Below, piece after piece: positions 1 through 64,000 of a stretch of DNA of 64,000 nucleotides. The notes below the pieces were generated by a model. It did not search any database, had not been told where the DNA came from, and worked only from the letters and a program-made list of their open reading frames with translations. Positions within the stretch are counted from its first letter, which is position 1. Every line of letters begins with the position of its first letter. Made by a program: the position numbers and the translations under genes. Source of the DNA: Candidatus Spongiisociaceae bacterium (GTDB lineage: Bacteria > Actinomycetota > Acidimicrobiia > Spongiisociales > Spongiisociaceae); NCBI GenBank assembly GCA_965219685.1, contig CBDCOH010000002.1, forward strand, positions 1,696,001 to 1,760,000, written 5' to 3'.

Positions 1-1
1 C

Positions 2-1258
2 ATGGACAAGGCTGCGATCGAACTCGGACTCGACCCGGTCGGGATACGGCGGACCAACCTCCTTCGCAAGCAGGACCTGCCCTTCACAACATTCGGTGGA
101 TCCGTCTTCGACTCCGGGAGCTTCCGCGAAGCCTTCGACAAGACCGTGGAGGCGGCTCGGGAGGCCCATTCATCTGCCATGGAAGAGTATCGGGACGACG
201 ATGGGGTCCGGATCGGTGTGGGTTTCGCAACGTACTGGGAGGGCACCTCGCCGAGCGGCTTCCTGAACACCGGGCTATGGGGCGCCCACGATTCCGCCTC
301 GGTGCGCGTCGAGCCGGACGGGGGCGTCGTCGTGAGTGTCGGGGTTACGACCACCGGACAGGGCGTGGAGACCATGGTCGCGACCCTGGCCGCTGACATC
401 CTGCGCGTCCCTCTCGATCGCGTCCGAGTGGAAATGGGGGACACGGACACCTGCCCCGCCGGTCAAGGCGGATGGGCGAGTCGCAGCACCGTGATGGGAG
501 GCGGCGCCGTCGTGATGGCCGCCCGGCGGATCCGGGACAAGATGATGCGGATCGCGGCCCACGCCCTGGAGGCCGGCGTTGACGACATCGTGATGTCGGA
601 AGGGCGGTTCGATGTCCGCGGGACACGGGTAGGAGTGTCGTTCGCGGAAGTGGCCGAGACAGCCACGGTGCGTACCTTTGGGCTTCCCGAGAGTCTGGAG
701 CCAGGCCTGGACACCACCGCGGTGTACACGGCCAACGTGGATCACTGGCCCAATGAACTCGGCCGCATCAACCCGTGCCCGACATACGCGAACGCCTCCC
801 ATGCGGCGGTCGTGAAAGTGGACCTCGCCACCGGTGCGGTGACAATCCTCCAGTACCTGTCGACGCACGACTGCGGACCGGTGATCAATCCTCGGATCGT
901 AAGGGGCCAAGTAGAGGGAGGGATAGCGCAGGGGATCGGAGGGACCCTTCTCGAGAACCTCGTCTACAGCGATGAGGGGCAACTCCTGTCTGCGAGCTTC
1001 ATGGACTACCTGATTCCCACCGCAGGCGAGATCCCGGATATGGTCGTGCAACACCTCGAGTCTCCCAGTCCCAACACGCCGCTCGGCGTGAAAGGTGTCG
1101 GCGAGGGAGGAGTCATAGGTGTTCCCGCGGCTGTCGCCAACGCGGTCCGGGATGCCCTTTCGGAGTTCGGCGTCGAGATCACCGAACTCCCGCTATCACC
1201 TTCGAACGTACGGAAGCTGATTCGAGAGGCAATTGTTAGGGCGTGTTCACGCTTTTGA
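2..1258 (+). CDS. Xanthine dehydrogenase/CoxL-family molybdopterin-binding large subunit (5' truncated by window edge; last codons supplied by IS5)
   Basis: Motifs GQG..T, GGWASRS, DCG..INP..V.GQ.EGG..QGIG, SFMDY..P, GVKGVGEGG. It lacks the form-I CoxL AYxCSFR motif. Confidence 0.9.
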   Translation: MDKAAIELGLDPVGIRRTNLLRKQDLPFTTFGGSVFDSGSFREAFDKTVEAAREAHSSAMEEYRDDDGVRIGVGFATYWEGTSPSGFLNTGLWGAHDSASVRVEPDGGVVVSVGVTTTGQGVETMVATLAADILRVPLDRVRVEMGDTDTCPAGQGGWASRSTVMGGGAVVMAARRIRDKMMRIAAHALEAGVDDIVMSEGRFDVRGTRVGVSFAEVAETATVRTFGLPESLEPGLDTTAVYTANVDHWPNELGRINPCPTYANASHAAVVKVDLATGAVTILQYLSTHDCGPVINPRIVRGQVEGGIAQGIGGTLLENLVYSDEGQLLSASFMDYLIPTAGEIPDMVVQHLESPSPNTPLGVKGVGEGGVIGVPAAVANAVRDALSEFGVEITELPLSPSNVRKLIREAIVRACSRF

Positions 1259-2033
1259 GGGTGTCGTGGATGAGGGCGAGGGTGATGAATGCTAGGAAGA
1301 TGATGTCGAGTTTGTCGTAGCGGACAAAGACACGCCGGTAGGCTTTGATCCGGCGGAAGAGCCGTTCCACTTCGTTTCGCCGCTTGTATATCTGGCGGTC
1401 GTAGTCCCATGGGTGGCGGCGGTTGGTTTTGGGTGGGATGACCGGTGTGTATCCCAGAGCGAGCGCCAGTTGTCGTGTGTTGTCTCCTTCGTAGGCGCGG
1501 TCGGCTACCAGGAACAGTTGCAGTTGTTCGCCTTCTGCTTCGGTGTCTTTCTTCTTTCGGGATCCGAGCTTTTCGAGGAGTTCCCGTCCGTGGGGGCCAT
1601 CATGGTCCTGGCCTGGGGAAATAGCGTAGATGATCGCTGTACGAGCGTCGGCGGCGACCATATGAATCTTGGTCGTCAATCCCCCTCGGGACCGTCCGAT
1701 GGCCTGGGGACCATGTTTTTTGAGAGCACCGGCTGCGTCGGGATGGACCTTGACTGTTGTGCTGTCCAATCCCAGAACTTCGAGGTCGATGAGTTGTTCT
1801 TGCTGTAGGCGTTGGAACACCCGCACCAGCACACCGCTGGCCGCCCAGCGCCTGAACCGCATGTAGATGGTGTGCCAGTTCCCGAACTCTTTGGGAAGGC
1901 CCCGCCATTTGCAGCCTTGTTCCAGTATGTGGAGCATGGCGTTGAGAGCATCGAGGTTGGATACCTTGACGTTGCCCCGCTGTTTCGGGAACGCGTCTGC
2001 TATGAGTTGGTATTGTTCTTGTGTTATTTCCAT
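1236..2033 (-). CDS. IS5-family transposase
   Basis: GCKWRGLP..FG.W.TIY.RF.RW, DSTTVK.H, GRSRGG.TTKIH, ADRAY, Y..RN.VER.F..IK DDE signature. Confidence 0.95.
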   Translation of the reverse strand: MEITQEQYQLIADAFPKQRGNVKVSNLDALNAMLHILEQGCKWRGLPKEFGNWHTIYMRFRRWAASGVLVRVFQRLQQEQLIDLEVLGLDSTTVKVHPDAAGALKKHGPQAIGRSRGGLTTKIHMVAADARTAIIYAISPGQDHDGPHGRELLEKLGSRKKKDTEAEGEQLQLFLVADRAYEGDNTRQLALALGYTPVIPPKTNRRHPWDYDRQIYKRRNEVERLFRRIKAYRRVFVRYDKLDIIFLAFITLALIHDTLKSVNTP

Positions 2034-2077
2034 ATGTTAATGGTATCACATGGGTGTAACTTAGAGTGAACACGCCC
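1239..2077 (-). mobile_element. IS5-family (IS427-like) insertion sequence
   Basis: Perfect 12-bp TIRs GGGCGTGTTCAC (1239-1250) and GTGAACACGCCC (2066-2077), each flanked by TA (1237-1238, 2078-2079). Confidence 0.92.
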
Positions 2078-2108
2078 TAGTTGTTAGTTGTAAGTTGCTA
2101 GTTGTTAG
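2078..2108 (+). repeat. Degenerate heptamer tandem repeat (TAGTTGT)~4
   Basis: TAGTTGT TAGTTGT AAGTTGC TAGTTGT TAG; a further unit (CAATTGT) lies on the other side of the IS at 1230-1236. Confidence 0.7.
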
Positions 2109-2173
2109 CCCCGGTTCTTCATGGATTGGGCGATGCGACACCATTCCCGTCGGCGCCACATGTCCGACCGCGT

Positions 2174-2881
2174 CTACGAGTAGCCGAGACGTGGATTATC
2201 GGGAGATAGCTGGGCCATCGCCGGCTGTGCATCGGGCTGGTACCGACCGAGAAGACGGCTGATGTCGTTCGAGGCCGCGGCCACATCGTCCGCGGCGCGG
2301 TCGTGATGGCCCTCCACAGTGAACAGAGCCTCGACTGTCTGCGGTCCTGTGGCGCTCTGCCTGCTCTGGCGCCAGCACCACCGGCGGGCGCTGACCAGCC
2401 CTGCCTGGTCGACGAATACGACCTCGCCCGGTCGGGGTGAAACCACCCGCCCGCTTCCCAGATCGGTGAACTGCTCGCTGCCCTCGGCAAAGCAGACCTG
2501 GGTGGACCCCGCCACGTGGGCCTGGTCGAAGGCCGCCACGGGGAGGGCGTACCGCACGGCCACCAGGTTGGCGATGTCCACCAACAGGTTGATCGAAGGG
2601 ATATCCCCACGCTTGACGAGGCGCCGGAGCAGGGCCTCGGCGGCATTGCGGTACTGCGTGGGCTTGACTCCGAAACTCGAGAAGGCCCGACGCCAGGCAG
2701 CAATGGACGGCACCTCCGCCATGCTCCGGCCTTCCATGGCGGAACGGGAGACGGCCTGTTGAGTCCGGAACTCGTCCTGCAACGCCGCCGGACTCGGACC
2801 ATTCGAGAGGCCGGTCGCGTGAACTACCCCGGCCCTGATGGTCGGGTAGCGCTCTATGACATCCGCGTGGTAGGAGAACAT
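2174..2881 (-). CDS. B3/B4 domain protein (PheRS-beta editing-like)
   Basis: AWRRAFSSFGVKPTQYR.AAEALLRR, IN.LVD..N, PGEVVF.D, RRWCWRQS. Confidence 0.85.
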   Translation of the reverse strand: MFSYHADVIERYPTIRAGVVHATGLSNGPSPAALQDEFRTQQAVSRSAMEGRSMAEVPSIAAWRRAFSSFGVKPTQYRNAAEALLRRLVKRGDIPSINLLVDIANLVAVRYALPVAAFDQAHVAGSTQVCFAEGSEQFTDLGSGRVVSPRPGEVVFVDQAGLVSARRWCWRQSRQSATGPQTVEALFTVEGHHDRAADDVAAASNDISRLLGRYQPDAQPAMAQLSPDNPRLGYS

Positions 2882-3196
2882 GTGTCCCCAAGGTTAAGCG
2901 TGCGCGGCTAGCTTGGAAATCCACCAATGCGGGTGTTGTCTCGGGTTCGATGCCGAGCGTTTCAGACACAATCAGACGGGCGAAGGAGAGGGGGTTGCCA
3001 AGACGATCGGCCAAATGGGTGCGTTCGATGAGCACACCGGGCAGGTACGGCGACATCTTCGTTTGGCCGCGCCCGCTTGTGAGCTGGGCCGAGGCGAGGG
3101 CGAAGCGGTCATTAACACAATACGGCGGTGGAGCGCGACGGACTCATCTCGGAGACGATCAGCATGCGACGAAGCGCTTGACGCGACATAGAGTGT

Positions 3197-3222
3197 TACT
3201 CATCGTCTGTAGACTTACCTAC
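3197..3222 (+). promoter_or_regulatory. C-box operator for controller protein (PvuII-type)
   Basis: TACTCATCGTC-TGTA-GACTTACCTAC resembles the GACTnnnAGTC-TGTA-GACTnnnAGTC double box. It ends 22 nt before the HTH gene ATG. Confidence 0.7.
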
Positions 3223-3244
3223 GACACCACCCCATCCTCGCTCC

Positions 3245-3472
3245 ATGGCTGGTCAACTCCGAAGGACGCTGGGCTCGAACCTCCGTCGTCTGCGCCGCGA
3301 CCGAGGGTGGTCGCAAGAGGATCTAGCGCACCGATCTGGACTCCACCGCACTTACGTTTCGTCCGTGGAACGCGCTCAGCGCAACATCTCGATCGATCAG
3401 ATCGAGCGTCTCGCTTATGCCTTAGACACTTCGCCATCAGACCTGTTCGCAGGGTTCAAGTCCGATGGATAG
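3245..3472 (+). CDS. XRE-family HTH controller (C) protein of a restriction-modification system
   Basis: SQEDLA..SGLHRTYVSSVER.QRNISI..I..LA.AL with HRTY recognition helix; upstream C-box; overlaps the nuclease start. Confidence 0.85.
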   Translation: MAGQLRRTLGSNLRRLRRDRGWSQEDLAHRSGLHRTYVSSVERAQRNISIDQIERLAYALDTSPSDLFAGFKSDG

Positions 3473-4076
3473 GCCCAACCAGGGAGAGTTCGAGCCCTCA
3501 CCGGCCTCCGACGAAGACTGGTCAGATGAGGACTGGGAACACATGATCCGCTGGCTCATCGACAGCGGCATGGTCACGGCCAAGGAAATGGCCGCGTTGA
3601 CTCTTGGACACCTCAACCCCTCGCAGGTAGGGACATCCATCGCCAGCAAGAAGACCTTTCAGGCCCACTACCCACGACGCAAGATCATGCAAGCTGTCTA
3701 TAAGTGGCACAACGCCCAAGAAGGGCACTGCGCCGACTGTGGTACTCGCCTTGAGCTCCAAGCCGATCACGTAGTCCCTCGCGAGGAACTCGGAGACGAC
3801 GCGGACACCCTCGATAACATGACGCTCCGTTGCCGTCGCTGCAACGTAATCCGACGGCCGTCTCATAAGCATGGCGGTAAGACATTCCTCACTGCCGAGG
3901 CAGCGCTGATGTGGATCCTCTTCGTGAAGCGTCCGCGCACCTATCAGGAGTATGAGCATCTCTGCCGCGATTACGGCATGACGATGGCTAACATCAGGTT
4001 CCGAGAGGCGTGGGCGATGGCCCACTGGCTAAGCAGAGAAGGCCTATACGAAATCGCCCCGGAATCGAAGTTCTGA
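3465..4076 (+). CDS. HNH endonuclease, putative type II restriction enzyme
   Basis: CADC...DHVVPRE..G....DN...RCRRCN Zn-HNH motif; follows the C protein and converges on a methyltransferase. Confidence 0.8.
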   Translation: MDRPNQGEFEPSPASDEDWSDEDWEHMIRWLIDSGMVTAKEMAALTLGHLNPSQVGTSIASKKTFQAHYPRRKIMQAVYKWHNAQEGHCADCGTRLELQADHVVPREELGDDADTLDNMTLRCRRCNVIRRPSHKHGGKTFLTAEAALMWILFVKRPRTYQEYEHLCRDYGMTMANIRFREAWAMAHWLSREGLYEIAPESKF

Positions 4077-4078
4077 AC

Positions 4079-6382
4079 CTAAAGCAGAGTCAACTGGACA
4101 CCGGTTGCCTGGTGCTTGAGTTCGTGGGAGCGGGTCATCTCTCTCGCCAGCGACGCATACTCTGCATCACGCTCGATCATGACCGAGCGCATTCCCAATT
4201 CCAGAGCGGCACGCGCCGTGGTCCCAGATCCAGCGAAGGGATCTACGACAACATCGCCCGACCGACCTATAGACCCCAGAACTCTTAGGCAGAGCTCAAG
4301 CGGATATGGGGCAGTGTGCCCGTAGACGTTGTTTCCCCGGACCATCTTGACCACGGGATGGATTTTCAGCACCCGGTTGCTCACTTTTAGTGGACCCGCT
4401 GCGCCACTCCGTGTGGGCTTCCGAAGGAGCAGCACATGCTCCCAGCAGTTCAACGGCGACTGGTAGAAGGGACTGGAATTCCCAGCGTTGAACGAACGCT
4501 TCCCCTGGATATCTCCCTTGTCCCACACCGCAGCTCCCTCATAGACGAAGCCGATGCGCCGAAACATGTCAACGAATAGTGCTGAAAGACCGATCCGTTT
4601 CTTGCCCATCAGAGAGAAGGTGATCGTCCTCTCGTTGTCAAAGTAGTCGAAGATATTGAATGCGTAGACTGCTCCCGGCCGGAGAGTGCGGAACAGCTCA
4701 CGGTGTATCCGGTGCATGTCGTATAGGTAGCAGTAAAGGTTCGGCCACCGGGAGTACTCCCTGGCGTTAAAGTATGGAGGGGAGGTCATCGCAGCGTCGA
4801 AGAGTCCGTCGGCATATTCTGCCAGCACTTCAAGCGCATCGCCCTGTATGACTTGCCACTGCTGGTCTCCCACAGTGGCCCTACCGGATCGGATCGGGCG
4901 CGGGGGATCACAATCTGCGACATACCTGGCAAAATATGGGCCGTCCCAAAAGTCACCTGAGGTCGCAGGGACAGGCGGGACAGGTACTTCTTCACGAATC
5001 TCTCGACCACTCACCACGCGCCCTGGTGTTTTCAGGTCGATCAAGCATACGACGTCCCCGACCATCGAGTAGAACGCCACCAACATCCGGACGACATCGC
5101 CTACCGAGGCAAATCCGCAAACGTCGCGTCGCCACTCACGGACCATTCCCTTGGCAATCCGGTTACGCGGCTCCAAGATTGCCGCTTGGTGCAGCAACGA
5201 CTTGAAGGAATACCGCTTCCCCCGGTTATAGATGCTCCGTTCAGGGCAAATCGGGTTCTGGCACTCCCAGCTCTTCACGCCGAATGACGGGTACGAGTTG
5301 CCTCGAACATGCGGCGATCGGCAGGCGGGACACCTGACGACCGTTTCGTCTCGTTCATTCTTCTGGAAGAGCGCAACCAGTTGAGTCACGTTGCCGTCGT
5401 CATCATGAATCGCAATAAGGTCTCGATAAGAGAATCCTATGCAGGACACTTCGAAGTCGGCGGCTGCCCCGTCGATCTCCGCATTATGGTCCAGCGTCTC
5501 AGCAGCCACCTCTTGCCACCGGAAGTAGCCCTTCCCAGACTTCTCCTCGACGAAGTGCTCGGCGAAATGAGTGAGGTCCGCACTGAGCTCCCATGCAACC
5601 GAAGGATCGCTCGGGTCGACGTTGATAATGGCCGCTAGATGTCCATAGTTGTCCATGGTCGCCCACTCGTCGACGAGCCACTGCTCAAGGCCCCATCGAG
5701 CACGCTCGTAGGTAGCCCGAGAAGGACTCGCAACTAGGCGGACGACCAAGGACCGGTCACGGCGGAACAACGCAGGCTGTTCATGCTTCAGCCGTTCCAT
5801 GAACGGCGCGCCGTCATCAATCGGGTCGTGCAACCCCTTGAGGGATGACTCATCAAACGAACTCCAGACCAGAGCACCGGCAGCTGAACTGAACACATCC
5901 CGAGCAACCCGCCGGTCGTGAGCCTTACGCAGTTTCGACGGCCTCGCAGCCTCGTTTCTTATTGCGTGGCGAGTCTGCTCGTGCGAAGCAGGCGTGAACG
6001 CAGAGAGAACAGGCTCTTGCGACGCCTTCTCGGACCAAGCCGACTCGACAACCTTCCGGAATGTTGCGAGATCTCCCGCATCTACGGCAGCGCATATTGC
6101 CAGCTTTTTGTGGTAGTTGAAGGTCACGCCAAGCGCAGCGGCGGCACCGTAGAGCTTCGACAGCGTACTGGCGTTGAGCCCCAGCTTCCGATTCATGCGA
6201 GCATAGAACCGCTGACCCCGGGTCTCCGGGTCAATTCGACAACGCCCCAGCGCTCCGAGCACGTCTGCCACAGCGTCGTGCGTCCGCTCATCGAGAGCGC
6301 CATCAGCAATCCCGCTAAGAACTCGCAGCTCGGTGATGAAGGCTTCAACATCGGCGAAGTGGCCTCTAACGCCGTCAGTCAC
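4079..6382 (-). CDS. Beta-class amino (probably N4-cytosine) DNA methyltransferase with long N-terminal extension
   Basis: GDAL..L, TSPPY (motif IV), L.PG, HTAPYP, VVDPFAGSGTT (motif I) in the C-terminal third; CPAC..CQNPIC upstream. Confidence 0.88.
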   Translation of the reverse strand: MTDGVRGHFADVEAFITELRVLSGIADGALDERTHDAVADVLGALGRCRIDPETRGQRFYARMNRKLGLNASTLSKLYGAAAALGVTFNYHKKLAICAAVDAGDLATFRKVVESAWSEKASQEPVLSAFTPASHEQTRHAIRNEAARPSKLRKAHDRRVARDVFSSAAGALVWSSFDESSLKGLHDPIDDGAPFMERLKHEQPALFRRDRSLVVRLVASPSRATYERARWGLEQWLVDEWATMDNYGHLAAIINVDPSDPSVAWELSADLTHFAEHFVEEKSGKGYFRWQEVAAETLDHNAEIDGAAADFEVSCIGFSYRDLIAIHDDDGNVTQLVALFQKNERDETVVRCPACRSPHVRGNSYPSFGVKSWECQNPICPERSIYNRGKRYSFKSLLHQAAILEPRNRIAKGMVREWRRDVCGFASVGDVVRMLVAFYSMVGDVVCLIDLKTPGRVVSGREIREEVPVPPVPATSGDFWDGPYFARYVADCDPPRPIRSGRATVGDQQWQVIQGDALEVLAEYADGLFDAAMTSPPYFNAREYSRWPNLYCYLYDMHRIHRELFRTLRPGAVYAFNIFDYFDNERTITFSLMGKKRIGLSALFVDMFRRIGFVYEGAAVWDKGDIQGKRSFNAGNSSPFYQSPLNCWEHVLLLRKPTRSGAAGPLKVSNRVLKIHPVVKMVRGNNVYGHTAPYPLELCLRVLGSIGRSGDVVVDPFAGSGTTARAALELGMRSVMIERDAEYASLAREMTRSHELKHQATGVQLTLL

Positions 6383-6621
6383 GCACCGCTCATCCTCACT
6401 AGCTGCGTCATCCGAATCAGCTCCTCAGCTCGACGGTGATCCCGTCGGTCTTCTCCCCCCCCCGCTGTCGACCACGCAGGCATCTTGGCGCCACGACTGC
6501 ATCGCCGACGACCAGCCCTCCGGGGTTGCACCGGCTGAAGAGCCTCGCGCACACAGAGAGCCGTTCGTACCGTGAAGAGTAGCGGATCAGGGTTCCTAGG
6601 TTCCACGCCTCTGTTGTTACG

Positions 6622-6945
6622 TCACCGTCGAGATTCTCTCAGCGCCTGTGTCAAGGCCGGCCCGTCAGTTGATGGACGTACCTTCCTAAGCGGCCACTCG
6701 CGCCAGTCCTGCGAGTGCGCTCGCCAAGAGGATCCGTCGCGGCGTTGGCAGCGCACCTGCGGGAGCACCGGGCTCGCCACGACCACCGTGAGACGCTGGG
6801 CCCGGCTGTTGGCGACGTTCAGCCGATTGAGGCTGTAGAGAGATTCCATCCCTCTGAGCACCTTGTCAGCCGAACCTGTCTCCATCGAAGAGATCGGTAT
6901 CGCCGCCTGCTGGTCCTGGAACCCTCAGACCGCGCCGATGTTACG
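6622..6945 (-). pseudogene. Remnant of the C-terminus of an SF1 (DNA2/NAM7-type) helicase-nuclease
   Basis: Minus frame reads NIGAV*GFQDQQAAIPISSMETGSADKVLRGMESLYSLNRLNVANSRAQ, a decayed GTVDKFQGQE...NRLNVA.SRA with an in-frame stop. Confidence 0.65.
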
Positions 6946-6989
6946 AGCCTTAAGCATCCCCCAATCTCGATCACTGCGATTCACACTTA

Positions 6990-7952
6990 GAGGGCGCGCG
7001 GATTGCTTAGTTGGTGGGGTTCCAGCGGTTTCTCCAGTTGATAAGCTTGATGGTGATGATCAGGGCGATGGCTAGAGCGAGTTGCGCTAGCCGGTGGTGG
7101 ATGCGGCGGTCGGTGTTGCGGCGTAGCTGCCCGTAGTTGGTGAGCCACGAGTTGGTTCGTTCGATGGTCCAGCGCATACCGAGGGGGGTGGATAGTTTGG
7201 AGTGGTTGGCTTGGCCTCGTGGTCGGCGGCGGGCGCAGATGACGTCGGTGATCCCGGCGGCTTCGCAGAGAGCCCGTACTGCTTTGCTGTCATAGCCCCG
7301 GTCTAGGTGCAGGGTCTCGACATCTAACAGCAGACCACGGTCGCCGACCGCTTCGAGGGTAGGTCCGAACAGGATACTGTCGTGACGGTTGGCGCCGTCG
7401 GTGGCGCAGCCAACCGGGATACCGTTGGCATCTGTGGCCAGGGACCACTTCCAGCCGGATTTGGCCCGGTCGCAGGGGTTTTTCCCGGTTCCTTGGCCAC
7501 CGGACGGTGCCTTGTGCTGGCTGCCGTCAACCGAAACATCGGAAAGGTCCAACCCCACCATGCGGTCATAGGCCGCAATGGCCTCTTCCGCCAGAGCGTC
7601 GAACACCCCCGCATCTATCCACTCGTCGCGTCGGGCCCTCAGTGTGGTATCCGACACCGCCCCACCCAAGACGTGTTCGGCGCTCACCCACGAGCAGCCG
7701 GTCACCAACCGGATCAGGATCCCCTGGAAACAGACACGATCCGGGATACGGCGACGGTGACCACCCATGGGATGGTTGACCACCCGCTCAGGCAACAGGC
7801 CCTCCACGGCTTCCCACACCGCGTTTGCCACTTCGGGTTCCAGCGCGCGCATAATCATTCCTCCACCGGTTGGGGGTGTGTAATTGCTGCTCGGTATCAA
7901 ACCCGAGATACCACCCCAACTGGTGGATTTACCAAGCTATCCGCGCACGCTC
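6990..7952 (-). mobile_element. IS5-family insertion sequence
   Basis: Imperfect 18-bp TIRs GAGGGCGCGCGGATTGCT / AGCTATCCGCGCACGCTC; TTA on both sides (6987-6989, 7953-7955). Confidence 0.88.
7007..7900 (-). CDS. IS5-family transposase (true start probably at MRALEPEV)
   Basis: HP.GGHRRRIPDR, SDTTLR.RRDEW, VDGS..KAP, DGANRHDS, LDRGYD, RW.IERT.SW. Confidence 0.93.
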   Translation of the reverse strand: MIPSSNYTPPTGGGMIMRALEPEVANAVWEAVEGLLPERVVNHPMGGHRRRIPDRVCFQGILIRLVTGCSWVSAEHVLGGAVSDTTLRARRDEWIDAGVFDALAEEAIAAYDRMVGLDLSDVSVDGSQHKAPSGGQGTGKNPCDRAKSGWKWSLATDANGIPVGCATDGANRHDSILFGPTLEAVGDRGLLLDVETLHLDRGYDSKAVRALCEAAGITDVICARRRPRGQANHSKLSTPLGMRWTIERTNSWLTNYGQLRRNTDRRIHHRLAQLALAIALIITIKLINWRNRWNPTN

Positions 7953-7956
7953 TTAG

Positions 7957-9683
7957 CCTGGATCCACCGGCCGGGTTTCGTTGTTGGGGGTGAATAGCCG
8001 TGGAAAGTGCCTCTGACCTGGGACAATAGCTATTAGCAGATAGATGTTGGCCTGGAGTCGGGAGGCACTTCCTGTGAGTGGAGTATCGCAGAAGATTGAC
8101 CGGGTGGGGGTGGTTTTCGATGACGAGTCGCTGGTAGCCGACGCGGGATTGTTGGCAGCCGCGACTTTGGTTGATCGGTTGGGGTTGGAAGCTTTGGTGG
8201 ACGAGGTGGTGGGGCTGGGTGGCCGGGTGGGTGGAGCGAATCCGGGTCGTAAGGTATTGACGTTGGTGGCGTCGATGCTGGCGGGGGGTTCTCATATTGA
8301 TCATGTGGGGCGGCTGCGGTCGGGTTCCACCACCAAGGTGTTGGGGTTTGAGGTGATGGCTCCCTCCACGGTGGGCACGTTTCTGCGTTCGTTTACCTGG
8401 GGTCATGTGCGCCAGTTGGACAAAGCCGCGACCGCGACGCTGGGTCGGGCGTGGGAGGCGGGTGCCGGCCCCGGCGATGATGCGTTGACCCTGGATCTGG
8501 ACTCGACGATCTGTGAAGTGTCGGGCAAGGGGAAGCAAGGTGCTTCCTTCGGGTATACGAATGTGCTGGGTTATCACCCCCTGGTAGCGACCCGGGCCGA
8601 TACTGGGGAGATAGTCGGTGCCCGCCTGCGGGAAGGGGCATCACAGCGGGGCGTGGTGCATTTCGCTCGAGAAACCCTGGGACGTGTGCGGCGGGCCGGG
8701 GCATCAGGAAAGATCACGATACGGGCCGATTCGGGGTTCTGGTCCTATGAAATGTTCAAAACGCTGGAGGGTCTCGGAGTCGGCTGGTCGATCACCACCC
8801 CCCAGTACAACAACGTTCGCCAAGCAATAGCCGAAATAGACAAAGACGCCTGGACCAGCATCGACTACCCCCAAGACGGGGTAGCGCAGGTCGCGGAGAC
8901 AACCATCTGGGCGACACATCGCACCCGCCGCCGCGAGCGCATGAAACTCCGCCTAGTCGTCCGCCGCACCCGCCTGGTCGGTTCCCAGGCACAGCTATGG
9001 CCCGACTGGCGGTACCACAGCTTCGTAACCAACCTGGACCAGACAACCACCGAAGCCGACCAACACCACCACCCGAACACCGACAACGACAGCGAAGATA
9101 ACGGACACCAGATAGTCGAAGCCGACCGATACCACCGCCACCACGCCGTGTGCGAACTCGCCATCCGCGACCTCAAAGCCTCCGCCGGGCTCTCCCACCT
9201 ACCCTCAGCGAAGTTCTGCGCTAACGCCGCCTGGCTCGCCTGCGCCGTCCTAGCGCACAACATCTACCGCTGGATAGCCCTCCTCGGCTCGACCCAACCC
9301 AAGGGACAACTCGTCTACGGACCTACCATCCGTACCCGCCTCTTCGGCATACCCGGACGGATCGTCAACCACAGCGGCCGCCACATACTACGCCTACCCG
9401 CCCGATGGCCCTGGGCACACACCTACCAAACCACCCTCCGACACCTCCGCGCCCTACCACAACTCTGCTAAACCCCAAAACAGACCCCCCGGCACCGTAA
9501 CCAACCAGCCGAACCCCGAACCCAACACGTCCCAAACCGCCCCGACCACTGACCAAACCAGCCGAAAACCCCCGACCACCCCTACCACCCGCCGAAACCA
9601 ACCAGATCAACCCACCCCCACCCCTCAACCACCCCAACACCCCTCCCGAACCGCCCCCCGGCAACGCCATCGGTGGATTCAGG
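7957..9683 (+). mobile_element. IS1380-family insertion sequence
   Basis: 13-bp TIRs CCTGGATCCACCG / CGGTGGATTCAGG (1 mismatch); CTTAG direct repeats at 7952-7956 and 9684-9688. Confidence 0.92.
8044..9471 (+). CDS. IS1380-family transposase
   Basis: LDLDST..EV.G..KQG..FGY....GYHPL, RADSGF, HA.CE.AIRDLK...GL.HLPS..F.ANAAW, LRLP.RWPW. Confidence 0.95.
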   Translation: MLAWSREALPVSGVSQKIDRVGVVFDDESLVADAGLLAAATLVDRLGLEALVDEVVGLGGRVGGANPGRKVLTLVASMLAGGSHIDHVGRLRSGSTTKVLGFEVMAPSTVGTFLRSFTWGHVRQLDKAATATLGRAWEAGAGPGDDALTLDLDSTICEVSGKGKQGASFGYTNVLGYHPLVATRADTGEIVGARLREGASQRGVVHFARETLGRVRRAGASGKITIRADSGFWSYEMFKTLEGLGVGWSITTPQYNNVRQAIAEIDKDAWTSIDYPQDGVAQVAETTIWATHRTRRRERMKLRLVVRRTRLVGSQAQLWPDWRYHSFVTNLDQTTTEADQHHHPNTDNDSEDNGHQIVEADRYHRHHAVCELAIRDLKASAGLSHLPSAKFCANAAWLACAVLAHNIYRWIALLGSTQPKGQLVYGPTIRTRLFGIPGRIVNHSGRHILRLPARWPWAHTYQTTLRHLRALPQLC

Positions 9684-9865
9684 CTTAGAGTGTGGGGAAG
9701 AAACGACCAAGACTCTTTATGAGGTCACATCCGCTGCGGACTAGCTGCCCATGCCCCGACCGGTGCCCGGGCGGCAGATCTGGGGTAAGGCACGACAGCA
9801 TATTCCTGGTGGGTCAGACCGGGCCCCGGTCCCATCCTAGAGCGTCCGCCGCGGCGGACGCTCGG

Positions 9866-10804
9866 TCAACGAAGACCGCGCACGAACGGTTGGGCGAGGG
9901 CGGCCGGCTGGCGGAAGCGCTCGGTGATGAAGTACATGACACCCAGGGTCAGCACGTACGGCAGGGCGGCCAGCAACTGGGCGTTGACCTGGTAGCCGAG
10001 CACGGGAACCGCCAGACGGAAGGCATCGGCCAGCCCGAATAGGAGAGCACCGAGGATCGTGCCGCGCAGTCTCCATCCGCCGAAGTAGACAGCCGCGATG
10101 GCGATGAAGCCGCGACCGCCGACGGCCCCGGTGTCGAAGCTTCCGACCTGGCCGAGCACAAGAAACGCGCCGCCCAGTCCCGCCAGCATGCCGCCGTAGT
10201 AGATCGCCTGGCGCCGCCGCTTGTTCACGTCGATGCCCGAGACATCCGCCGCCTGCGGGTTCTCGCCCACGGAGCGGACCTCGAGCCCCCACCGCGTCCG
10301 GTACAGGACCCACCATGTCAGCGGGACCAGCGGGTAGAGGAGGTAGGTGGGCCAGGTCTGCCCGAACAGAGCAGGGCCGATCAGCGGAAGATCGGAGAGG
10401 AACGGGATCTGCAGGACTCCTGCCCGCTCGGCGACCGGATCGATCGACGCACTCAGGAACCCGACCAGGCCCAGCACCAGAATGTTCACCGTGATACCCA
10501 CCACGAACTGGTCGGCGGCGAGGCGGTGGCTCATGTTCGCCTGCAGCATCGCGACCACCAACCCCGAGCCGACGCCCAGGACCAGGCCCACCCACACCGA
10601 CCCGCTGGCGCTGAAGGCGACCGCACCCCCGAAGGCCCCCGCCAGCAGCGAACCCTCGACCGATATGTTGATGGTTCCGGCCTTCTCCGCCACCAGTTCC
10701 CCCAATGCCGCGAACGCCAGGAAGGCTCCCAACCGGACCGCGCTCCCGTACATGGTCGGGCTGCCTGCGATCTCCGCGAGTCCGCCCAGTAGGTCGCCCA
10801 TCAC
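9866..10804 (-). CDS. ABC transporter permease (nucleoside/BMP type)
   Basis: E.AG.INI..EG, RSVGENP.AA...GI.V, GRGFIAIAA..FG.W, ALPYVLT. Confidence 0.9.
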   Translation of the reverse strand: MMGDLLGGLAEIAGSPTMYGSAVRLGAFLAFAALGELVAEKAGTINISVEGSLLAGAFGGAVAFSASGSVWVGLVLGVGSGLVVAMLQANMSHRLAADQFVVGITVNILVLGLVGFLSASIDPVAERAGVLQIPFLSDLPLIGPALFGQTWPTYLLYPLVPLTWWVLYRTRWGLEVRSVGENPQAADVSGIDVNKRRRQAIYYGGMLAGLGGAFLVLGQVGSFDTGAVGGRGFIAIAAVYFGGWRLRGTILGALLFGLADAFRLAVPVLGYQVNAQLLAALPYVLTLGVMYFITERFRQPAALAQPFVRGLR

Positions 10805-11928
10805 GCTTCCCCGACACCGGCAGTGGTCACCGTGCCACGCTGCTCACGCAGGAACTGGACTGCCGGGGGAATCAGGAGGGCCAGCACCAGGAGCGCCTGG
10901 ATGACGTCGACCACCTTGCGATCCACGCCGGTCGCAGCCAGAAAACCTGCGCCCGTGCGGAGGGCGGCGAAAACTATGGCCACCGGAACGCATAGCAGCG
11001 GCCTGGTCCGAGCCACCAGCGCAACCAGCAGACCCTGCCACCCGATCTCGTTCGAGAACCCCGCTGTGAGACGGGCGCTGGAGGCGCCACCCGCCATCAT
11101 CATCGCTCCTGCAAAGCCCGCCAGCGCCCCCGACGCGAAGAGCGCGGCGCTCCCCGCCCGGGCCACCGCCACGCCGGCCTGCTGAGCAACGTTGGGGCCG
11201 GCGCCGAGCAGCCGCAGCTTGAACCCCGGCACGGTTCTCGCCAGCAGGAATGCCACCGCCCCGGCCCCTGCCAGCGCGACGAGGAAGCCTGCGTGGAACT
11301 CGTTGCCGAACACCGTGACGACCGGCAGGCGGACCGAGGCGGGCAGGGATGCACTGGTCACGGCCTGGCTGGGCCGGTTCGGATCCAAATCACGGAGGAA
11401 CCAGTCGGTCGTGATCGCGAACCCGACCACCTGGAAGGCAACGAACACCAGCAGGAGGGTGGAGATGACTTCCGGCACTCCTCTGCGGAATCGCATAAGC
11501 GCCGCCAGTCCGGCATAGGCGCCGCCCGTGACCGCCGCAAGCACCAGGCCACCTACGAGCAGGAGCGGGCCCGGACCGGGAAGCCTGGTCCCCACCAGAG
11601 CCATGGCCACGGCCCCGATCAGCAACTGGCCTTCCTGGCCTATGTTGAAGAAACCTGCCTTCACCCCGATCACCATGCCGAGGGCGACCAGCAGCATCGG
11701 TGCGGCGTGTGCGAGGGTGTTGCCCCACCGCCCCGGAGCGAGGAAGGCTCCATCCAGCAGGGCTCCCAGCATCCCGGTCCACGACTGCCCTGTGGCAGCC
11801 ACCAGAGCGGCCGACAGGACCAGGGCCCCGCCGAGACTCAGCAGGTAGATAAATGCTGTCTCGCTCCTGCGGCCGATACCGGACCCGGACTGGGTCTGGA
11901 CGGGAGGCTCTACCGTACCGGGCATCAC
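10801..11928 (-). CDS. ABC transporter permease (nucleoside/BMP type)
   Basis: FNIGQEGQ, EVISTLLL, G..GLLVAL.A; multiple TM segments. Confidence 0.9.
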   Translation of the reverse strand: MMPGTVEPPVQTQSGSGIGRRSETAFIYLLSLGGALVLSAALVAATGQSWTGMLGALLDGAFLAPGRWGNTLAHAAPMLLVALGMVIGVKAGFFNIGQEGQLLIGAVAMALVGTRLPGPGPLLLVGGLVLAAVTGGAYAGLAALMRFRRGVPEVISTLLLVFVAFQVVGFAITTDWFLRDLDPNRPSQAVTSASLPASVRLPVVTVFGNEFHAGFLVALAGAGAVAFLLARTVPGFKLRLLGAGPNVAQQAGVAVARAGSAALFASGALAGFAGAMMMAGGASSARLTAGFSNEIGWQGLLVALVARTRPLLCVPVAIVFAALRTGAGFLAATGVDRKVVDVIQALLVLALLIPPAVQFLREQRGTVTTAGVGEA

Positions 11929-13508
11929 GGCGGTGCTTCCGTTGCATCTTTGCCTCCCATCAGGAGGCCCAATTGCTGCATGTCGAGGCCCGGACGGGCC
12001 AGTTCACCGGAGATCGCTCCCCTGTGAATCACTGCAACCCGGTCCGCCAGGGAGATGATCTCTCGGAGGTCGGTGGAAAGCAGCAGTATCCCGATGCCTT
12101 CCCCGGCGGCATGCCGGAGGCGGTCGGCCACGTACTCGATCGCTCCCACGTCGAGACCGCGCGTCGGCTGGTGGGCTACCACCACCTTGGGCGAGGCCGA
12201 AAGGGCCCGGGCCACGACCACCCTCTGCTGGTTCCCGCCCGAGAGACGATCCAGTGGAGTGTCGGGATCCGGCGTGCGGATGCCGTACTCACGGATCAAC
12301 TCGAGGGCGTTGGCGCGGATGGCTTCCCGGCGAAGAAGCCCACGGCGCTGCATGCGGTCCAAGATCGGGATCATCAGGTTCTCGGCCACGGTCATGCCCA
12401 GCACGCACCCCGACCGGTGACGATCGGCCGGGATCACCGCTACCCCCGCCGCTGCCATGGCTCCCGCCTCACCGGTGGGAACCGGCTCGCCTCCCATCGC
12501 CACCACACCTTGATCGAGCCGGAGGAGTCCGGCCATCACATCTGACACCGCGGTCTGCCCGTTTCCCTCCACACCGGCGACGCCCACGATCTCACCCTCC
12601 CGGACGTCGATGGACAGGCTGTCGAGCAGGACACTTCCGTCCTCCGCCTTCACGCACGCCTGCGCGATGCGGAGCACAGGCGGGTCGGGCACTGCGCAGG
12701 GATCCTGCTCCATCCGGTCTGCCGCCGGACTCCTGCCCTCCGGGTCGCCGGCCGCGGTCACCGCGAGCAGGGGGACGGGGCGTCCCACCATCGCCCTGGC
12801 CAACGCAGGGACATCGGAGGCGGCGGTCGCGGTCCGGTGGGTGACCCGTCCGTGGTGCATCACGGTTATCCGGTCGGTGGCCCTCAGGATCTCGTCGAGT
12901 TTGTGGCTGACCAGCGCCACGGCCCACCCTTCGGTCCGGGCTCCTTCACGGAGCACCTCGAACAGTTGCTCGGACTCGGCGGGGGTGAGGGCGGAGGTCG
13001 GCTCGTCGAGGAGGATGATGCGGGGTTCGTGCGACAGGCACTTGATTATCTCCACGCGCTGGCGGATCCCGCTCGAGAGGTCGCGGACGGGTGCGTCGGG
13101 ATCCACATCCAGGCCGTAACGCTCGGAGATGTCCCGGATGCGGCTCTTCGTCGAGTCGGGATCGAAGGGGCCGGTCTCCCCGAGCGCGACGTTCTCCCAT
13201 ACGGTCAGGGCATCGACCAGGCTGTAGTGCTGGTGCACCATGCCGATGCCTTGTTCGGCCGCACCCACCGGATCGCCCATGCGGCACGGGATCCCGTCGA
13301 TCCTCACGGCGCCGGAGTCGGGAAGGGCAAGCCCGAAGATCAGACGCATGAGCGTGGACTTGCCGGCGCCGTTCTCCCCCAGGACTCCGTGGACCTCACC
13401 GGCCCGCAGTTCCAGGTCGACTCCATCGCATGCCACGACGTTCCCGAACCGCTTGGTCATCCCCAGGAGTTCGACAACCGGCTGATCGAGCCTAGGGGCG
13501 GTCGTCAT
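11925..13508 (-). CDS. ABC transporter ATP-binding protein (tandem ATPase domains)
   Basis: GENGAGKST, LDEPT, LSGGNQQ, PTRGLD; start placed at ATG 13508 (MTTAPR) after a GAGG. Confidence 0.92.
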   Translation of the reverse strand: MTTAPRLDQPVVELLGMTKRFGNVVACDGVDLELRAGEVHGVLGENGAGKSTLMRLIFGLALPDSGAVRIDGIPCRMGDPVGAAEQGIGMVHQHYSLVDALTVWENVALGETGPFDPDSTKSRIRDISERYGLDVDPDAPVRDLSSGIRQRVEIIKCLSHEPRIILLDEPTSALTPAESEQLFEVLREGARTEGWAVALVSHKLDEILRATDRITVMHHGRVTHRTATAASDVPALARAMVGRPVPLLAVTAAGDPEGRSPAADRMEQDPCAVPDPPVLRIAQACVKAEDGSVLLDSLSIDVREGEIVGVAGVEGNGQTAVSDVMAGLLRLDQGVVAMGGEPVPTGEAGAMAAAGVAVIPADRHRSGCVLGMTVAENLMIPILDRMQRRGLLRREAIRANALELIREYGIRTPDPDTPLDRLSGGNQQRVVVARALSASPKVVVAHQPTRGLDVGAIEYVADRLRHAAGEGIGILLLSTDLREIISLADRVAVIHRGAISGELARPGLDMQQLGLLMGGKDATEAPP

Positions 13509-13543
13509 CCAGGCCTCTTCGTACCGGCTTCGCCGGCACCCTC

Positions 13544-13803
13544 CTAGGCGAATGGTTCCAAGCCATGCGACTGCCGCGAGGCACACTGGACCATCGGTAC
13601 ACAACGATGCTCAGCACAGCTGACACCTGAATGTGCCTGTGTCTCCTTGCGCGGGTCCCCAGTCTTCGGTCGGCGGCGCGCCCACCGGCGCTCAAGTGAC
13701 ACCCGGACAGCGCATTCGCGGCCGCACACGGATACGATCTAGCGCCAACCACCGATCACCAACTACCGACTGCCGACCAGGAGACTAGGAACTAGTCATC
13801 TAG
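13544..13803 (+). mobile_element. MITE-like dispersed element, copy A
   Basis: Starts CTAGGCGAATGGTTCCAAG, ends GGAACTAGTCATCTAG; internal similarity to the copies at 22335, 36495 and 52145. The right CTAG overlaps the BMP gene stop. Confidence 0.7.
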
Positions 13804-15029
13804 AAACCGTACGCCTCGGACAGGATCTCGTAGATCTGGTCTGCGAAGTCCCCGGCTCCGATCCGCGCGTTCAGATCCTCGAGCGCCTGCTGCTGATCGG
13901 AGGTGGGGTCGCAAAGGTTGGCGCCGACCTCCGGATCCACTCCCACCGTGAACCTCCGTGCGCCGCCCTCCTCGGCGGTTCCGGCCAGGATCTCGTCGAA
14001 GATCGGAGCCAGGTAGTCACCGGCGTCGAACATGACCTCGAGGTCGTAGGTGAGGTCTTCCCTCTCGCATCCTGCCGATGATCCGGCGGTCATGACGATG
14101 AGCCCGTCATCGTTCGCCAGCCGGACGATCGGTTCGTGCGCCCCCCCCAGGAACGGGTAGACCGCCCCGACTCCCTCGGCGACCGCGTTGTTGTACGCCT
14201 CGGTAGCCCCGGCGGTGTTGTTGAAGTCGAACGCGAAGTTGCCGGTCGGCACGTAGATTATCTCGAACTCCTCGTCCACCAGGCGCAGCCCGAACTCGAA
14301 CGCCAGGAACGACTCCTTCTCGAAGTTCAGGTCGCAACATCCGAGGAACACGGCGCGATCGGACCCACGTTCCAGCAACAGCAGCCCGGTGGCGTACCCG
14401 GCGGAGATACCGAGTTCCGCACCGCTGTCCGCGCTCCGGAGGAGGCCCGGCGTGTCCTGGTAGCCGGAGCCGCAGTTGCAGTACCAGAAGATCTGGTCGT
14501 GCTCGAGGAAGAGGTCCTCGTTACCGTCCGCTAGGTTGCTCGACCCGATGGCGATGATGTCGGCGCCCTGAGCCACCACGTTCTCGAGTTCGGCGCGGGC
14601 GTTGGCCGGGTCGACCTGGTCGACGATGAGCGGGGGCCGGTAACCCGCCTCGTCCGAGATCGACTCGACCCGTTCCACCAGGGCCTGGTAGTAGGCACCG
14701 TCGTCACGCGCGCCCTCGGTCACGACCGCGATACGGACCTCACCGTCGCCGTTGAAGTCCGCCGCGCCCCAGTCAGGTGCTGGTTCCTCGGCTACGGACA
14801 CCTCCGTGGTGCCGGGTTCCGGGTCTGTCACCTCGGCGCTCTCTCCACCGCTGGAGTCGGGAGTCTCAGCTTCGGCGGCACCGATTGGCGCGGTCGTGTC
14901 CGTGACGATCACCTGCCCATCCGTCGTGTCGGTGGGCTGGATGGCCTCCGGATCGGTATCGGCGCAGGCGGCCACCACGACCGCCAGGACGACCAAGCCG
15001 GGCAAGAACCGACTGGAGATAACTTTCAT
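13800..15029 (-). CDS. BMP-family ABC substrate-binding lipoprotein
   Basis: Lipobox VAAC, acidic linker, D.AY.Q..., GADII; heads the ABC operon. Confidence 0.85.
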   Translation of the reverse strand: MKVISSRFLPGLVVLAVVVAACADTDPEAIQPTDTTDGQVIVTDTTAPIGAAEAETPDSSGGESAEVTDPEPGTTEVSVAEEPAPDWGAADFNGDGEVRIAVVTEGARDDGAYYQALVERVESISDEAGYRPPLIVDQVDPANARAELENVVAQGADIIAIGSSNLADGNEDLFLEHDQIFWYCNCGSGYQDTPGLLRSADSGAELGISAGYATGLLLLERGSDRAVFLGCCDLNFEKESFLAFEFGLRLVDEEFEIIYVPTGNFAFDFNNTAGATEAYNNAVAEGVGAVYPFLGGAHEPIVRLANDDGLIVMTAGSSAGCEREDLTYDLEVMFDAGDYLAPIFDEILAGTAEEGGARRFTVGVDPEVGANLCDPTSDQQQALEDLNARIGAGDFADQIYEILSEAYGF

Positions 15030-15287
15030 CGCACCGTACTCCCGTCGCAATACCGGGGCAGACGCCCGACTCTCGGACCCTGTCCCGTGCTCCGCAAGCC
15101 CTCCCGTGGTCTTCGGCGTCCGCTCCCCGGCCCTTCCGCCGACAGACCGTCCGTCGTTGTCTTGCGGACCGAATAATCCCGTCTCCAGACTAATGCCCCT
15201 GTGCCCCGCCGAATCCCTGCGCGGATCGACTCCTGGCCCCGCAAGAGCCCGAGTCCGGGGTACGGCTCCTTGCCCGACGCAGCCCGG

Positions 15288-16073
15288 TCAACGGCCTCGG
15301 GGCTTGCCGTGCACCGCTTCGTAGAGACGTCGGACCATCGCGGTCGGATCGGCTGCTCCCCAGGTGTTGCGCCCGAATGCGATGCCCGACGCGCCCGCGG
15401 CGACCACTTCCCGGGCATAGTCGACTGCCTCGTCCTCGGAGTCCCTCCTGGGACCGCCCAGGACGAACAGGGGAACCTCGCAGTTCTCGATCACGCGGCC
15501 GAGGTCATCGACATCCGGTGGCGCCATCGTCTTGACCGCGTCCGCCCCGATCTCCACGCAGACCCGCGCGCCCCAGGCGATGTGCTCGGTGTCCCAAGGC
15601 ACCTCCCTGGACCACCCACCCGGGATCGACTCGGCGACGACGGGCATCCCGATCTTCTCGCATTCGCCCACCAGAGCGGCGAGGCGCCTCAGCGACCGAA
15701 CCTCGTCGTTCATGCCGGGGAAAGCCATCAGGACCACCGCGTCGGCGCCGATGAGCGCCGCCTGCTCGGCACCGTGCATCAGGTGCATGTCGTCACCCTC
15801 TTGAGGGTCGCCCATCAGGGTCACCGCTCCGTCCACCCGCAGCACCAAGCCGCACTGGGCGAACGCCCCCGGGTATCTGCGGGCGATATGCCAGGTGGCC
15901 AGGATCCCATCCGGTCCACCCTCGGCTACGTGCTCCACCGCATCGAGAGCGGGACCCTGCCCGGTCGCCGACTGCATGTCGATCGCCACCAGCAGGGCTC
16001 GGCCGTCTGCACCCATGAACCGGGATGAGCGCCTGACCTTGCCCGCGCCGACCGCCGAGGAGACGTATTCCAT
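15288..16073 (-). CDS. Class I aldolase (DhnA/LsrF family)
   Basis: LVAID, GADAV, E.GADAVKT (Schiff-base Lys), VLGG, GA.G.AFGRN.W. Confidence 0.85.
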   Translation of the reverse strand: MEYVSSAVGAGKVRRSSRFMGADGRALLVAIDMQSATGQGPALDAVEHVAEGGPDGILATWHIARRYPGAFAQCGLVLRVDGAVTLMGDPQEGDDMHLMHGAEQAALIGADAVVLMAFPGMNDEVRSLRRLAALVGECEKIGMPVVAESIPGGWSREVPWDTEHIAWGARVCVEIGADAVKTMAPPDVDDLGRVIENCEVPLFVLGGPRRDSEDEAVDYAREVVAAGASGIAFGRNTWGAADPTAMVRRLYEAVHGKPRGR

Positions 16074-16110
16074 CACTGCTTTCCTCCTACCTGGCCGAGG
16101 TGTCCCAACG

Positions 16111-17412
16111 CTAACCCCGCCCGAGTCGCGACTCAGCCTGGTCTCCCAGGGAGATGAAACGCCGGAGGCCTTCTTCGTACACCGTCGAGCACTCCGGATC
16201 GAAGGTGGTTACGGGTGGTGTCGGCCAGTCACCCACCATGCCGTCTCCGGGCCGCGGCCACCACCCTACCGCCGCCCCGGCTGCCAGAGCACCTCCGTAC
16301 GCAGCCATCTCGTCGCAGGCCGGGACATCGACGGGCACACCCAGCACCGCCGCCTTGATCGAGGTCCACAGCCTGCTGCGGGACGGCCCTCCCGAGCTGA
16401 CCAGGCTGCGCAGTTCGAGGCCCTGGCGGGCCAGTTCGATGGCTATGTGAGCCAGTCCGTATGCCGTCGACTCGAGGATGGCCCTCGCTACCACCGCCGC
16501 CCCGGAGTCCTGGCTGAGGCCGACGATCTCGGCACTGAGCCGTGGCTCCCATCTCGGCGCCCGCTCGCCCTCGAGAAACGGCAGTACCAGCACCCCTCCC
16601 GAACCCGGCTCAACCGCCCCGGCGGCATCCAGAAGGTCGGTGACCGGTCGGCCGGTCACGCCCGCCCACCAGTCCAGCATGGCGCCGTGGGAGGCGACCG
16701 GGCCGCCGACGATGTGGATACCCGGAACATGGCTGGGCATCCCGTATTCGGCCGCCCATCCGTGGTCACGAGACGCTGCCGCCACCCCGAGACCCCCGGT
16801 CGTGCCCCCGGGGTCGAAGCCGCGCCCGGGCGTGTCGATGGCGCCGGCCCAGGCGGTCAGGTAGGCATCGTTCGATCCGGGCGCCAGCACCATGCCTTCA
16901 GGGAGGCCGTTGCTGCCCGAGGTCAACCCGATCGGAGAACCAACCGGTACAGGGTCCCCGAAGCCGGGCAGCGGTTCCAGCCCGGGCCAGACACTCTGGA
17001 TGTGCGCCCGGCCACCTAGGCACGACAGCAGGAAGTCCCACATCTGCCGGGGCCGGGTTCCCGGTCCCAGTCGCTCCTCGAGCAGCGCGGCGTGCGCCTT
17101 CTGCTGCCCGGCGAAGTCCGCCGACGCGCCCACCGGATGGCGGTAGGTGAACGCCAGATCCCCACCGGCAGCCACGGTTGTCGGGCCGTGGCCGCCCACA
17201 CCCAGTGCCAGGGGGGCTGCACACGGGAGCCTCATTACCGCTTCGCCCAGTCCATCGAGCCATACCGCCGGATCGGCCTGCCCCACCGGCAGCCGCGGAG
17301 AGCAGCGGTAGGCAGCCCTGGATGTGGCGACGACCCGTCCTTCGCTATCGACGGCCACGGCCCGGGCCGAACCGGTACCGATGTCCACACCGGCAACCAC
17401 GTGGGAGGCCAT
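16111..17412 (-). CDS. FGGY-family carbohydrate kinase (xylulokinase-like)
   Basis: GVDIGTGSARA, LPFLEGERAP.W, RAILES.AY, GG.SRS.LW..IKA; TGATG coupling at 17410-17414. Confidence 0.85.
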   Translation of the reverse strand: MASHVVAGVDIGTGSARAVAVDSEGRVVATSRAAYRCSPRLPVGQADPAVWLDGLGEAVMRLPCAAPLALGVGGHGPTTVAAGGDLAFTYRHPVGASADFAGQQKAHAALLEERLGPGTRPRQMWDFLLSCLGGRAHIQSVWPGLEPLPGFGDPVPVGSPIGLTSGSNGLPEGMVLAPGSNDAYLTAWAGAIDTPGRGFDPGGTTGGLGVAAASRDHGWAAEYGMPSHVPGIHIVGGPVASHGAMLDWWAGVTGRPVTDLLDAAGAVEPGSGGVLVLPFLEGERAPRWEPRLSAEIVGLSQDSGAAVVARAILESTAYGLAHIAIELARQGLELRSLVSSGGPSRSRLWTSIKAAVLGVPVDVPACDEMAAYGGALAAGAAVGWWPRPGDGMVGDWPTPPVTTFDPECSTVYEEGLRRFISLGDQAESRLGRG

Positions 17413-18434
17413 CAGGCCTCGTCGCGCTCGACGAACACCCGGTAGGTCGGCTCGGAGGTCACGTGGCTCAAAGCGTCGCCGACCTTGCTGAACGGGTATC
17501 TGGCGGTGACGAGGCGGTCCAGGTCCGCAGCCATGATCCCGGAACGCAGGAGGGTCGAGGTATTCCGCCAGTCCTCGGGCTCCTGGTTGTAGGCCCCGAC
17601 GATCGATATCTCCTGTCGATGGCACCGGTCGGCGCCGATGGTGACCCGTAACTCGGGGTCGAAGGAACTGTAGAGCACGACCGCACCCCCGACATCGGCC
17701 AGGTCGACGGCCAGGTCGACGCCTCCCATCGCCGCGACGAACACCACGTCCTGCGTGCCGCCCATCTCGGCTGCCTCCTCGGGTGTCGCCACCCAATCGG
17801 CGCCTGCCACGGTGGCCTCTTCCCGGCGCTCGCCGGATGGATCGACCACCCCGATGCTCGAAGCCCCGCCCACGCGCGTCAACGCCAGGTGGAGGCGTCC
17901 CATGACACCTCCCCCGATGATCGCGACGCGGTCGCCCGACCTGAAACCACTTCGACGGACCGAGTGGACGCAGCAGGCGATCGGCTCCCCCATCGCCGCA
18001 TGGACCATGGGGGTGTCACCCACCGGATACACCGACCTGGCGTCTATGGCGATCGTCTCGGTGAATCCTCCGAAGCTGAACGTGCCGTCGGCCAGCGCCC
18101 TGCCTTGCGGGTATGAGCAGAGCGCGGTACGGCCCCTACGGCACGGACCGCACGTGAGGCACCGGGTGAGCAGGTCGAGGGTCACCCGGTCACCGACCCG
18201 GGGCGAGCCCGCCAGCCCTCTCACTCGTGCGCCGGCTGCCACGACGACCCCGGCGGCCTCGTGACCGGCCGAGACCGGATACCAGCGCTTGTCGCCCGAG
18301 AAGAGGCGCCGCTCGAACGTGCAGACGCCGCACACCGCCACATCGACGATCACCTGATCGTCACCGGGGACGGGATAGGGCTCCTGGCGGATCTCCACCT
18401 GTCCCGGTCCCGTGATAACCGCTGATCTCACCAT
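17412..18434 (-). CDS. Zn-dependent alcohol/polyol dehydrogenase
   Basis: CGVC, GHE..G, C..C..C.......C structural Zn site, EP.AC, IGGGVMG; GGAGG before ATG 18434. Confidence 0.88.
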   Translation of the reverse strand: MVRSAVITGPGQVEIRQEPYPVPGDDQVIVDVAVCGVCTFERRLFSGDKRWYPVSAGHEAAGVVVAAGARVRGLAGSPRVGDRVTLDLLTRCLTCGPCRRGRTALCSYPQGRALADGTFSFGGFTETIAIDARSVYPVGDTPMVHAAMGEPIACCVHSVRRSGFRSGDRVAIIGGGVMGRLHLALTRVGGASSIGVVDPSGERREEATVAGADWVATPEEAAEMGGTQDVVFVAAMGGVDLAVDLADVGGAVVLYSSFDPELRVTIGADRCHRQEISIVGAYNQEPEDWRNTSTLLRSGIMAADLDRLVTARYPFSKVGDALSHVTSEPTYRVFVERDEA

Positions 18435-18510
18435 GCCTCCCACATCATGCATGGTCCCGTACGGACTGGAATGACCGTAGCAGTCAGCACCGGCCACATC
18501 CCTCCCTTCC

Positions 18511-19446
18511 CTACCGGTCCTCTCGGGTCTGAGTTGCTTGCCCGCGGGCCTCCCTCGTACGGAGAAGGTCCTTCGTCACCACCGCGGCCACCACCAGGCC
18601 TCCCCCGAGGATGATCCCGGGCTGTAGCTGCTCGTCCAGCACCACGACACCGGTGAAGACCGCGACGAGCGGGATGATGTAGGAGATGATCGTGGAGTAC
18701 GTAACGGTGACGTGACGGATCAGGAAGTAGAACAGACCGAGCGGAACCAACGATCCGACGGTACCCACGTACAGGAGACTGAGCCCGCCGACCCGCGTCA
18801 GCGCATCCGGAATACCTTCCACGAGCACCGCGGAGAGGGTCAACCCGGCAGCACCCAGCCCGAGTTGCACCCCGGTCACTCCCATTACCGAGTACTGGCC
18901 GGAGTACCGCTTGGCGAACACCGCCGCGAGCGCAATCGATGTGACTCTGATCATCGAGAAGGCTCCGGCAAGCCGAGGGTTGCCTCCCTCGGCTATACCC
19001 GAATCCCCGCCCAACACGAGTATCCCCGCACCTCCAAGCCCGAGAAGCAACCCGACCACGGTGCTCAGCCTGATCCGCTCATCCGCCAGCATGAAGTGCG
19101 CGAACACCACAGTGACGATGGGGATCAGGACGTTCACGAGGATCACGAAACCGGCCGAGGCATGCTGGAGCGCCAAGTTGCGGGTCTGGGAAGGGATCAG
19201 CACGCTCAACACCGCCAGGACTGCACCGATGCGGAGTTCGTTGCGTCCGATGAGGTTGGGCCGCCGCAACACGAGCATCATGATGAGCATCCCGAAGGCT
19301 GCGATCAGCGACCCGGCGGCGCCTATGGTGATCGGGCCCAGTCCTTCCCGCAGAGCGATCCGTACCACCACCGGCGACGTTCCCCAGCAGAAACTTATGA
19401 CCAGCACCACCGCCCAAATACGACGGTCCGTCATCTGCAAGGCCAT
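18511..19446 (-). CDS. EamA/DMT-family transporter
   Basis: About 10 TM segments, WGTS, L.DER, YIIP.VAV..G...LDE. Confidence 0.88.
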   Translation of the reverse strand: MALQMTDRRIWAVVLVISFCWGTSPVVVRIALREGLGPITIGAAGSLIAAFGMLIMMLVLRRPNLIGRNELRIGAVLAVLSVLIPSQTRNLALQHASAGFVILVNVLIPIVTVVFAHFMLADERIRLSTVVGLLLGLGGAGILVLGGDSGIAEGGNPRLAGAFSMIRVTSIALAAVFAKRYSGQYSVMGVTGVQLGLGAAGLTLSAVLVEGIPDALTRVGGLSLLYVGTVGSLVPLGLFYFLIRHVTVTYSTIISYIIPLVAVFTGVVVLDEQLQPGIILGGGLVVAAVVTKDLLRTREARGQATQTREDR

Positions 19447-19568
19447 GACATCCCTACCGTTCGGAGGGCCGGCACCGTGAATTCCCCAGCTCGATACGCC
19501 TTGGCGACCGCGGGCTTCCGGAACCGGTGGCGGGTGTTCAGCGGCCGCGAGGTTTCAGTTCGCGTACC

Positions 19569-20021
19569 TCACGCTCGGTACATCGCCACCCATTCGATGA
19601 TCTCGTCCACATCGGCCGACAGCTCCATCAGGCCGACGTGTTCGTCGTAGAGCTCGCCGTCGATCTGCTCCTTGATCTCCGGCTCCAGTACGTGATATAC
19701 GGGAAGTCCCAACGGGACTCCGGCCAAAGGACCCGCCCAGGTAGGATCGCCCCTCGTCACCGTCTCCGCGAAGAGACCGGCGCTGTTGGCGTCCGGTTGT
19801 CCCAGCAACACGACCATGTCGTCGGTGCCGGAGGTCTCGGCCAAGCGATTCACGTTCGCCTGATCCTCCAGGTCCATGGCGCCGCCCGCCGTTCAGACGA
19901 AGCACTGGGTGACGCTGAACACCACATCGGCGCCGGCCGACTCGGCCAGCAGCTTGAGGCTGGGTCCGTTGACCCCCTCCCGCTCGCCGATCGCCACCAC
20001 CCTCTTACCGTCCAGGTCCAT
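19569..20021 (-). CDS. grdA: Glycine/sarcosine/betaine reductase selenoprotein A (Sec at codon 43, TGA at 19893-19895)
   Basis: One frame reads MDLDGKRVVAIGEREGVNGP...TQCFV(TGA)TAGGAMDLEDQ...AETVTRGDPTWAGPLAGVPLGLPVYH, matching the GrdA CxxU signature; GGAGA RBS before ATG 20021. Confidence 0.93.
19859..19872 (-). promoter_or_regulatory. Putative bacterial SECIS apical hairpin
   Basis: CCUGG-AGGA-UCAGG starts 20 nt after the UGA and has a G-containing loop. Confidence 0.5.
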
Positions 20022-20139
20022 ATGCCGTTCTCCAATCATTCCGGAACCCGAGTACATGGCAGGGTACCGCAGACTCGAGCGGATCTACGAGGAACGACTG
20101 CGCCGAGGCCCTCCCCTGATCGAATCCGACCGGACGCGA

Positions 20140-20228
20140 GTGATGTGGAGGATGGTAAATGATCCGACCTACGGTAACTATCGATTGTCAACTATAGACT
20201 ACAGACCATCGACTAGGAACTAGTCTTA
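20140..20228 (+). mobile_element. MITE-like element, partial copy D (3' part)
   Basis: GATGGTAAATGATCCGA...ACTATAGACTAC...GACTAGGAACTAGTC matches the end of copy B; it abuts the TAA stop of the aspartic protease. Confidence 0.6.
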
Positions 20229-20651
20229 CAGCCTGAGCACCGCGGCGTCGGGTGATTCGGGCCGGGGACCGAGAGTCTGGTTCCGGCAGTCGGCGACCAG
20301 GTCGAGTTCCTCCATGACGATCTGGCCGATCAACGCTTCCGTGCCGGGCGGCGCCACGACGCAGCGAGCGAACGTCCACCGATCACCGATATACACGGTC
20401 AGGGAGCCGCCGATCGGTAGTTCACCACGCCTACCGTCCGCGTAGGCGACGGGAGCGCTACCGATGACCTCGACACCGAGCCGCTCTACGACATCCCCGG
20501 GGAGCGCGAGCATCACCGCTCCAGTGTCTGCCACGGCTGTGGCGGTGGTCCGGCGAACATCGGCATCCTTGAGCAGTCCCTGCTTGACCAGCTCGAGGTC
20601 TCCCACATTCTCCAGCCCGACCTCAACTGCGATCTCACCCATCGCTTCCAT
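20226..20651 (-). CDS. Clan AA (retropepsin-like) aspartic protease
   Basis: VADTGA..L.LP..V...LG, YADG, ALIG...ME..DL..D. Confidence 0.85.
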   Translation of the reverse strand: MEAMGEIAVEVGLENVGDLELVKQGLLKDADVRRTTATAVADTGAVMLALPGDVVERLGVEVIGSAPVAYADGRRGELPIGGSLTVYIGDRWTFARCVVAPPGTEALIGQIVMEELDLVADCRNQTLGPRPESPDAAVLRL

Positions 20652-20808
20652 CCATGTCCGCTTCCGACCCTATCCAGCTGCACGTACTCCCTGGCAGTGC
20701 GGTTTTCTAACTATCGTTGTCATATATAAACATGTATTTCATGCTTGTGGTATTGCTCATGTCTGCCCCGAATCCTCCGAAGCGGTGACTCGTTCTTGTC
20801 GCCACCGG

Positions 20809-22221
20809 TCACTCGACCACGAACGACACCCCATCCACCAGCTGCGTCATCCTCCCGAGGAACAGGCTGCCCTTGGCAACGATCATGGCCCTGTCCACCT
20901 CTCCCCTGCGCAGCGCCTGCTGTGCATGGCCCAGGTAAGGAACTCCGGCGGGGATATGGCCTTGCGTCGGTGCGAAACCGGGCATGCCGCGCTCGGATAC
21001 GAACCGGTCGATGTCTCCTCTGGGGATCTCGCCCCGCAGCACCGCCATGGCGGCCAATGTCCGGTAGTTGGTACGGGGAACGTCGCCGCTCCCTCCCGGT
21101 ACGGTGATCTCGGGGTTGTGCATCTCCACCGCATACCGATCGATGTCGGTCATCCCGAGGCCGGCCCGGACCAGCGGCTCGACCACCAACGCCTCGTAGA
21201 CGGCGCGCGGGGACGACCCGGCGCCGATCGGGTGCTTACCGGTCAGGTCGAGCCGCAGCCGCATGCCGTCTCCGTCGGCGGGGCCGACCAGGAAAGCCAT
21301 GGAGGCCAGGCAGTCCTCCATGACCGGTACGCCGTTGCGGAGGTGGGCGGCGAACTTCATGCCGAGTTTGGCCTGCGAACCGCCGCCCAGGACCAGGACG
21401 TAGTCGTACAGTCCCGCGGCGATCATCGCCCCGGCCGAGATCAAAGCATGGACCGGAGCGGCGCAGAAGGCCTTGACATCCGAACCGGTGGCGTTCACGC
21501 ATCCGACCACTTCCCCGACAGCCTTGGACAGGCTGCCGCCACCCCGCTGGTAGCGGTCCCCTACCGCCTCCTCACCGCTGTTGAGCAGGTAGTCGACCCG
21601 GGACGCCGCCAGGTTGCCCCTCCTCAGGAGATCGGAAACGACCAGGACCGCGGTAGCTTTGCAGACCAGGTTCTCGAGCAGAACCGGCGCCGACAGCGAC
21701 TCATCCTGCTCGTGGGCGGTACGGATGAACCCTGCCACGCGGCCCCCGTGGTATAGCCGGAGGCCGGTGCCACCGTCCACGACTGACCTCAACTCAGAGG
21801 GACCGACCCCGACTATCCGGTCGGTCCGGTGGGGGAAGTCACCGATCTCCGCCCTGGCCTGCGCAGCCAGTTCCTCATCGATGGTGAGCAGATCGAAGTC
21901 GTCGCACGACTTCATGAGGCCGTAGAGCGCGGCCTGGGTGATCATCCGCCCGAAGGATCCGGAGGGTCCGGCTGACGGAACCGGATTCCGGTACCAGGGC
22001 CGGGGGATGGAATCCAGTTGATCGGGCTGGAGGTTGCCGATGAAGACCTGGTTGGGAGGGTACCGGACCACCTCTTCCCAGGGTCGCAGGGCCTCGGTCA
22101 TCGAGGCAAGAAGCGACGGGTCCCTTTCGATCTCTCGGACGGGCTTCGATCCGTATCGCACGAGGTCGGGGGCGTGGGCCAGCGCGTAGGACGTGTTGAG
22201 GATGGCGGGTTCCCGTATCAA
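20809..22221 (-). CDS. grdC: Glycine/sarcosine/betaine reductase component C subunit beta (FabH-like fold)
   Basis: LAHAPD, LLENLVCKAT, EEA.GD.YQRGGG...KA.GE, ATGSD...FCAAP, AKLGM, E.HNPEIT.P.G.GDVP..NY, GFAPTQGHIP, KGSLFLGRMT...DG.SF; TTG start after GGAG. Confidence 0.9.
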   Translation of the reverse strand: MIREPAILNTSYALAHAPDLVRYGSKPVREIERDPSLLASMTEALRPWEEVVRYPPNQVFIGNLQPDQLDSIPRPWYRNPVPSAGPSGSFGRMITQAALYGLMKSCDDFDLLTIDEELAAQARAEIGDFPHRTDRIVGVGPSELRSVVDGGTGLRLYHGGRVAGFIRTAHEQDESLSAPVLLENLVCKATAVLVVSDLLRRGNLAASRVDYLLNSGEEAVGDRYQRGGGSLSKAVGEVVGCVNATGSDVKAFCAAPVHALISAGAMIAAGLYDYVLVLGGGSQAKLGMKFAAHLRNGVPVMEDCLASMAFLVGPADGDGMRLRLDLTGKHPIGAGSSPRAVYEALVVEPLVRAGLGMTDIDRYAVEMHNPEITVPGGSGDVPRTNYRTLAAMAVLRGEIPRGDIDRFVSERGMPGFAPTQGHIPAGVPYLGHAQQALRRGEVDRAMIVAKGSLFLGRMTQLVDGVSFVVE

Positions 22222-22334
22222 AGTGCAGTCTCCATGGTCACGGGACACGCCAATACACGGGTCCGCGGATACTCGGAGCCCGAAGGGTAGTGGCAGCCCG
22301 TGCAGGCACCGGCCGCCGCCGGATCGGCGATGCG

Positions 22335-22596
22335 CTAGATGACTAGTTCCTAGTCGGTAGTCTATAGTTTCTAGTTGGGGATCGGTGGTTAACGTTAATT
22401 CGGATCGTTTACCATCGTACATAGCACTGTTTGAGTCTCGCGTTTGCGCAGTGGGGTGGCTCTTCACGAAACGGCAGCCCGTAGTCCGAGTGTCCAGGAA
22501 CAGGGGCACACCAGTCACAGATGCGTTGTACAGCGTTGTGTAGCGATCGTAGAGTTCGGTCGTTTCCGGTCAGATCCCTTGGAACTACTCGTCTAG
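22335..22596 (-). mobile_element. MITE-like dispersed element, copy B
   Basis: Ends CTAGATGACTAGTTCC / GGAACTACTCGTCTAG (14/16 inverted match); body closely similar to 52145-52405; right CTAG overlaps the EamA stop codon. Confidence 0.8.
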
Positions 22597-23552
22597 GAGG
22601 CGGCTTCCTGCCTGGAATCGCGGATCCGTACCAGGTCGGTGACCACCACGCCGAGCAGGACCAGCACGCCACCCACGACAATGCCCGGCTGTATCTGCTC
22701 GTCCAGCACCAGCACACCACCGACCACGGCGACGAAAGGCACGATGTAGGCGGTGATCGCCGAATAGGTAACTGTGACGTGGCGAATGAGGAGGAAGTAG
22801 AGAGCCAGCGGGACGAGATTACCCATCAGCCCGACATACGCCACGCTCATGCCGCCCACCGACGAGAGGCTTCCAGGTGTCCCTTCGAATACCAAGGCCA
22901 GCAGCAACAGCACTGTACCCCCGAGAGCCAACTGAACTCCGGTGACCGCCAGCACCGAGTAGCGGCCCGCATACCGCTTGGCGTACACGGCTGCGAAGGC
23001 CACCGACACCACACTCGCCAGTGCCAACCCACCGGCCAGCGGTGGGTTTCCACCCCCGGCAATGCCCGAGTCGCCTCCGAGCAGCAGTACGGCCACCCCA
23101 CCGAGACCGAGGGTAAGCCCGAAGAGAACCGGTGCCTTGAGGCGCTCGTTCGAGAGCATGAAGTGAGCCACAGCCGCGGTGCAGAGCGGGATGAGAGCGC
23201 TCACCAGCGCCACGAATCCGGCGGAGGCGTTCGCCAGAGCCAGGTTGCGGGTCTGGTAAGGGAGCAGGATGGCCAGAATCGCCAGCGCCCCACCCACCCG
23301 CCACTCGAGCGGACCGAGCAGCCTCCCTGCGTGCAGACCACCGGTGAAGACCACGATCGCCAGCGCTGCGACCAACGAGGAACCCGACGCGACGGTGAGC
23401 GGCCCCAAGCCCTCCCGCAGGGCGACCCGGATCCCCACGGGTGACGTGCCCCATCCGAAGCTGATCACCAGCAGTAGTGCCCAGATCGCGTAGTTAGAGG
23501 AGAAGAACCTCGCTGCGTAGGAAGGTGCAGTCGGGCGGTGGCGAAGGATCAC
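22593..23552 (-). CDS. EamA/DMT-family transporter (paralog of 18511-19446)
   Basis: Shared segments WGTSPV..R.ALREGLGP, QTRNLAL..ASAGFV, GGDSGIA.GGNP, LIRHVTVTYS. Confidence 0.88.
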   Translation of the reverse strand: MILRHRPTAPSYAARFFSSNYAIWALLLVISFGWGTSPVGIRVALREGLGPLTVASGSSLVAALAIVVFTGGLHAGRLLGPLEWRVGGALAILAILLPYQTRNLALANASAGFVALVSALIPLCTAAVAHFMLSNERLKAPVLFGLTLGLGGVAVLLLGGDSGIAGGGNPPLAGGLALASVVSVAFAAVYAKRYAGRYSVLAVTGVQLALGGTVLLLLALVFEGTPGSLSSVGGMSVAYVGLMGNLVPLALYFLLIRHVTVTYSAITAYIVPFVAVVGGVLVLDEQIQPGIVVGGVLVLLGVVVTDLVRIRDSRQEAAS

Positions 23553-23643
23553 AGATCACCGGTACGGACCGGGCACGTCGGGGTGCCGTAGGCAACCGCC
23601 GACCTGGTGTCCCGACGGTCAGCCAAGGGGAACCCGGAGAAGC

Positions 23644-24015
23644 TCATCCACGAAACGCCGGACGTAGGGGATAGTCCTCCTGCCGGCCCGTATCGCCGGG
23701 CTGGATGACGAAGTCCCGCCGATCACGGTAGAGGCCGGCGCGGTTGAGCACGTAGTTGACCCCCGACTTCATGTCGTCCCAGTGGGTCATCAACCAGTAC
23801 TTGTGGTCTCCGATGAACAGATAGGTGTTGTTCATTCGGAAGAAGCGGCCGGTCACGCCCTCGCCTGCGCGGAACCGCTCGCAGACCGCCTCGAGAAGCT
23901 CCTGCTGCCCGTCCTTCTCGGAGAGCACGTACTCGTGAGGCCAGGTCTCCCGGTAGGTAACCGCTTCCCGCCAGGGAGCACGGGAGATGAGGTCGGTCAA
24001 CGTGGATGCCGTCAC
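23644..24015 (-). CDS. Hypothetical protein
   Basis: Aromatic-rich, globular-looking ORF (APWREAVTYRETWPHEY...YL..GD.KYW.M); 4-nt overlap with the macro-domain gene. Confidence 0.65.
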   Translation of the reverse strand: MTASTLTDLISRAPWREAVTYRETWPHEYVLSEKDGQQELLEAVCERFRAGEGVTGRFFRMNNTYLFIGDHKYWLMTHWDDMKSGVNYVLNRAGLYRDRRDFVIQPGDTGRQEDYPLRPAFRG

Positions 24016-24575
24016 CTCGAGTCACTCCCTGTTGCCTGTCCGGCCGCGATCGCCCACTCCAAGCCCCGCCGGAATGCGTCTGCGGTCCGGCCGTCGTAGC
24101 CCACCAACCGGATCTCTTGCAACACGCCAGGATGCTGCTGGACCCATCGGATGCACTCCGAGGCTATCACCTCGGTAGCGGCCTCGATCGGATAGCCGAA
24201 CACCCCCGTCGAGATGGCCGGCATGGCCACTGTCTCAGCGCCGATCCGCGCCGAGGCGTCGAGAGCCGCCAGAACGGCCTCCCGCAGTAGAGCCGGGTTG
24301 TCCTGCCCCTCCCTGTAGCGGGGACCCACGACGTGCACGACCCATGTCGCCTGCAACCCGCCACCGACAGTGACCGCCGCTTCGCCGGGCGGGATCGGGC
24401 CGTGCTCCGCTACCCACCGGTCGGAGTCCGCCACGAACTCCTCACCTCCGACCGCCGCCAGAGCAGCCGCCAGCCCGCCGCCGTGACGGAGGTACTCGTT
24501 GGCAGCGTTGACGATCACATCGACGCATGCCGCCGTGAGGTCCCCCTGGGACACCTTGACTACCTGATCCTCCAA
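24012..24575 (-). CDS. Macro domain protein (ADP-ribose/O-acetyl-ADP-ribose hydrolase-like)
   Basis: GDLT...VD.IVNAAN..L.HGGG.A, VHVVGP, MPAISTGVFGYP; TTG start after GGAGAAGGA. Confidence 0.9.
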   Translation of the reverse strand: MEDQVVKVSQGDLTAACVDVIVNAANEYLRHGGGLAAALAAVGGEEFVADSDRWVAEHGPIPPGEAAVTVGGGLQATWVVHVVGPRYREGQDNPALLREAVLAALDASARIGAETVAMPAISTGVFGYPIEAATEVIASECIRWVQQHPGVLQEIRLVGYDGRTADAFRRGLEWAIAAGQATGSDSR

Positions 24576-24804
24576 CTGTCCTTCTCCTCCTCGTGTGTTG
24601 CGGCTCGATGTTCCACCACCGATCCGGACCTTACCGAGACCATGTGACACATCACGCGCGCAGCCTCTGCGATCTTCGCGGCCCGAACCGCCGCGGTGTG
24701 TCACGCGCCTCCGATCGCGGGTCCGGGCGCCAGGAACCGGGGCATCCGATGGGTAGGGTGATGGTCTGCATCAGCACGCCGAGACGGGAGTTGGGCGAGG
24801 CAGG

Positions 24805-26424
24805 ATGGCGAAGCGGCTCAAGTACTGGGGATGGGGATACGAAGGCCTAGGACTCTCGACCTCGGACCGGGATGCCCTGCTCCACACCCTCGCAACCGAG
24901 TACGGCGTCACCGCCAGGGGAACCGGGAAGATACCCGCTCTCGACGGTATGGCCCTTCCCCCTAGCCGTCTCGAACCGCCGGCACGCCTCGCATCCATTT
25001 GCACGCAGGAGCCGTACGAGCGGGTCCTGCACAGCTTCGGCCAGTCCCAGCCCGACTCGATCCGCATCTTCGCTGGTGACTTCGGCCACGCTCCCGATGT
25101 GGTCGCCTACCCGCGGGACGAGACCGACGTGGCGGCGCTGCTGGAGTGGGCGGGTGAGCGAGGGTCTGCACTGATTCCGTTCGGCGGCGGGTCGTCGGTG
25201 GTGGGCGGGGTGACACCGGACGTGGCTGACGGTTTCGCCGGAGTCGTCACCATGGACATGAGCCGCATGAACCGGGTTCTGGAGGTGGACACGCTGTCGC
25301 GGGCCGCGCGCATCCAGGGCGGGGCACGCGGACCCGAACTCGAGGCTGCGCTCAAACCCCACGGGGTGACGCTCCGCCACTTCCCCCAGTCCTTCCAGCA
25401 CTCCACCTTGGGAGGCTGGATCGCCACCCGGTCGGGCGGCCACTTCGCCACCCTCTACACCCACATCGACGACCTGGTCGAGAACGTATCCATGGTCACG
25501 CCCGCGGGCCGGATGGAGTCGCGGCGGCTGCCGGGGTCGGGAGCCGGTCCGAGTCCCGACCGCCTCGTCATCGGCTCCGAGGGTGCCCTGGGAATCATCA
25601 CCGAAGCCTGGGTGAGGGTACAGGGGCGGGTGAGGTTCAAGGCGACTGCCGGATTCCGGTTCCCGGACTTCATCCAGGCCGCCGGAGCGGTGCGGGCGAT
25701 CGCCCAAGCCGGCCTGTTCCCCGCCAACGTGAGAATCGTGGACGGGGTCGAACTGCACGTGAACGGCGCCGGGGATGGTTCGTTCACCCTGATGGTGGTT
25801 TCCTTCGAGTCCGCCGACCGCCCCGTCGACACGTGGATGGACCTCGCGGAGGAGTGCGCCCTGGATCAGGGCGGGGTGCCGGATGCCGACTGGCGGACCA
25901 ATCCGGACGCCCACCTGACCGGCGCCGCGGGCGCCTGGCGTGACGCCTTCATCAGAATGCCCTACAACCGGGAGGTCCTCACCCCGCTCGGCATCATCTC
26001 GGACACCTTCGAGTCGTCCATCACCTGGGACCGATTCGAGTCGTTCTACCGCAACGTCAGCCAGGCCACCCAGGATGTCATCCGCGAGGCGACCGGCCGG
26101 GAAGGCGCCGTGTCGTGCCGGTTCAGCCACGCCTATCCGGACGGTCCCGCCCCCTACTTCGCCTTCCACTGCGCCGCCGACCCGCGCTCGATGCTCGATC
26201 AATGGTGGGAGATCAAGCGCGCCGCCTCCGACGCCGTGCTCGACAACGGCGGCACCATCACCCACCACCACGCCGTCGGCCGCGATCACCAACCGTGGTA
26301 CGAGAAACAACGACCGCCGCTGTTCGGAGACGTCCTGGCCCGTGCCAAGACACACCTGGACCCGAAAGGAATCCTCAACCCCGGCGTGCTGCTACGTGGA
26401 CCCATGGCCGCAGTCGTTCCGTAG
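24805..26424 (+). CDS. FAD-binding oxidoreductase (alkyl-DHAP synthase-like, VAO family)
   Basis: PFGGGSSVVGG, HFPQSF..STLGGWIATRSGG, GSEG.LGIITE, ITHHHAVG, LDP.GILNPG. Confidence 0.9.
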   Translation: MAKRLKYWGWGYEGLGLSTSDRDALLHTLATEYGVTARGTGKIPALDGMALPPSRLEPPARLASICTQEPYERVLHSFGQSQPDSIRIFAGDFGHAPDVVAYPRDETDVAALLEWAGERGSALIPFGGGSSVVGGVTPDVADGFAGVVTMDMSRMNRVLEVDTLSRAARIQGGARGPELEAALKPHGVTLRHFPQSFQHSTLGGWIATRSGGHFATLYTHIDDLVENVSMVTPAGRMESRRLPGSGAGPSPDRLVIGSEGALGIITEAWVRVQGRVRFKATAGFRFPDFIQAAGAVRAIAQAGLFPANVRIVDGVELHVNGAGDGSFTLMVVSFESADRPVDTWMDLAEECALDQGGVPDADWRTNPDAHLTGAAGAWRDAFIRMPYNREVLTPLGIISDTFESSITWDRFESFYRNVSQATQDVIREATGREGAVSCRFSHAYPDGPAPYFAFHCAADPRSMLDQWWEIKRAASDAVLDNGGTITHHHAVGRDHQPWYEKQRPPLFGDVLARAKTHLDPKGILNPGVLLRGPMAAVVP

Positions 26425-26438
26425 GATTGAGAAACGCG

Positions 26439-27200
26439 CTACCGCTTAGCGTCGCCGGAGCATTGATTCTCGAATCCGGGACCCTGAGCGCGCCAGGTAC
26501 TCGTGTCCCAATTGAGGGCATAGTTGTCGTCCGCGATGTTCCTCGCGTAGGCTATTGATCCACAACTCTCACACTCCGCAGCAAACGTCCTCTGATGCTC
26601 GCTACTGCTAATGCGCGCTTCTCGGAACTGCCCGAGCCGATGACCCAGCTTTCCTGCTTTTGCTATGACATCGCCCGGAACGGGGCTAGGGACAGGCCTC
26701 TTAAGCGGCGTACGTGTCTTCGGCTTAGGAACCGCAATGCGTCGCACGCGTCGTCCCGAGGGAGCGGACGAAGATGGACTACCGGTCTTGACGGACCCAC
26801 GGGGTGTTGGTGCTGGAGGGTTGGTGCGAGCTCCCTGCGGCATGGAAGGCCTTGAGGAGGGAGACCGAGACCTCGAAGCGGGTTCAGTGTGGACAGGGGG
26901 ATCCGATTCAGTGTGGATAGGGGGATCCGGCTCGGTTCGCGGCACCGCAGGAGGAGAGTCCACCTGGGGCGGAATCGGAGTCGGCGCCGGTGCTTCGGAT
27001 CTCTTCTGGCCTACACCCGGCCGAAGCCGGAACAGTCGGCGAGCCCATGAAGAGCGGCTCTCGCCCCGACGCTTATCTCGTCGGGCACGGTCTCCACGCA
27101 CTCTGCGGGTCGGGCCTTCGAGACCTTGTTCCAACTCCTCCGGGGTTGGAACGTAGAACTCATCGGCCTGTCGACGGGGGTCCGTATCTGTCACAACCAC
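26439..27200 (-). CDS. Pro/Arg-rich hypothetical protein with C-terminal His/Cys (putative Zn) domain
   Basis: Overlaps the Hsp70 stop; C-terminus GHRLGQF...CESCG...C; internal 24-bp tandem repeat at 26883-26930. Confidence 0.6.
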   Translation of the reverse strand: MVVTDTDPRRQADEFYVPTPEELEQGLEGPTRRVRGDRARRDKRRGESRSSWARRLFRLRPGVGQKRSEAPAPTPIPPQVDSPPAVPRTEPDPPIHTESDPPVHTEPASRSRSPSSRPSMPQGARTNPPAPTPRGSVKTGSPSSSAPSGRRVRRIAVPKPKTRTPLKRPVPSPVPGDVIAKAGKLGHRLGQFREARISSSEHQRTFAAECESCGSIAYARNIADDNYALNWDTSTWRAQGPGFENQCSGDAKR

Positions 27201-28516
27201 GTCTCCTGAGCGACTACTCCCAGACCATAGGCGACCGTAGTGAACGGCTCCCGCTCCCGTACCTTCTCTGCCCCGAACAGTCCCTCCAGCAACTCCACGA
27301 AAGCACCGAGCCGAGATGACCCCCCGGTGCGCAACACCGTCGTCACCTGATCGGGCTCGATCTTGGCCATTGAGAGAGCTTTCATAATCTGCGACTTGAC
27401 CGTCTTAATGTAGGGAGCGAGCATCAGGTCTAGTTCGGCTCGACTCAGGTCGATGGACAGGTCGCCCTGGGGAGGGTGAAACTCAATCGACGATCTCTCT
27501 GCGCTTGACAGTGCGATCTTGGCATTCTCGATGGCCTTGTAGAACCGAGGAGCTTGGCCTCCGGTAACCACAGACCTAACAAGAGCCCCGGCTCGGCGAT
27601 CCAACCGTTCGAGAGCGTTGAGAACACTGAACGTGTTTGGGTTAGTCAGCAAGTACTTGAACCTTTCCAGACTGGAAAGGCCCGTACTGAACCAGGCAGG
27701 GATCGCGTCATGCCACAGCCCGAGCCGCGGCGCTACTTTCGACTCGAAGATTATCCGATCGAACATAGAACCGCCTACCGCGGCGCCTTCCATGCTCAAC
27801 ACTTCTCCTTCGCCTCCTGAGATAGAGGTCACGGCCAGATCAAAGGTCCCCCCTCCAAAGTCAACCGCCACCATGTACCCATCCTCAAACACTTCGTCCA
27901 GTGCTGCGGCAACCGGCTCCGGATAGAGTTCTACATCGACGAAACCTGCTCTCCGTGCAGCGCGCATGAGACGAGTCTCTGCTAGGTGCTGGCGTTCATC
28001 GAACTGATCACCCGTGGAGCCGAAAAAGGCGATCGGGTGTCCAATCACTGCTCGGGTGACATCCGATCCGGTTTGGCGATCGGCTTGAGTTTTCAGGTGG
28101 GCAAGGACGACAGCGACAAGATCCTCCATCTCGAAGTCCTTCGCCCAGGAGTGGGTACTCTTGAACGTGTCGTCTGCCAGCTCACTCTTGACGTCACTCA
28201 TCAAGCGCGAATCAACACAGCCGCCACTCCGCTCGTACTGGCGACAATCCGTCTCATACCCGAACTTTCTGGTATAGGTCACGAGCGAACACCGCCGACA
28301 TACTGTACTCCGGCTACCGGTGATCGTAAACTGATCGATGGCTTGTTTCCCGGCCAATCGTAGTCCATCCCGATGTACGTAAACAGTTGATGGCAGAGAC
28401 GCGGGTAGTGGCTGATCAAGGTCGAAGTTCAATACCTCAACCCGGTCCCTGTAGGCGATCGAGATGGAACTGTTGGTTGTCCCGTAGTCGATTCCGTAAG
28501 CGAGGTCGCTTGTCAA
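27191..28516 (-). CDS. Hsp70-family ATPase (YegD-like, no substrate-binding domain)
   Basis: GIDYGTTNS, EPVAAA, VDFGGGTFD, E.AKIALS, TGGSS; 441 aa. Confidence 0.9.
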   Translation of the reverse strand: MTSDLAYGIDYGTTNSSISIAYRDRVEVLNFDLDQPLPASLPSTVYVHRDGLRLAGKQAIDQFTITGSRSTVCRRCSLVTYTRKFGYETDCRQYERSGGCVDSRLMSDVKSELADDTFKSTHSWAKDFEMEDLVAVVLAHLKTQADRQTGSDVTRAVIGHPIAFFGSTGDQFDERQHLAETRLMRAARRAGFVDVELYPEPVAAALDEVFEDGYMVAVDFGGGTFDLAVTSISGGEGEVLSMEGAAVGGSMFDRIIFESKVAPRLGLWHDAIPAWFSTGLSSLERFKYLLTNPNTFSVLNALERLDRRAGALVRSVVTGGQAPRFYKAIENAKIALSSAERSSIEFHPPQGDLSIDLSRAELDLMLAPYIKTVKSQIMKALSMAKIEPDQVTTVLRTGGSSRLGAFVELLEGLFGAEKVREREPFTTVAYGLGVVAQETWL

Positions 28517-31500
28517 TCCCCCACCACCAACGCTACCGCAAGTACACGGACCGAAATATCAGATCTCGTTCCCTGCAACTCTAATATCTTGGCATCACGA
28601 TCATCATTGAGCCTCAAGAGCCGACCTTGATTCTTATTAAGCCTACCCCGGATAGCCGGTAATATGCGTTTCTCCTTAACGGATCCCGTGGCATTTAATC
28701 TGTCGATCCGAGCGATGTCGTCTTCGATCTTTTGACACAAGCGCCTTTCCCGATCCTTGTAGATACGTTCCGTACGATCAAGTTCCTCTTCATACCATTT
28801 TGTGTGGAGATACTCCACCTTCGATCTTGATCTATAGTGGCTATCCGCCAGCTTGAGCTTGCTGGCCTCTAGTGCACTCCCAGCCCAACCCGGCAGATCA
28901 CTGGGTCGTGAGGGTTCCCCGATCTCCGGCATCTTCGTAATCTTAGACTCTTCCACGTCTAGGTCCTCACCCACTAGGTGCCGAACGAACTGTCCGAACC
29001 GAACCGGCCCATCCGCTTCGATCGCGTAGAAGATCTCTATGTGAGGGCCGCCCCAAACACCGACGGCGCGCCGTTGGCATGCCACTGCGGGACGCGATCC
29101 CATCGGAAGATCCACAATCGAATCGATCAGACTCTGGCCGAGCGCAAAGAACTCCAAGTCTTCACGTACGAGCGCCTCTCGATAGTCAAACACACCACGA
29201 TACGAACTCTTCTTGACACCCAGCCACCTCTGCAGTTGCTGAGACAGGTAGATTCCGACTCCCCCATCAGAGTGTTCAGTAACTCTGCCTCCAAAGTATC
29301 GGAGCGCAGCCCCGACGTAACTCTGCAGTTCCGACGGACCGGCCATCGTCCGCCGCTCAACCAACCTATTGGCTTCGTCCTGGCGGAAGATAGCCGGATC
29401 GAGGGCTAAGTGTCTCTTCTCCTTCTCCAGTTCCCGTGCCTCTCGAACCCTCCGTTCAAGATCGGACTCGAGGTCCTTCAACCTTCGATGTGAATCTCCT
29501 CCTTCATCGAAGGCTAGCCGCTTGAGATCGTCTTCCAAGTCTCCTAGAATGGGATCGAGCGAACCTACGGATTCTTCGAACAGGCGTATTCGTGTGTTGA
29601 GCACATCCAAGATTCTCTCTTCGATAGTACCTTTACAGGCAAAATTGTAGATTTGTATATCCTGCTTTTGCCCTATTCTATCCAAGCGACCGATTCGTTG
29701 CTCAATCTTCATTGGATTCCAAGGGAGATCATAGTTGAACATGACATGGGCAAATTGAAAATTACGGCCTTCACCTCCCGCTTCGGTGGCGACCAAGATC
29801 TGAGATCTTTCCCGAAAGCGGATTACGGCTTGGTCCTTCCTTTCTTGACTCAGGCTGCCGTTAAAAACTTCCACACGAAAACCATGGAAGGTGAGCATTT
29901 TTTCCAAGAACGATTGTGTTTCAAGAAACTGTGTGAAGATTATGACCTTCTCACCAAGTAGCATGTCTCGATGGAGAGTACGGAGGAGTTGACTCGCCTT
30001 GGAGTCACGTACGTTACCCAATCGCTTGACAAGGTCACGTAACACGGATATCTCAGCTTCGATCTTTCCGACTTCAGTTGATGCGATCCGATGTTCAGAC
30101 CTCTCCATCGCGGAACTAAGTTCTCGCGGGTCGGACCACGGTTCAAACTGTTCATCGATCTCAGAATTGTCGATCGCTTCCCCACTTAACTTCTGTGTAA
30201 GCTTTGCCATTCTCCTCTGGAGAGCTGACCTAACCGCATTGGAACTGGAGGACAGCATCTTCAGGTAAGTCACCATCAAGAAGCCGATCGCCTTCTGTTT
30301 TTTGGCTTGGGCTAGATTGTACTGCTCACGGAGATAGCTGCTCACTTCCTCATATAGTTCCATTTCCTCAGGATCTAACTCAACCACAACGAGTTCTGGG
30401 TGTCGTTGGGTGAAACCTCCGACATCAGACTTTCTGTTCCTAATCAGCGTACGCGCGAACGGATGCTGCCGATCCAATGCCTCTAGCGCAGAGTCTCTCG
30501 CGTCCGTCGTGAGTAGGTCAAGATCATATGGACGAAAGAACCGTTTCAAAGATGCACGGCGATGTGTATCTAAGGCATCCCATTGCTGAATGTCCTTAGC
30601 GATCTCGGCGAGATGAGGAAGGGACTGTCTGTCTTTTTCGTACTCTTCGAACGATTCACAGAGCCCCGGCTCCACCAACTCAATCAGAGAGTAAAGTTCG
30701 TAAGGATGCAGCTGCATTGGGGTCGCTGTGAGGAGCAACATCCCATCGACACCCTCCTTCAATTCATCAGCGAGTTGGTATCCGAGGGTGGAAGTAACGC
30801 GCTTACCGTGGAGACTACGGCGAACTCGGTGGGCCTCGTCGAAGATCACGATGTCCCATCCCGCCTCCGCGATCTGCTCGGCGTGATCCTCCCGGCGAGC
30901 CAAGCTAAGGGAGCAGATGACATTTCCATGCGTTCGCCAAGGGTTGCCACCCCGCCTAGCCAAGGACTTCAACGCAGGCCCGTCAAGGACCTCAAAGTCC
31001 TCGTTGAACTTGGAGCGGAGTTCCTGTTGCCACTGCCACTGGAGGGAAGCGGGAACGATTATCAATACTCGATCTATAGCGCGACGGGCTCTTAACTCCT
31101 TTACTATCAAGCCAGCCTCGATAGTCTTTCCCAAACCCACTTCGTCAGCCAGAATCATTCGTGGACGACTTTTGGACAGCACTTGGAGAGCTACCATAAC
31201 TTGGTGAAAGGCTGGCTCTATCCGGGCATTGGATAGACCGGCCAGGGTGTCATAGCGGTAGGCGTGTTGCAGGTACAGAGCTTGGACTCGAAGTCCATAG
31301 AGTTCGGCAGAACTGAATTCACCGGTCAGCAACGCTTGTTCCGGCTCGGGTGGTAGGAGCTCGATCGCCGACTCGCCGAGATACTCAGCACCGGAGGAGA
31401 ACATTACTTGGTATCCAAGGTACTGGTGATGCGCTATGACCACGCCCGTCTCTCCCCCGGTTGGGCGCCTGACTCTGTCACCTGGTTGTAACGCCTTCAT
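28513..31500 (-). CDS. SNF2-family helicase (RapA/HepA/DrmD-like)
   Basis: LADEVGLGKTIEAG, QWQ.EL, DEAH, LLLTATP, TEAGGEGRNFQ, DLPWNP..IEQRIGRLDRIGQ; C-terminal coiled coil; start placed at ATG 31500. Confidence 0.9.
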   Translation of the reverse strand: MKALQPGDRVRRPTGGETGVVIAHHQYLGYQVMFSSGAEYLGESAIELLPPEPEQALLTGEFSSAELYGLRVQALYLQHAYRYDTLAGLSNARIEPAFHQVMVALQVLSKSRPRMILADEVGLGKTIEAGLIVKELRARRAIDRVLIIVPASLQWQWQQELRSKFNEDFEVLDGPALKSLARRGGNPWRTHGNVICSLSLARREDHAEQIAEAGWDIVIFDEAHRVRRSLHGKRVTSTLGYQLADELKEGVDGMLLLTATPMQLHPYELYSLIELVEPGLCESFEEYEKDRQSLPHLAEIAKDIQQWDALDTHRRASLKRFFRPYDLDLLTTDARDSALEALDRQHPFARTLIRNRKSDVGGFTQRHPELVVVELDPEEMELYEEVSSYLREQYNLAQAKKQKAIGFLMVTYLKMLSSSSNAVRSALQRRMAKLTQKLSGEAIDNSEIDEQFEPWSDPRELSSAMERSEHRIASTEVGKIEAEISVLRDLVKRLGNVRDSKASQLLRTLHRDMLLGEKVIIFTQFLETQSFLEKMLTFHGFRVEVFNGSLSQERKDQAVIRFRERSQILVATEAGGEGRNFQFAHVMFNYDLPWNPMKIEQRIGRLDRIGQKQDIQIYNFACKGTIEERILDVLNTRIRLFEESVGSLDPILGDLEDDLKRLAFDEGGDSHRRLKDLESDLERRVREARELEKEKRHLALDPAIFRQDEANRLVERRTMAGPSELQSYVGAALRYFGGRVTEHSDGGVGIYLSQQLQRWLGVKKSSYRGVFDYREALVREDLEFFALGQSLIDSIVDLPMGSRPAVACQRRAVGVWGGPHIEIFYAIEADGPVRFGQFVRHLVGEDLDVEESKITKMPEIGEPSRPSDLPGWAGSALEASKLKLADSHYRSRSKVEYLHTKWYEEELDRTERIYKDRERRLCQKIEDDIARIDRLNATGSVKEKRILPAIRGRLNKNQGRLLRLNDDRDAKILELQGTRSDISVRVLAVALVVGD

Positions 31501-31625
31501 CTCACCTCTATCCATAGGCCGAGTCCATTGGCCACTCTGTACGTCCATGGCCGCATGCGACCCAGGAAACCAATGCGCGGTGTGGTCCCTCATTCCACAC
31601 GTGATCCGCCCCTTGGCAACCCGGC

Positions 31626-33161
31626 TCAGGTCTCTTCGTCGGACACTCCGGCCATCCATAGACCCAGACGATGGACGGTTGCCTCCTCCTGGTCCAGGAT
31701 GCCCATGATCCGGCCCTCGAACATCACGGCTACCCGATCCGATAGGCCGATCACCTCGTCGAGGTCCTCCGAAATCAGCAGGATGGCGGTACCGCCGGCT
31801 CTCTGCTGCATCAGGACCGAGTGGATGTACTCGGCGGCGCCGATATCGACCCCGCGGGTGGGCTGGGCAGCGATCAGGACGTCGGGCTCGCCGGACAACT
31901 CGCGGGCTATGATGAGCTTCTGGATGTTCCCTCCGGACAGGTTGGCGGTGGGCGTGTCCAGCGAGGGGGTCTTGACGGTGAAACGATCGACGAGCCCGGA
32001 GCAGGCCGACTCGATCGCCTTGAAGTCCAGGAAGCCACGCCGACTCGTGGGCGGCAGGTCGTGGCTAGTCAGGATCATGTTCTCCGCGACGCTGAACTCT
32101 CCGATCGTGCCGTCCCGCATCCGCTCCTCGGGGATGTAGGAGACGCCCAGACGGCGGATCTGCTTGGGGGTCTTGTATGTGGTGCGGGCACCGTTCATCA
32201 CGACGTCGCCGGATGAGACCGGGCGGAGACCGGCGAGCGCCTCGGCCAACTCGCGCTGACCGTTGCCGGAAACGCCGGCGATCCCTACCACCTCGCCGCT
32301 CCGGACCTCCAGGTTGAATTCCGAGACGGCGGGCGTTCCGCGGTCGCCGAGCACTTCGAGATCGCTGATAGAGATCCGGGCCTGCCCTACCGCTGACTCA
32401 CCCCTCTCGGGCGCCAGCCTGACCTCCCGTCCCACCATCATGTGAGCCAGTTGCTCCCTGCTCGTCTCCGCAGGAACCGTCCGTCCGGTCACCCGACCGC
32501 CCCGCAGCACCGTTATCCGGTCGGACAGGCTCATCACCTCGTGCAGCTTGTGGGAGATGAACACCAGGCCCCGACCCCCGTCGGTCATCTGGCGCAGCGT
32601 CACGAACAGATCGTCCACCTCGGAGGGAGTCAGAACCGAGGTCGGCTCGTCGAGGATCAGGATCGACACGTCCCGGTAGATGGCCTTCATGATCTCGACG
32701 CGCTGCCGTTCGCCGACCGCCAGCTGCCAGATATACGCGTCCGGATCGACCTGCAGTCCGTAGGCCTCGGACAGATCCCGGATACGTCGACGAACTGGAT
32801 CGAGATCTTGCACGAGCCGCCTACCGGCCGGAAGCCCGAGCGCTACGTTCTCGGCCACGGTGAGGGTGGGGACCAGCATGAAGTGCTGGTGGATCATGCC
32901 GATCCCCTGCTCGATGGCATCCGAGGGGGAGTCGATCGTGACCGCCTCGCCCTGCAGCCTTATCCCGCCCTCGTCGGCGTGATACAGCCCGTACAGGATC
33001 TTCATCAGCGTGCTCTTGCCGGCCCCGTTCTCGCCCAGCAGCGTGTGCACCTCGCCGGGCCGGACGTCGAAGTTCACCCGGTCGTTGGCGACCACCCCGG
33101 GGAAACGCTTGGTAATCCCCTCCATCTCGAGGAGCGGGGTTCCGGGGGTGACTGCAGGCAT
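31626..33161 (-). CDS. ABC transporter ATP-binding protein (nucleoside type)
   Basis: GENGAGKST, LDEPT, LSGGNIQK, QPTRGVD. Confidence 0.93.
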   Translation of the reverse strand: MPAVTPGTPLLEMEGITKRFPGVVANDRVNFDVRPGEVHTLLGENGAGKSTLMKILYGLYHADEGGIRLQGEAVTIDSPSDAIEQGIGMIHQHFMLVPTLTVAENVALGLPAGRRLVQDLDPVRRRIRDLSEAYGLQVDPDAYIWQLAVGERQRVEIMKAIYRDVSILILDEPTSVLTPSEVDDLFVTLRQMTDGGRGLVFISHKLHEVMSLSDRITVLRGGRVTGRTVPAETSREQLAHMMVGREVRLAPERGESAVGQARISISDLEVLGDRGTPAVSEFNLEVRSGEVVGIAGVSGNGQRELAEALAGLRPVSSGDVVMNGARTTYKTPKQIRRLGVSYIPEERMRDGTIGEFSVAENMILTSHDLPPTSRRGFLDFKAIESACSGLVDRFTVKTPSLDTPTANLSGGNIQKLIIARELSGEPDVLIAAQPTRGVDIGAAEYIHSVLMQQRAGGTAILLISEDLDEVIGLSDRVAVMFEGRIMGILDQEEATVHRLGLWMAGVSDEET

Positions 33162-33165
33162 GGGC

Positions 33166-34098
33166 CTAGTGCCCCCTTTGGAACGGACGGGTGAGGGCTG
33201 ATGGCTGGCCGGTACGCCGCGAGACGAGCACCAGCACCAGGATGGTCAGCACCGCCGGGAACATGCCCACGATGCTGGCCGTCGTCCCCACCACGATGCC
33301 GAGGGTCTTCCACTGGAGAACCGTCGCCGACACGAGACCGAACACGAGCGAACCCGCCATCACCCCTGACGGACGCCAAGCTCCGAAGTACACAAGGGCG
33401 ATGGCGATGAAGCCGTGCCCGTTGGTCAGGTTCTGCTGGAAGATCCCCAATTCGAGGGCGAGCGCCGCGCCCGCCAGTCCGGCCAGGGCGTTACCCACGA
33501 AGATGGTCATGTAGCGGGTCCGGTTGACGCTGACACCCAGGCTGTCGGCTGCCTCGGGTGTCTCCCCCACCGCCCTCACATTCAATCCGAACGGGGTCTT
33601 GTTGATGACGAACCACATCGCCGGCACCAGGAGGAAGGCCACGTACACGAGCACGTTCTGGTGGAAGAGCACCTCCCCGACCCACGGCAGGTCTCCCAGG
33701 AGCGGTACCGCAAGGTCACCCAAGCCGTCGATAGGCGTTGGGGTCCCGACCTGTTTCTGGAAGAGGAGATCGCTCAGCCCCAGCCCGAAGATGAAGATTC
33801 CGATGCCGCTGATCCCCTGCTCGGCTTTGAGGGCCAGCGTCACGACCCCGTACACGATGCCCATCACCCCGCCGACGACCAGGCTGACCACGATGCCGAG
33901 CAGGACGCTGTCCGTCCGGAGAGTGGCGTAGTAGGCACCGTACGCCCCCAGGAGCATCACCCCCTCCACGCCCAGGTTGAGCACGCCGCTTCGCTGGCCG
34001 ATGGTCTCGCCCAGGCCGGCCAGCAGGAACGGCGTCGCCAGCCGGATTCCGGAGGCGACGGTGGCCAGCAGCACCGAGACGGTCAGGAAGTCGCTCAC
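33166..34098 (-). CDS. ABC transporter permease
   Basis: RSGVLNLGVEG, RAVGE.P.AA.SLG.SV, G.GFIAIALV.FG.W.P. Confidence 0.92.
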   Translation of the reverse strand: MSDFLTVSVLLATVASGIRLATPFLLAGLGETIGQRSGVLNLGVEGVMLLGAYGAYYATLRTDSVLLGIVVSLVVGGVMGIVYGVVTLALKAEQGISGIGIFIFGLGLSDLLFQKQVGTPTPIDGLGDLAVPLLGDLPWVGEVLFHQNVLVYVAFLLVPAMWFVINKTPFGLNVRAVGETPEAADSLGVSVNRTRYMTIFVGNALAGLAGAALALELGIFQQNLTNGHGFIAIALVYFGAWRPSGVMAGSLVFGLVSATVLQWKTLGIVVGTTASIVGMFPAVLTILVLVLVSRRTGQPSALTRPFQRGH

Positions 34099-35249
34099 GG
34101 GGGGCCTCGCAGGTCGGGTTCGCGGTCCGGAACGGTTCGATCGGCGCCCTCACCCTCGGACCTCATCTGTGAAGCAGCCCGCGCCAGCCGGGCGCGGGCC
34201 TCCATGCTTCCCACCACGAACACGACGACGAGACCGTTGAGAGCAAGTATCAGGGCGGCCGGTACCTGAACGGCCCGCTGCATGGCGTTGGCCCCCACCA
34301 GCAGGCTCCCGAACAGGAACGACGCCGGGATCGTCCACAGAGGATGCAGACCGCCGAAAAGGGCAGCCACGATGCCGTTGAATCCGGCCGCTCCGGTGAA
34401 GGTCGTGGCGCCGCCGTCGGTGGCGAGCCGGTGTCCCTCGCTCCCGAACACCAGGGTGACTCCCGCCATGCCGCACATGGCCCCGCTGTACACGAAGGCG
34501 AGGACGACGTTGCGTTTGACCGACATCCCCGCGTACCGGGAGGCGAACGGGTTGTGCCCGACCGCCCGGAGGCGGAGTCCCTGGGTGGTCCGGAACAGCA
34601 GGAAGTAGCAGACCACGGCCATCAGCACCGCGACGAGGACCCCGAGGTGGAGCCGCGTTCCGCCGGGCAGGATCGGCAGGTCGGCGTTGGTGCTCAACCG
34701 TTCCGTGTGGGGTATGCGAGAACCCTTCTCGATCTCGCCCGGGTCCATCAGCGGCCCCCGCAGCAGGAGGTTGAGTATCTGGACGGCGATGATGTTGAGC
34801 ATGATGGTGCTCAGGATCTCGTTCACGCGCGCGTAGGACTTCAGGACCCCCGCTATCCCTCCCCATACCGCTCCTCCCAGGGCTCCGATGACGAACGCAA
34901 GCGGTACCAGACCGAAGCGGGGCACATCCGGCAAGGCCAGCACGGCCAGCGTCGAGAGGATCGCTCCCGCGATGATCTGGCCCTCCCCGCCGATGTTGAT
35001 GACCCCTGCCCTGAAGGCGATGGTGATGCCGACCCCCACCAGCAGGAGAGGCATGGCCTTGAGGGCGCTGTTGGCCAGGTTCTTCGCCCCCCCGAATGCA
35101 CCGTCCACCAGCGCCGCGTAGCCGGTCAGGGGGTTCGCCCCCAGCACGACCAGCATGATCGCCCCGATCAGGGCTGCGGCCAGCACGGCGCCGATGAGCA
35201 CGCCAGGCCCGGCGAGCCGGGCCCCGATCTGCTTCCAATCGAGCGTCAG
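34095..35249 (-). CDS. ABC transporter permease (probable CTG start)
   Basis: NIGGEGQ, VNEILSTIMLN, GFNGIVAALFG; AGGAGG RBS precedes the in-frame CTG at 35249. Confidence 0.88.
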   Translation of the reverse strand: MTLDWKQIGARLAGPGVLIGAVLAAALIGAIMLVVLGANPLTGYAALVDGAFGGAKNLANSALKAMPLLLVGVGITIAFRAGVINIGGEGQIIAGAILSTLAVLALPDVPRFGLVPLAFVIGALGGAVWGGIAGVLKSYARVNEILSTIMLNIIAVQILNLLLRGPLMDPGEIEKGSRIPHTERLSTNADLPILPGGTRLHLGVLVAVLMAVVCYFLLFRTTQGLRLRAVGHNPFASRYAGMSVKRNVVLAFVYSGAMCGMAGVTLVFGSEGHRLATDGGATTFTGAAGFNGIVAALFGGLHPLWTIPASFLFGSLLVGANAMQRAVQVPAALILALNGLVVVFVVGSMEARARLARAASQMRSEGEGADRTVPDREPDLRGPP

Positions 35250-35370
35250 CGGAACCTCCTACCCACGTACCACAGACCGGTCGGCTCTCCCGGATGGAGT
35301 ACCGACCGGACTACCGGCGGCACCGGCCGTCACCGACCGCGGTCGACTCGGCCTGCGGCCATCCCGGCGA

Positions 35371-36378
35371 CTACTCGACCCCTGTCGAGATCGATCCGTC
35401 CTTGATACCGGCCTCGACGGCATCCGCCGCCTCCTGGATGTCGCCGGAGAGCGGCATCCCCGAGTTGTAGGCCATGGTCAGGCCGCCGTTGGCGAAGTCC
35501 GCCGTTATCACCCGCCCGCTGACCTCGTCGTTCAGGAGATCCTCGACGATCTGGGCGAGTTGGAAGTCCCAGCGGTAGATCTGCGAGGCGACCACGATGT
35601 CCTCACCCAGCGGCACCTGGTCGGTCTGCGAGCCGAACCAGAGAACGCCGTGCTCCCGGGCGACGCCGGTCGCCCCGACCACCATCTGGGAAACTCCGGT
35701 CATCACGTCGGCGCCGGCCTCGACATGGGCCTGGGCCGCTTCGGCCGCCAGCGCGACGTCGCTGAACGAGTCGATGTAGTTGACGTTGACCGTGATCGAA
35801 GGATCCACTGACTTGACACCGGCGACGAAGCCGTCGATGTAGAGCTTGATATCACCGACCTCGATCGGGCCTACCACACCGATGATGCTCGACTCGGTCA
35901 TGTGTGCTGCGATGGTCCCGTTGATGAATCCACCCTCATCGGACTGGACGCTGTACGAATACACGTTGGGGAGGCCGAAGGTGTCGCGGCTCGTGCCCCA
36001 CGCGAAGACGGTGTCCGGGAAGTCCGGAGCGATCTCCTCGAGGGAACCCCCGAACTGGGATCCGTGAGCCAGCACGATGTCGAACCCGTCCTCGGCGTAG
36101 CCTCGAATGGCCACTGCAGCGTCCTCTATCACGAACGTGCCGTCGGTGATGTCGACCTCTATGTTGTAGTTCTCGCCGAGCCGGTCCAGGGAATCGACCA
36201 TGCTCTGGGTGAAGGCCAGGTCGTTCGACGCGCTGGGCCCGACCATCGCGATCCTGATCGGGTCGTCGGCCGAGCGGCCGGTCTCCTCCTCTTCAGCACA
36301 AGCTGCCACCACCAGAGCGAAAAGCAGCACTGTGACCAACCACTTTCCGCTCGTTACCAACCTGATCACGTTCGACAT
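35371..36378 (-). CDS. BMP-family ABC substrate-binding lipoprotein
   Basis: Lipobox VAAC, D..F.QS, IA..FPD, GADV; GGAGGAAGGA RBS. Confidence 0.92.
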   Translation of the reverse strand: MSNVIRLVTSGKWLVTVLLFALVVAACAEEEETGRSADDPIRIAMVGPSASNDLAFTQSMVDSLDRLGENYNIEVDITDGTFVIEDAAVAIRGYAEDGFDIVLAHGSQFGGSLEEIAPDFPDTVFAWGTSRDTFGLPNVYSYSVQSDEGGFINGTIAAHMTESSIIGVVGPIEVGDIKLYIDGFVAGVKSVDPSITVNVNYIDSFSDVALAAEAAQAHVEAGADVMTGVSQMVVGATGVAREHGVLWFGSQTDQVPLGEDIVVASQIYRWDFQLAQIVEDLLNDEVSGRVITADFANGGLTMAYNSGMPLSGDIQEAADAVEAGIKDGSISTGVE

Positions 36379-36494
36379 GCCGGTCCTTCCTCCTCAGTCG
36401 ATCTCCCGGTGTGCCCCGAAAGGATAGGCGGTTGGAGGGCAGCGCGTTCGCTCGCTGGACCGACTCCTTCGAGAACCCCGATCCACACCGCCGG

Positions 36495-36664
36495 AGTCCG
36501 GACATGTCCACCCCCCGTTTAGGGGAATCTTCACCGGAATAGAAGATGGGGACCCGCGGCGAGAGACACAGATGCAAACGAGTAGCAGCAGCGTTGTGCA
36601 TCGTTGTGCACCGGAAGTTCAGGTGCGATCGCTCCCGCGCGGATGGCTTGGAAGTACTCGCCTA
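36495..36664 (-). mobile_element. MITE-like element, partial copy E (5' part)
   Basis: Minus strand TAGGCGAGTACTTCCAAGCCAT...CGGTGCACAACGATGCACAAC...CTGTGTCTC...GCGGGTCCCCATCTTC matches copy A; it starts at the ubiD-like TAG stop. Confidence 0.65.
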
Positions 36665-38047
36665 TGTGGACGGGCGGTCCGATATCAGCCGTTCCGCCCG
36701 GTCGAGCGACTCGTCCGAGAACCCGATCCTGACCCCGCTGAAGTTCGGGCCACGCGTCGCATCCAGCGCCAGACGTGAGGTGGTGCCTTCGACCGACGAT
36801 GACGGGTCGAGTGGGCTACCGGGCAGACCATCGACCACGAAGAGATCGTCGGCTGGCTGGAAGTGGGTGGCCAGCGCCCAGAGCACCTCGGAATCGTCGG
36901 TGACGTCGATGTCTTCATCCACAGCGATGACCGTCTTCAGGTACGGGTCCCAGCCCAGGAGACCGAGCATGACCTGGCGGGCCTCTCCCACCCTCCGCTG
37001 CCGGAGCTTCACGTAGCAGTGGAAGTGGCTACCCGAGTTCGGATAATGGACGGCGACCACCCCGGGGAACCTTCCCTTGAGCTTTTCGGCCATCTCGGAC
37101 TCCCGTGGGATACGCGCCAGGTTGAGGTGCTCGTTCGAGTTGCCACCCACCACGTCGAGAAGCAGCGGGTCGCGGCGGCGCGACATAGTCTCCACCCGGA
37201 AGAGGCTGTTGGTGGAACGGTCGGACGAGTATCCGGTGAACTCCCCGAACGGGCCCTCCTCGACGCGGGCATCGGGATCGATCACGCCTTCGAACAGGTA
37301 ATCGGACGTGGCGGGAACCCGGATCCCGTACCTGAGCGACCGCACGACCTCGAGAGGCGCCCCGAACAGACCGCCCGCCACGTGGCGCTCGTCGACGGTC
37401 ATCGGCACGCGGGCGGAAGCGGCCAGCATGAACAAGGGGTGCCCTCCGAGCACCATCGCCACCCGGAGCGGCTCTCCCTGCTCGGCCGCCGCCCCGAGCA
37501 TCCGCCACAGGTCCCCGCGGGAGTGGAGGCTGGTGGCGAACTCGGTCGCCGAGTGGACCATGGCCCGGTGGTAGCTCAGGTTGCCGATCCCATCGGCTCC
37601 CTCGGCCACGATGATGCCGCTGGTGACGTAGGGCGCCCGGTCCGTGGCGAAGTGGGTGAGGAGGGGGAAGGTGCGCAGGTCGATCGCCGCTCCCTCGCTC
37701 ACCAGATCCAGCACCGGGGCCTCGCCGACCTCGACAGGTTCGATCAGGTTCCTGGCCCTGGCCTGGAACGTGTCGTGGAGGTTCCGCGGATCGGCGCCGA
37801 GTATCCGCGAGATACGGCGCCGGCAGGCGAACAGGTTGGTGACGACCTCGTGGGGAATCCCCTCGATGTTCCGGAAGCGCAGCATCGGATGGCGACTCCC
37901 TGCAGCCAGCCTCCACACCATGCTCGTGACGTCCTGGGAGTCGGCAACCGGCTCGGTGATGTCGAGGACGTCCTCGGGGAATGACCGCTCGTAGATGGAA
38001 ACGAAGTCATGCAGGTCCTGGCTCGACCGGAGACCGGGGATGGTCAT
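36662..38047 (-). CDS. UbiD-family prenyl-FMN-dependent (de)carboxylase
   Basis: YHR, EGPFGEFTGY, VDEDIDV.D...V.WALAT, LDPS; start MTIPG after a GGAGG. Confidence 0.9.
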   Translation of the reverse strand: MTIPGLRSSQDLHDFVSIYERSFPEDVLDITEPVADSQDVTSMVWRLAAGSRHPMLRFRNIEGIPHEVVTNLFACRRRISRILGADPRNLHDTFQARARNLIEPVEVGEAPVLDLVSEGAAIDLRTFPLLTHFATDRAPYVTSGIIVAEGADGIGNLSYHRAMVHSATEFATSLHSRGDLWRMLGAAAEQGEPLRVAMVLGGHPLFMLAASARVPMTVDERHVAGGLFGAPLEVVRSLRYGIRVPATSDYLFEGVIDPDARVEEGPFGEFTGYSSDRSTNSLFRVETMSRRRDPLLLDVVGGNSNEHLNLARIPRESEMAEKLKGRFPGVVAVHYPNSGSHFHCYVKLRQRRVGEARQVMLGLLGWDPYLKTVIAVDEDIDVTDDSEVLWALATHFQPADDLFVVDGLPGSPLDPSSSVEGTTSRLALDATRGPNFSGVRIGFSDESLDRAERLISDRPST

Positions 38048-38432
38048 CGGGAACCCTCCTCGCTCCCCGTCGGGGCTCCTTCGCGTTGGGCGGACAACTG
38101 CATACCCCACAACCGGCCGGCTCTCCTTCGGGACACGGGGGTTGACGGTGTCACACACCTCCCGCATACTGACCGGTACCAAACACCTACACGGCCACGA
38201 GGCCCGACGTCGACCCGGAGGCCGCAGGTATCCAACATCAAGGAGCGCCGCCGACCGGAGGCTGAGGAGGAACGCGCCCCGGATCCAGGCAAGGTGGCGG
38301 TGGGGGAGGGCCCGCAGTCGGCGTAGTGCCCGGCCGGAGTCGCGAAAACCTGCGCTATCGGCATCGCACCGCATTCCCCATCCTGGCGGGCTCCCGCAAC
38401 GGGACCGATCTCGATGGCCGATTGCACGATGG

Positions 38433-39353
38433 TCAGTCGACCGATCGCCCGTAGCTACCCGCAGCCAGTTGTGCCTTTGCCTCCTCGACCGACTCGGGAG
38501 GAGCGGTGGGCTGGACGCCGACCAACCGGGCGATGTTGTTACCCATGTAGTCCTCGAGTTGATCCTCGTCGACACCCAGCCCCTGGGGCGGCTCGTGGCA
38601 GAGCACCTCCAGGTGGGTGAGCCACATGCCCGGATCGTTGGGGGGAGAGTCCGTCCCGAACACGAGGCGGTCGCGGGGCATCTCCTTGGCGAACTCGACG
38701 ATCCGGGACTGGAGCAGCCATCCCGACTCGCCGTAGACGTTCGGCGAGTCCATGATCATCCAGAAGGCCTCGAAGCAGTACACGCCCCCCGTCTGGACCC
38801 CGAAGTGGCCGATGATGAACTTGACGTCGGGGAACTCGCGGATGATCGGGTAGAACTGGGTCGGGATGGAGTAGGGACCGTCGCCGGTGTGGAGCAGGAC
38901 CACCACTCCCAGCTCGTCGCACTTGCGGAGAGCCGGGCGCAGCCAGTCCAGGGCCCGGTCCGGGCGGTAGGCGTGCATGTTGGCGTGCAGCTTCATCATC
39001 TTGAAGCCGTACTCCTTCACGTGGAACTCGAGTTCCGCCGCGCCGTTCTCGGGGCCGAATCGGGGGTTGTAGTTGAAGTTACCGATGAACCGGTCGGGGT
39101 ACTTCTGGGTCAGCTCCGCGATGTAGGACATGTAGTCCCGGATGCCATCTCGACCGCTCCGGCCTCCCTGATGCCACACCGTGTTCCCGGGGGGAGGCTG
39201 GATGAAGCCCATGTCGATGCGCCGGGGTTTCCCGTTGATCCAGTACGGACCGTCCATCATCTCCAGCATCCGCTCCCCCGTGAACGGCTCGCCGGTATGC
39301 CTCCAAGCCTGGTCGATGACGTTGGTGGGGTGGAGATGCGTGTCGATGATCAT
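38433..39353 (-). CDS. Amidohydrolase-superfamily (Amidohydro_2) protein
   Basis: IIDTHLH, KLH, LHTG, IIGHFG, VFGTD.P. Confidence 0.88.
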   Translation of the reverse strand: MIIDTHLHPTNVIDQAWRHTGEPFTGERMLEMMDGPYWINGKPRRIDMGFIQPPPGNTVWHQGGRSGRDGIRDYMSYIAELTQKYPDRFIGNFNYNPRFGPENGAAELEFHVKEYGFKMMKLHANMHAYRPDRALDWLRPALRKCDELGVVVLLHTGDGPYSIPTQFYPIIREFPDVKFIIGHFGVQTGGVYCFEAFWMIMDSPNVYGESGWLLQSRIVEFAKEMPRDRLVFGTDSPPNDPGMWLTHLEVLCHEPPQGLGVDEDQLEDYMGNNIARLVGVQPTAPPESVEEAKAQLAAGSYGRSVD

Positions 39354-39522
39354 GTGGCAGGTCGCTCCTGGTTAGCCGCTGGTCGCTGGCAGGGTCGGGG
39401 ATCTCGGTGCCCGACGCGAACCGCTTCGGACTTCGTGTCCTCCGCCGGTCGAGCGGCCAGCGTAATGAGCCGGCCGTCGAGTCCGAGACTACCCGGTGAC
39501 CGGAGCAGCGCTCAGGTCTTCG

Positions 39523-40749
39523 TCACCGTCCCGGCCGGGTGCTGCCGTCGAGATAGCGGAGGGCGGCCAGCGCGTAGATCCTGGCGGCCTGGTTGACTCC
39601 TTCGACGGCCAGGCGCTCGTTGGGGCCGTGTGCCCTGGGAACGTAGCCCGGACCGAAGGCGGCCACGGTCGGTATGCCGGCTATCCCCTGGAAGCTAAGG
39701 GCGTCCGTCGCACCGGGGAAGACGCCCGGCTCCACGGATCTCCCGAGCACCAGGCGCGAGGCATGCTGCAGGGCTGCCACCACCGGATGGTCAGGCCGGA
39801 TCTGCGTGGCCTCGGAGAACCCCACCATCCTCAGTTCCGCCGACAGCCGCGGGTTCTCCGCCATCGACCGGTCGAGGAACCTGAGGAGGTCGGCCGTCAC
39901 GCTCGGCTCGGTCATGCCCGGCACGAGCCGGATGTCGGAGCTGAAACGCGCGTTGCCCGGATAGACCCCGTAAAACACGCCGGCCTCGGCCATCACGCCC
40001 ACGTTGACGGTCGGGCCGGAACCGTCCAGGGGGTAGGGAACATAGGTCAGGCAGCGATGGAACTCGGATGCCATCTTCTGTATCAGCCATGCCATCTCGA
40101 CGGTGGCGTTGACGGGGTCGAAGCGATCCGAGACGCTCGAGTGCATCTGGGTGCCTTCGACTTCGATGTCGACCAGGGCGGACCCCCTCGAGACCACCCC
40201 GATCATCTCCCATTCCGACATCACGCCGCACGGTTCGCCGATGATGGCCGCGTCGGCCACGAGATGCCCTTCCTCTGCCAGCCACTTGGACCCGAGCGTC
40301 GAGCCTGCTTCCTCGTCGGCGGTCAGGACCAGTTGGAGCTCTCCGCACCACCCTCCCGACCTGGACAGAGCCACCGCCGCGTACGCCATCGCCGCAACCG
40401 CCGCCTTCATGTCACCCGAACCCAGACCGCGCAGCTCACCGTCCGAGACGACCGGATCCCACGGGTCGGTTTCCCAGCGGGAGAGGTCGCCGGCCGGTTT
40501 GGTGTCGGTGTGGCCCGAGAGAACGAGTGTCGGACCGGGCCCGTCGCCGGGGATCCGCACGATGACGTTGGGCCTCGAAGGCCGGGCTTCGAGAATCGTC
40601 AGATCGTTGAGCCCGTGGGCGCGCAGCAGTTCGCACACCACACCGACCACGGCTCTCTCGTCGCCGGGCGGATTGGGACTGGGAGTGGCCACCAGCCGGC
40701 GCGCAAGGTCGAGTTGATCCTCGGCGGTGGACTCCAGGAAGGAGAGCAC
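39523..40749 (-). CDS. M20-family metallopeptidase/deacylase (ArgE/DapE-like)
   Basis: GHTDT, GLGSGDMK, DEE.GS..G, GEP, AHGPNE. Confidence 0.9.
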   Translation of the reverse strand: MLSFLESTAEDQLDLARRLVATPSPNPPGDERAVVGVVCELLRAHGLNDLTILEARPSRPNVIVRIPGDGPGPTLVLSGHTDTKPAGDLSRWETDPWDPVVSDGELRGLGSGDMKAAVAAMAYAAVALSRSGGWCGELQLVLTADEEAGSTLGSKWLAEEGHLVADAAIIGEPCGVMSEWEMIGVVSRGSALVDIEVEGTQMHSSVSDRFDPVNATVEMAWLIQKMASEFHRCLTYVPYPLDGSGPTVNVGVMAEAGVFYGVYPGNARFSSDIRLVPGMTEPSVTADLLRFLDRSMAENPRLSAELRMVGFSEATQIRPDHPVVAALQHASRLVLGRSVEPGVFPGATDALSFQGIAGIPTVAAFGPGYVPRAHGPNERLAVEGVNQAARIYALAALRYLDGSTRPGR

Positions 40750-40792
40750 CTCGGCACGGGGTGGGACCGGGGCGGACAGGTCGGATCGGCCC

Positions 40793-42268
40793 CTACAGCG
40801 GGTTGAGCGGATAGAGCGGACGGGGCGCGTTGCGGAACCGGAGACCTTCCAGCCGAGGTCGGCTCACTCCGGGAAGATCGAGGGTCACCGCTTCGGCGGC
40901 CGATTCGGCGAAGTTGGCCCGGTAGTCACTGCACGAACGGACCACTAGCACGTCGGCCTGATCGGGATCCAACCCGGCGTGGCGCCAGGTGGCCGGGTCG
41001 GCGCTGATGGCAGGCTCCGACGTCACGAGCAGGTGGTGGAATCCGGATTGCAGCACCACCCACTCCCCCATCGACACCTCCCGACGGGTGAAGGACTTGC
41101 CTGCCAGCCGGTAACTTCCCGCTCCGGACCGCCGGACGATTCCGTCCACCACCACCGACGGCGCGTCGGGGTTGATCCCCCCGCCCACCTCTACCCGCAC
41201 CCGCTGCCCTACCGCCGCACGGCACCGCTCTACGGCCGACGGGTCGAGGACCGTATGCATGACTACGAGGTCGGGGCCGTGGAGGGCGGCCTGGCCGATC
41301 ATCACGGGATCGTCACCGGGAGCGCCAGCCGTCGGGCAGTCGGCGGTGTGGGCCATGATGAAGGGCTTGGCGCCCGAGGCCCGCGCCATTCGAAACGCCT
41401 TGTCCGGGGTCAGGAGACGCGGCGTGGTCATCCGCTCCTTCCTCTGCCAGATCTCGTCGGCCAACTCCTCGGCCAGACTGCGAGCTCCTGTCGGGTCGGC
41501 GTCGGCCACAACCGAGACCCCGAGACCCAGCTCGGGAACATCGAGCCACGGCTGCACCGGGAACAGCGAGACATCGAGCATGTGCGGCGCGGCCCGCTCG
41601 TAGGCGAGCCGGCGAACTTCCGCCATGGGACCGACGTCGGTGCGCATCGCTTCGGCGGGGATTAGCAGGGGACGCTTGGCAAGGGCCATGGAGGGCGCGA
41701 TCTCCCCGTACGACACCGCGGTGACCAGCCTGGCGATCCGTTTGCCGGTTGCGGCCATGTCCGTATGCGGCTCCGTGTGGTAGCCGACCAGCACGTCGGC
41801 CAACTGGACCATCCGGTCGGTGATGTTGGCATGAAGATCCAGGCACACTCCCAGCGCAATGTCACCGATCCGGCGCCTGGCCGTCTCGATGAGCGCCGAG
41901 TCGGCATCGAAGAGGGACTCCGACGCCATCGCTCCGTGCAACGACAGCACGAGACCCTGCAAGCTGCCCGCCGACTTCAGGCTGTCGTCGAGCAGCCCGG
42001 ACAGCCGCTCGAAGGCATCGTCGCTCACTTTGCCCGACGGAAGCGCCCAGGCCGCCACCAGGGGCACCGGCTCGGCCCCCATCCGGCGTAGGGCGGAGAA
42101 GGCCCCCGCGAACTCGGTGTTGGTCCTCTTCAGGGATTTGGCTGCTTCATCGCCCACCAGGACGGTGTAGTCCTCCCAGCGGGTCGGCCGGGGACTGAAG
42201 GTGTTGGTCTCCTGGACCAACGAGGCAACCCCGATTCTCGGTCGCGCCAGATTCCAGGGGTCCATCAT
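40793..42268 (-). CDS. M81-family metallopeptidase (MlrC-like)
   Basis: ETNTFSP, LSLHGAM, LDLHAN, PH.D, PWLDVPE.G, AD.P.AGAPGD. Confidence 0.88.
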   Translation of the reverse strand: MMDPWNLARPRIGVASLVQETNTFSPRPTRWEDYTVLVGDEAAKSLKRTNTEFAGAFSALRRMGAEPVPLVAAWALPSGKVSDDAFERLSGLLDDSLKSAGSLQGLVLSLHGAMASESLFDADSALIETARRRIGDIALGVCLDLHANITDRMVQLADVLVGYHTEPHTDMAATGKRIARLVTAVSYGEIAPSMALAKRPLLIPAEAMRTDVGPMAEVRRLAYERAAPHMLDVSLFPVQPWLDVPELGLGVSVVADADPTGARSLAEELADEIWQRKERMTTPRLLTPDKAFRMARASGAKPFIMAHTADCPTAGAPGDDPVMIGQAALHGPDLVVMHTVLDPSAVERCRAAVGQRVRVEVGGGINPDAPSVVVDGIVRRSGAGSYRLAGKSFTRREVSMGEWVVLQSGFHHLLVTSEPAISADPATWRHAGLDPDQADVLVVRSCSDYRANFAESAAEAVTLDLPGVSRPRLEGLRFRNAPRPLYPLNPL

Positions 42269-43275
42269 GGCGTCGGTGTGAGCGGAACCGGTAGGTTCGA
42301 GCGGGCGGAACGTTTGGCCGCGTCCACGATGGCGTGGGCTAGCCGGGCTTTACGGAGAGTCATCTCCGGCTGGGTCCCTTCGCGCACCGAGCGTATGAAA
42401 TGGTCGAGGGAGGCGGCGAGATCTCCGCTCACCCGCCCCCGCGTGACCGGCCAGTGGGCCAGATCCGGTAGCGTCATCCCGTCCCCGTCCACCATGGTCA
42501 GCCCATGGTTGGAACCGTCCACGAACACGCCGCCCTCGGTACCCACCACCTGCAGCGAGGCGTCGAGGGGCGCGGGAATCGAAGGAGGCAGTACCCAACT
42601 CGTCTCGAGCGACCCGATGATCCCGTTCTCGAACCTAACCAGCACCATGGCGGCGTCGTCATGGCCGTGGGCAGCCGACCGTCGGGAGATGGTCTCGGCG
42701 TAGACGCGGGCGACCGGCGAGCCGGCCAGCCATGCCATGACGTCGAGGTCGTGGATGCCGGTGGAGATGAGCAGATCCGTCCAGACGCCGTAGATCTCCG
42801 CACCCAGCGAGGAGCCCCGGCGGCGAACGAAGATCGTGTGGATATCGCCCAGGCGACCGGAGGATGCCGCCTGGTACGTCTCCGAGTAGCGGGGATCGAA
42901 TCGGAGGATGAAGTTGACCATGGCTAGGACGCCGGTGTCCTCGATGTCGGATATCAGCCGATCGGTCTCCGCGAGGGAGGGCGCCAGCGGTTTCTCCAGA
43001 AGCAGGTGCTTTCCGGCCCGGGCGAGCGGTACGGCGACGCCATGCCGGTGATGCTCGGGCACCGCGACGGACACCGCGGTGAATTCACAGTTTCCGAGCA
43101 GGTCGGAGACCTCCGTGAACCAGGGCACCCCGAGCGGCTCGGCGACCGCCCGTGCACTGCCCTCGTCGACGTCCACGACTCCCACCAACTCCGCCAGTGG
43201 ATGCTCCCGGTAGATGCGGGCGTGAAGGGAACCGATCGCCCCCACCCCGACCACCGCGGTTCGAAGGGCTGTCAT
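42265..43275 (-). CDS. Gfo/Idh/MocA-family oxidoreductase
   Basis: VVGVGAIG, HLLLEKP, RF.P, IHDLD. Confidence 0.9.
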   Translation of the reverse strand: MTALRTAVVGVGAIGSLHARIYREHPLAELVGVVDVDEGSARAVAEPLGVPWFTEVSDLLGNCEFTAVSVAVPEHHRHGVAVPLARAGKHLLLEKPLAPSLAETDRLISDIEDTGVLAMVNFILRFDPRYSETYQAASSGRLGDIHTIFVRRRGSSLGAEIYGVWTDLLISTGIHDLDVMAWLAGSPVARVYAETISRRSAAHGHDDAAMVLVRFENGIIGSLETSWVLPPSIPAPLDASLQVVGTEGGVFVDGSNHGLTMVDGDGMTLPDLAHWPVTRGRVSGDLAASLDHFIRSVREGTQPEMTLRKARLAHAIVDAAKRSARSNLPVPLTPTP

Positions 43276-44039
43276 CGGGGTTGGCGGCCCGGAACGAAGG
43301 CGCGGTCATGGCCGGGCATGACCGTGGTCGGTCTGAGGGCGTGGATGCGGTCGAGGCTGGCGTGGAGACCTCTCAACTGGTCGTCCGTGTACCAGTGGGA
43401 GAAGGTCCGCTCCGAGTACTCGCGGCGGGTCATCACCGTATCGCCGGCCACCACCACCCGGTCGCCCGCCTGCGAATCGGCAAGCACGCTGATATGGCCC
43501 GGGGTGTGCCCCGGAGTGGAGACAGCCACCACACCCGGCATGAGTTCCAATTCCCCTCCCCGCGGGACCTCGGTCAGCTTCCCCATCACCGCCAGGCGGG
43601 CAGCCGTTTCCTCCGGACCGTACAACTCCTCACAGAAATCGGCCTCTCCCTGTCCCATCACGAGTTCGGCCCCAGGAAGCCTGAAGGCGCTCCCCATATG
43701 GTCGTGGTGGCAATGGGTGCACACCACCACGTCGATCTGGCCGGGAGTGAGACCGAAACGGGACAGCCCGATCCCCAACTGCCCGTAGAAACCGGTGTGA
43801 TGGTTGCCGGGATCGACCACGATGTTCCGCTCCCCCCTGATCAATACCGTGGTCGACACCGGAAGGAACCCGAGGTTGGAGTCGAACAACGCATCCTTGG
43901 CCGGGTCGATGCCCATCATCGTCTCCATCCGGTCCAGCATCGCCTCGGTGTCCGAAGCGAAGTAGTAGACCACCTCATCCTCCGACAGCGAGAACCTCAG
44001 CACCACCGGCTGTATGACCACATCGATTCGATTCGGCAT
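43272..44039 (-). CDS. Metallo-beta-lactamase-fold hydrolase
   Basis: THCHHDHMG, TPGHTPGH, AGD, PGHD. Confidence 0.9.
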   Translation of the reverse strand: MPNRIDVVIQPVVLRFSLSEDEVVYYFASDTEAMLDRMETMMGIDPAKDALFDSNLGFLPVSTTVLIRGERNIVVDPGNHHTGFYGQLGIGLSRFGLTPGQIDVVVCTHCHHDHMGSAFRLPGAELVMGQGEADFCEELYGPEETAARLAVMGKLTEVPRGGELELMPGVVAVSTPGHTPGHISVLADSQAGDRVVVAGDTVMTRREYSERTFSHWYTDDQLRGLHASLDRIHALRPTTVMPGHDRAFVPGRQPR

Positions 44040-44080
44040 CCTGTTTCAGCTCCTCTCGAAGGCTGAGCGGTCCTGCCGGA

Positions 44081-44920
44081 TCATCTCTCCACGCCCGCGG
44101 TGATGACCTCGGTGATGTTCCTCTGGAAGACCGCAGTTATCAGAATCACCGGTAGGGCGGTGACCACCGTGGCTGCGGCCAGCTGGCCGATTGCGATGTC
44201 CATGGTAGAGCGGAACAAACCGAGCGTGACAGTCAGTATCGACAGGTCGCTGGTGAACAGCAGCGGCGTCAGGAACTCGATCCAAGCCAGGACAAAGCCG
44301 AGCAGCAGGCCGGCGAGTATCCCCGGGCGCAGCAGCGGCAGCACGATCCGGACGAGGAGTTGCAACAGGTTCGCCCCGTCGATGCGGGCCATCTCCTCGA
44401 CCGACACGGGTATCGAACGCACGAACGAGCCCATGATCCACACCATGAACGGCAAGGTGAAAGCCACGTACGGGAGGACCAGACCCAGGTACGTGTCGTA
44501 CAGGCCGAGCTGCACCACCGTTATGAACAGCGGAAGGACGAACAGCAGGGTGGGCAGGACATAGATGGCGGCGAACCCCCCGAGGACGATCCGCCGGCCC
44601 GGAACCCTCATCCTGTTCAGCGCGTACGCGGCGGGGACCGCGATCGCCACCGTGAGAACGGAAGAACCCACTGCGACAATCAGGCTGTTGACCATCGACT
44701 CGGTCACCGGCACGCCGGAGTCCTCGGAGAATATCTGCCCGTAGTGTTCGGTGGTGACGTAGGTCGGCGCGAACGCCACGTCCCGGGAGCGGATGTCCCG
44801 CTCCGTCTGGACGCTCGTCAGCACGATGCCGTAAAGCGGGAAGGCCATCACCACGAGGACCACGGCCGCCAATCCGTAGGTGGCGACCTGGGTCCAGCGT
44901 GATCCGGAACGGCTACCCAT
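44081..44920 (-). CDS. Carbohydrate ABC transporter permease (MalG-like)
   Basis: NSL, AAYAL, EE.ARIDGA (EAA loop), W.EF. Confidence 0.9.
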   Translation of the reverse strand: MGSRSGSRWTQVATYGLAAVVLVVMAFPLYGIVLTSVQTERDIRSRDVAFAPTYVTTEHYGQIFSEDSGVPVTESMVNSLIVAVGSSVLTVAIAVPAAYALNRMRVPGRRIVLGGFAAIYVLPTLLFVLPLFITVVQLGLYDTYLGLVLPYVAFTLPFMVWIMGSFVRSIPVSVEEMARIDGANLLQLLVRIVLPLLRPGILAGLLLGFVLAWIEFLTPLLFTSDLSILTVTLGLFRSTMDIAIGQLAAATVVTALPVILITAVFQRNITEVITAGVER

Positions 44921-44922
44921 GT

Positions 44923-45849
44923 CTAGTCCCGCACCAGCCGCCGCGTCCGGTACAGCATCCAACCCAGCCCCGCGATCGCCAGAACGGTCAGTGCCGACAG
45001 CAGGTACGCGCTCGCAGCGGCGCTTCCGAAGTCGAACTGTTCGAAGCCCTGCCTGTACACGAGGAAGTTGAGCGTGGTCGTCGCCCGGCTCGGGCCGCCC
45101 CGGGTGAGGACGAAGATCGTGTCGAAGACCTTCATCGCCCAGACGAACAGGAAGATCACGACCGGGACGACCACCGGGAGCATCAGGGGGAGGGTGACAT
45201 AGCGGAAGGTGCGCCAAGAGCCGGCCCCGTCGATGGCGGCCGCCTCGCGCACCGTCCGGGGAACGGTCTGCAAACCGGCCAGCAGGAAGATCGTGGCGAA
45301 CGGAATCCACCGCCACACTTCGGCGATCAGCACCGAGTGGAGCGCTATGACCTGGCCTCCCAACCAGATCACACTCCCCTCTCCCCCGAAGGCCCTGATA
45401 AGGCCGTTCAGGAAGCCGAACTCTGCGTGGAACATCTGGACCCACAGGACGCCGGACGCGACCGGGGGAACCGCCCAGGGCAGCAGCACGGTGACCCTCA
45501 CGAGGCCCCTGCCCATGAAGGTCCTGTTCAGGAGCAGAGCGATCAGGAACGAGAGGACCACCGTCGCCAGGCAGAGCATCACGCCGAAGTAGACGGTTAT
45601 ACCCGTCGCCTCCCAGAATCCGGAACTCGTCAGTTGGCGTACGAAGTTCCGCAGGCCCACGAAGCCGGTGATCCGGAAGCGGGGAGACAGGTCTATCGAG
45701 GCGAGGCTGTAGAGGACCGTGGAGACGGCCGGGTACGCGTACACGCCCGCCACCAGCAGAACCGCCGGGGCCACCATCGCCACCGCGGCCCTCCGGCCGG
45801 GCAGGCGAGTCGAGCCGGTCTCCCCGCCTGCCGGGATGTCACCGGTCAT
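44923..45849 (-). CDS. Carbohydrate ABC transporter permease (MalF-like)
   Basis: FVGL.NF, LPWAVP, W...PF...LAGLQ, EAAAIDGA, TRGGP. Confidence 0.9.
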   Translation of the reverse strand: MTGDIPAGGETGSTRLPGRRAAVAMVAPAVLLVAGVYAYPAVSTVLYSLASIDLSPRFRITGFVGLRNFVRQLTSSGFWEATGITVYFGVMLCLATVVLSFLIALLLNRTFMGRGLVRVTVLLPWAVPPVASGVLWVQMFHAEFGFLNGLIRAFGGEGSVIWLGGQVIALHSVLIAEVWRWIPFATIFLLAGLQTVPRTVREAAAIDGAGSWRTFRYVTLPLMLPVVVPVVIFLFVWAMKVFDTIFVLTRGGPSRATTTLNFLVYRQGFEQFDFGSAAASAYLLSALTVLAIAGLGWMLYRTRRLVRD

Positions 45850-45868
45850 GGGCTCGGGAGGTGATGTC

Positions 45869-47239
45869 TTACGACTCGTCCTGCCTTCTGGCTTCTGAGG
45901 CCGCGGCCGCGGCGTCGTCGAGAGCCTGGCGGGGCGACTTGCGGTCGGCGAGTACCTCGTGGATCTCGTCGGCCAGCATCTGGGTCCAGCGGGGCCGGTC
46001 CTCCGACCAACCACCGTCCACCGGATACTCGTAGGCCTTGGCCAGCGCCGGGTAGAAGGGGAAGGCCTCCACGATGTCGGGTTCCTGCAGGATGCCGTTG
46101 TAGATGGATCCCCATCCGCCCATCGCCACCACCCGCTGACCCTCGCGAGAGGAGATCAGGTCGAGCAGCCGCCAGGCCTCGTCCTTGTTCTCGGAGTAGA
46201 CCGGGACGCCGAAGAACTCGGAACCGTCCACGGATCCGCTGGTCTCCACCGCCGGGTTGGGGGCGAAGGCGCTGTGACCCGCGATCTGGGAGGCGTCGGG
46301 AAGCGCCGCAACTCCCGCCACGAATGGCCATGAGATGAACATGCCCCGGGTTCCTTCGAAGAACCCCGGTGCGGCATCGAACACCCAGGTGTAGGTGGCG
46401 ACAGCCGGGTCGATCACCTGGTGGGTGTGGAGCAGGTCGTAGAGCTTCTGCAACGCCTCCACACCGGCTTCGGAGTTCCAGGCCGGCTGCGACTCCTCGT
46501 CGAGGAAGCTGCCGCCGTGCATGTTGAGCATGCCGCCCCAGGTCCAGAGGACGTGCTTGTCAGCCCAGGCGTCCGTGTAGCCGTAGTACTGCACGCCGTC
46601 GCGCTCGCCGGTCATGGCCTTGGCATACTCGACGAAGGTGTCCCACGAGTTGGGAGTTGAGTGCCAGTCGGTCGGTGCATCCGGGTCCAGCCCTGCCTGC
46701 TCCATCAACTGCTTGTTCCAGTGGAGCAACTGGCTGCCCATCGTCCAAGGCACGGCGAGGGTGTCCTCACCCACCTCCACCGCTCCCATTCCCCTGGTGA
46801 GCAGATCACCTTCGGGGCGAACCCGCTCGTCCATGAAGATGCTGGCGTTGGTGAGCCATCCCCGGGTACCGAGCTCGGCGCCCAACTCCGCCGTGACGAA
46901 GACCGCGTCCCAGGGGGAACTCTGCGCGAGGAAGGAGGTGGTGAGCTTGCTCCGCAAGTCGGGAGTGGTCACCTCCTCGACATTGGGGGCGAACCCGACC
47001 GCCGACTCGTGCTGGCCCAGGATCTGCTTGATGGGATCCATGTGTGTGCCTATCAACACACCCAACTGGCCGGTGAAGTCCTCACCCGGCTCGGCTCCTT
47101 CATCTATGGGGTCGCCCTCTCCGCAGGCCGCCAGCAGTGCGGACAACCCGCCCATGGCGGCGAACGCCGTTAGGGCGGAACCGCCACGAAGAACCTGGCG
47201 ACGTGTGAAGAGCCGTGGGTCGTATCCCTTGGGTACCAA
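45869..47239 (-). CDS. Sugar-type extracellular solute-binding lipoprotein with Tat signal
   Basis: TRRQVLR twin-arginine motif, LLAAC lipobox, WNK.L..AGLD, family-1 SBP features. Confidence 0.88.
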   Translation of the reverse strand: MVPKGYDPRLFTRRQVLRGGSALTAFAAMGGLSALLAACGEGDPIDEGAEPGEDFTGQLGVLIGTHMDPIKQILGQHESAVGFAPNVEEVTTPDLRSKLTTSFLAQSSPWDAVFVTAELGAELGTRGWLTNASIFMDERVRPEGDLLTRGMGAVEVGEDTLAVPWTMGSQLLHWNKQLMEQAGLDPDAPTDWHSTPNSWDTFVEYAKAMTGERDGVQYYGYTDAWADKHVLWTWGGMLNMHGGSFLDEESQPAWNSEAGVEALQKLYDLLHTHQVIDPAVATYTWVFDAAPGFFEGTRGMFISWPFVAGVAALPDASQIAGHSAFAPNPAVETSGSVDGSEFFGVPVYSENKDEAWRLLDLISSREGQRVVAMGGWGSIYNGILQEPDIVEAFPFYPALAKAYEYPVDGGWSEDRPRWTQMLADEIHEVLADRKSPRQALDDAAAAASEARRQDES

Positions 47240-47412
47240 GACGATCTCCTATCGGTTAGACGGTGGGTCCAGACGATCATAGTTAGCCGATGCCAAGCGC
47301 GGTCCGCCAGGCTGTCGTCGGCCGGTGCTGCAGTTCCGTGCCGCGCGGCAGATGGTGGGAGGTCCCATACCGGGAACGGAGGACTACGCCGAAGGATGCT
47401 CCGGATCGGGCT

Positions 47413-49752
47413 TCACAAACAGTCCGCGGAGCCGGTCACGAGGTCGGATGGGCGAACCGGAACCCGCGCCAGTTCGAGTCCGGTCGCGTCGCGGAGGGCG
47501 TTGACGATGGCCGGGGTGGAGGAGAGCGTCGGTGGCTCGCCCACGCCGTTGAGACCGTACGGCGAGTCGGGATGCGGGAACTCGAAGAGGCGGACCTTCA
47601 TGGGCGGCATGTCGACAATGGTGGGAACCAGGTAATCGGTGAACGATGCGTTCTTCACCACCCCGCCGGCCATCTGCACCTCTTCGAGCAGGGCGAGTCC
47701 GAGACCCTGGGCGCTGCCGCCCTCGACCTGGCCCTCCACGGCCTCGGGGTTGATCGCCTTGCCCACATCCTGGGCAGCGGCCAGCTCCACCACGCGCACC
47801 AGACCGAGTTCGGTGTCCACGTCGACCACCGCCCGGTGCGCGGCGTAGGCGAAGGCGATGTGGGCGTCGCCCTGGCCCGCGAACTCGTCGATTGCCTCGG
47901 TGGGCCGGTGGTGGTACTCGAACGTGGCCTCTACCGCGCCGTCCGCGAGGAGATCCGCCATCGGCAGGAGGAGTTCGCCGGTCGCTACGTGACCGACACC
48001 TCCGTCGACGAGGCCCAGGTCCTGCGGATCGCAGCCGAGCCGTAACGAAGCTCTCGCCAACAAAGAGTCTCGGACACGTTCGCAGGCCCCTTTGACCGCT
48101 CCTCCGGTCATCCAGGTCTGGCGGGAGGCTGCCGACGACCCTGCATCGCCGATGAGCGTGTCCGCGGACCGTACCACCACCGCGTCGATCCCCAGCTCGG
48201 TCCGCGCGATCTGCGCTTGCACCGCCACTATGCCCTGGCCGCACTCCGAGGCGGCGCTGTACACCTCCACCAGAGGCGCTCGGCCGACCATCGACACGGT
48301 GACCCGGGCGGTCGAGTAGTCGTCCACCCCGCCGGAGAACCCGATCGCCTTCATTCCGAGGGCGTACCCCACTCCCCTCACCACACCCTCTCCGCGGGTC
48401 GTGTTGCCGACGCCGCCGGGAAGCCCTCGCAGATCCGTACGGCTACCGGCCGAGTCGGGCGGCATGGGCAGGTCCCGCAGATGCTCCAGCAGTTCGATGG
48501 TCGGGGTCGGGCCGTCCACGGGCTGGCCGGTCGGGAGGAGACAGCCCTCCCCGATGGCGTTAGCCGTGCGGAGTTCCAGCGGATGGATGTCGAGCGCCCG
48601 GGCCAGCTTGTCCATGGCCGACTCGATCGCGTAGCAGGCCTGGACCGCGCCGAAGCCGCGCATGGCGCCCCGCGGCGGGTTGTTGGTGTACACCGCGTAG
48701 CCGTCGATCTCGACATGGTCGACCTGGTAGGCGCCGGCCGCGAAGTAGGAGGCGTTGGCGATGACGATCTGAGACGTGGACGTGTACGCGCCTCCGTCGA
48801 GGAGGAGACGGGCCTTGGTAAAGACGAGCCGCCCGTCCGGCCTTGCCCCGAGTTCGATCCGGATCCGGGACGGATGCCGGTGGACGTGGCCCACGAAGGA
48901 CTCCTCGCGGTTGTAGGCCATCTTGACGGGGCGACCCATCCGCAATGCCAGCATGCAGGCGTGGATATGCACCGAGATGTCCTCCCTGCCTCCGAAAGCT
49001 CCACCGACCCCGCTCAGGGTCAGGCGTACCCGGCTCGGCTCCAGCCCGAGAGCTGCCGCTATCTGGCGGCGGTCGTCATGGATCCATTGGGAGGCCACAT
49101 AGAGGTCGATGCCCCCGCTTCCATCCGGTATGGCCAGACCGGCCTCCGGCCCGAGGAAGGCAGGATCCTGGACCCCCGTGCTGTACTCCCCTTCCACCAA
49201 CACCTCGGCTCGCCCCCTCGCGGAGGAAACATCCCCGTGGCGGATGCGAACATGACGTGCCACGTTCCCACCGGAGGCGATCGGATCCCCCGCCCCCGAC
49301 AGGGCCGCCTCCGGATCGGTGAGCGGCACCAGCAACGCGTAGGAGACGCGGACAGCGTCCACCGCCCGGCGGGCCGTTTCGGGATGGTCGGCGGCCACGA
49401 TCGCCACCGGCTCCCCGACGTAGCGGACCTCGTGGGCAGCGAGGACGGGCTGGTCGGCCACCTTGATACCGTAGAAGCGATGCCCCGGTACGTCCTCGGC
49501 GGTCAGCACGGTGGCGACACCGCGGATCGCCAGAGCGGGTGCGACATCGATGCCGACGATACGGGCCCTGGGGTGCGGACTCCTCACGGTGGCGCCCCAC
49601 AGCATCCCGTCGATGTGGAGGTCGGAGGCGTATGCGAAGCGTCCCAACACCTTGAGCGGCGCATCGGGACGCGGGGCTGACGTACCGACCCCGCGTGCAT
49701 GGGCCGTGCGGTCACGAACCTTCGTGTCCAGTTGCTGGCGAACTCCCGTCAT
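47413..49752 (-). CDS. Xanthine dehydrogenase-family molybdopterin subunit
   Basis: RSPHPRA, GGAFGGRE, MRGFG..Q, ASRQT, GQVEGG..QG.G, GVGEPP. Confidence 0.93.
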   Translation of the reverse strand: MTGVRQQLDTKVRDRTAHARGVGTSAPRPDAPLKVLGRFAYASDLHIDGMLWGATVRSPHPRARIVGIDVAPALAIRGVATVLTAEDVPGHRFYGIKVADQPVLAAHEVRYVGEPVAIVAADHPETARRAVDAVRVSYALLVPLTDPEAALSGAGDPIASGGNVARHVRIRHGDVSSARGRAEVLVEGEYSTGVQDPAFLGPEAGLAIPDGSGGIDLYVASQWIHDDRRQIAAALGLEPSRVRLTLSGVGGAFGGREDISVHIHACMLALRMGRPVKMAYNREESFVGHVHRHPSRIRIELGARPDGRLVFTKARLLLDGGAYTSTSQIVIANASYFAAGAYQVDHVEIDGYAVYTNNPPRGAMRGFGAVQACYAIESAMDKLARALDIHPLELRTANAIGEGCLLPTGQPVDGPTPTIELLEHLRDLPMPPDSAGSRTDLRGLPGGVGNTTRGEGVVRGVGYALGMKAIGFSGGVDDYSTARVTVSMVGRAPLVEVYSAASECGQGIVAVQAQIARTELGIDAVVVRSADTLIGDAGSSAASRQTWMTGGAVKGACERVRDSLLARASLRLGCDPQDLGLVDGGVGHVATGELLLPMADLLADGAVEATFEYHHRPTEAIDEFAGQGDAHIAFAYAAHRAVVDVDTELGLVRVVELAAAQDVGKAINPEAVEGQVEGGSAQGLGLALLEEVQMAGGVVKNASFTDYLVPTIVDMPPMKVRLFEFPHPDSPYGLNGVGEPPTLSSTPAIVNALRDATGLELARVPVRPSDLVTGSADCL

Positions 49753-50744
49753 GCGCGGCAGCCTTCGAGGCCGGACCGCAGCACTCCCCGGTCGAGGTTA
49801 CGACCGACGAACACGAGCCGGCTGCCCCGGCTACCTTTCCATCGCCCACCCGGATACATCTCGAACAGGCTGTGCACCCCTTGGAGAATGGTCTGGTGGG
49901 GTCGCCGGTCCACGGCGAGTATTCCTTTGATCCGGTAGATGTCGGCCGACCGCGTAGCGGTGAGGTTATGGAGCCATTCCGTCAGCTTCGCTTCGTCCAA
50001 GTCGCCTGGGACGTCGAGGCTGACGGCCTCCGTTCCTGGATCACTGGAGGGGATGTAGGTGTCTTCGAGGAACCCGTCCCCCGCCGACGCGGGAGATCCG
50101 GCGAATGCCTGTATTCCGAGTATCTCGTCCGGGTCGACTCTCGAGTAGCAGGATCTGATGACGGGGGCGGTGTTGTTGAACTCGCTGATCCGAGCTTCCG
50201 TGTTCCGCAGGGCATCTGCCTCGACCAGGTCGATCTTGTTGAGAACGATCCGGTCGGCGCACAGGATCTGGTCCACCACCCTGCTGTCGGGCCGCTCAGG
50301 GCCGAACGCGTCCAGGTGGGCGTCGACGTGCTTGGCGTCGACCACGGTCACAATCCCGTCGACCGCTATGCGATCGGCCAGTTCGTCGACGAATAGCGCC
50401 TGGGTGACCGGTACCGGGTCGGCGACGCCGCTGGTCTCGATCACCACGTAGTCGGGCGGTTCGGGGCGGGCCATCAGCTGGCGGATCGTGGCGGCCAGGT
50501 CGTTGCGAACCGAGAGCGTGCAGCACACACATCCGTTGGCCATCTCGATCACTTCCTCGTCGGAGGTGACGATGAGGTCGCCGTCGATTCCGATCTCGCC
50601 GAACTCGTTCACTATCACCGCTATGCGCCGTCCGTGGTCCACCGAGAGTATGTGGTTGACCAGGGTGGTCTTTCCGGCGCCCAGGAAGCCTGTCAGGACC
50701 GTGACGCTCGGGCCGGTACGAGTTTTCGCGAATGGCGGCCTCAT
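49749..50744 (-). CDS. CobW/COG0523-family GTPase metallochaperone
   Basis: GFLGAGKTT, NEFGE, GCVCC, ETSG.ADP, NKID, R.KG. Confidence 0.93.
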   Translation of the reverse strand: MRPPFAKTRTGPSVTVLTGFLGAGKTTLVNHILSVDHGRRIAVIVNEFGEIGIDGDLIVTSDEEVIEMANGCVCCTLSVRNDLAATIRQLMARPEPPDYVVIETSGVADPVPVTQALFVDELADRIAVDGIVTVVDAKHVDAHLDAFGPERPDSRVVDQILCADRIVLNKIDLVEADALRNTEARISEFNNTAPVIRSCYSRVDPDEILGIQAFAGSPASAGDGFLEDTYIPSSDPGTEAVSLDVPGDLDEAKLTEWLHNLTATRSADIYRIKGILAVDRRPHQTILQGVHSLFEMYPGGRWKGSRGSRLVFVGRNLDRGVLRSGLEGCRA

Positions 50745-51208
50745 CCGAGCGCCATATCCGCGGCCAGCCGGACCGCGGAGACGATCTTCTCGTATCCGGT
50801 GCAGCGGCACAGATTCCCGGCCAGGGCCTCGCGGATCTCGTCGTCCGAGGGATGGGCGTTGGCATTGAGCAGGCTGTGCGTGGCGAGGATCAGACCGGGC
50901 GTGCAGAACCCGCACTGAACCGCACCCTCGGACACGTATGCCTGCTGGATCGGATGGAGGAGTTCCCCGTCCCCGAGGCCCTCCACCGTCAGCACCTCGG
51001 CGCCGTCCGCCTGGCCGGCCGCCACCAGGCACGCGCAGACAAGTTCACCGTCCAGGTACACGGAACATGATCCGCACTCTCCCTGTTCGCAGGCGTCCTT
51101 CGATCCCCTCAGACCCAGACGCTCCCTAAGCACGTAAAGCAGGCTCTCACCTGGCCACACGTTCTCGGCAGTGCGAGGCCTACCGTTGACCGTCAACTCG
51201 ATCAGCAC
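50741..51208 (-). CDS. Xanthine dehydrogenase [2Fe-2S] subunit
   Basis: CEQGECGSC...C, QCGFCTPG, GNLCRCTGY. Confidence 0.95.
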   Translation of the reverse strand: MLIELTVNGRPRTAENVWPGESLLYVLRERLGLRGSKDACEQGECGSCSVYLDGELVCACLVAAGQADGAEVLTVEGLGDGELLHPIQQAYVSEGAVQCGFCTPGLILATHSLLNANAHPSDDEIREALAGNLCRCTGYEKIVSAVRLAADMALG

Positions 51209-52077
51209 GGTTCCCACTCCTCCAACGACGACCATGCCCAGCACAGGGTTCTGCGAGCCATGACCCGCAGTGCATGGACGCGGTAGCGCGCCGGACCGCG
51301 CACGTCGTCGATCGGCCGGGCGGCGGCTGCCACCAACCCGGCGAACCGATCCACAACTCCGCTGGGCAGTTCTCGATGATCCTCCCAGTAATCCCCTCTG
51401 GCGAGCTCGTGGTCCAAGTAGGCCGCCGCTTCCCTAGCCTCGATCGGGGTGGGGGCTGCGGAACCGATTCCCGTCCCGACGTGGCGGCTCGGCACATCCA
51501 ACGCGAGGGCGAAGGAGACCACCGCGATCACCATCGCGTTGCGCGTGCCCACCTTCGAGAACTGCTGGGGGCCTCGGGCGGCCGGGATCAGGACCGATCT
51601 GATCAGCTCGTCCGGCTCCAGCACGTTGCGCTTGGGACCGGTGAAGAAGTCGCCGATCGCCACATCCCGGACACCCCGCATCGATTCGATCCGGACCGTC
51701 GCACCCGTGGCGAGCAACGGGGGGTGCGCATCCCCGGCGGGGGAGGCCGTGGCCAGGTTGCCGGCGACGGTTCCCCGGTTGCGTATCTGGGGCGATCCGA
51801 CCGTCCGGGAGGCAATCGTCAGCGCAGGCAGGTCATGACTCAGGTGCTCCAGGACATCCGTGTACGTGACGCCGGCCCCGAGTTCAACCGTCCCGTTGCT
51901 CCTCCGCCATCCTTTGAGCTCGTCGAGGTGCGAGAGATCGAGCAGTGACGGCGGCCGGCGGCGGGCGAAGTTGATCTCGACCATGAGATCGGTGCCACCG
52001 CTGATCGGGACCGCGGCAGGGTTCTCCGTCTTCAGCGCTACTGCATCCTGCCAGGTGCAAGGTCGTAGGTAATCCAC
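51202..52077 (-). CDS. Xanthine dehydrogenase FAD-binding subunit
   Basis: GGTDL, GSPQIRNRGT.AGN..TASPAGD, PIDDVRG...YR. Confidence 0.93.
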   Translation of the reverse strand: MDYLRPCTWQDAVALKTENPAAVPISGGTDLMVEINFARRRPPSLLDLSHLDELKGWRRSNGTVELGAGVTYTDVLEHLSHDLPALTIASRTVGSPQIRNRGTVAGNLATASPAGDAHPPLLATGATVRIESMRGVRDVAIGDFFTGPKRNVLEPDELIRSVLIPAARGPQQFSKVGTRNAMVIAVVSFALALDVPSRHVGTGIGSAAPTPIEAREAAAYLDHELARGDYWEDHRELPSGVVDRFAGLVAAAARPIDDVRGPARYRVHALRVMARRTLCWAWSSLEEWEPC

Positions 52078-52144
52078 TCCCGGTTTCTCTTCCGGCGGCC
52101 CCCGATGCTAGTGGGCGGTATCGGGCGGGTGACGATCCACACAT

Positions 52145-52405
52145 CCAGTCCTGATTAGTCCCTAGTCGATAATCCATAGCTTTTAGTTGGTGTGCAACGG
52201 TTAATAGAGGATCGAGTCATTTCCATCCTCCATAGCACTGTTCGGGTCTCGCGTGTGCACCGCGGGTGGCTCTTCGCGAGATGGCAGGCCCGGAGTCCGA
52301 GTCCAGGAACAGGGGCACACCAGTTACAGATGTGTTGTACAGCGTTGTGTAGCGACCATGGCGTACGGTCGCTTCTGGTCGGATCCCTTGGAACGACTCG
52401 TCTAG
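52145..52405 (-). mobile_element. MITE-like dispersed element, copy C
   Basis: Long shared blocks with copy B (CATAGCACTGTT, GTCCAGGAACAGGGGCACACCAGT, GTTGTACAGCGTTGTGTAGCGA, GATCCCTTGGAAC.ACTCGTCTAG); left TIR is degenerate. Confidence 0.78.
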
Positions 52406-52457
52406 CTCGGATTCACGACGTGATAACTTTGAGTCCGGTCGATCACGGCGGGATTGC

Positions 52458-53096
52458 ATGGCCCACGAGCGGGTAGAGAAGAGTCGCGCGAGGCTGCTCC
52501 GGCGAGCGGTGCGGCTCGAGTGGCTGACCGTGGGCTGGAACGCGGCGGAAGGGATCATCGCCGTGGCGGCGGCTCTGGCCGCGGGCAGCGTGGCTCTTCT
52601 CGGGTTCGGGATCGACAGCTTCGTGGAGACGGTGTCCGGCGGAGTGATCCTGTGGCGCATCGCCGCCGAGCGGCGCGCCACCGCTGCGACCCGCATCCGG
52701 CGGGTCGAGGACACGGCCCGCAAAGGCGTAGCTCTCAGCATGTGGTTGCTCGCGTTGTACGTGGCTGCGGACGCCACCTCTGCCTTGGTGAGCGGCGATC
52801 GACCCTCCTCTTCAGCAGTGGGTGTGGCCTTGCTCGTGGTATCGGTGGCCGTGATGAAGTGGTTGGCCAACGCCAAGAGAGCCGTGGCCCGCGCCCTGCA
52901 CAGCCACGCCATGGAGGCCGACGCCGCCCAGACCGGCTTCTGCTGGAAGCTGTCGGTAGTCGCGCTGACCGGACTGGTGGCCAATGCCGTGCTCGATTGG
53001 TGGTGGGCCGACCCGGTCGCGGCGTTGGGACTCTCAGGCCTGATCGCCACCGAAGGCCGCCGGACGTGGAAGCTGGGAACAGCATGCTGCGCATAA
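52458..53096 (+). CDS. Cation-efflux (CDF-like) membrane protein
   Basis: WN..EG..A, S.AL.GFG.DS..E, A.K..VA.AL.S.A..ADA, WWWADP.AA. Confidence 0.85.
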   Translation: MAHERVEKSRARLLRRAVRLEWLTVGWNAAEGIIAVAAALAAGSVALLGFGIDSFVETVSGGVILWRIAAERRATAATRIRRVEDTARKGVALSMWLLALYVAADATSALVSGDRPSSSAVGVALLVVSVAVMKWLANAKRAVARALHSHAMEADAAQTGFCWKLSVVALTGLVANAVLDWWWADPVAALGLSGLIATEGRRTWKLGTACCA

Positions 53097-53219
53097 GGAC
53101 TTCCGAAACCCGGCACCAGCGAGCATAGGGCACATTTGCCAGGCCTCCGCCGTATCGCGCCCCCGGTTCCGCCGCGTCTGTATGGTCGGGGGCAACACGA
53201 AGACCGGGGGAGAGTGCAG

Positions 53220-54188
53220 ATGCCAACGGCGACCAAGTGGGCGACCAGAACTCATCGAAGGGCTCTCCGGGCAAAGACCACCGATGCTGTAGCAGCCCTT
53301 ACGGTTCTGGTTCTCTTGACCGCCGCATGCACAGCCGGCGAGACGCCACCGGACACCACCCCCGGCGCAGAGATCGGATCCGCTCCAACAGCGACACCCG
53401 CGACGACGTCGCTGCCGGAGACCCGGCCTCCCGACACCGCCGTCGTGACTACGGAACCGCCGACAACGGCCGTGTCGCCGTCAACCACCGACTCGGTGGC
53501 GGTCACGACCGCACCGCTACCGGGCGATCCGTCGGACTTCGGACCTGCCGAGGGCGCCGCGCTTGCCGTGGTGGGCGTGGATCACGACGATGTGCTCAAT
53601 GTTCGTGATGTGCCCGCCGGCGAGGTCATCGCCACCATGGGCCTGCTAAACCCCTACATCGGCCTTCTCGAAGTCCGTGAAGCGCCTTCCGGTGAGATAC
53701 TGGCCACGCCGGACTCGTGGGCGGACGCCATTGTGGCCACCGGCAGGACCAGGACGCTACCGACCACCACCTGGCACGAGCTACGCGTAGCCGGCTTGAC
53801 GGGCTGGTCGAGCGCCGCATACCTGGCGCAACCGGGTGCCACGGACGACCTGACAGCCCACATCATCGAGATGCTCGGCGAGGGGACGCAGGCGGACACG
53901 ATGCTCGATCTGGGCCTCATGGTCGCGGAGACGATGGCGTCCGACCAGCCGCCATCTCTTGTCGTCGTTTCGGTGAAACCCTTCTTATTCGAGGCCATCG
54001 GTGAGATCACCGTTGATGTGCTGAACATCGGCGACGACTCCGTCCTGGGCTTCCGGCTGGGCATATTCGCGGACGCCGGGGAGGACTGGATGTCGGAGGA
54101 CCCGGGTCCCTTCACCCTCCGCGCAGTCACGAGCACCGTCCTTTGCTACAGCAGCCGGGGAGTGACCGAATACGGCCTCTGCCGCTAG
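53220..54188 (+). CDS. Hypothetical lipoprotein (Thr/Pro linker, SH3-like segment)
   Basis: LTAAC lipobox, T/P-rich linker, DVLNVR..P and W.......GW....YL; start uncertain. Confidence 0.65.
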   Translation: MPTATKWATRTHRRALRAKTTDAVAALTVLVLLTAACTAGETPPDTTPGAEIGSAPTATPATTSLPETRPPDTAVVTTEPPTTAVSPSTTDSVAVTTAPLPGDPSDFGPAEGAALAVVGVDHDDVLNVRDVPAGEVIATMGLLNPYIGLLEVREAPSGEILATPDSWADAIVATGRTRTLPTTTWHELRVAGLTGWSSAAYLAQPGATDDLTAHIIEMLGEGTQADTMLDLGLMVAETMASDQPPSLVVVSVKPFLFEAIGEITVDVLNIGDDSVLGFRLGIFADAGEDWMSEDPGPFTLRAVTSTVLCYSSRGVTEYGLCR

Positions 54189-54629
54189 CTAGCAGCCATA
54201 CACCAGTCACGATAGGGGCCGCCTGTGAGCACACGGGGCAAACGTGTGTTGACGATCCCACTGGTTGTGACACTGGTCCTGTCCGGCGCGTGCAGCAACA
54301 ATCCTGCTGTTGCAGTGGGCGAGTCTCATAGCGACAGGACCACCTACCCTGATCGTCGGCTTCCGATGCGGGACCGTGACCGGGTTGGTCGACGAAGACG
54401 GCGGACAGACTCCGATGTGAGGAGTAGCGCCCGGACGAGGACCGTTGCCATCACATCTGAGCATACGACGCCGACTCTGCAACGGAGAAGGTGCTAGCGG
54501 CCTTCCCCGTAGGGCGGATCTCAGGACCTGGCCTCTGCATCGACGTCGTGTAGGCCATGGCTTCTCACTTGCTGTGAGTGCTAGACATCCTTGATCAGCA
54601 AGCTGTCTGAGGGTGGTTCGGGATGTTTA

Positions 54630-54667
54630 TGTCACAGGGGGGTTGTACAATAAGAACATATGTACGA
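54630..54667 (+). promoter_or_regulatory. RecA-NDp/PafBC-type promoter plus LexA (SOS) box overlapping the start codon
   Basis: TGTCAC-N10-TACAAT (54630-54651), then AAGAACATATGTACGA (54652-54667) versus consensus TCGAAC-N4-GTTCGA. Confidence 0.65.
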
Positions 54668-56018
54668 TTACTTACTCGACTACCCCGACCGGGAAAACGT
54701 CCATCCCACAGCCGCCAACGGTGCGGGACCGGATGCTGATCCGTTCACGAGCCGATACCAGCAGGAACGGCAACGGGTCTACAACCGGGCCGCTCATATG
54801 GCAAACAGCACGGATTACACCCACGCCGACGTGGAAGACGCCAAAGCAGAAGCCGGGCTGGTACGCGAACAGGCCAAGGTCAGCCGATCCAAGGGTGGAC
54901 AGATCGCCTGGGTCCGGCACATGCTCAGGCGGGGTGCTGTGGCCCGCATGGGGTACCGCAACCCAATAGAGATGGTCGCCTCCCGCCTTGACGCGCCCAG
55001 GTCCGCGGCGCGTGACCTGGTGTATCTGGCGGAGCGGTTGGCGGATCACCAGATCGAGGCGATCCGAGCGGGTGCCGTCTCCTTCGAGCGTGCCCTCGCC
55101 GAGGAGCGCCTCGCCGAAGCGGGCGCGTCGCGGGAGGTGATCGAGGCCAGCCGGGACCTGGACCTCGAAGCGGTACAGCGGGTCCTGGAAGAGCACCACC
55201 GGATGAGCAGAGCCGACGAGCGGGAACTGTTCGAGGGCCAGTACCTGATGTTGCAGCCATCACTGGACGGCAGCCACATCCAGGTGAAAGGACGGCTCGG
55301 CGCCCTCGAAGGAGAGATATGCCGCCAGGGCCTCGACCGCAGAGCAGAAAAGCTGGTACCCGCCGGAGAGGAACGCCCCAATGCGGGACAGCGGCGGGCA
55401 CTGGCCCTGACAACCCTCTGCCAGGACGAACTCGAACGCCACCCCCAACCCGCCAGCACCACCACCGACCGGATCCGGGCCGCCCAAGGACGCCGGGAGC
55501 CGTCGATCATGATCGTCGCTCACCAGCCTTTGGCCGAAGCGTCCGGCTACGAACAGGGTGTGGCCGTCCTGGGAGGAGCCCGGGTGGGACCCGATGTCGT
55601 GGACCTCATCGGATGCGTGAGTCCCATCGAGAGGATCACCACCGACGGGCAGAGCATCGTCCACCTCCCAACTACCACCAACATCCGACCCTCCCTACGC
55701 CGCGCGGTTCTCGCCCGTGACGACGGTTGCACCATCGACGGATGCACCTCCACCTACCGGCTCGAAGTCCACCACATCATCCCCGTCTCCCGGGGCGGCA
55801 ACCACACCCCCGAGAACGTCACCACCCTGTGCTGGTTCCACCACCACGTCGCCGTACACCGCCGAGGCATGCGCATTGATCCCCAATCACCACCCCGCCG
55901 CCGCCGACTCCTACCCGCAGCGGCAAGAACGTGCGGCTACCAGCCACCCGACCCCGACCCACACACCCTCGCCATCCTCCGGGCACTGCACGCACCCACC
56001 AACCGCGCCCCACCCTGA
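54660..56018 (+). CDS. DUF222/13E12-like HNH endonuclease
   Basis: QRRA.AL..LC, LRRAVLARD.GC...GC, EVHHI.P...GG.....N..TLC.FHH...H; likely leaderless MYD start. Confidence 0.85.
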   Translation: MYDYLLDYPDRENVHPTAANGAGPDADPFTSRYQQERQRVYNRAAHMANSTDYTHADVEDAKAEAGLVREQAKVSRSKGGQIAWVRHMLRRGAVARMGYRNPIEMVASRLDAPRSAARDLVYLAERLADHQIEAIRAGAVSFERALAEERLAEAGASREVIEASRDLDLEAVQRVLEEHHRMSRADERELFEGQYLMLQPSLDGSHIQVKGRLGALEGEICRQGLDRRAEKLVPAGEERPNAGQRRALALTTLCQDELERHPQPASTTTDRIRAAQGRREPSIMIVAHQPLAEASGYEQGVAVLGGARVGPDVVDLIGCVSPIERITTDGQSIVHLPTTTNIRPSLRRAVLARDDGCTIDGCTSTYRLEVHHIIPVSRGGNHTPENVTTLCWFHHHVAVHRRGMRIDPQSPPRRRRLLPAAARTCGYQPPDPDPHTLAILRALHAPTNRAPP

Positions 56019-56020
56019 CT

Positions 56021-56061
56021 CGTTGCCCGTTGCCCGTTGCCCGTTGCCCGTTGCCCGTTGC
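56021..56061 (+). repeat. Heptamer tandem repeat (CGTTGCC)5 plus a partial unit
   Basis: Read directly; starts 2 nt after the HNH gene stop. Confidence 0.95.
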
Positions 56062-56106
56062 ACCGTTCTTCGTTGATCGGCGCAGAAGAAGCCAATAACG
56101 CGAGCC

Positions 56107-56856
56107 TCACCTTCCGGGGCGGCGCGCCCGGATGATGGCGGAGTGGACCCCCACCACGGCTATGGAGTTCGCCGTGTCCGCCATCTGGTGGGTGGGAGTG
56201 ATCTCCACGTCGACCAGGCCTGCCGATTCCAGACCCTGCCGGTACTCGGTGAAGGAAGGCGCGCCTGCGATACAGCCGACCCAGGAGCCCCGCTCCTTGC
56301 GCTGCTCGGGAGTTAGCGCATCGTCGGCCACCACATCTGTCACCCCTACCCGCCCGCCGGGACGGAGCACCCGGGCGATCTCAGCGAAGACGGCCCTCTT
56401 GTCCTCCGACAGGTTGATCACGCAGTTGGAGATGACCACATCCACCGAGGCGTCGGGCAGCGGGATGTCCTCCATGTAGCCCTTGAGGAACTCGACGTTG
56501 CTCACCCCCGCCTCGGCCGCGTTGGCCCGCGCCAACGCCAGCATCTCATCGGTCATGTCCAATCCGTAGGCGAATCCGGTCGGACCGACCCGGCGAGCCG
56601 ACAGCAGTACGTCGATCCCCCCGCCCGAGCCGAGGTCCAGCACAATCTCGCCAGGGCGTAGCTCGGCCACCGCAACCGGGTTCCCGCAGCCGAGGGATCC
56701 TTCGGCCGCGGCCACCGGAAGTTCGTCGATCTCGGAAGGTGCGTAGAGACTGGATGCGAGTTCGCAATGCGGCTCGGCCTCGGCTACCCGGGTCATGGTG
56801 GCTCGGGCGGCGTTGGCGTAGCTCTGCCGCACCTGCTCGCGGATGCTGTCGGTCAT
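56107..56856 (-). CDS. arsM: Arsenite S-adenosylmethionine methyltransferase
   Basis: [41 protein letters not shown]. Confidence 0.88.
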
Positions 56857-57356
56857 GAGGTTCCTCCGGTTCCGGCGACGTACAGTACCTGCTTCAACCG
56901 AGACACATCGGTACGAGATTCACCCTTTGCGGGTTGACACCCGCTCGACGAGCATGGGCGAGTGGACAGATCCACCCGTCGGGTCATGCCTCACCGGCCG
57001 CGATAGCGACCATTCCCGCAAGGTCGCACATCGTCTGGGTTCTGCTTCGGGTTGACTCCGGCCGGCGGGTGACCAGAACCCGGTGATCGGCCCCGATCAG
57101 GTCCGCGCTCTGTCCGAGGCGGGCCATGTCCGCAAGTCCGGGTCCGGTGGTAGGCGTATTTCTATTCTGCTCTCCCAGGACTTCTATCTCGCAGCCTGGA
57201 ATCTTCTACTTTGCAAGACCAGGAGAACGGAGTCCCTCCGGCACTCTCAGCGGATGCCGACGCTGTATGCGCCAGCCCTCGATCGTCGGCCGGCCTGGCA
57301 CGAGCGCAAAGCCGGCAATGCGCTTCTCTCGAGAAGATCCGGCTACCTTCTCGTAG

Positions 57357-57968
57357 ATGGCTACAAGACGATCAATAGTTGCTCGGGCTGCGGAGATATC
57401 GGCCGATGAAGGCTTCGAGGCGGTCACCACTGGCAGGCTGGCCGGAGAGATGGGGATAGCCTCGGGCGAGGTTCTCGCACACTTCACTACCGATGAGTTG
57501 CTCCAGCAGTCGATCGTCTGGGCGGGCGCCGAGGTGTTCAAGAAAGCCGTGACCGAACCGGCCGTCTCAGCCCCGGACGGCATCGAGCGACTCAGAGCCC
57601 TGCTTTCGCACTGGGTGGACTACGCGGAGAGCGACGCCTACCGCGGCGGGTTCGTAGGCGGGGCCGCCAACCTTCCCGGACACATCAGGGAACTGATCGC
57701 GCGGATAGCCCGGTCGTGGATCGAGACGCTGGCCGGACATGCCCGCATGGCCGTGGAACAGGGCGATCTGCCACCCGGAACCGATCCCCAACAGGTCGCC
57801 TTCGAGGTCCACGGGCTGGTGCAGGAAGCCAACTGGACCTTCGGCGTTCTCGGCGACAAGGAGGCCTACAACCGTGCTAGGAGGGGAATCGAGAACCGCT
57901 TGGGCTGCCAGACATACCGCCCGAGGGGATCCCGCGGCGAAGTCATACGTCAATCAGGCGGGCTCTGA
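57357..57968 (+). CDS. TetR-family transcriptional regulator
   Basis: N-terminal HTH (A..I...EG.E.VT.G.LA..MG....V..HF...E.L), G..RL..L...W, D..Q.AFE. Confidence 0.82.
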   Translation: MATRRSIVARAAEISADEGFEAVTTGRLAGEMGIASGEVLAHFTTDELLQQSIVWAGAEVFKKAVTEPAVSAPDGIERLRALLSHWVDYAESDAYRGGFVGGAANLPGHIRELIARIARSWIETLAGHARMAVEQGDLPPGTDPQQVAFEVHGLVQEANWTFGVLGDKEAYNRARRGIENRLGCQTYRPRGSRGEVIRQSGGL

Positions 57969-58338
57969 CGTTCAGAGCCGATAGCAGAAGGTTCATGTCC
58001 CGCGAGTCAGAGGTGAGAAGGGCGACATCAACGTCACCATGTGTGGCCTCGAACACCGCGACCGCGGTAGAGGCATCGATGACATCGGACGTGCCGGTCC
58101 TGCCGCACAGTTGCCCGGAGGCCCGTGCCGCCGACCCGTCGAGGGTCACCTCGTCGCATCGCTTCAGCGATCGGGACAATAGGGCCTGCCGGCCACCGTC
58201 CCGCCAGGCTTGGCCGATCACCCCGGCGGGAACTTGAACAGCTTCGCCGCGGTCGAACGCGGCCTCGATCATCGACAAAACGCGGCGGTTACCGCGATCC
58301 ACCTGGATCAAGGCGCCGGTATCGAGAACGAGGATCAT
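57943..58338 (-). CDS. PIN-domain toxin (VapC-like)
   Basis: LVLDTGALI, V.GQAWR, DVIDA, LLTSD..D. Confidence 0.85.
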   Translation of the reverse strand: MILVLDTGALIQVDRGNRRVLSMIEAAFDRGEAVQVPAGVIGQAWRDGGRQALLSRSLKRCDEVTLDGSAARASGQLCGRTGTSDVIDASTAVAVFEATHGDVDVALLTSDSRDMNLLLSALNVRARLIDV

Positions 58339-58676
58339 GGCCCGTAGAGCAGTTCTCGAGCCCGGGCGCGTTCCTCTTCGGTGAACGCCCCGTTCTCGGC
58401 CTGCCACTCCTCGATGAACTCCCTCCAACCCTCCAACGCCTCGCGTTTCTTCTCCGGATTGTTGTGCCAACGGTTCGGATCCCGCATCGCTGCCTTGTGC
58501 ACCTCCTCCAGGGCTGCCGCGAGATCCGGGTCGGAAAGAACGACCGGACCTTTCACACGCATCACGTAGAGGCGCTCCGGGACCTCGGGTAGTTCGACAG
58601 GCACCTCGCCGACACTCTCCTGGAGTCTCTCCTCCAGACACTCATCGACCGCACCAATCGTTTGTGCTGTATCCAT
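58335..58676 (-). CDS. Putative antitoxin
   Basis: ATGA overlap with the PIN gene; acidic C-terminus EEWQAENGAFTEEERARA; start uncertain. Confidence 0.6.
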   Translation of the reverse strand: MDTAQTIGAVDECLEERLQESVGEVPVELPEVPERLYVMRVKGPVVLSDPDLAAALEEVHKAAMRDPNRWHNNPEKKREALEGWREFIEEWQAENGAFTEEERARARELLYGP

Positions 58677-58723
58677 ACAGGCAACGTACCCTGCCAACCC
58701 GCAAGGGTCAATACCCTCGATCG

Positions 58724-58837
58724 GCCGGTTGCCGGTTGCCGGTTGCCGGTTGCCGGTTGCCGGTTGCCGGTTGCCGGTTGCCGGTTGCCGGTTGCCGGTT
58801 GCCGGTTGCCGGTTGCCGGTTGCCGGTTGCCGGTTGC
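58724..58837 (+). repeat. Perfect heptamer array (GCCGGTT)16
   Basis: Counted directly, 112 bp plus GC. Confidence 0.97.
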
Positions 58838-58907
58838 GATGAACGGCTACCACACCTGGGCTCAATGTCACAGGGACCAGCTCGCTGTTCGAGTACCGTC
58901 AAGAGTT

Positions 58908-59002
58908 CAACGGTCAACGGTCAACGGTCAACGGACAACGGACAACGGACAACGGACAACGGACAACGGACAACGGACAACGGACAACGGACAACGGACA
59001 AC
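58908..59002 (+). repeat. Heptamer array (CAACGGT)3(CAACGGA)10
   Basis: Counted directly; ends 2 nt from the DUF885 stop. Confidence 0.97.
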
Positions 59003-59004
59003 CG

Positions 59005-60639
59005 TCAGCCGGCCCGGTCGATGGCCTCGATGTCGCTGGGGTCGTCCAGCATCTCCCAGCGGAGCAGCGATATCGGGACGTTGCCGTTGTTCCACAGGTG
59101 GTCGTGGAACCATCGCAGGCTGAACTCGTCCCCCAGCTTCTTCTTGGCGTCGGCCAGCAGGCGGATTACCTCGAGCTTGCCGACCATGTACGCCATTGCC
59201 AGTCCCGGATTGGACACGTACATCGAGGTCTCCTCGAGCGCAGTCTGGGGATCGACCGGGATCAACTCCTCGAACATCCTCATCCCCTCCTCGAGGGTGA
59301 TGGCACCGGTTGCCAGGCTCACGTCCACCACGGTCCGCAGGCTGCGGAGGCGCTTGAAGTTCTGGGTCACCAGCCTCGACCATGGAGCGTCGTCGAACAG
59401 GCCCGCCTGGAGCATCAGCGACTCGTTGTAGTGTGCCAGGCCCTCGTTGCTGACCGAGTCGTAGTAGCGCCGTCGGAGCGGGTTGGGATTGGCCCAAGAA
59501 AGGGCCAGTTGCTTGTAGTGGACACCTTCGTGCATGATGCCCAGCCGGGGATCCCGGGCGTTGGCCTCGTAGAAGTAGGACAGGGGCCGGTTGGGATCCC
59601 ACACGTACGTGTAGGCATCCTCGTCGAGACGCTGATCGGACGTCAGGTCGTTGGCCACCCCCAGCCAGTTGAGAGGCTGCACGTACTCCGGCAGGGGCGC
59701 GGTGAGGTAGCGCCGGAGTGACTCGGGCTGCGTGAGAAGGTTCTCGTTCTCGTAGAACTCCCGGACCGCTTGCTCGTCCTGGGCCTGCTGCTCGCATTGG
59801 GCCTCGGCGGTCGGGAAGCGGTCGGGCACCGGCGTGTCGCCGTAGCGGTTGCGTTCCACCTCCTCCCATGCATAGTTGTAGTACAGCTCGCGTTGAGCCA
59901 GCAGGACCATTTCCTCGGGCTGGAGGGGGAGGAGCGCCACGTTGCGTAGGTACCACATGAACTTGTCCCGCCCGACCGGCTCCACAGTTGCCATCCCGGC
60001 CTGATGCTCACGCAGCCACTCCCGGAACGACACCAAGTGATCGGTAGCCTCGGCGCCGGCCTTGGCGAGGGCACTGCGACGGGATGCGTCGAAGAACCCA
60101 CTCACCTCCTCAATCGACTTTGGCAGGGCGGAGTCAATCTCCCGTAGAAGTCGGATGGCCGACCCTGCCAGAGCCGACGTGCCGGCTCGTGCAAGGTTCT
60201 CGAGCGCGACCTGCAACTGGGGACCCACCATGTTGAGTTGGTGGATAATGCCGTCCTGGCGGTCCGTGGGGAACGGCGGTGGCCGGAGCAGCGAGTCGAA
60301 GTAGGTGCCGAGCGCCTGATGCACCTGCATGACCGCGTCCCGCTCCCAGGACCGCAGAACCCCAGTCTCCCACTCCACACGAGAGACTGCGGAGCCGATC
60401 AGCCGATAGTCAACCTGGACCGGAACCGCCTCGCCCGAGACATCCAGATCCTCCCACCGGCGCCGGAAGTCAGCGGCCTTCTCCAGGCGCCGGCGAGCCG
60501 AGTCCTGGTCGAACTGGGGGATCCAGTCGGGGTTCAGCTCAAGGCGGGGAACATCGTCAGGGCTGCGGTAGCCACTGACGATTCTCCAGTCCCAGAACTC
60601 GAGGCCCAAGTCCTGCACCGCCTGGTTCATATCACTCAT
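59005..60639 (-). CDS. DUF885-family protein (putative metallopeptidase)
   Basis: HEG.HY.Q, NEGLAHY.E, R..R..VDV.L.TG, PG.A.AY.VGK, F.LR.FHD.....G.VP. Confidence 0.82.
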   Translation of the reverse strand: MSDMNQAVQDLGLEFWDWRIVSGYRSPDDVPRLELNPDWIPQFDQDSARRRLEKAADFRRRWEDLDVSGEAVPVQVDYRLIGSAVSRVEWETGVLRSWERDAVMQVHQALGTYFDSLLRPPPFPTDRQDGIIHQLNMVGPQLQVALENLARAGTSALAGSAIRLLREIDSALPKSIEEVSGFFDASRRSALAKAGAEATDHLVSFREWLREHQAGMATVEPVGRDKFMWYLRNVALLPLQPEEMVLLAQRELYYNYAWEEVERNRYGDTPVPDRFPTAEAQCEQQAQDEQAVREFYENENLLTQPESLRRYLTAPLPEYVQPLNWLGVANDLTSDQRLDEDAYTYVWDPNRPLSYFYEANARDPRLGIMHEGVHYKQLALSWANPNPLRRRYYDSVSNEGLAHYNESLMLQAGLFDDAPWSRLVTQNFKRLRSLRTVVDVSLATGAITLEEGMRMFEELIPVDPQTALEETSMYVSNPGLAMAYMVGKLEVIRLLADAKKKLGDEFSLRWFHDHLWNNGNVPISLLRWEMLDDPSDIEAIDRAG

Positions 60640-60654
60640 TTGGAGTTCCTCCCG

Positions 60655-61074
60655 CTAGCCGGACCAGGGATTTACGACCACGATCCCGCATCCCTCGAAA
60701 CCACCGCTATCGCGTGTGGCAACCGAAGCGCCTACCGAACGCGCGACCGCAGCTATTTGGCAGTCTGCCGTGCTGATGGGGCGTCCCGCCGCGCGTCGTG
60801 CGGCTGCTATCAAAGCGTAGGAACGTGCGGCATCACTATCGAAGGGCAGGATACGCCCTGCAAAGTCCTCGCTCAAAAGCCCTTCAATCGCGGCCCGGAG
60901 CTCCGTCCGCCGAGACCCCTCCGGGAGAACTTCCACCCCATACCTCAATTCTGCTTCGCTGACACTCGACAGATAGAGGCGAGAGGCCACGTGCCTGCCA
61001 AACCAATCAATCACTACCGCGGCGGGGTGGGGACGCATCAACTCGGAGACGACATTGGTATCCAGCACGATCAT
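60655..61074 (-). CDS. vapC: VapC/FitB-like PIN toxin
   Basis: MIVLDTNVVSE, AELRYG, LPFD..AA..Y, D.QIAA.A, ATRD...F...G....NPW. Confidence 0.93.
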   Translation of the reverse strand: MIVLDTNVVSELMRPHPAAVVIDWFGRHVASRLYLSSVSEAELRYGVEVLPEGSRRTELRAAIEGLLSEDFAGRILPFDSDAARSYALIAAARRAAGRPISTADCQIAAVARSVGASVATRDSGGFEGCGIVVVNPWSG

Positions 61075-61328
61075 CGACCGACATCCCCGAAGTCAGGTGG
61101 CTCCCTCATCGGCTCGCGGGGCGGCAGGTCCAACTCGACACCGCCCAGGGATGCAAACCGATCACGGATGGCCCGGACCAGGTCCTCACCGCTCGCGGGC
61201 TGCGCGTAGAGCGCAGCCCGCAGGATATCCCTGGCTTCCTGTTCCATGGACTTGCCGTTCTCGGCCGCGCGGATACGCAGCCTTCGTTTCAGTCCTTCTT
61301 CCAAGTTTCGCACCGTTATGCTCGCCAT
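61071..61328 (-). CDS. FitA-like ribbon-helix-helix antitoxin
   Basis: MASITVRNL....K.RLR.RAA.NG.SME.EAR.IL; ATGA overlap with the toxin. Confidence 0.9.
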   Translation of the reverse strand: MASITVRNLEEGLKRRLRIRAAENGKSMEQEARDILRAALYAQPASGEDLVRAIRDRFASLGGVELDLPPREPMREPPDFGDVGR

Positions 61329-61476
61329 GATCCGCTCCTGCTTGCATCCACTGCATACTCTATTATGATTGCAATGCAATCACCGCGCGGTAGAGCTGTC
61401 TGCTCCAACTCGACCGAGGAAGATCGGGGCGATGCCGATAGTGTCCACGCGGACACCCTCGAAACCGTCGAAGTAG

Positions 61477-63204
61477 TCAGATCACCAACTCGAGGCGGCG
61501 GTCCCGTTCACGGTCCACACGAGCACGGTCCGCAGGGTCTCCCCAACCACCTCCCCCGCCGGTCTTTACGAGAAGCCGGGTCCCGGCCTCGACCTTGAGA
61601 CCGTTTGCCTTCATCATGCGGACCGGAGACCGTCCGGGGCGGTGAACCCACACGTCGGGCGGCGCACCGTCCTCGCCCCCGAAGAGGCCCCAAGATGGCT
61701 GCTCGGACCTCTCGAACCATAGGTTGACGGTGCAGGGCGCCAGCAGTTCGTACTCCCTGATGATCCCCAGACCGCCGCGCCACTTGCCCTCCCCGCCCGA
61801 GCCGTCCCGTAGAGCGTGACGGTGCAGTATGAACGGATACCGGTTTTCCATCGTCTCGGCCGGGATGTTCCTATAGGCCCCGGCCGCCGAGTGGATCAGG
61901 GCCGACTCGCCGTCTCCTCCCTCGTAGGCGCCCCAGCCCCCGGTCAGGGCCTCCCCCGACAGGAAAAGGCCGAACTCGTTCTCGCCCACGATGCTGACAT
62001 TCCAGGAGTCCCCCACGTGTCCTGCCGCGGTCCGCTGGGGGATCGCCTCGCTCAGCGCCTTGATCATGAGATCGAGCGCCAGCATCAGGTGTGGCCCGTA
62101 ATGGAGGCACGGCGCGGTCTCGCTCGGGTTGAAACAAGTGCCCTTGGGAGCGATCACCTCGAGGTTGCGGAAGTTGCCACCCGACACCGCCGCGTGGGGG
62201 TTGACGAGGAACTTGAAGCCCAGCTCGATGGCGGAGCGCGTCTGGACGACGCCGCTGTTGATGCTCCCCACACATTGGCGGTTGGACCCCGAGAGGTCCA
62301 CCGTCATGCAGTCACCCTCCACGGTGACGGTCACCTTCACGTAGACGGGTTCCTCGGTCACGCCGTCGTTGTCTAGGTAGCCGTCAGCCACGTACACCCC
62401 GTCGGGAATCTCGGCGACCGATGCGCGGTCCTCCATCTCCGCCTGTTCGAACACGACCCGGACGGACGCCTCCACCTGATCCCAGCCGAAACGGCGCACG
62501 ATCGACCGGAACCTCTCCACCCCGGTCCGGCAGGCGCTGATCTCGGCCATCAGGTCGCCAACCAGCGCCGTGGGGAACCGGGAATTGAGCGCGATCAGAT
62601 TCACGATCTGCTGATCGAGACGGCCATCCCGGAAGATACACGTAGGACCGATCCGCAGACCCTCCTGGAAGATGTCAACCGAATCTCCCACGTAGCCGGC
62701 CCGCTTGGCACCGATGTCGTTCCAGTGGGCCTTGGCAGCCGAGAACCCGCGCAGCACACCGTCCACGAAGATGGGCGCGAACACAGTCACGTCGTTCAGG
62801 TGGCTCCCGGCGATGCTCGAGTCGTTGACCACCCAGACATCGCCTTCCCGGAAGGCCTCGTAACCCTTGATCCCGATCACCGCCCGGAGCGTCCCGCCCA
62901 GGCTGCCCAGGAAGAACGGAAGACCGGGCGCCTGGCCCAGCAGGCGACCCTCGGCGTCGAAGATCCCCACGGAGCAGTCCTTCGCCTCGTAGATGACCGG
63001 GCTGTAAGCGCTCCGGTACAGGTTCCGCCGCATCTGCTCCGCCCCGGAGATGAACGCGTTACGAACCACCTCTACCGTCGCAGGCGACGGCGCGGGCGCC
63101 TCGGGGGTTCTAATCGCAGCTATCCGGGGGTCAGATGACCATCTCGAGGCGGCGGTCCCGTCGGCGATCCTTACCGGCGCGTTCCGCCGGGTCGCCCCAG
63201 CCAC
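61477..63204 (-). CDS. Hydantoinase B/5-oxoprolinase-family protein (start uncertain)
   Basis: AYSP.I.E..D.S, GSHLND, AHWNDIG, FQEGL.I, GGWGA..G.DG, E..E.RYP, DGSGG.G.WRGG.G, TGGGGGWGDP. Confidence 0.9.
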   Translation of the reverse strand: MAGATRRNAPVRIADGTAASRWSSDPRIAAIRTPEAPAPSPATVEVVRNAFISGAEQMRRNLYRSAYSPVIYEAKDCSVGIFDAEGRLLGQAPGLPFFLGSLGGTLRAVIGIKGYEAFREGDVWVVNDSSIAGSHLNDVTVFAPIFVDGVLRGFSAAKAHWNDIGAKRAGYVGDSVDIFQEGLRIGPTCIFRDGRLDQQIVNLIALNSRFPTALVGDLMAEISACRTGVERFRSIVRRFGWDQVEASVRVVFEQAEMEDRASVAEIPDGVYVADGYLDNDGVTEEPVYVKVTVTVEGDCMTVDLSGSNRQCVGSINSGVVQTRSAIELGFKFLVNPHAAVSGGNFRNLEVIAPKGTCFNPSETAPCLHYGPHLMLALDLMIKALSEAIPQRTAAGHVGDSWNVSIVGENEFGLFLSGEALTGGWGAYEGGDGESALIHSAAGAYRNIPAETMENRYPFILHRHALRDGSGGEGKWRGGLGIIREYELLAPCTVNLWFERSEQPSWGLFGGEDGAPPDVWVHRPGRSPVRMMKANGLKVEAGTRLLVKTGGGGGWGDPADRARVDRERDRRLELVI

Positions 63205-64000
63205 CCCCTCCGCCGGTCTTCACGAGGAGCTTGGTTCCCGCCTCGACCTTGAGGTTGTTGGCCTTCAGCATGTGGATGGGGGGCTCTCCGGGACGGGAAA
63301 CCCACACCTCAGGCGGCTTTCCGTCGCTCCCGCCGAACAGCCCCCAGGAGGGCTGGCTGGCCCGCTCGAACCACAGTTGCACCGTGACCGGCTCCAGCAA
63401 CTCGTACTCCCTGACAATCCCCAGGCCTCCGCGCCACCTGCCGTCACCGCCGGAGCCGTCGCGCAGGCTATGGCGGCGCATGATCAGCGGGTAGCGATGT
63501 TCCATCGTCTCGATGGGGAAGTTCTTGAAGTCACCGGCAGCGGAGTGGATGAGGGCGGACTCCCCGTCGCCTCCTTCGTATGCCCCCCATCCTCCTGTCA
63601 GGGCCTCCCCCGACAGGAAGAGCCCGTGCTCGTCCTCGCCCACGATGATGACGTTCCAGGAGTCGCCGACATGTCCCGCGGCGGCCCTGTCCGGAATCGC
63701 CTCGCTCAGGGCCTTGATCATGAGATCGAGCGCCAGCATCAGGTGGGGTCCGTAGTGGAGGCACGGGGCGGTGTCGCTCGGGTTGAAACAAGTGCCCTTG
63801 GGGGCGATCACCTCGAGGTTGCGGAAGTTGCCGCCCGACACCGGGGCGTGCGGGTTGATGAGGAACTTGAAGCCCTGCTCGATCCCGGAACGGGTCTGCA
63901 CCACGCCGCTGTTGATGCTCCCCACACATTGGCGGTTGGACCCCGAGAGGTCCACCGTCATGCTGTCCCCCGAAACGGTGACGGTCACCTTGACGTAGAC
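63131..64000 (-). CDS. Hydantoinase B/5-oxoprolinase-family protein, second copy (5' part outside window)
   Basis: Closely matches the C-terminal half of 61477-63204 (VDLSGSNRQCVGSINSGVVQTRS, PCLHYGPHLMLALDLMIKALSEAIP). Confidence 0.9.
   Translation of the reverse strand, partial: VYVKVTVTVSGDSMTVDLSGSNRQCVGSINSGVVQTRSGIEQGFKFLINPHAPVSGGNFRNLEVIAPKGTCFNPSDTAPCLHYGPHLMLALDLMIKALSEAIPDRAAAGHVGDSWNVIIVGEDEHGLFLSGEALTGGWGAYEGGDGESALIHSAAGDFKNFPIETMEHRYPLIMRRHSLRDGSGGDGRWRGGLGIVREYELLEPVTVQLWFERASQPSWGLFGGSDGKPPEVWVSRPGEPPIHMLKANNLKVEAGTKLLVKTGGGGGWGDPAERAGKDRRRDRRLEMVI

Follow-up and report, generated by a model that had tools for sequence, protein, structure and literature searches.

A low-GC insert with three overlapping genes

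The window analysed here is a stretch of 64,000 nucleotides from a Candidatus Spongiisociaceae bacterium (genome G000). Within it, three minus-strand genes form a compact cassette encoding a SNF2 ATPase, an Hsp70-like ATPase, and a small proline-rich protein that we refer to as the adaptor (Table 1). The overlaps given in the original prediction (28513-28516 and 27191-27200) are exact, and the first reads ATTGA, with stop and start overlapping each other. The predicted excess of A/T-ending codons is also real: the three genes have GC3 values of 0.59, 0.64, and 0.56, against 0.75-0.89 in eight flanking genes, and the GC profile stands at 0.48-0.56 between 27500 and 31500 and at 0.64-0.69 outside. 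As had been proposed, the neighbours are metabolic or transport genes, namely an FAD-linked oxidase on one flank and an ABC ATPase, two permeases, and a Bmp binding protein on the other.

The borders of the insert are provided by an empty site in the sister genome G007, in which both flanking genes are present with 182 bp between them. Homology to this site ends at 26398 and restarts at 31599, which places the borders precisely. No tRNA genes occur in the window, no direct or inverted repeats were found flanking the insert, and its borders carry no integrase, transposase, att-like repeats, or other element genes. A prophage, ICE, or transposon was rejected on account of this lack of integrase, tRNA, and terminal repeats. 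The insert also contains no methylase, DrmA/B, or nuclease, in agreement with the original prediction, and the cassette encodes no effector of a recognisable kind (nuclease, toxin, or membrane protein). Promoter and terminator scans returned scores at chance level.

The longest open reading frame of the SNF2 gene spans 28513-31659 (1048 aa). The ATG at 31500, which the original prediction had as its end coordinate, is most likely the true start, since the alignment with homologues begins only at residues 46-61 of the long frame, since the empty-site homology resumes at 31599, inside the 5' extension of that frame, and since a GAGGTGAG Shine-Dalgarno sequence stands before this ATG.

Table 1 Features of the three-gene cassette and its insert (positions within the window)
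Feature	Position	Strand	Description and basis
Inserted low-GC island	26399..31598		5.2 kb; three genes and ~100 bp upstream only
SNF2 ATPase, RapA/BrxHII architecture	28513..31500	-	995 aa from ATG 31500; Pfam domains, fold model
Single N-terminal small beta-barrel (Tudor/SH3-like) of the SNF2 protein	31378..31476	-	Model strands at residues 14-46, pLDDT 74-85
C-terminal alpha+beta domain of the SNF2 protein, two very long helices	28516..29088	-	Model residues 810-1000, pLDDT 83-92
NBD-only Hsp70-like ATPase, YegD-like length	27191..28516	-	441 aa, TTG start; Pfam HSP70 5.1e-34
Four-Cys (zinc-ribbon-like) insert in the Hsp70 domain, then THSWA motif	28217..28300	-	Family alignment
Basic, mostly disordered adaptor protein	26439..27200	-	253 aa, GTG start; pI 10.8, 14% proline
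Adaptor short motif 1, D-E-F-Y-V-P-T-P-E-E-L	27132..27164	-	Residues 13-23; alignment
C-terminal H-C-C-C zinc-type domain of the adaptor	26460..26645	-	Residues 186-247; alignment and model
Tandem 24-nt duplication in the adaptor disordered region	26883..26930		Two copies, 92% identical

The proteins encoded by the cassette

The first gene had been assigned to RapA/SNF2 helicases, and Pfam supports this with matches to SNF2-rel_dom (2.3e-24), Helicase_C (2e-21), and RapA_C (PF12137; 1.2e-7, 31.6 bits against a cut-off of 26.8). Its best solved sequence relative is RapA (3.6e-63). The full-length model matches RapA in Foldseek over 1007-1086 aligned columns (E 4e-32 to 1e-23); the top five matches are all RapA, and the next one stands at 2e-14. 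Walker A, DEAH, and motif VI are invariant in 9/9 sequences. The N-terminal barrel displays a conserved block (GDRVR..GE.GVV...V.F) in the alignment, and Pfam returned no match to the N-terminus at E<=10. The C-terminal domain, conserved in 10/10 homologues, is modelled as strands, two helices (878-943 and 952-982), and a final strand. The model as a whole has a mean pLDDT of 68.7, with values of 35-69 in its middle region.

The second gene encodes, as predicted, an Hsp70 reduced to its nucleotide-binding domain (NBD): the HSP70 match covers the NBD alone, there is no substrate-binding domain (SBD), and among solved structures only Hsp70 NBDs are related to it. The family alignment shows no variation in the phosphate-1, phosphate-2, and adenosine motifs. 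The cysteines C73, C76, C91, and C100 of the zinc-ribbon-like insert and the THSWA motif (T121-A125) are likewise invariant in 20/20 family members, while the insert is missing from the more distant SNF2-linked Hsp70s of loci L017 and L112. It is uncertain whether the protein hydrolyses ATP, because the position of the Hsp70 catalytic lysine aligns in HMMER to one of the zinc-ligand cysteines. A profile built from the whole Hsp70 alignment retrieved mostly DnaK from genome contigs (2 specific loci among the 80 listed). The ESM Atlas gave only weak leads for this protein. Among plasmids, YegD/Hsp70-family genes are 26-28% identical to it, and the two inspected had no SNF2 neighbour. Sister-clade zinc-ribbon Hsp70 proteins also exist without any SNF2.

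The adaptor carries three short conserved motifs and the C-terminal H-C-C-C domain, and has no family match in Pfam, NCBIfam, PADLOC, or PHROGs and no usable match in the ESM Atlas. Motif 1 is kept in 9/9 aligned homologues, its pattern is found in 26/49 family members (those of 520 aa or less), and it occurs also in G105 and G1027. As described in the original prediction, this protein is disordered for the most part and ends in an H..CxxC..C domain; this motif holds across homologues, with G186, H187, C210, C213, and C247 invariant in 9/9 sequences. The zinc domain is modelled as a helix and four strands (pLDDT 83.7). Foldseek found no structure similar to this model at E<=1e-3 (best 0.24). 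A wide structure comparison (VIA) peaked at Z 5.7 for a propeller blade and gave Z 4.8 for a WRKY domain, with noise at 7-8, and Pfam at E<=10 returned marginal zinc-ribbon matches only. The short motifs persist even in homologues with a swapped (L101) or duplicated (L014, P0124) C-terminal domain.

Distribution, linkage, and transfer of the cassette

The trio occurs in 8/25 genomes of the host family. Co-occurrence of the genes elsewhere had been set as a test of the original prediction, and all seven other family carriers have SNF2 and Hsp70 side by side and collinear, each with the adaptor gene as well by ORF reading (7/7). The same SNF2-Hsp70 adjacency is found at L100, L101, L105, L112, L120, and L017. 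Physical coupling is seen in natural fusions: in P0161 and P0179 a linker connects an Hsp70 NBD with the zinc domain, and in P0188 the C-terminus of SNF2 is fused to the Hsp70 domain. A 613-aa open frame in G1027 was rejected as a further fusion, being an upstream read-through into the SNF2 gene.

A core, vertically inherited cassette would have spoken against the prediction. What we found is an accessory one, absent from the empty site of G007 and carried by 8/41 relatives, by 3/401 genomes at the level of phylum, and by 4/401 at the level of class. Its GC content lies below that of the flanks in all eight family loci, its insertion sites differ among genomes, and the copy in G004 is pseudogenised. 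The copy in G001 came with a fragment of the FAD-oxidase gene that is 82.7% identical to the G000 gene and 73.9% identical to G001's own. This carriage of chromosomal flank indicates recombination of chromosomal DNA rather than a mobile element. Searches of plasmids (E<=1e-30), of phages (E<=1e-20), and of IMG/VR contigs gave no match to the cassette. The SNF2 tree is concordant with the Hsp70 tree in all starred clades. The cassette tree follows the host genera, and thus its history may be partly vertical or restricted to close kin. Collectively, the three genes are translationally coupled, always linked, co-evolving, and moving between genomes as a unit.

Comparison with known systems

The original prediction knew of no described system with this trio. 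PADLOC-DB 2.0 recognises the helicase only (52 models) and nothing in the Hsp70-like protein or the adaptor at E<=0.01, our literature search found no published description of an SNF2-Hsp70-adaptor trio, and all NCBIfam scores lie under the curated cut-offs.

With RapA (HepA), the SNF2 ATPase associated with RNA polymerase in E. coli, the SNF2 protein shares the whole-length fold, RapA_C, and an alpha+beta domain at the C-terminus that contains long helices. However, it scores 358 bits against the RapA equivalog NF003426 (cut-off 576). RapA begins with a tandem pair of Tudor-like domains, as described in PMC12839542, whereas a single barrel followed by helices is predicted here. Unlike core RapA, the cassette protein is accessory, mobile, and always followed by an Hsp70-like gene. 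The best PADLOC model is that of BrxHI/BrxHII (1e-105, a model without cut-off), followed by DrmD and HmaA. According to PMC12839542, BrxHII combines one Tudor domain with an SNF2 core, a REase-like domain that is degenerate, and, at the C-terminus, an alpha+beta domain carrying a coiled-coil insert. Compared with this description, our model shows one barrel at the N-terminus and two long helices in its C-terminal domain, a tentative fit given the poorly modelled middle (pLDDT 35-69).

The partners are different. None of the companions of BrxHII in type 3 BREX (PglZ, BrxC, and a PglX-type methylase) is present in the insert, and neither PglZ (PF08665) nor DUF499 was found in the whole G000 genome, which is 96.7% complete. 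The score against DrmD of DISARM class 1 (NF038317) is 317 bits, with a cut-off of 610, and neither the insert nor its flanks qualifies as ARMADA (ArmA). In contrast to BrxHII, ArmA, DrmD, and the helicases of DUF499 systems, this one has no DUF499, YprA-type, or methylase partner in the insert, its partners being an Hsp70-like ATPase and an adaptor. The sole MZB/DUF1998 helicase match in G000 lies at C2:2777744, ~1.05 Mb away; with PglZ and DUF499 missing, a detached piece of a BREX, DISARM, or DUF499 system was rejected. The word Hsp70 does not occur in the main texts of PMC12839542 and 10.1101/2025.09.15.676423.

Among Hsp70 proteins, one precedent is CnuD of type III CoCoNuT, a McrBC-derived putative conflict system, in which an Hsp70-family ATPase is described beside an NTP-driven nucleic-acid motor (PMC11090510). 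CnuD has an NBD and SBD with degenerate ATPase motifs and pairs with McrB GTPases and HEPN nucleases; the cassette protein, in contrast, is NBD-only, with a zinc insert, conserved phosphate motifs, and an SNF2 ATPase as partner. Type III CoCoNuT is recognised by an NBD+SBD protein with McrB-like CnuB and McrC-like CnuC, a combination that the cassette does not have; the insert holds no McrBC, and only the distant locus L017 has McrB/McrC beside the pair. The nearest NCBIfam model is YegD (PRK11678), which is in the same length class and aligns over residues 130-439, yet the score is 131 bits against a cut-off of 331. As for DnaK/HscA, the cassette protein ends at the last NBD helix and reaches 114.7 bits, against a TIGR02350 cut-off of 822; G000's own DnaK has 620 aa, with linker.

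Possible roles of the cassette

Defence-type genes (R-M, McrBC, TA, or other) lie within ~3 kb of the module at 7/12 distinct loci, a raw count that is only suggestive. These neighbours are a type II methylase and a type III R-M system at L014, McrB/McrC at L017, Phd/PIN at L013, HNH at L101, PDC-S14/DUF4357 at L112, SNF2-NOV_C and NYN at L120, and a type III-like methylase at L012. The other 5/12 loci, including that of the window, are found among ordinary metabolic genes.

Based on these findings, we hold with middling confidence that the insert is an operon of three genes, self-contained and moving horizontally, whose products act as one machine, most likely with a conflict or defence role. 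Mobility and the seven loci beside defence-type genes make the defence reading credible. Further credit comes from two relatives of the helicase, ArmA in ARMADA (10.1101/2025.09.15.676423) and AsaH (10.64898/2025.12.08.692795), each described as essential to a proven defence system. Our best guess is an anti-invader system that remodels its targets without a nuclease. Its engine, tracking along DNA, would be the SNF2 protein, a dsDNA translocase of the RapA/BrxHII type with intact ATPase motifs. The Hsp70-like NBD, having no substrate-binding half, would serve as a nucleotide-gated switch or clamp, and the adaptor would stand in for the missing half. Its N-terminal motif (ADE-FYV-PTP-EEL) resembles the interdomain linker of the host DnaK (DVKD-ILLL-DVTP-L) and, judging from this resemblance alone, would dock on the Hsp70-like ATPase, while the basic disordered tail and the zinc domain would bind the target, be it nucleic acid or an invader protein. 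Because the cassette has neither nuclease nor methylase, the outcome would be that protein-DNA complexes on foreign DNA (phage or plasmid) are evicted or remodelled at the expense of ATP, or that the target is handed to host factors.

We considered it unlikely that the cassette is instead an accessory, horizontally spread factor of transcription or DNA maintenance, in which the RapA-like motor frees stalled RNA polymerase or stuck host complexes with assistance from the other two proteins and without any role in conflict. That RapA, an RNA-polymerase recycling factor, is nearest among solved proteins when the full length is compared, that RapA_C passes its Pfam cut-off, that five loci have metabolic neighbours alone, and that the cassette tree follows the host genera all fit such a factor; the shortfall against the RapA equivalog and the predicted single barrel do not, and patchiness within the class, low GC, varied sites, and pseudogenisation are rare for housekeeping factors. 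Meanwhile, the cassette might be an auxiliary module that is inactive alone and acts by boosting or regulating a restriction-type system (R-M, McrBC, or BREX-like) encoded separately, beside it or elsewhere, in the manner of BrxHII, DrmD, and ArmA. The characterised helicase relatives covered by PMC12839542 and 10.1101/2025.09.15.676423 all act in multi-gene systems with a methylase, and at L014 and L017 an R-M or McrBC system directly follows the module on the same strand. Nevertheless, we find this quite improbable, as the window and four other loci have no such partner nearby, the moved insert comprises exactly three genes, and G000 has neither PglZ nor DUF499 and only the distant DUF1998/MZB helicase.

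Mobile-element cargo, or a remnant of such an element, serving the element itself (maintenance, partition, or anti-defence) and not the host, would explain the foreign composition and repeated relocation. The SNF2 and Hsp70-like proteins also have generic helicase and actin-fold matches in PHROGs, and no others, weakly to phrog_23807 (helicase) and to a partition-protein PHROG (9.7e-9, actin-fold ATPase). We regard this explanation as very unlikely in view of the borders free of element genes, the lack of matches in plasmid, phage, and IMG/VR collections, and the chromosomal flank that was transferred into G001.

Eukaryotic chromatin remodellers have SNF2-Arp/actin modules. A bolder form of the conflict reading, which we consider doubtful, is that the cassette represents a bacterial counterpart of these, a new nuclease-free immune or conflict class in which an SNF2 translocase is governed by a 'split Hsp70' with an exchangeable linker-mimic adaptor and a new zinc fold as sensor. 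If true, a swappable adaptor would provide the Hsp70 NBD in trans with its client-binding half, and the Hsp70 switch would be used in a new way. The zinc domain of the adaptor matches no recognised fold. In BREX type 3, DISARM, ARMADA, and related defences, SNF2 helicases of the RapA/BrxHII type are essential yet mechanistically unexplained. In the cassette the same motor has just two partners, of which none is a methylase or nuclease, and this makes for a minimal setting in which to understand its role. With its precise empty site, a flank that was transferred along, and one pseudogenised copy, this is also a clean case of a small defence-like cassette spreading among close relatives without mobility genes.

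Gene content and borders of the insert

The SNF2 ATPase (gene 1), the Hsp70-like ATPase (gene 2) and the basic, proline-rich adaptor (gene 3) form a real and intact module of three genes, acquired horizontally, whose composition is undescribed. The ORF coordinates bear out the original prediction that the three genes overlap. The lower-GC cassette that it described is equally evident, with a GC content of 0.48-0.56 across the trio versus 0.64-0.69 outside, as is the excess of A/T-ending codons (GC3 of 0.56-0.64 in the trio versus 0.75-0.89 in eight flanking genes). The flanking genes are metabolic, as proposed: an FAD-linked oxidase, a macro-domain protein and EamA transporters lie on one side, and an ABC ATPase, two permeases, a Bmp binding protein and a UbiD enzyme on the other. 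The native-GC DNA a few kb from the insert includes genes for a DUF5940 protein and a macro-domain protein. Neither a methylase nor a nuclease, both previously reported missing, is present in the insert, and a toxin is likewise absent.

A DNA search within the genus revealed that both flanking genes lie on one contig, 182 bp apart, in the nearest relative (G007). The breakpoints obtained by aligning this empty site demonstrate that the 5.2-kb insert consists of exactly the three genes plus about 100 bp upstream. The most likely start of the SNF2 gene is an ATG inside its longest ORF, since alignment with homologues begins only at residues 46-61 of this ORF, the 5′ end of the ORF lies in DNA common to the empty site, and GAGGTGAG stands upstream of this ATG. 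No tRNA genes were detected within the window, no repeats were found bracketing the insert, and its borders displayed no integrase or transposase.

Coordinates of the genes and loci discussed in the text
Feature	Sequence	Position	Strand
SNF2 ATPase (gene 1)	window	28513-31659 (longest ORF; likely start ATG 31500)	minus
Hsp70-like ATPase (gene 2)	window	27191-28516	minus
Adaptor (gene 3)	window	26439-27200	minus
Insert breakpoints	window	26398 and 31599	
DUF5940 protein, 569 aa	window	20809-22518	
Macro-domain protein, 230 aa	window	24012-24704	
FAD-oxidase gene fragment beside the G001 cassette	L009	9312-9639	
Low-GC island of G014	L014	2949-16458	
Locus of G105, a distant relative	L112	8709-14934	
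Locus of G1027	L120	1693-5952	
SNF2-Hsp70 pair	L017	498-5940	
Adaptor with helical C-terminal domain	L101	3322-4407	
Sister-clade locus	L102	1520-2788	
Sister-clade locus	L103	7217-9294	
Sister-clade locus	L104	164-5035	
Sister-clade locus	L106	7193-12235	

Distribution and transfer of the cassette

Carriers were defined by an orthologue of the Hsp70-like protein, used as probe, at E 1e-114 or better. Eight of the 41 related genomes qualified, all within host family f1 (8 of its 25 genomes). The remaining 33, which include one genome flagged as unpublished (G028, counted as a non-carrier only), displayed DnaK-level matches or none. Matches were also rare in even samples of 401 genomes: three at the phylum level (E ≤ 1e-30), four at the class level, and two with the family profile at E ≤ 1e-60. 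Plasmids (1e-30), phages (1e-20) and IMG/VR contigs yielded no match, and the protein collection held at least 360 relatives at E ≤ 1e-20 among 8000 candidates scored.

The empty site in G007, the patchy set of carriers and the differing sites reveal the cassette to be accessory rather than core. Its neighbours differ from genome to genome except in G000, the genome of the window, and G004, which carries it at the same site with the SNF2 and Hsp70 genes broken by one in-frame TGA and split ORFs. The site occupied in G000 is likewise empty in G001 (gap of about 400 bp), whose own trio lies on a different contig, adjoining a rearranged FAD-oxidase gene fragment. This fragment is 82.7% identical to the G000 gene and 82% to that of G007, but only 73.9% to G001's own, which indicates that the cassette came into G001 from a G000-like donor and brought some of its chromosomal flank along.

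Every one of the seven other family carriers has the SNF2 and Hsp70 genes side by side and collinear, so that the association does recur elsewhere, and in all seven a third gene with the same cysteine-histidine ending comes next. This gene evolves about twice as fast as its partners (identities of 50, 40, 37 and 27% versus 78-48%), and for this reason tblastn alone recovered it in only four of the seven. In maximum-likelihood trees of ten loci, every starred clade was common to the SNF2 and Hsp70 proteins: (G000,G001), (G021,L100), (G018,G010) and (G014,G009). These clades track host genera, and the cassette therefore seems to have moved mostly among close kin. Cassette GC is below that of the flanks in all eight family loci. 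Its values (0.40-0.57) also lie under those of the hosts (0.62-0.75) although the cassette tree follows host genera, which may reflect either repeated transfer among kin or maintained AT-richness.

The three proteins

Gene 1 contains SNF2-rel_dom, Helicase_C and RapA_C domains, and its helicase motifs are all invariant across nine sequences. The Walker A lysine is K178 of the 1048-aa long ORF (K125 when counted from the likely start), and the DEAH box spans D274-H277 of that ORF. The RapA_C domain and the fold bear out its predicted RapA-like character, and RapA is its best solved relative. In the full-length model (mean pLDDT 68.7), a single small barrel at the N-terminus is followed by the ATPase core and by a C-terminal alpha+beta domain, modelled with confidence, in which two of the helices are very long. 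Foldseek aligned it to RapA over 1007-1086 columns (E 4e-32 to 1e-23), whereas other remodellers matched the core only, at 2e-14 or weaker.

Gene 2 encodes an Hsp70 nucleotide-binding domain (NBD) alone, as anticipated. The four cysteines of its zinc insert (C73 and C76 among them) and the THSWA motif that follows are invariant in all 20 relatives. In the HMMER alignment, this insert falls where Hsc70/BiP have their catalytic lysine, and ATP hydrolysis by this protein is therefore not assured. The insert is absent in the more distant SNF2-Hsp70 pairs of L017 and L112.

The adaptor (pI 10.8, 14% proline) matched no family in Pfam, PADLOC, NCBIfam or PHROGs. Three conserved short motifs precede the predicted terminal zinc domain, whose G-H...C-x2-C...C pattern (with H187, C210 and C213 in the adaptor of the window) is invariant across adaptor homologues. 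The profile of this domain retrieved only 64 representative proteins from 1.84 billion, and 19 of these reached 1e-10. Motif 1 occurs near residue 10 in 26 of the 49 that have 520 aa or fewer, and two of the 64 (P0161 and P0179) are fusions of Hsp70 NBD, linker and zinc domain. Another fragment, P0188, joins an SNF2 C-terminus to an Hsp70 domain, which may be a frameshift artefact. Two zinc domains are present in the L014 adaptor and three in the relative P0124, and the L101 adaptor keeps the three motifs with the zinc domain replaced by a helical one, some 230 aa long, that belongs to no family. The modelled zinc domain (pLDDT 83.7) comprises one helix and four strands, and its fold matched none above noise.

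Relation to known systems and proposed role

Gene 1 is of the RapA/BrxHII/DrmD/ArmA kind, yet it failed the defining tests of each named family. It fell below every NCBIfam cut-off, scoring 358 versus 576 for RapA, 317 versus 610 for DrmD and 248 versus 500 for DpdE, and its top PADLOC model was BrxHI|BrxHII. The G000 genome encodes no PglZ or DUF499, and its single DUF1998 helicase, relevant to DISARM, lies about 1.05 Mb from the trio. Hsp70-like proteins have been described alongside McrBC in CoCoNuT systems (PMC11090510) and in GTPase-centred conflict systems, but they are not paired with SNF2 helicases as far as these accounts extend. In agreement with the claim that no described system holds this trio, a full-text literature search found no SNF2-Hsp70 module. 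Hsp70 goes unmentioned in the main texts of the BREX-diversity paper (PMC12839542), the ARMADA preprint (10.1101/2025.09.15.676423) and the modularity preprint (10.64898/2025.12.08.692795).

We propose the following mechanism on the basis of sequence. Gene order, translational coupling and the fusions suggest that the third protein occupies the place of the substrate-binding domain of an ordinary Hsp70. The NBD-to-linker passage of G000's own DnaK reads DVKD-ILLL-DVTP-L, and adaptor motif 1 reads ADE-FYV-PTP-EEL, with FYV at residues 15-17. Given this place and this comparison, motif 1 would dock on the Hsp70-like ATPase by mimicking the linker, target binding would fall to the basic tail and the zinc domain, and DNA translocation would come from the SNF2 motor. 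Because the trio has no nuclease, methylase or toxin, its simplest output would be ATP-driven eviction or remodelling on foreign DNA. We further propose a putative conflict role, which draws on the mobility of the cassette, its neighbours, and the fact that related helicases have proven roles in defence (PMC12839542, 10.1101/2025.09.15.676423 and 10.64898/2025.12.08.692795).

Neighbourhoods of related loci

Defence-type genes lie within about 3 kb in 7 of 12 distinct loci, a raw count that is at most suggestive; the other five, the window included, have no such neighbours. In the larger low-GC island L014, the trio, here with its two-domain adaptor, is joined by genes for a type II methylase, for both Mod and Res of a complete type III pair (REase_III at 1e-178) and for a 561-aa protein (GC 0.35) that belongs to no family. 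In L120, a full trio stands head-to-head with the gene of another SNF2 helicase, which carries a fused NOV_C domain (1190 aa), and an NYN-domain gene comes next. L112 displays a PDC-S14/DUF4357 gene directly 5′ of the SNF2 gene and a seemingly frameshifted adaptor, in which a short ORF with DDIWIPTPEEL stops and a charged, proline-rich ORF occupies another frame. The L017 pair has neither zinc insert nor adaptor gene, and the next genes on its strand encode a 959-aa McrB-like AAA_5 protein and McrC. In L101, the adaptor gene has an HNH endonuclease gene 1.4 kb downstream of it.

Querying metagenomes with the zinc-insert region recovered 12 loci. The SNF2 gene adjoins the Hsp70 gene in five, and seven form a sister clade without SNF2, whose zinc-insert Hsp70-like proteins are 42-46% identical. 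A PEPCK gene lies head-to-head with the Hsp70 gene in three of these seven (L103, L104 and L106). In L104 and L106, a coiled-coil vWA protein of 658-709 aa is encoded convergently (tail-to-tail) with the Hsp70 gene, and L102 has an ORF of the same size as this vWA gene.
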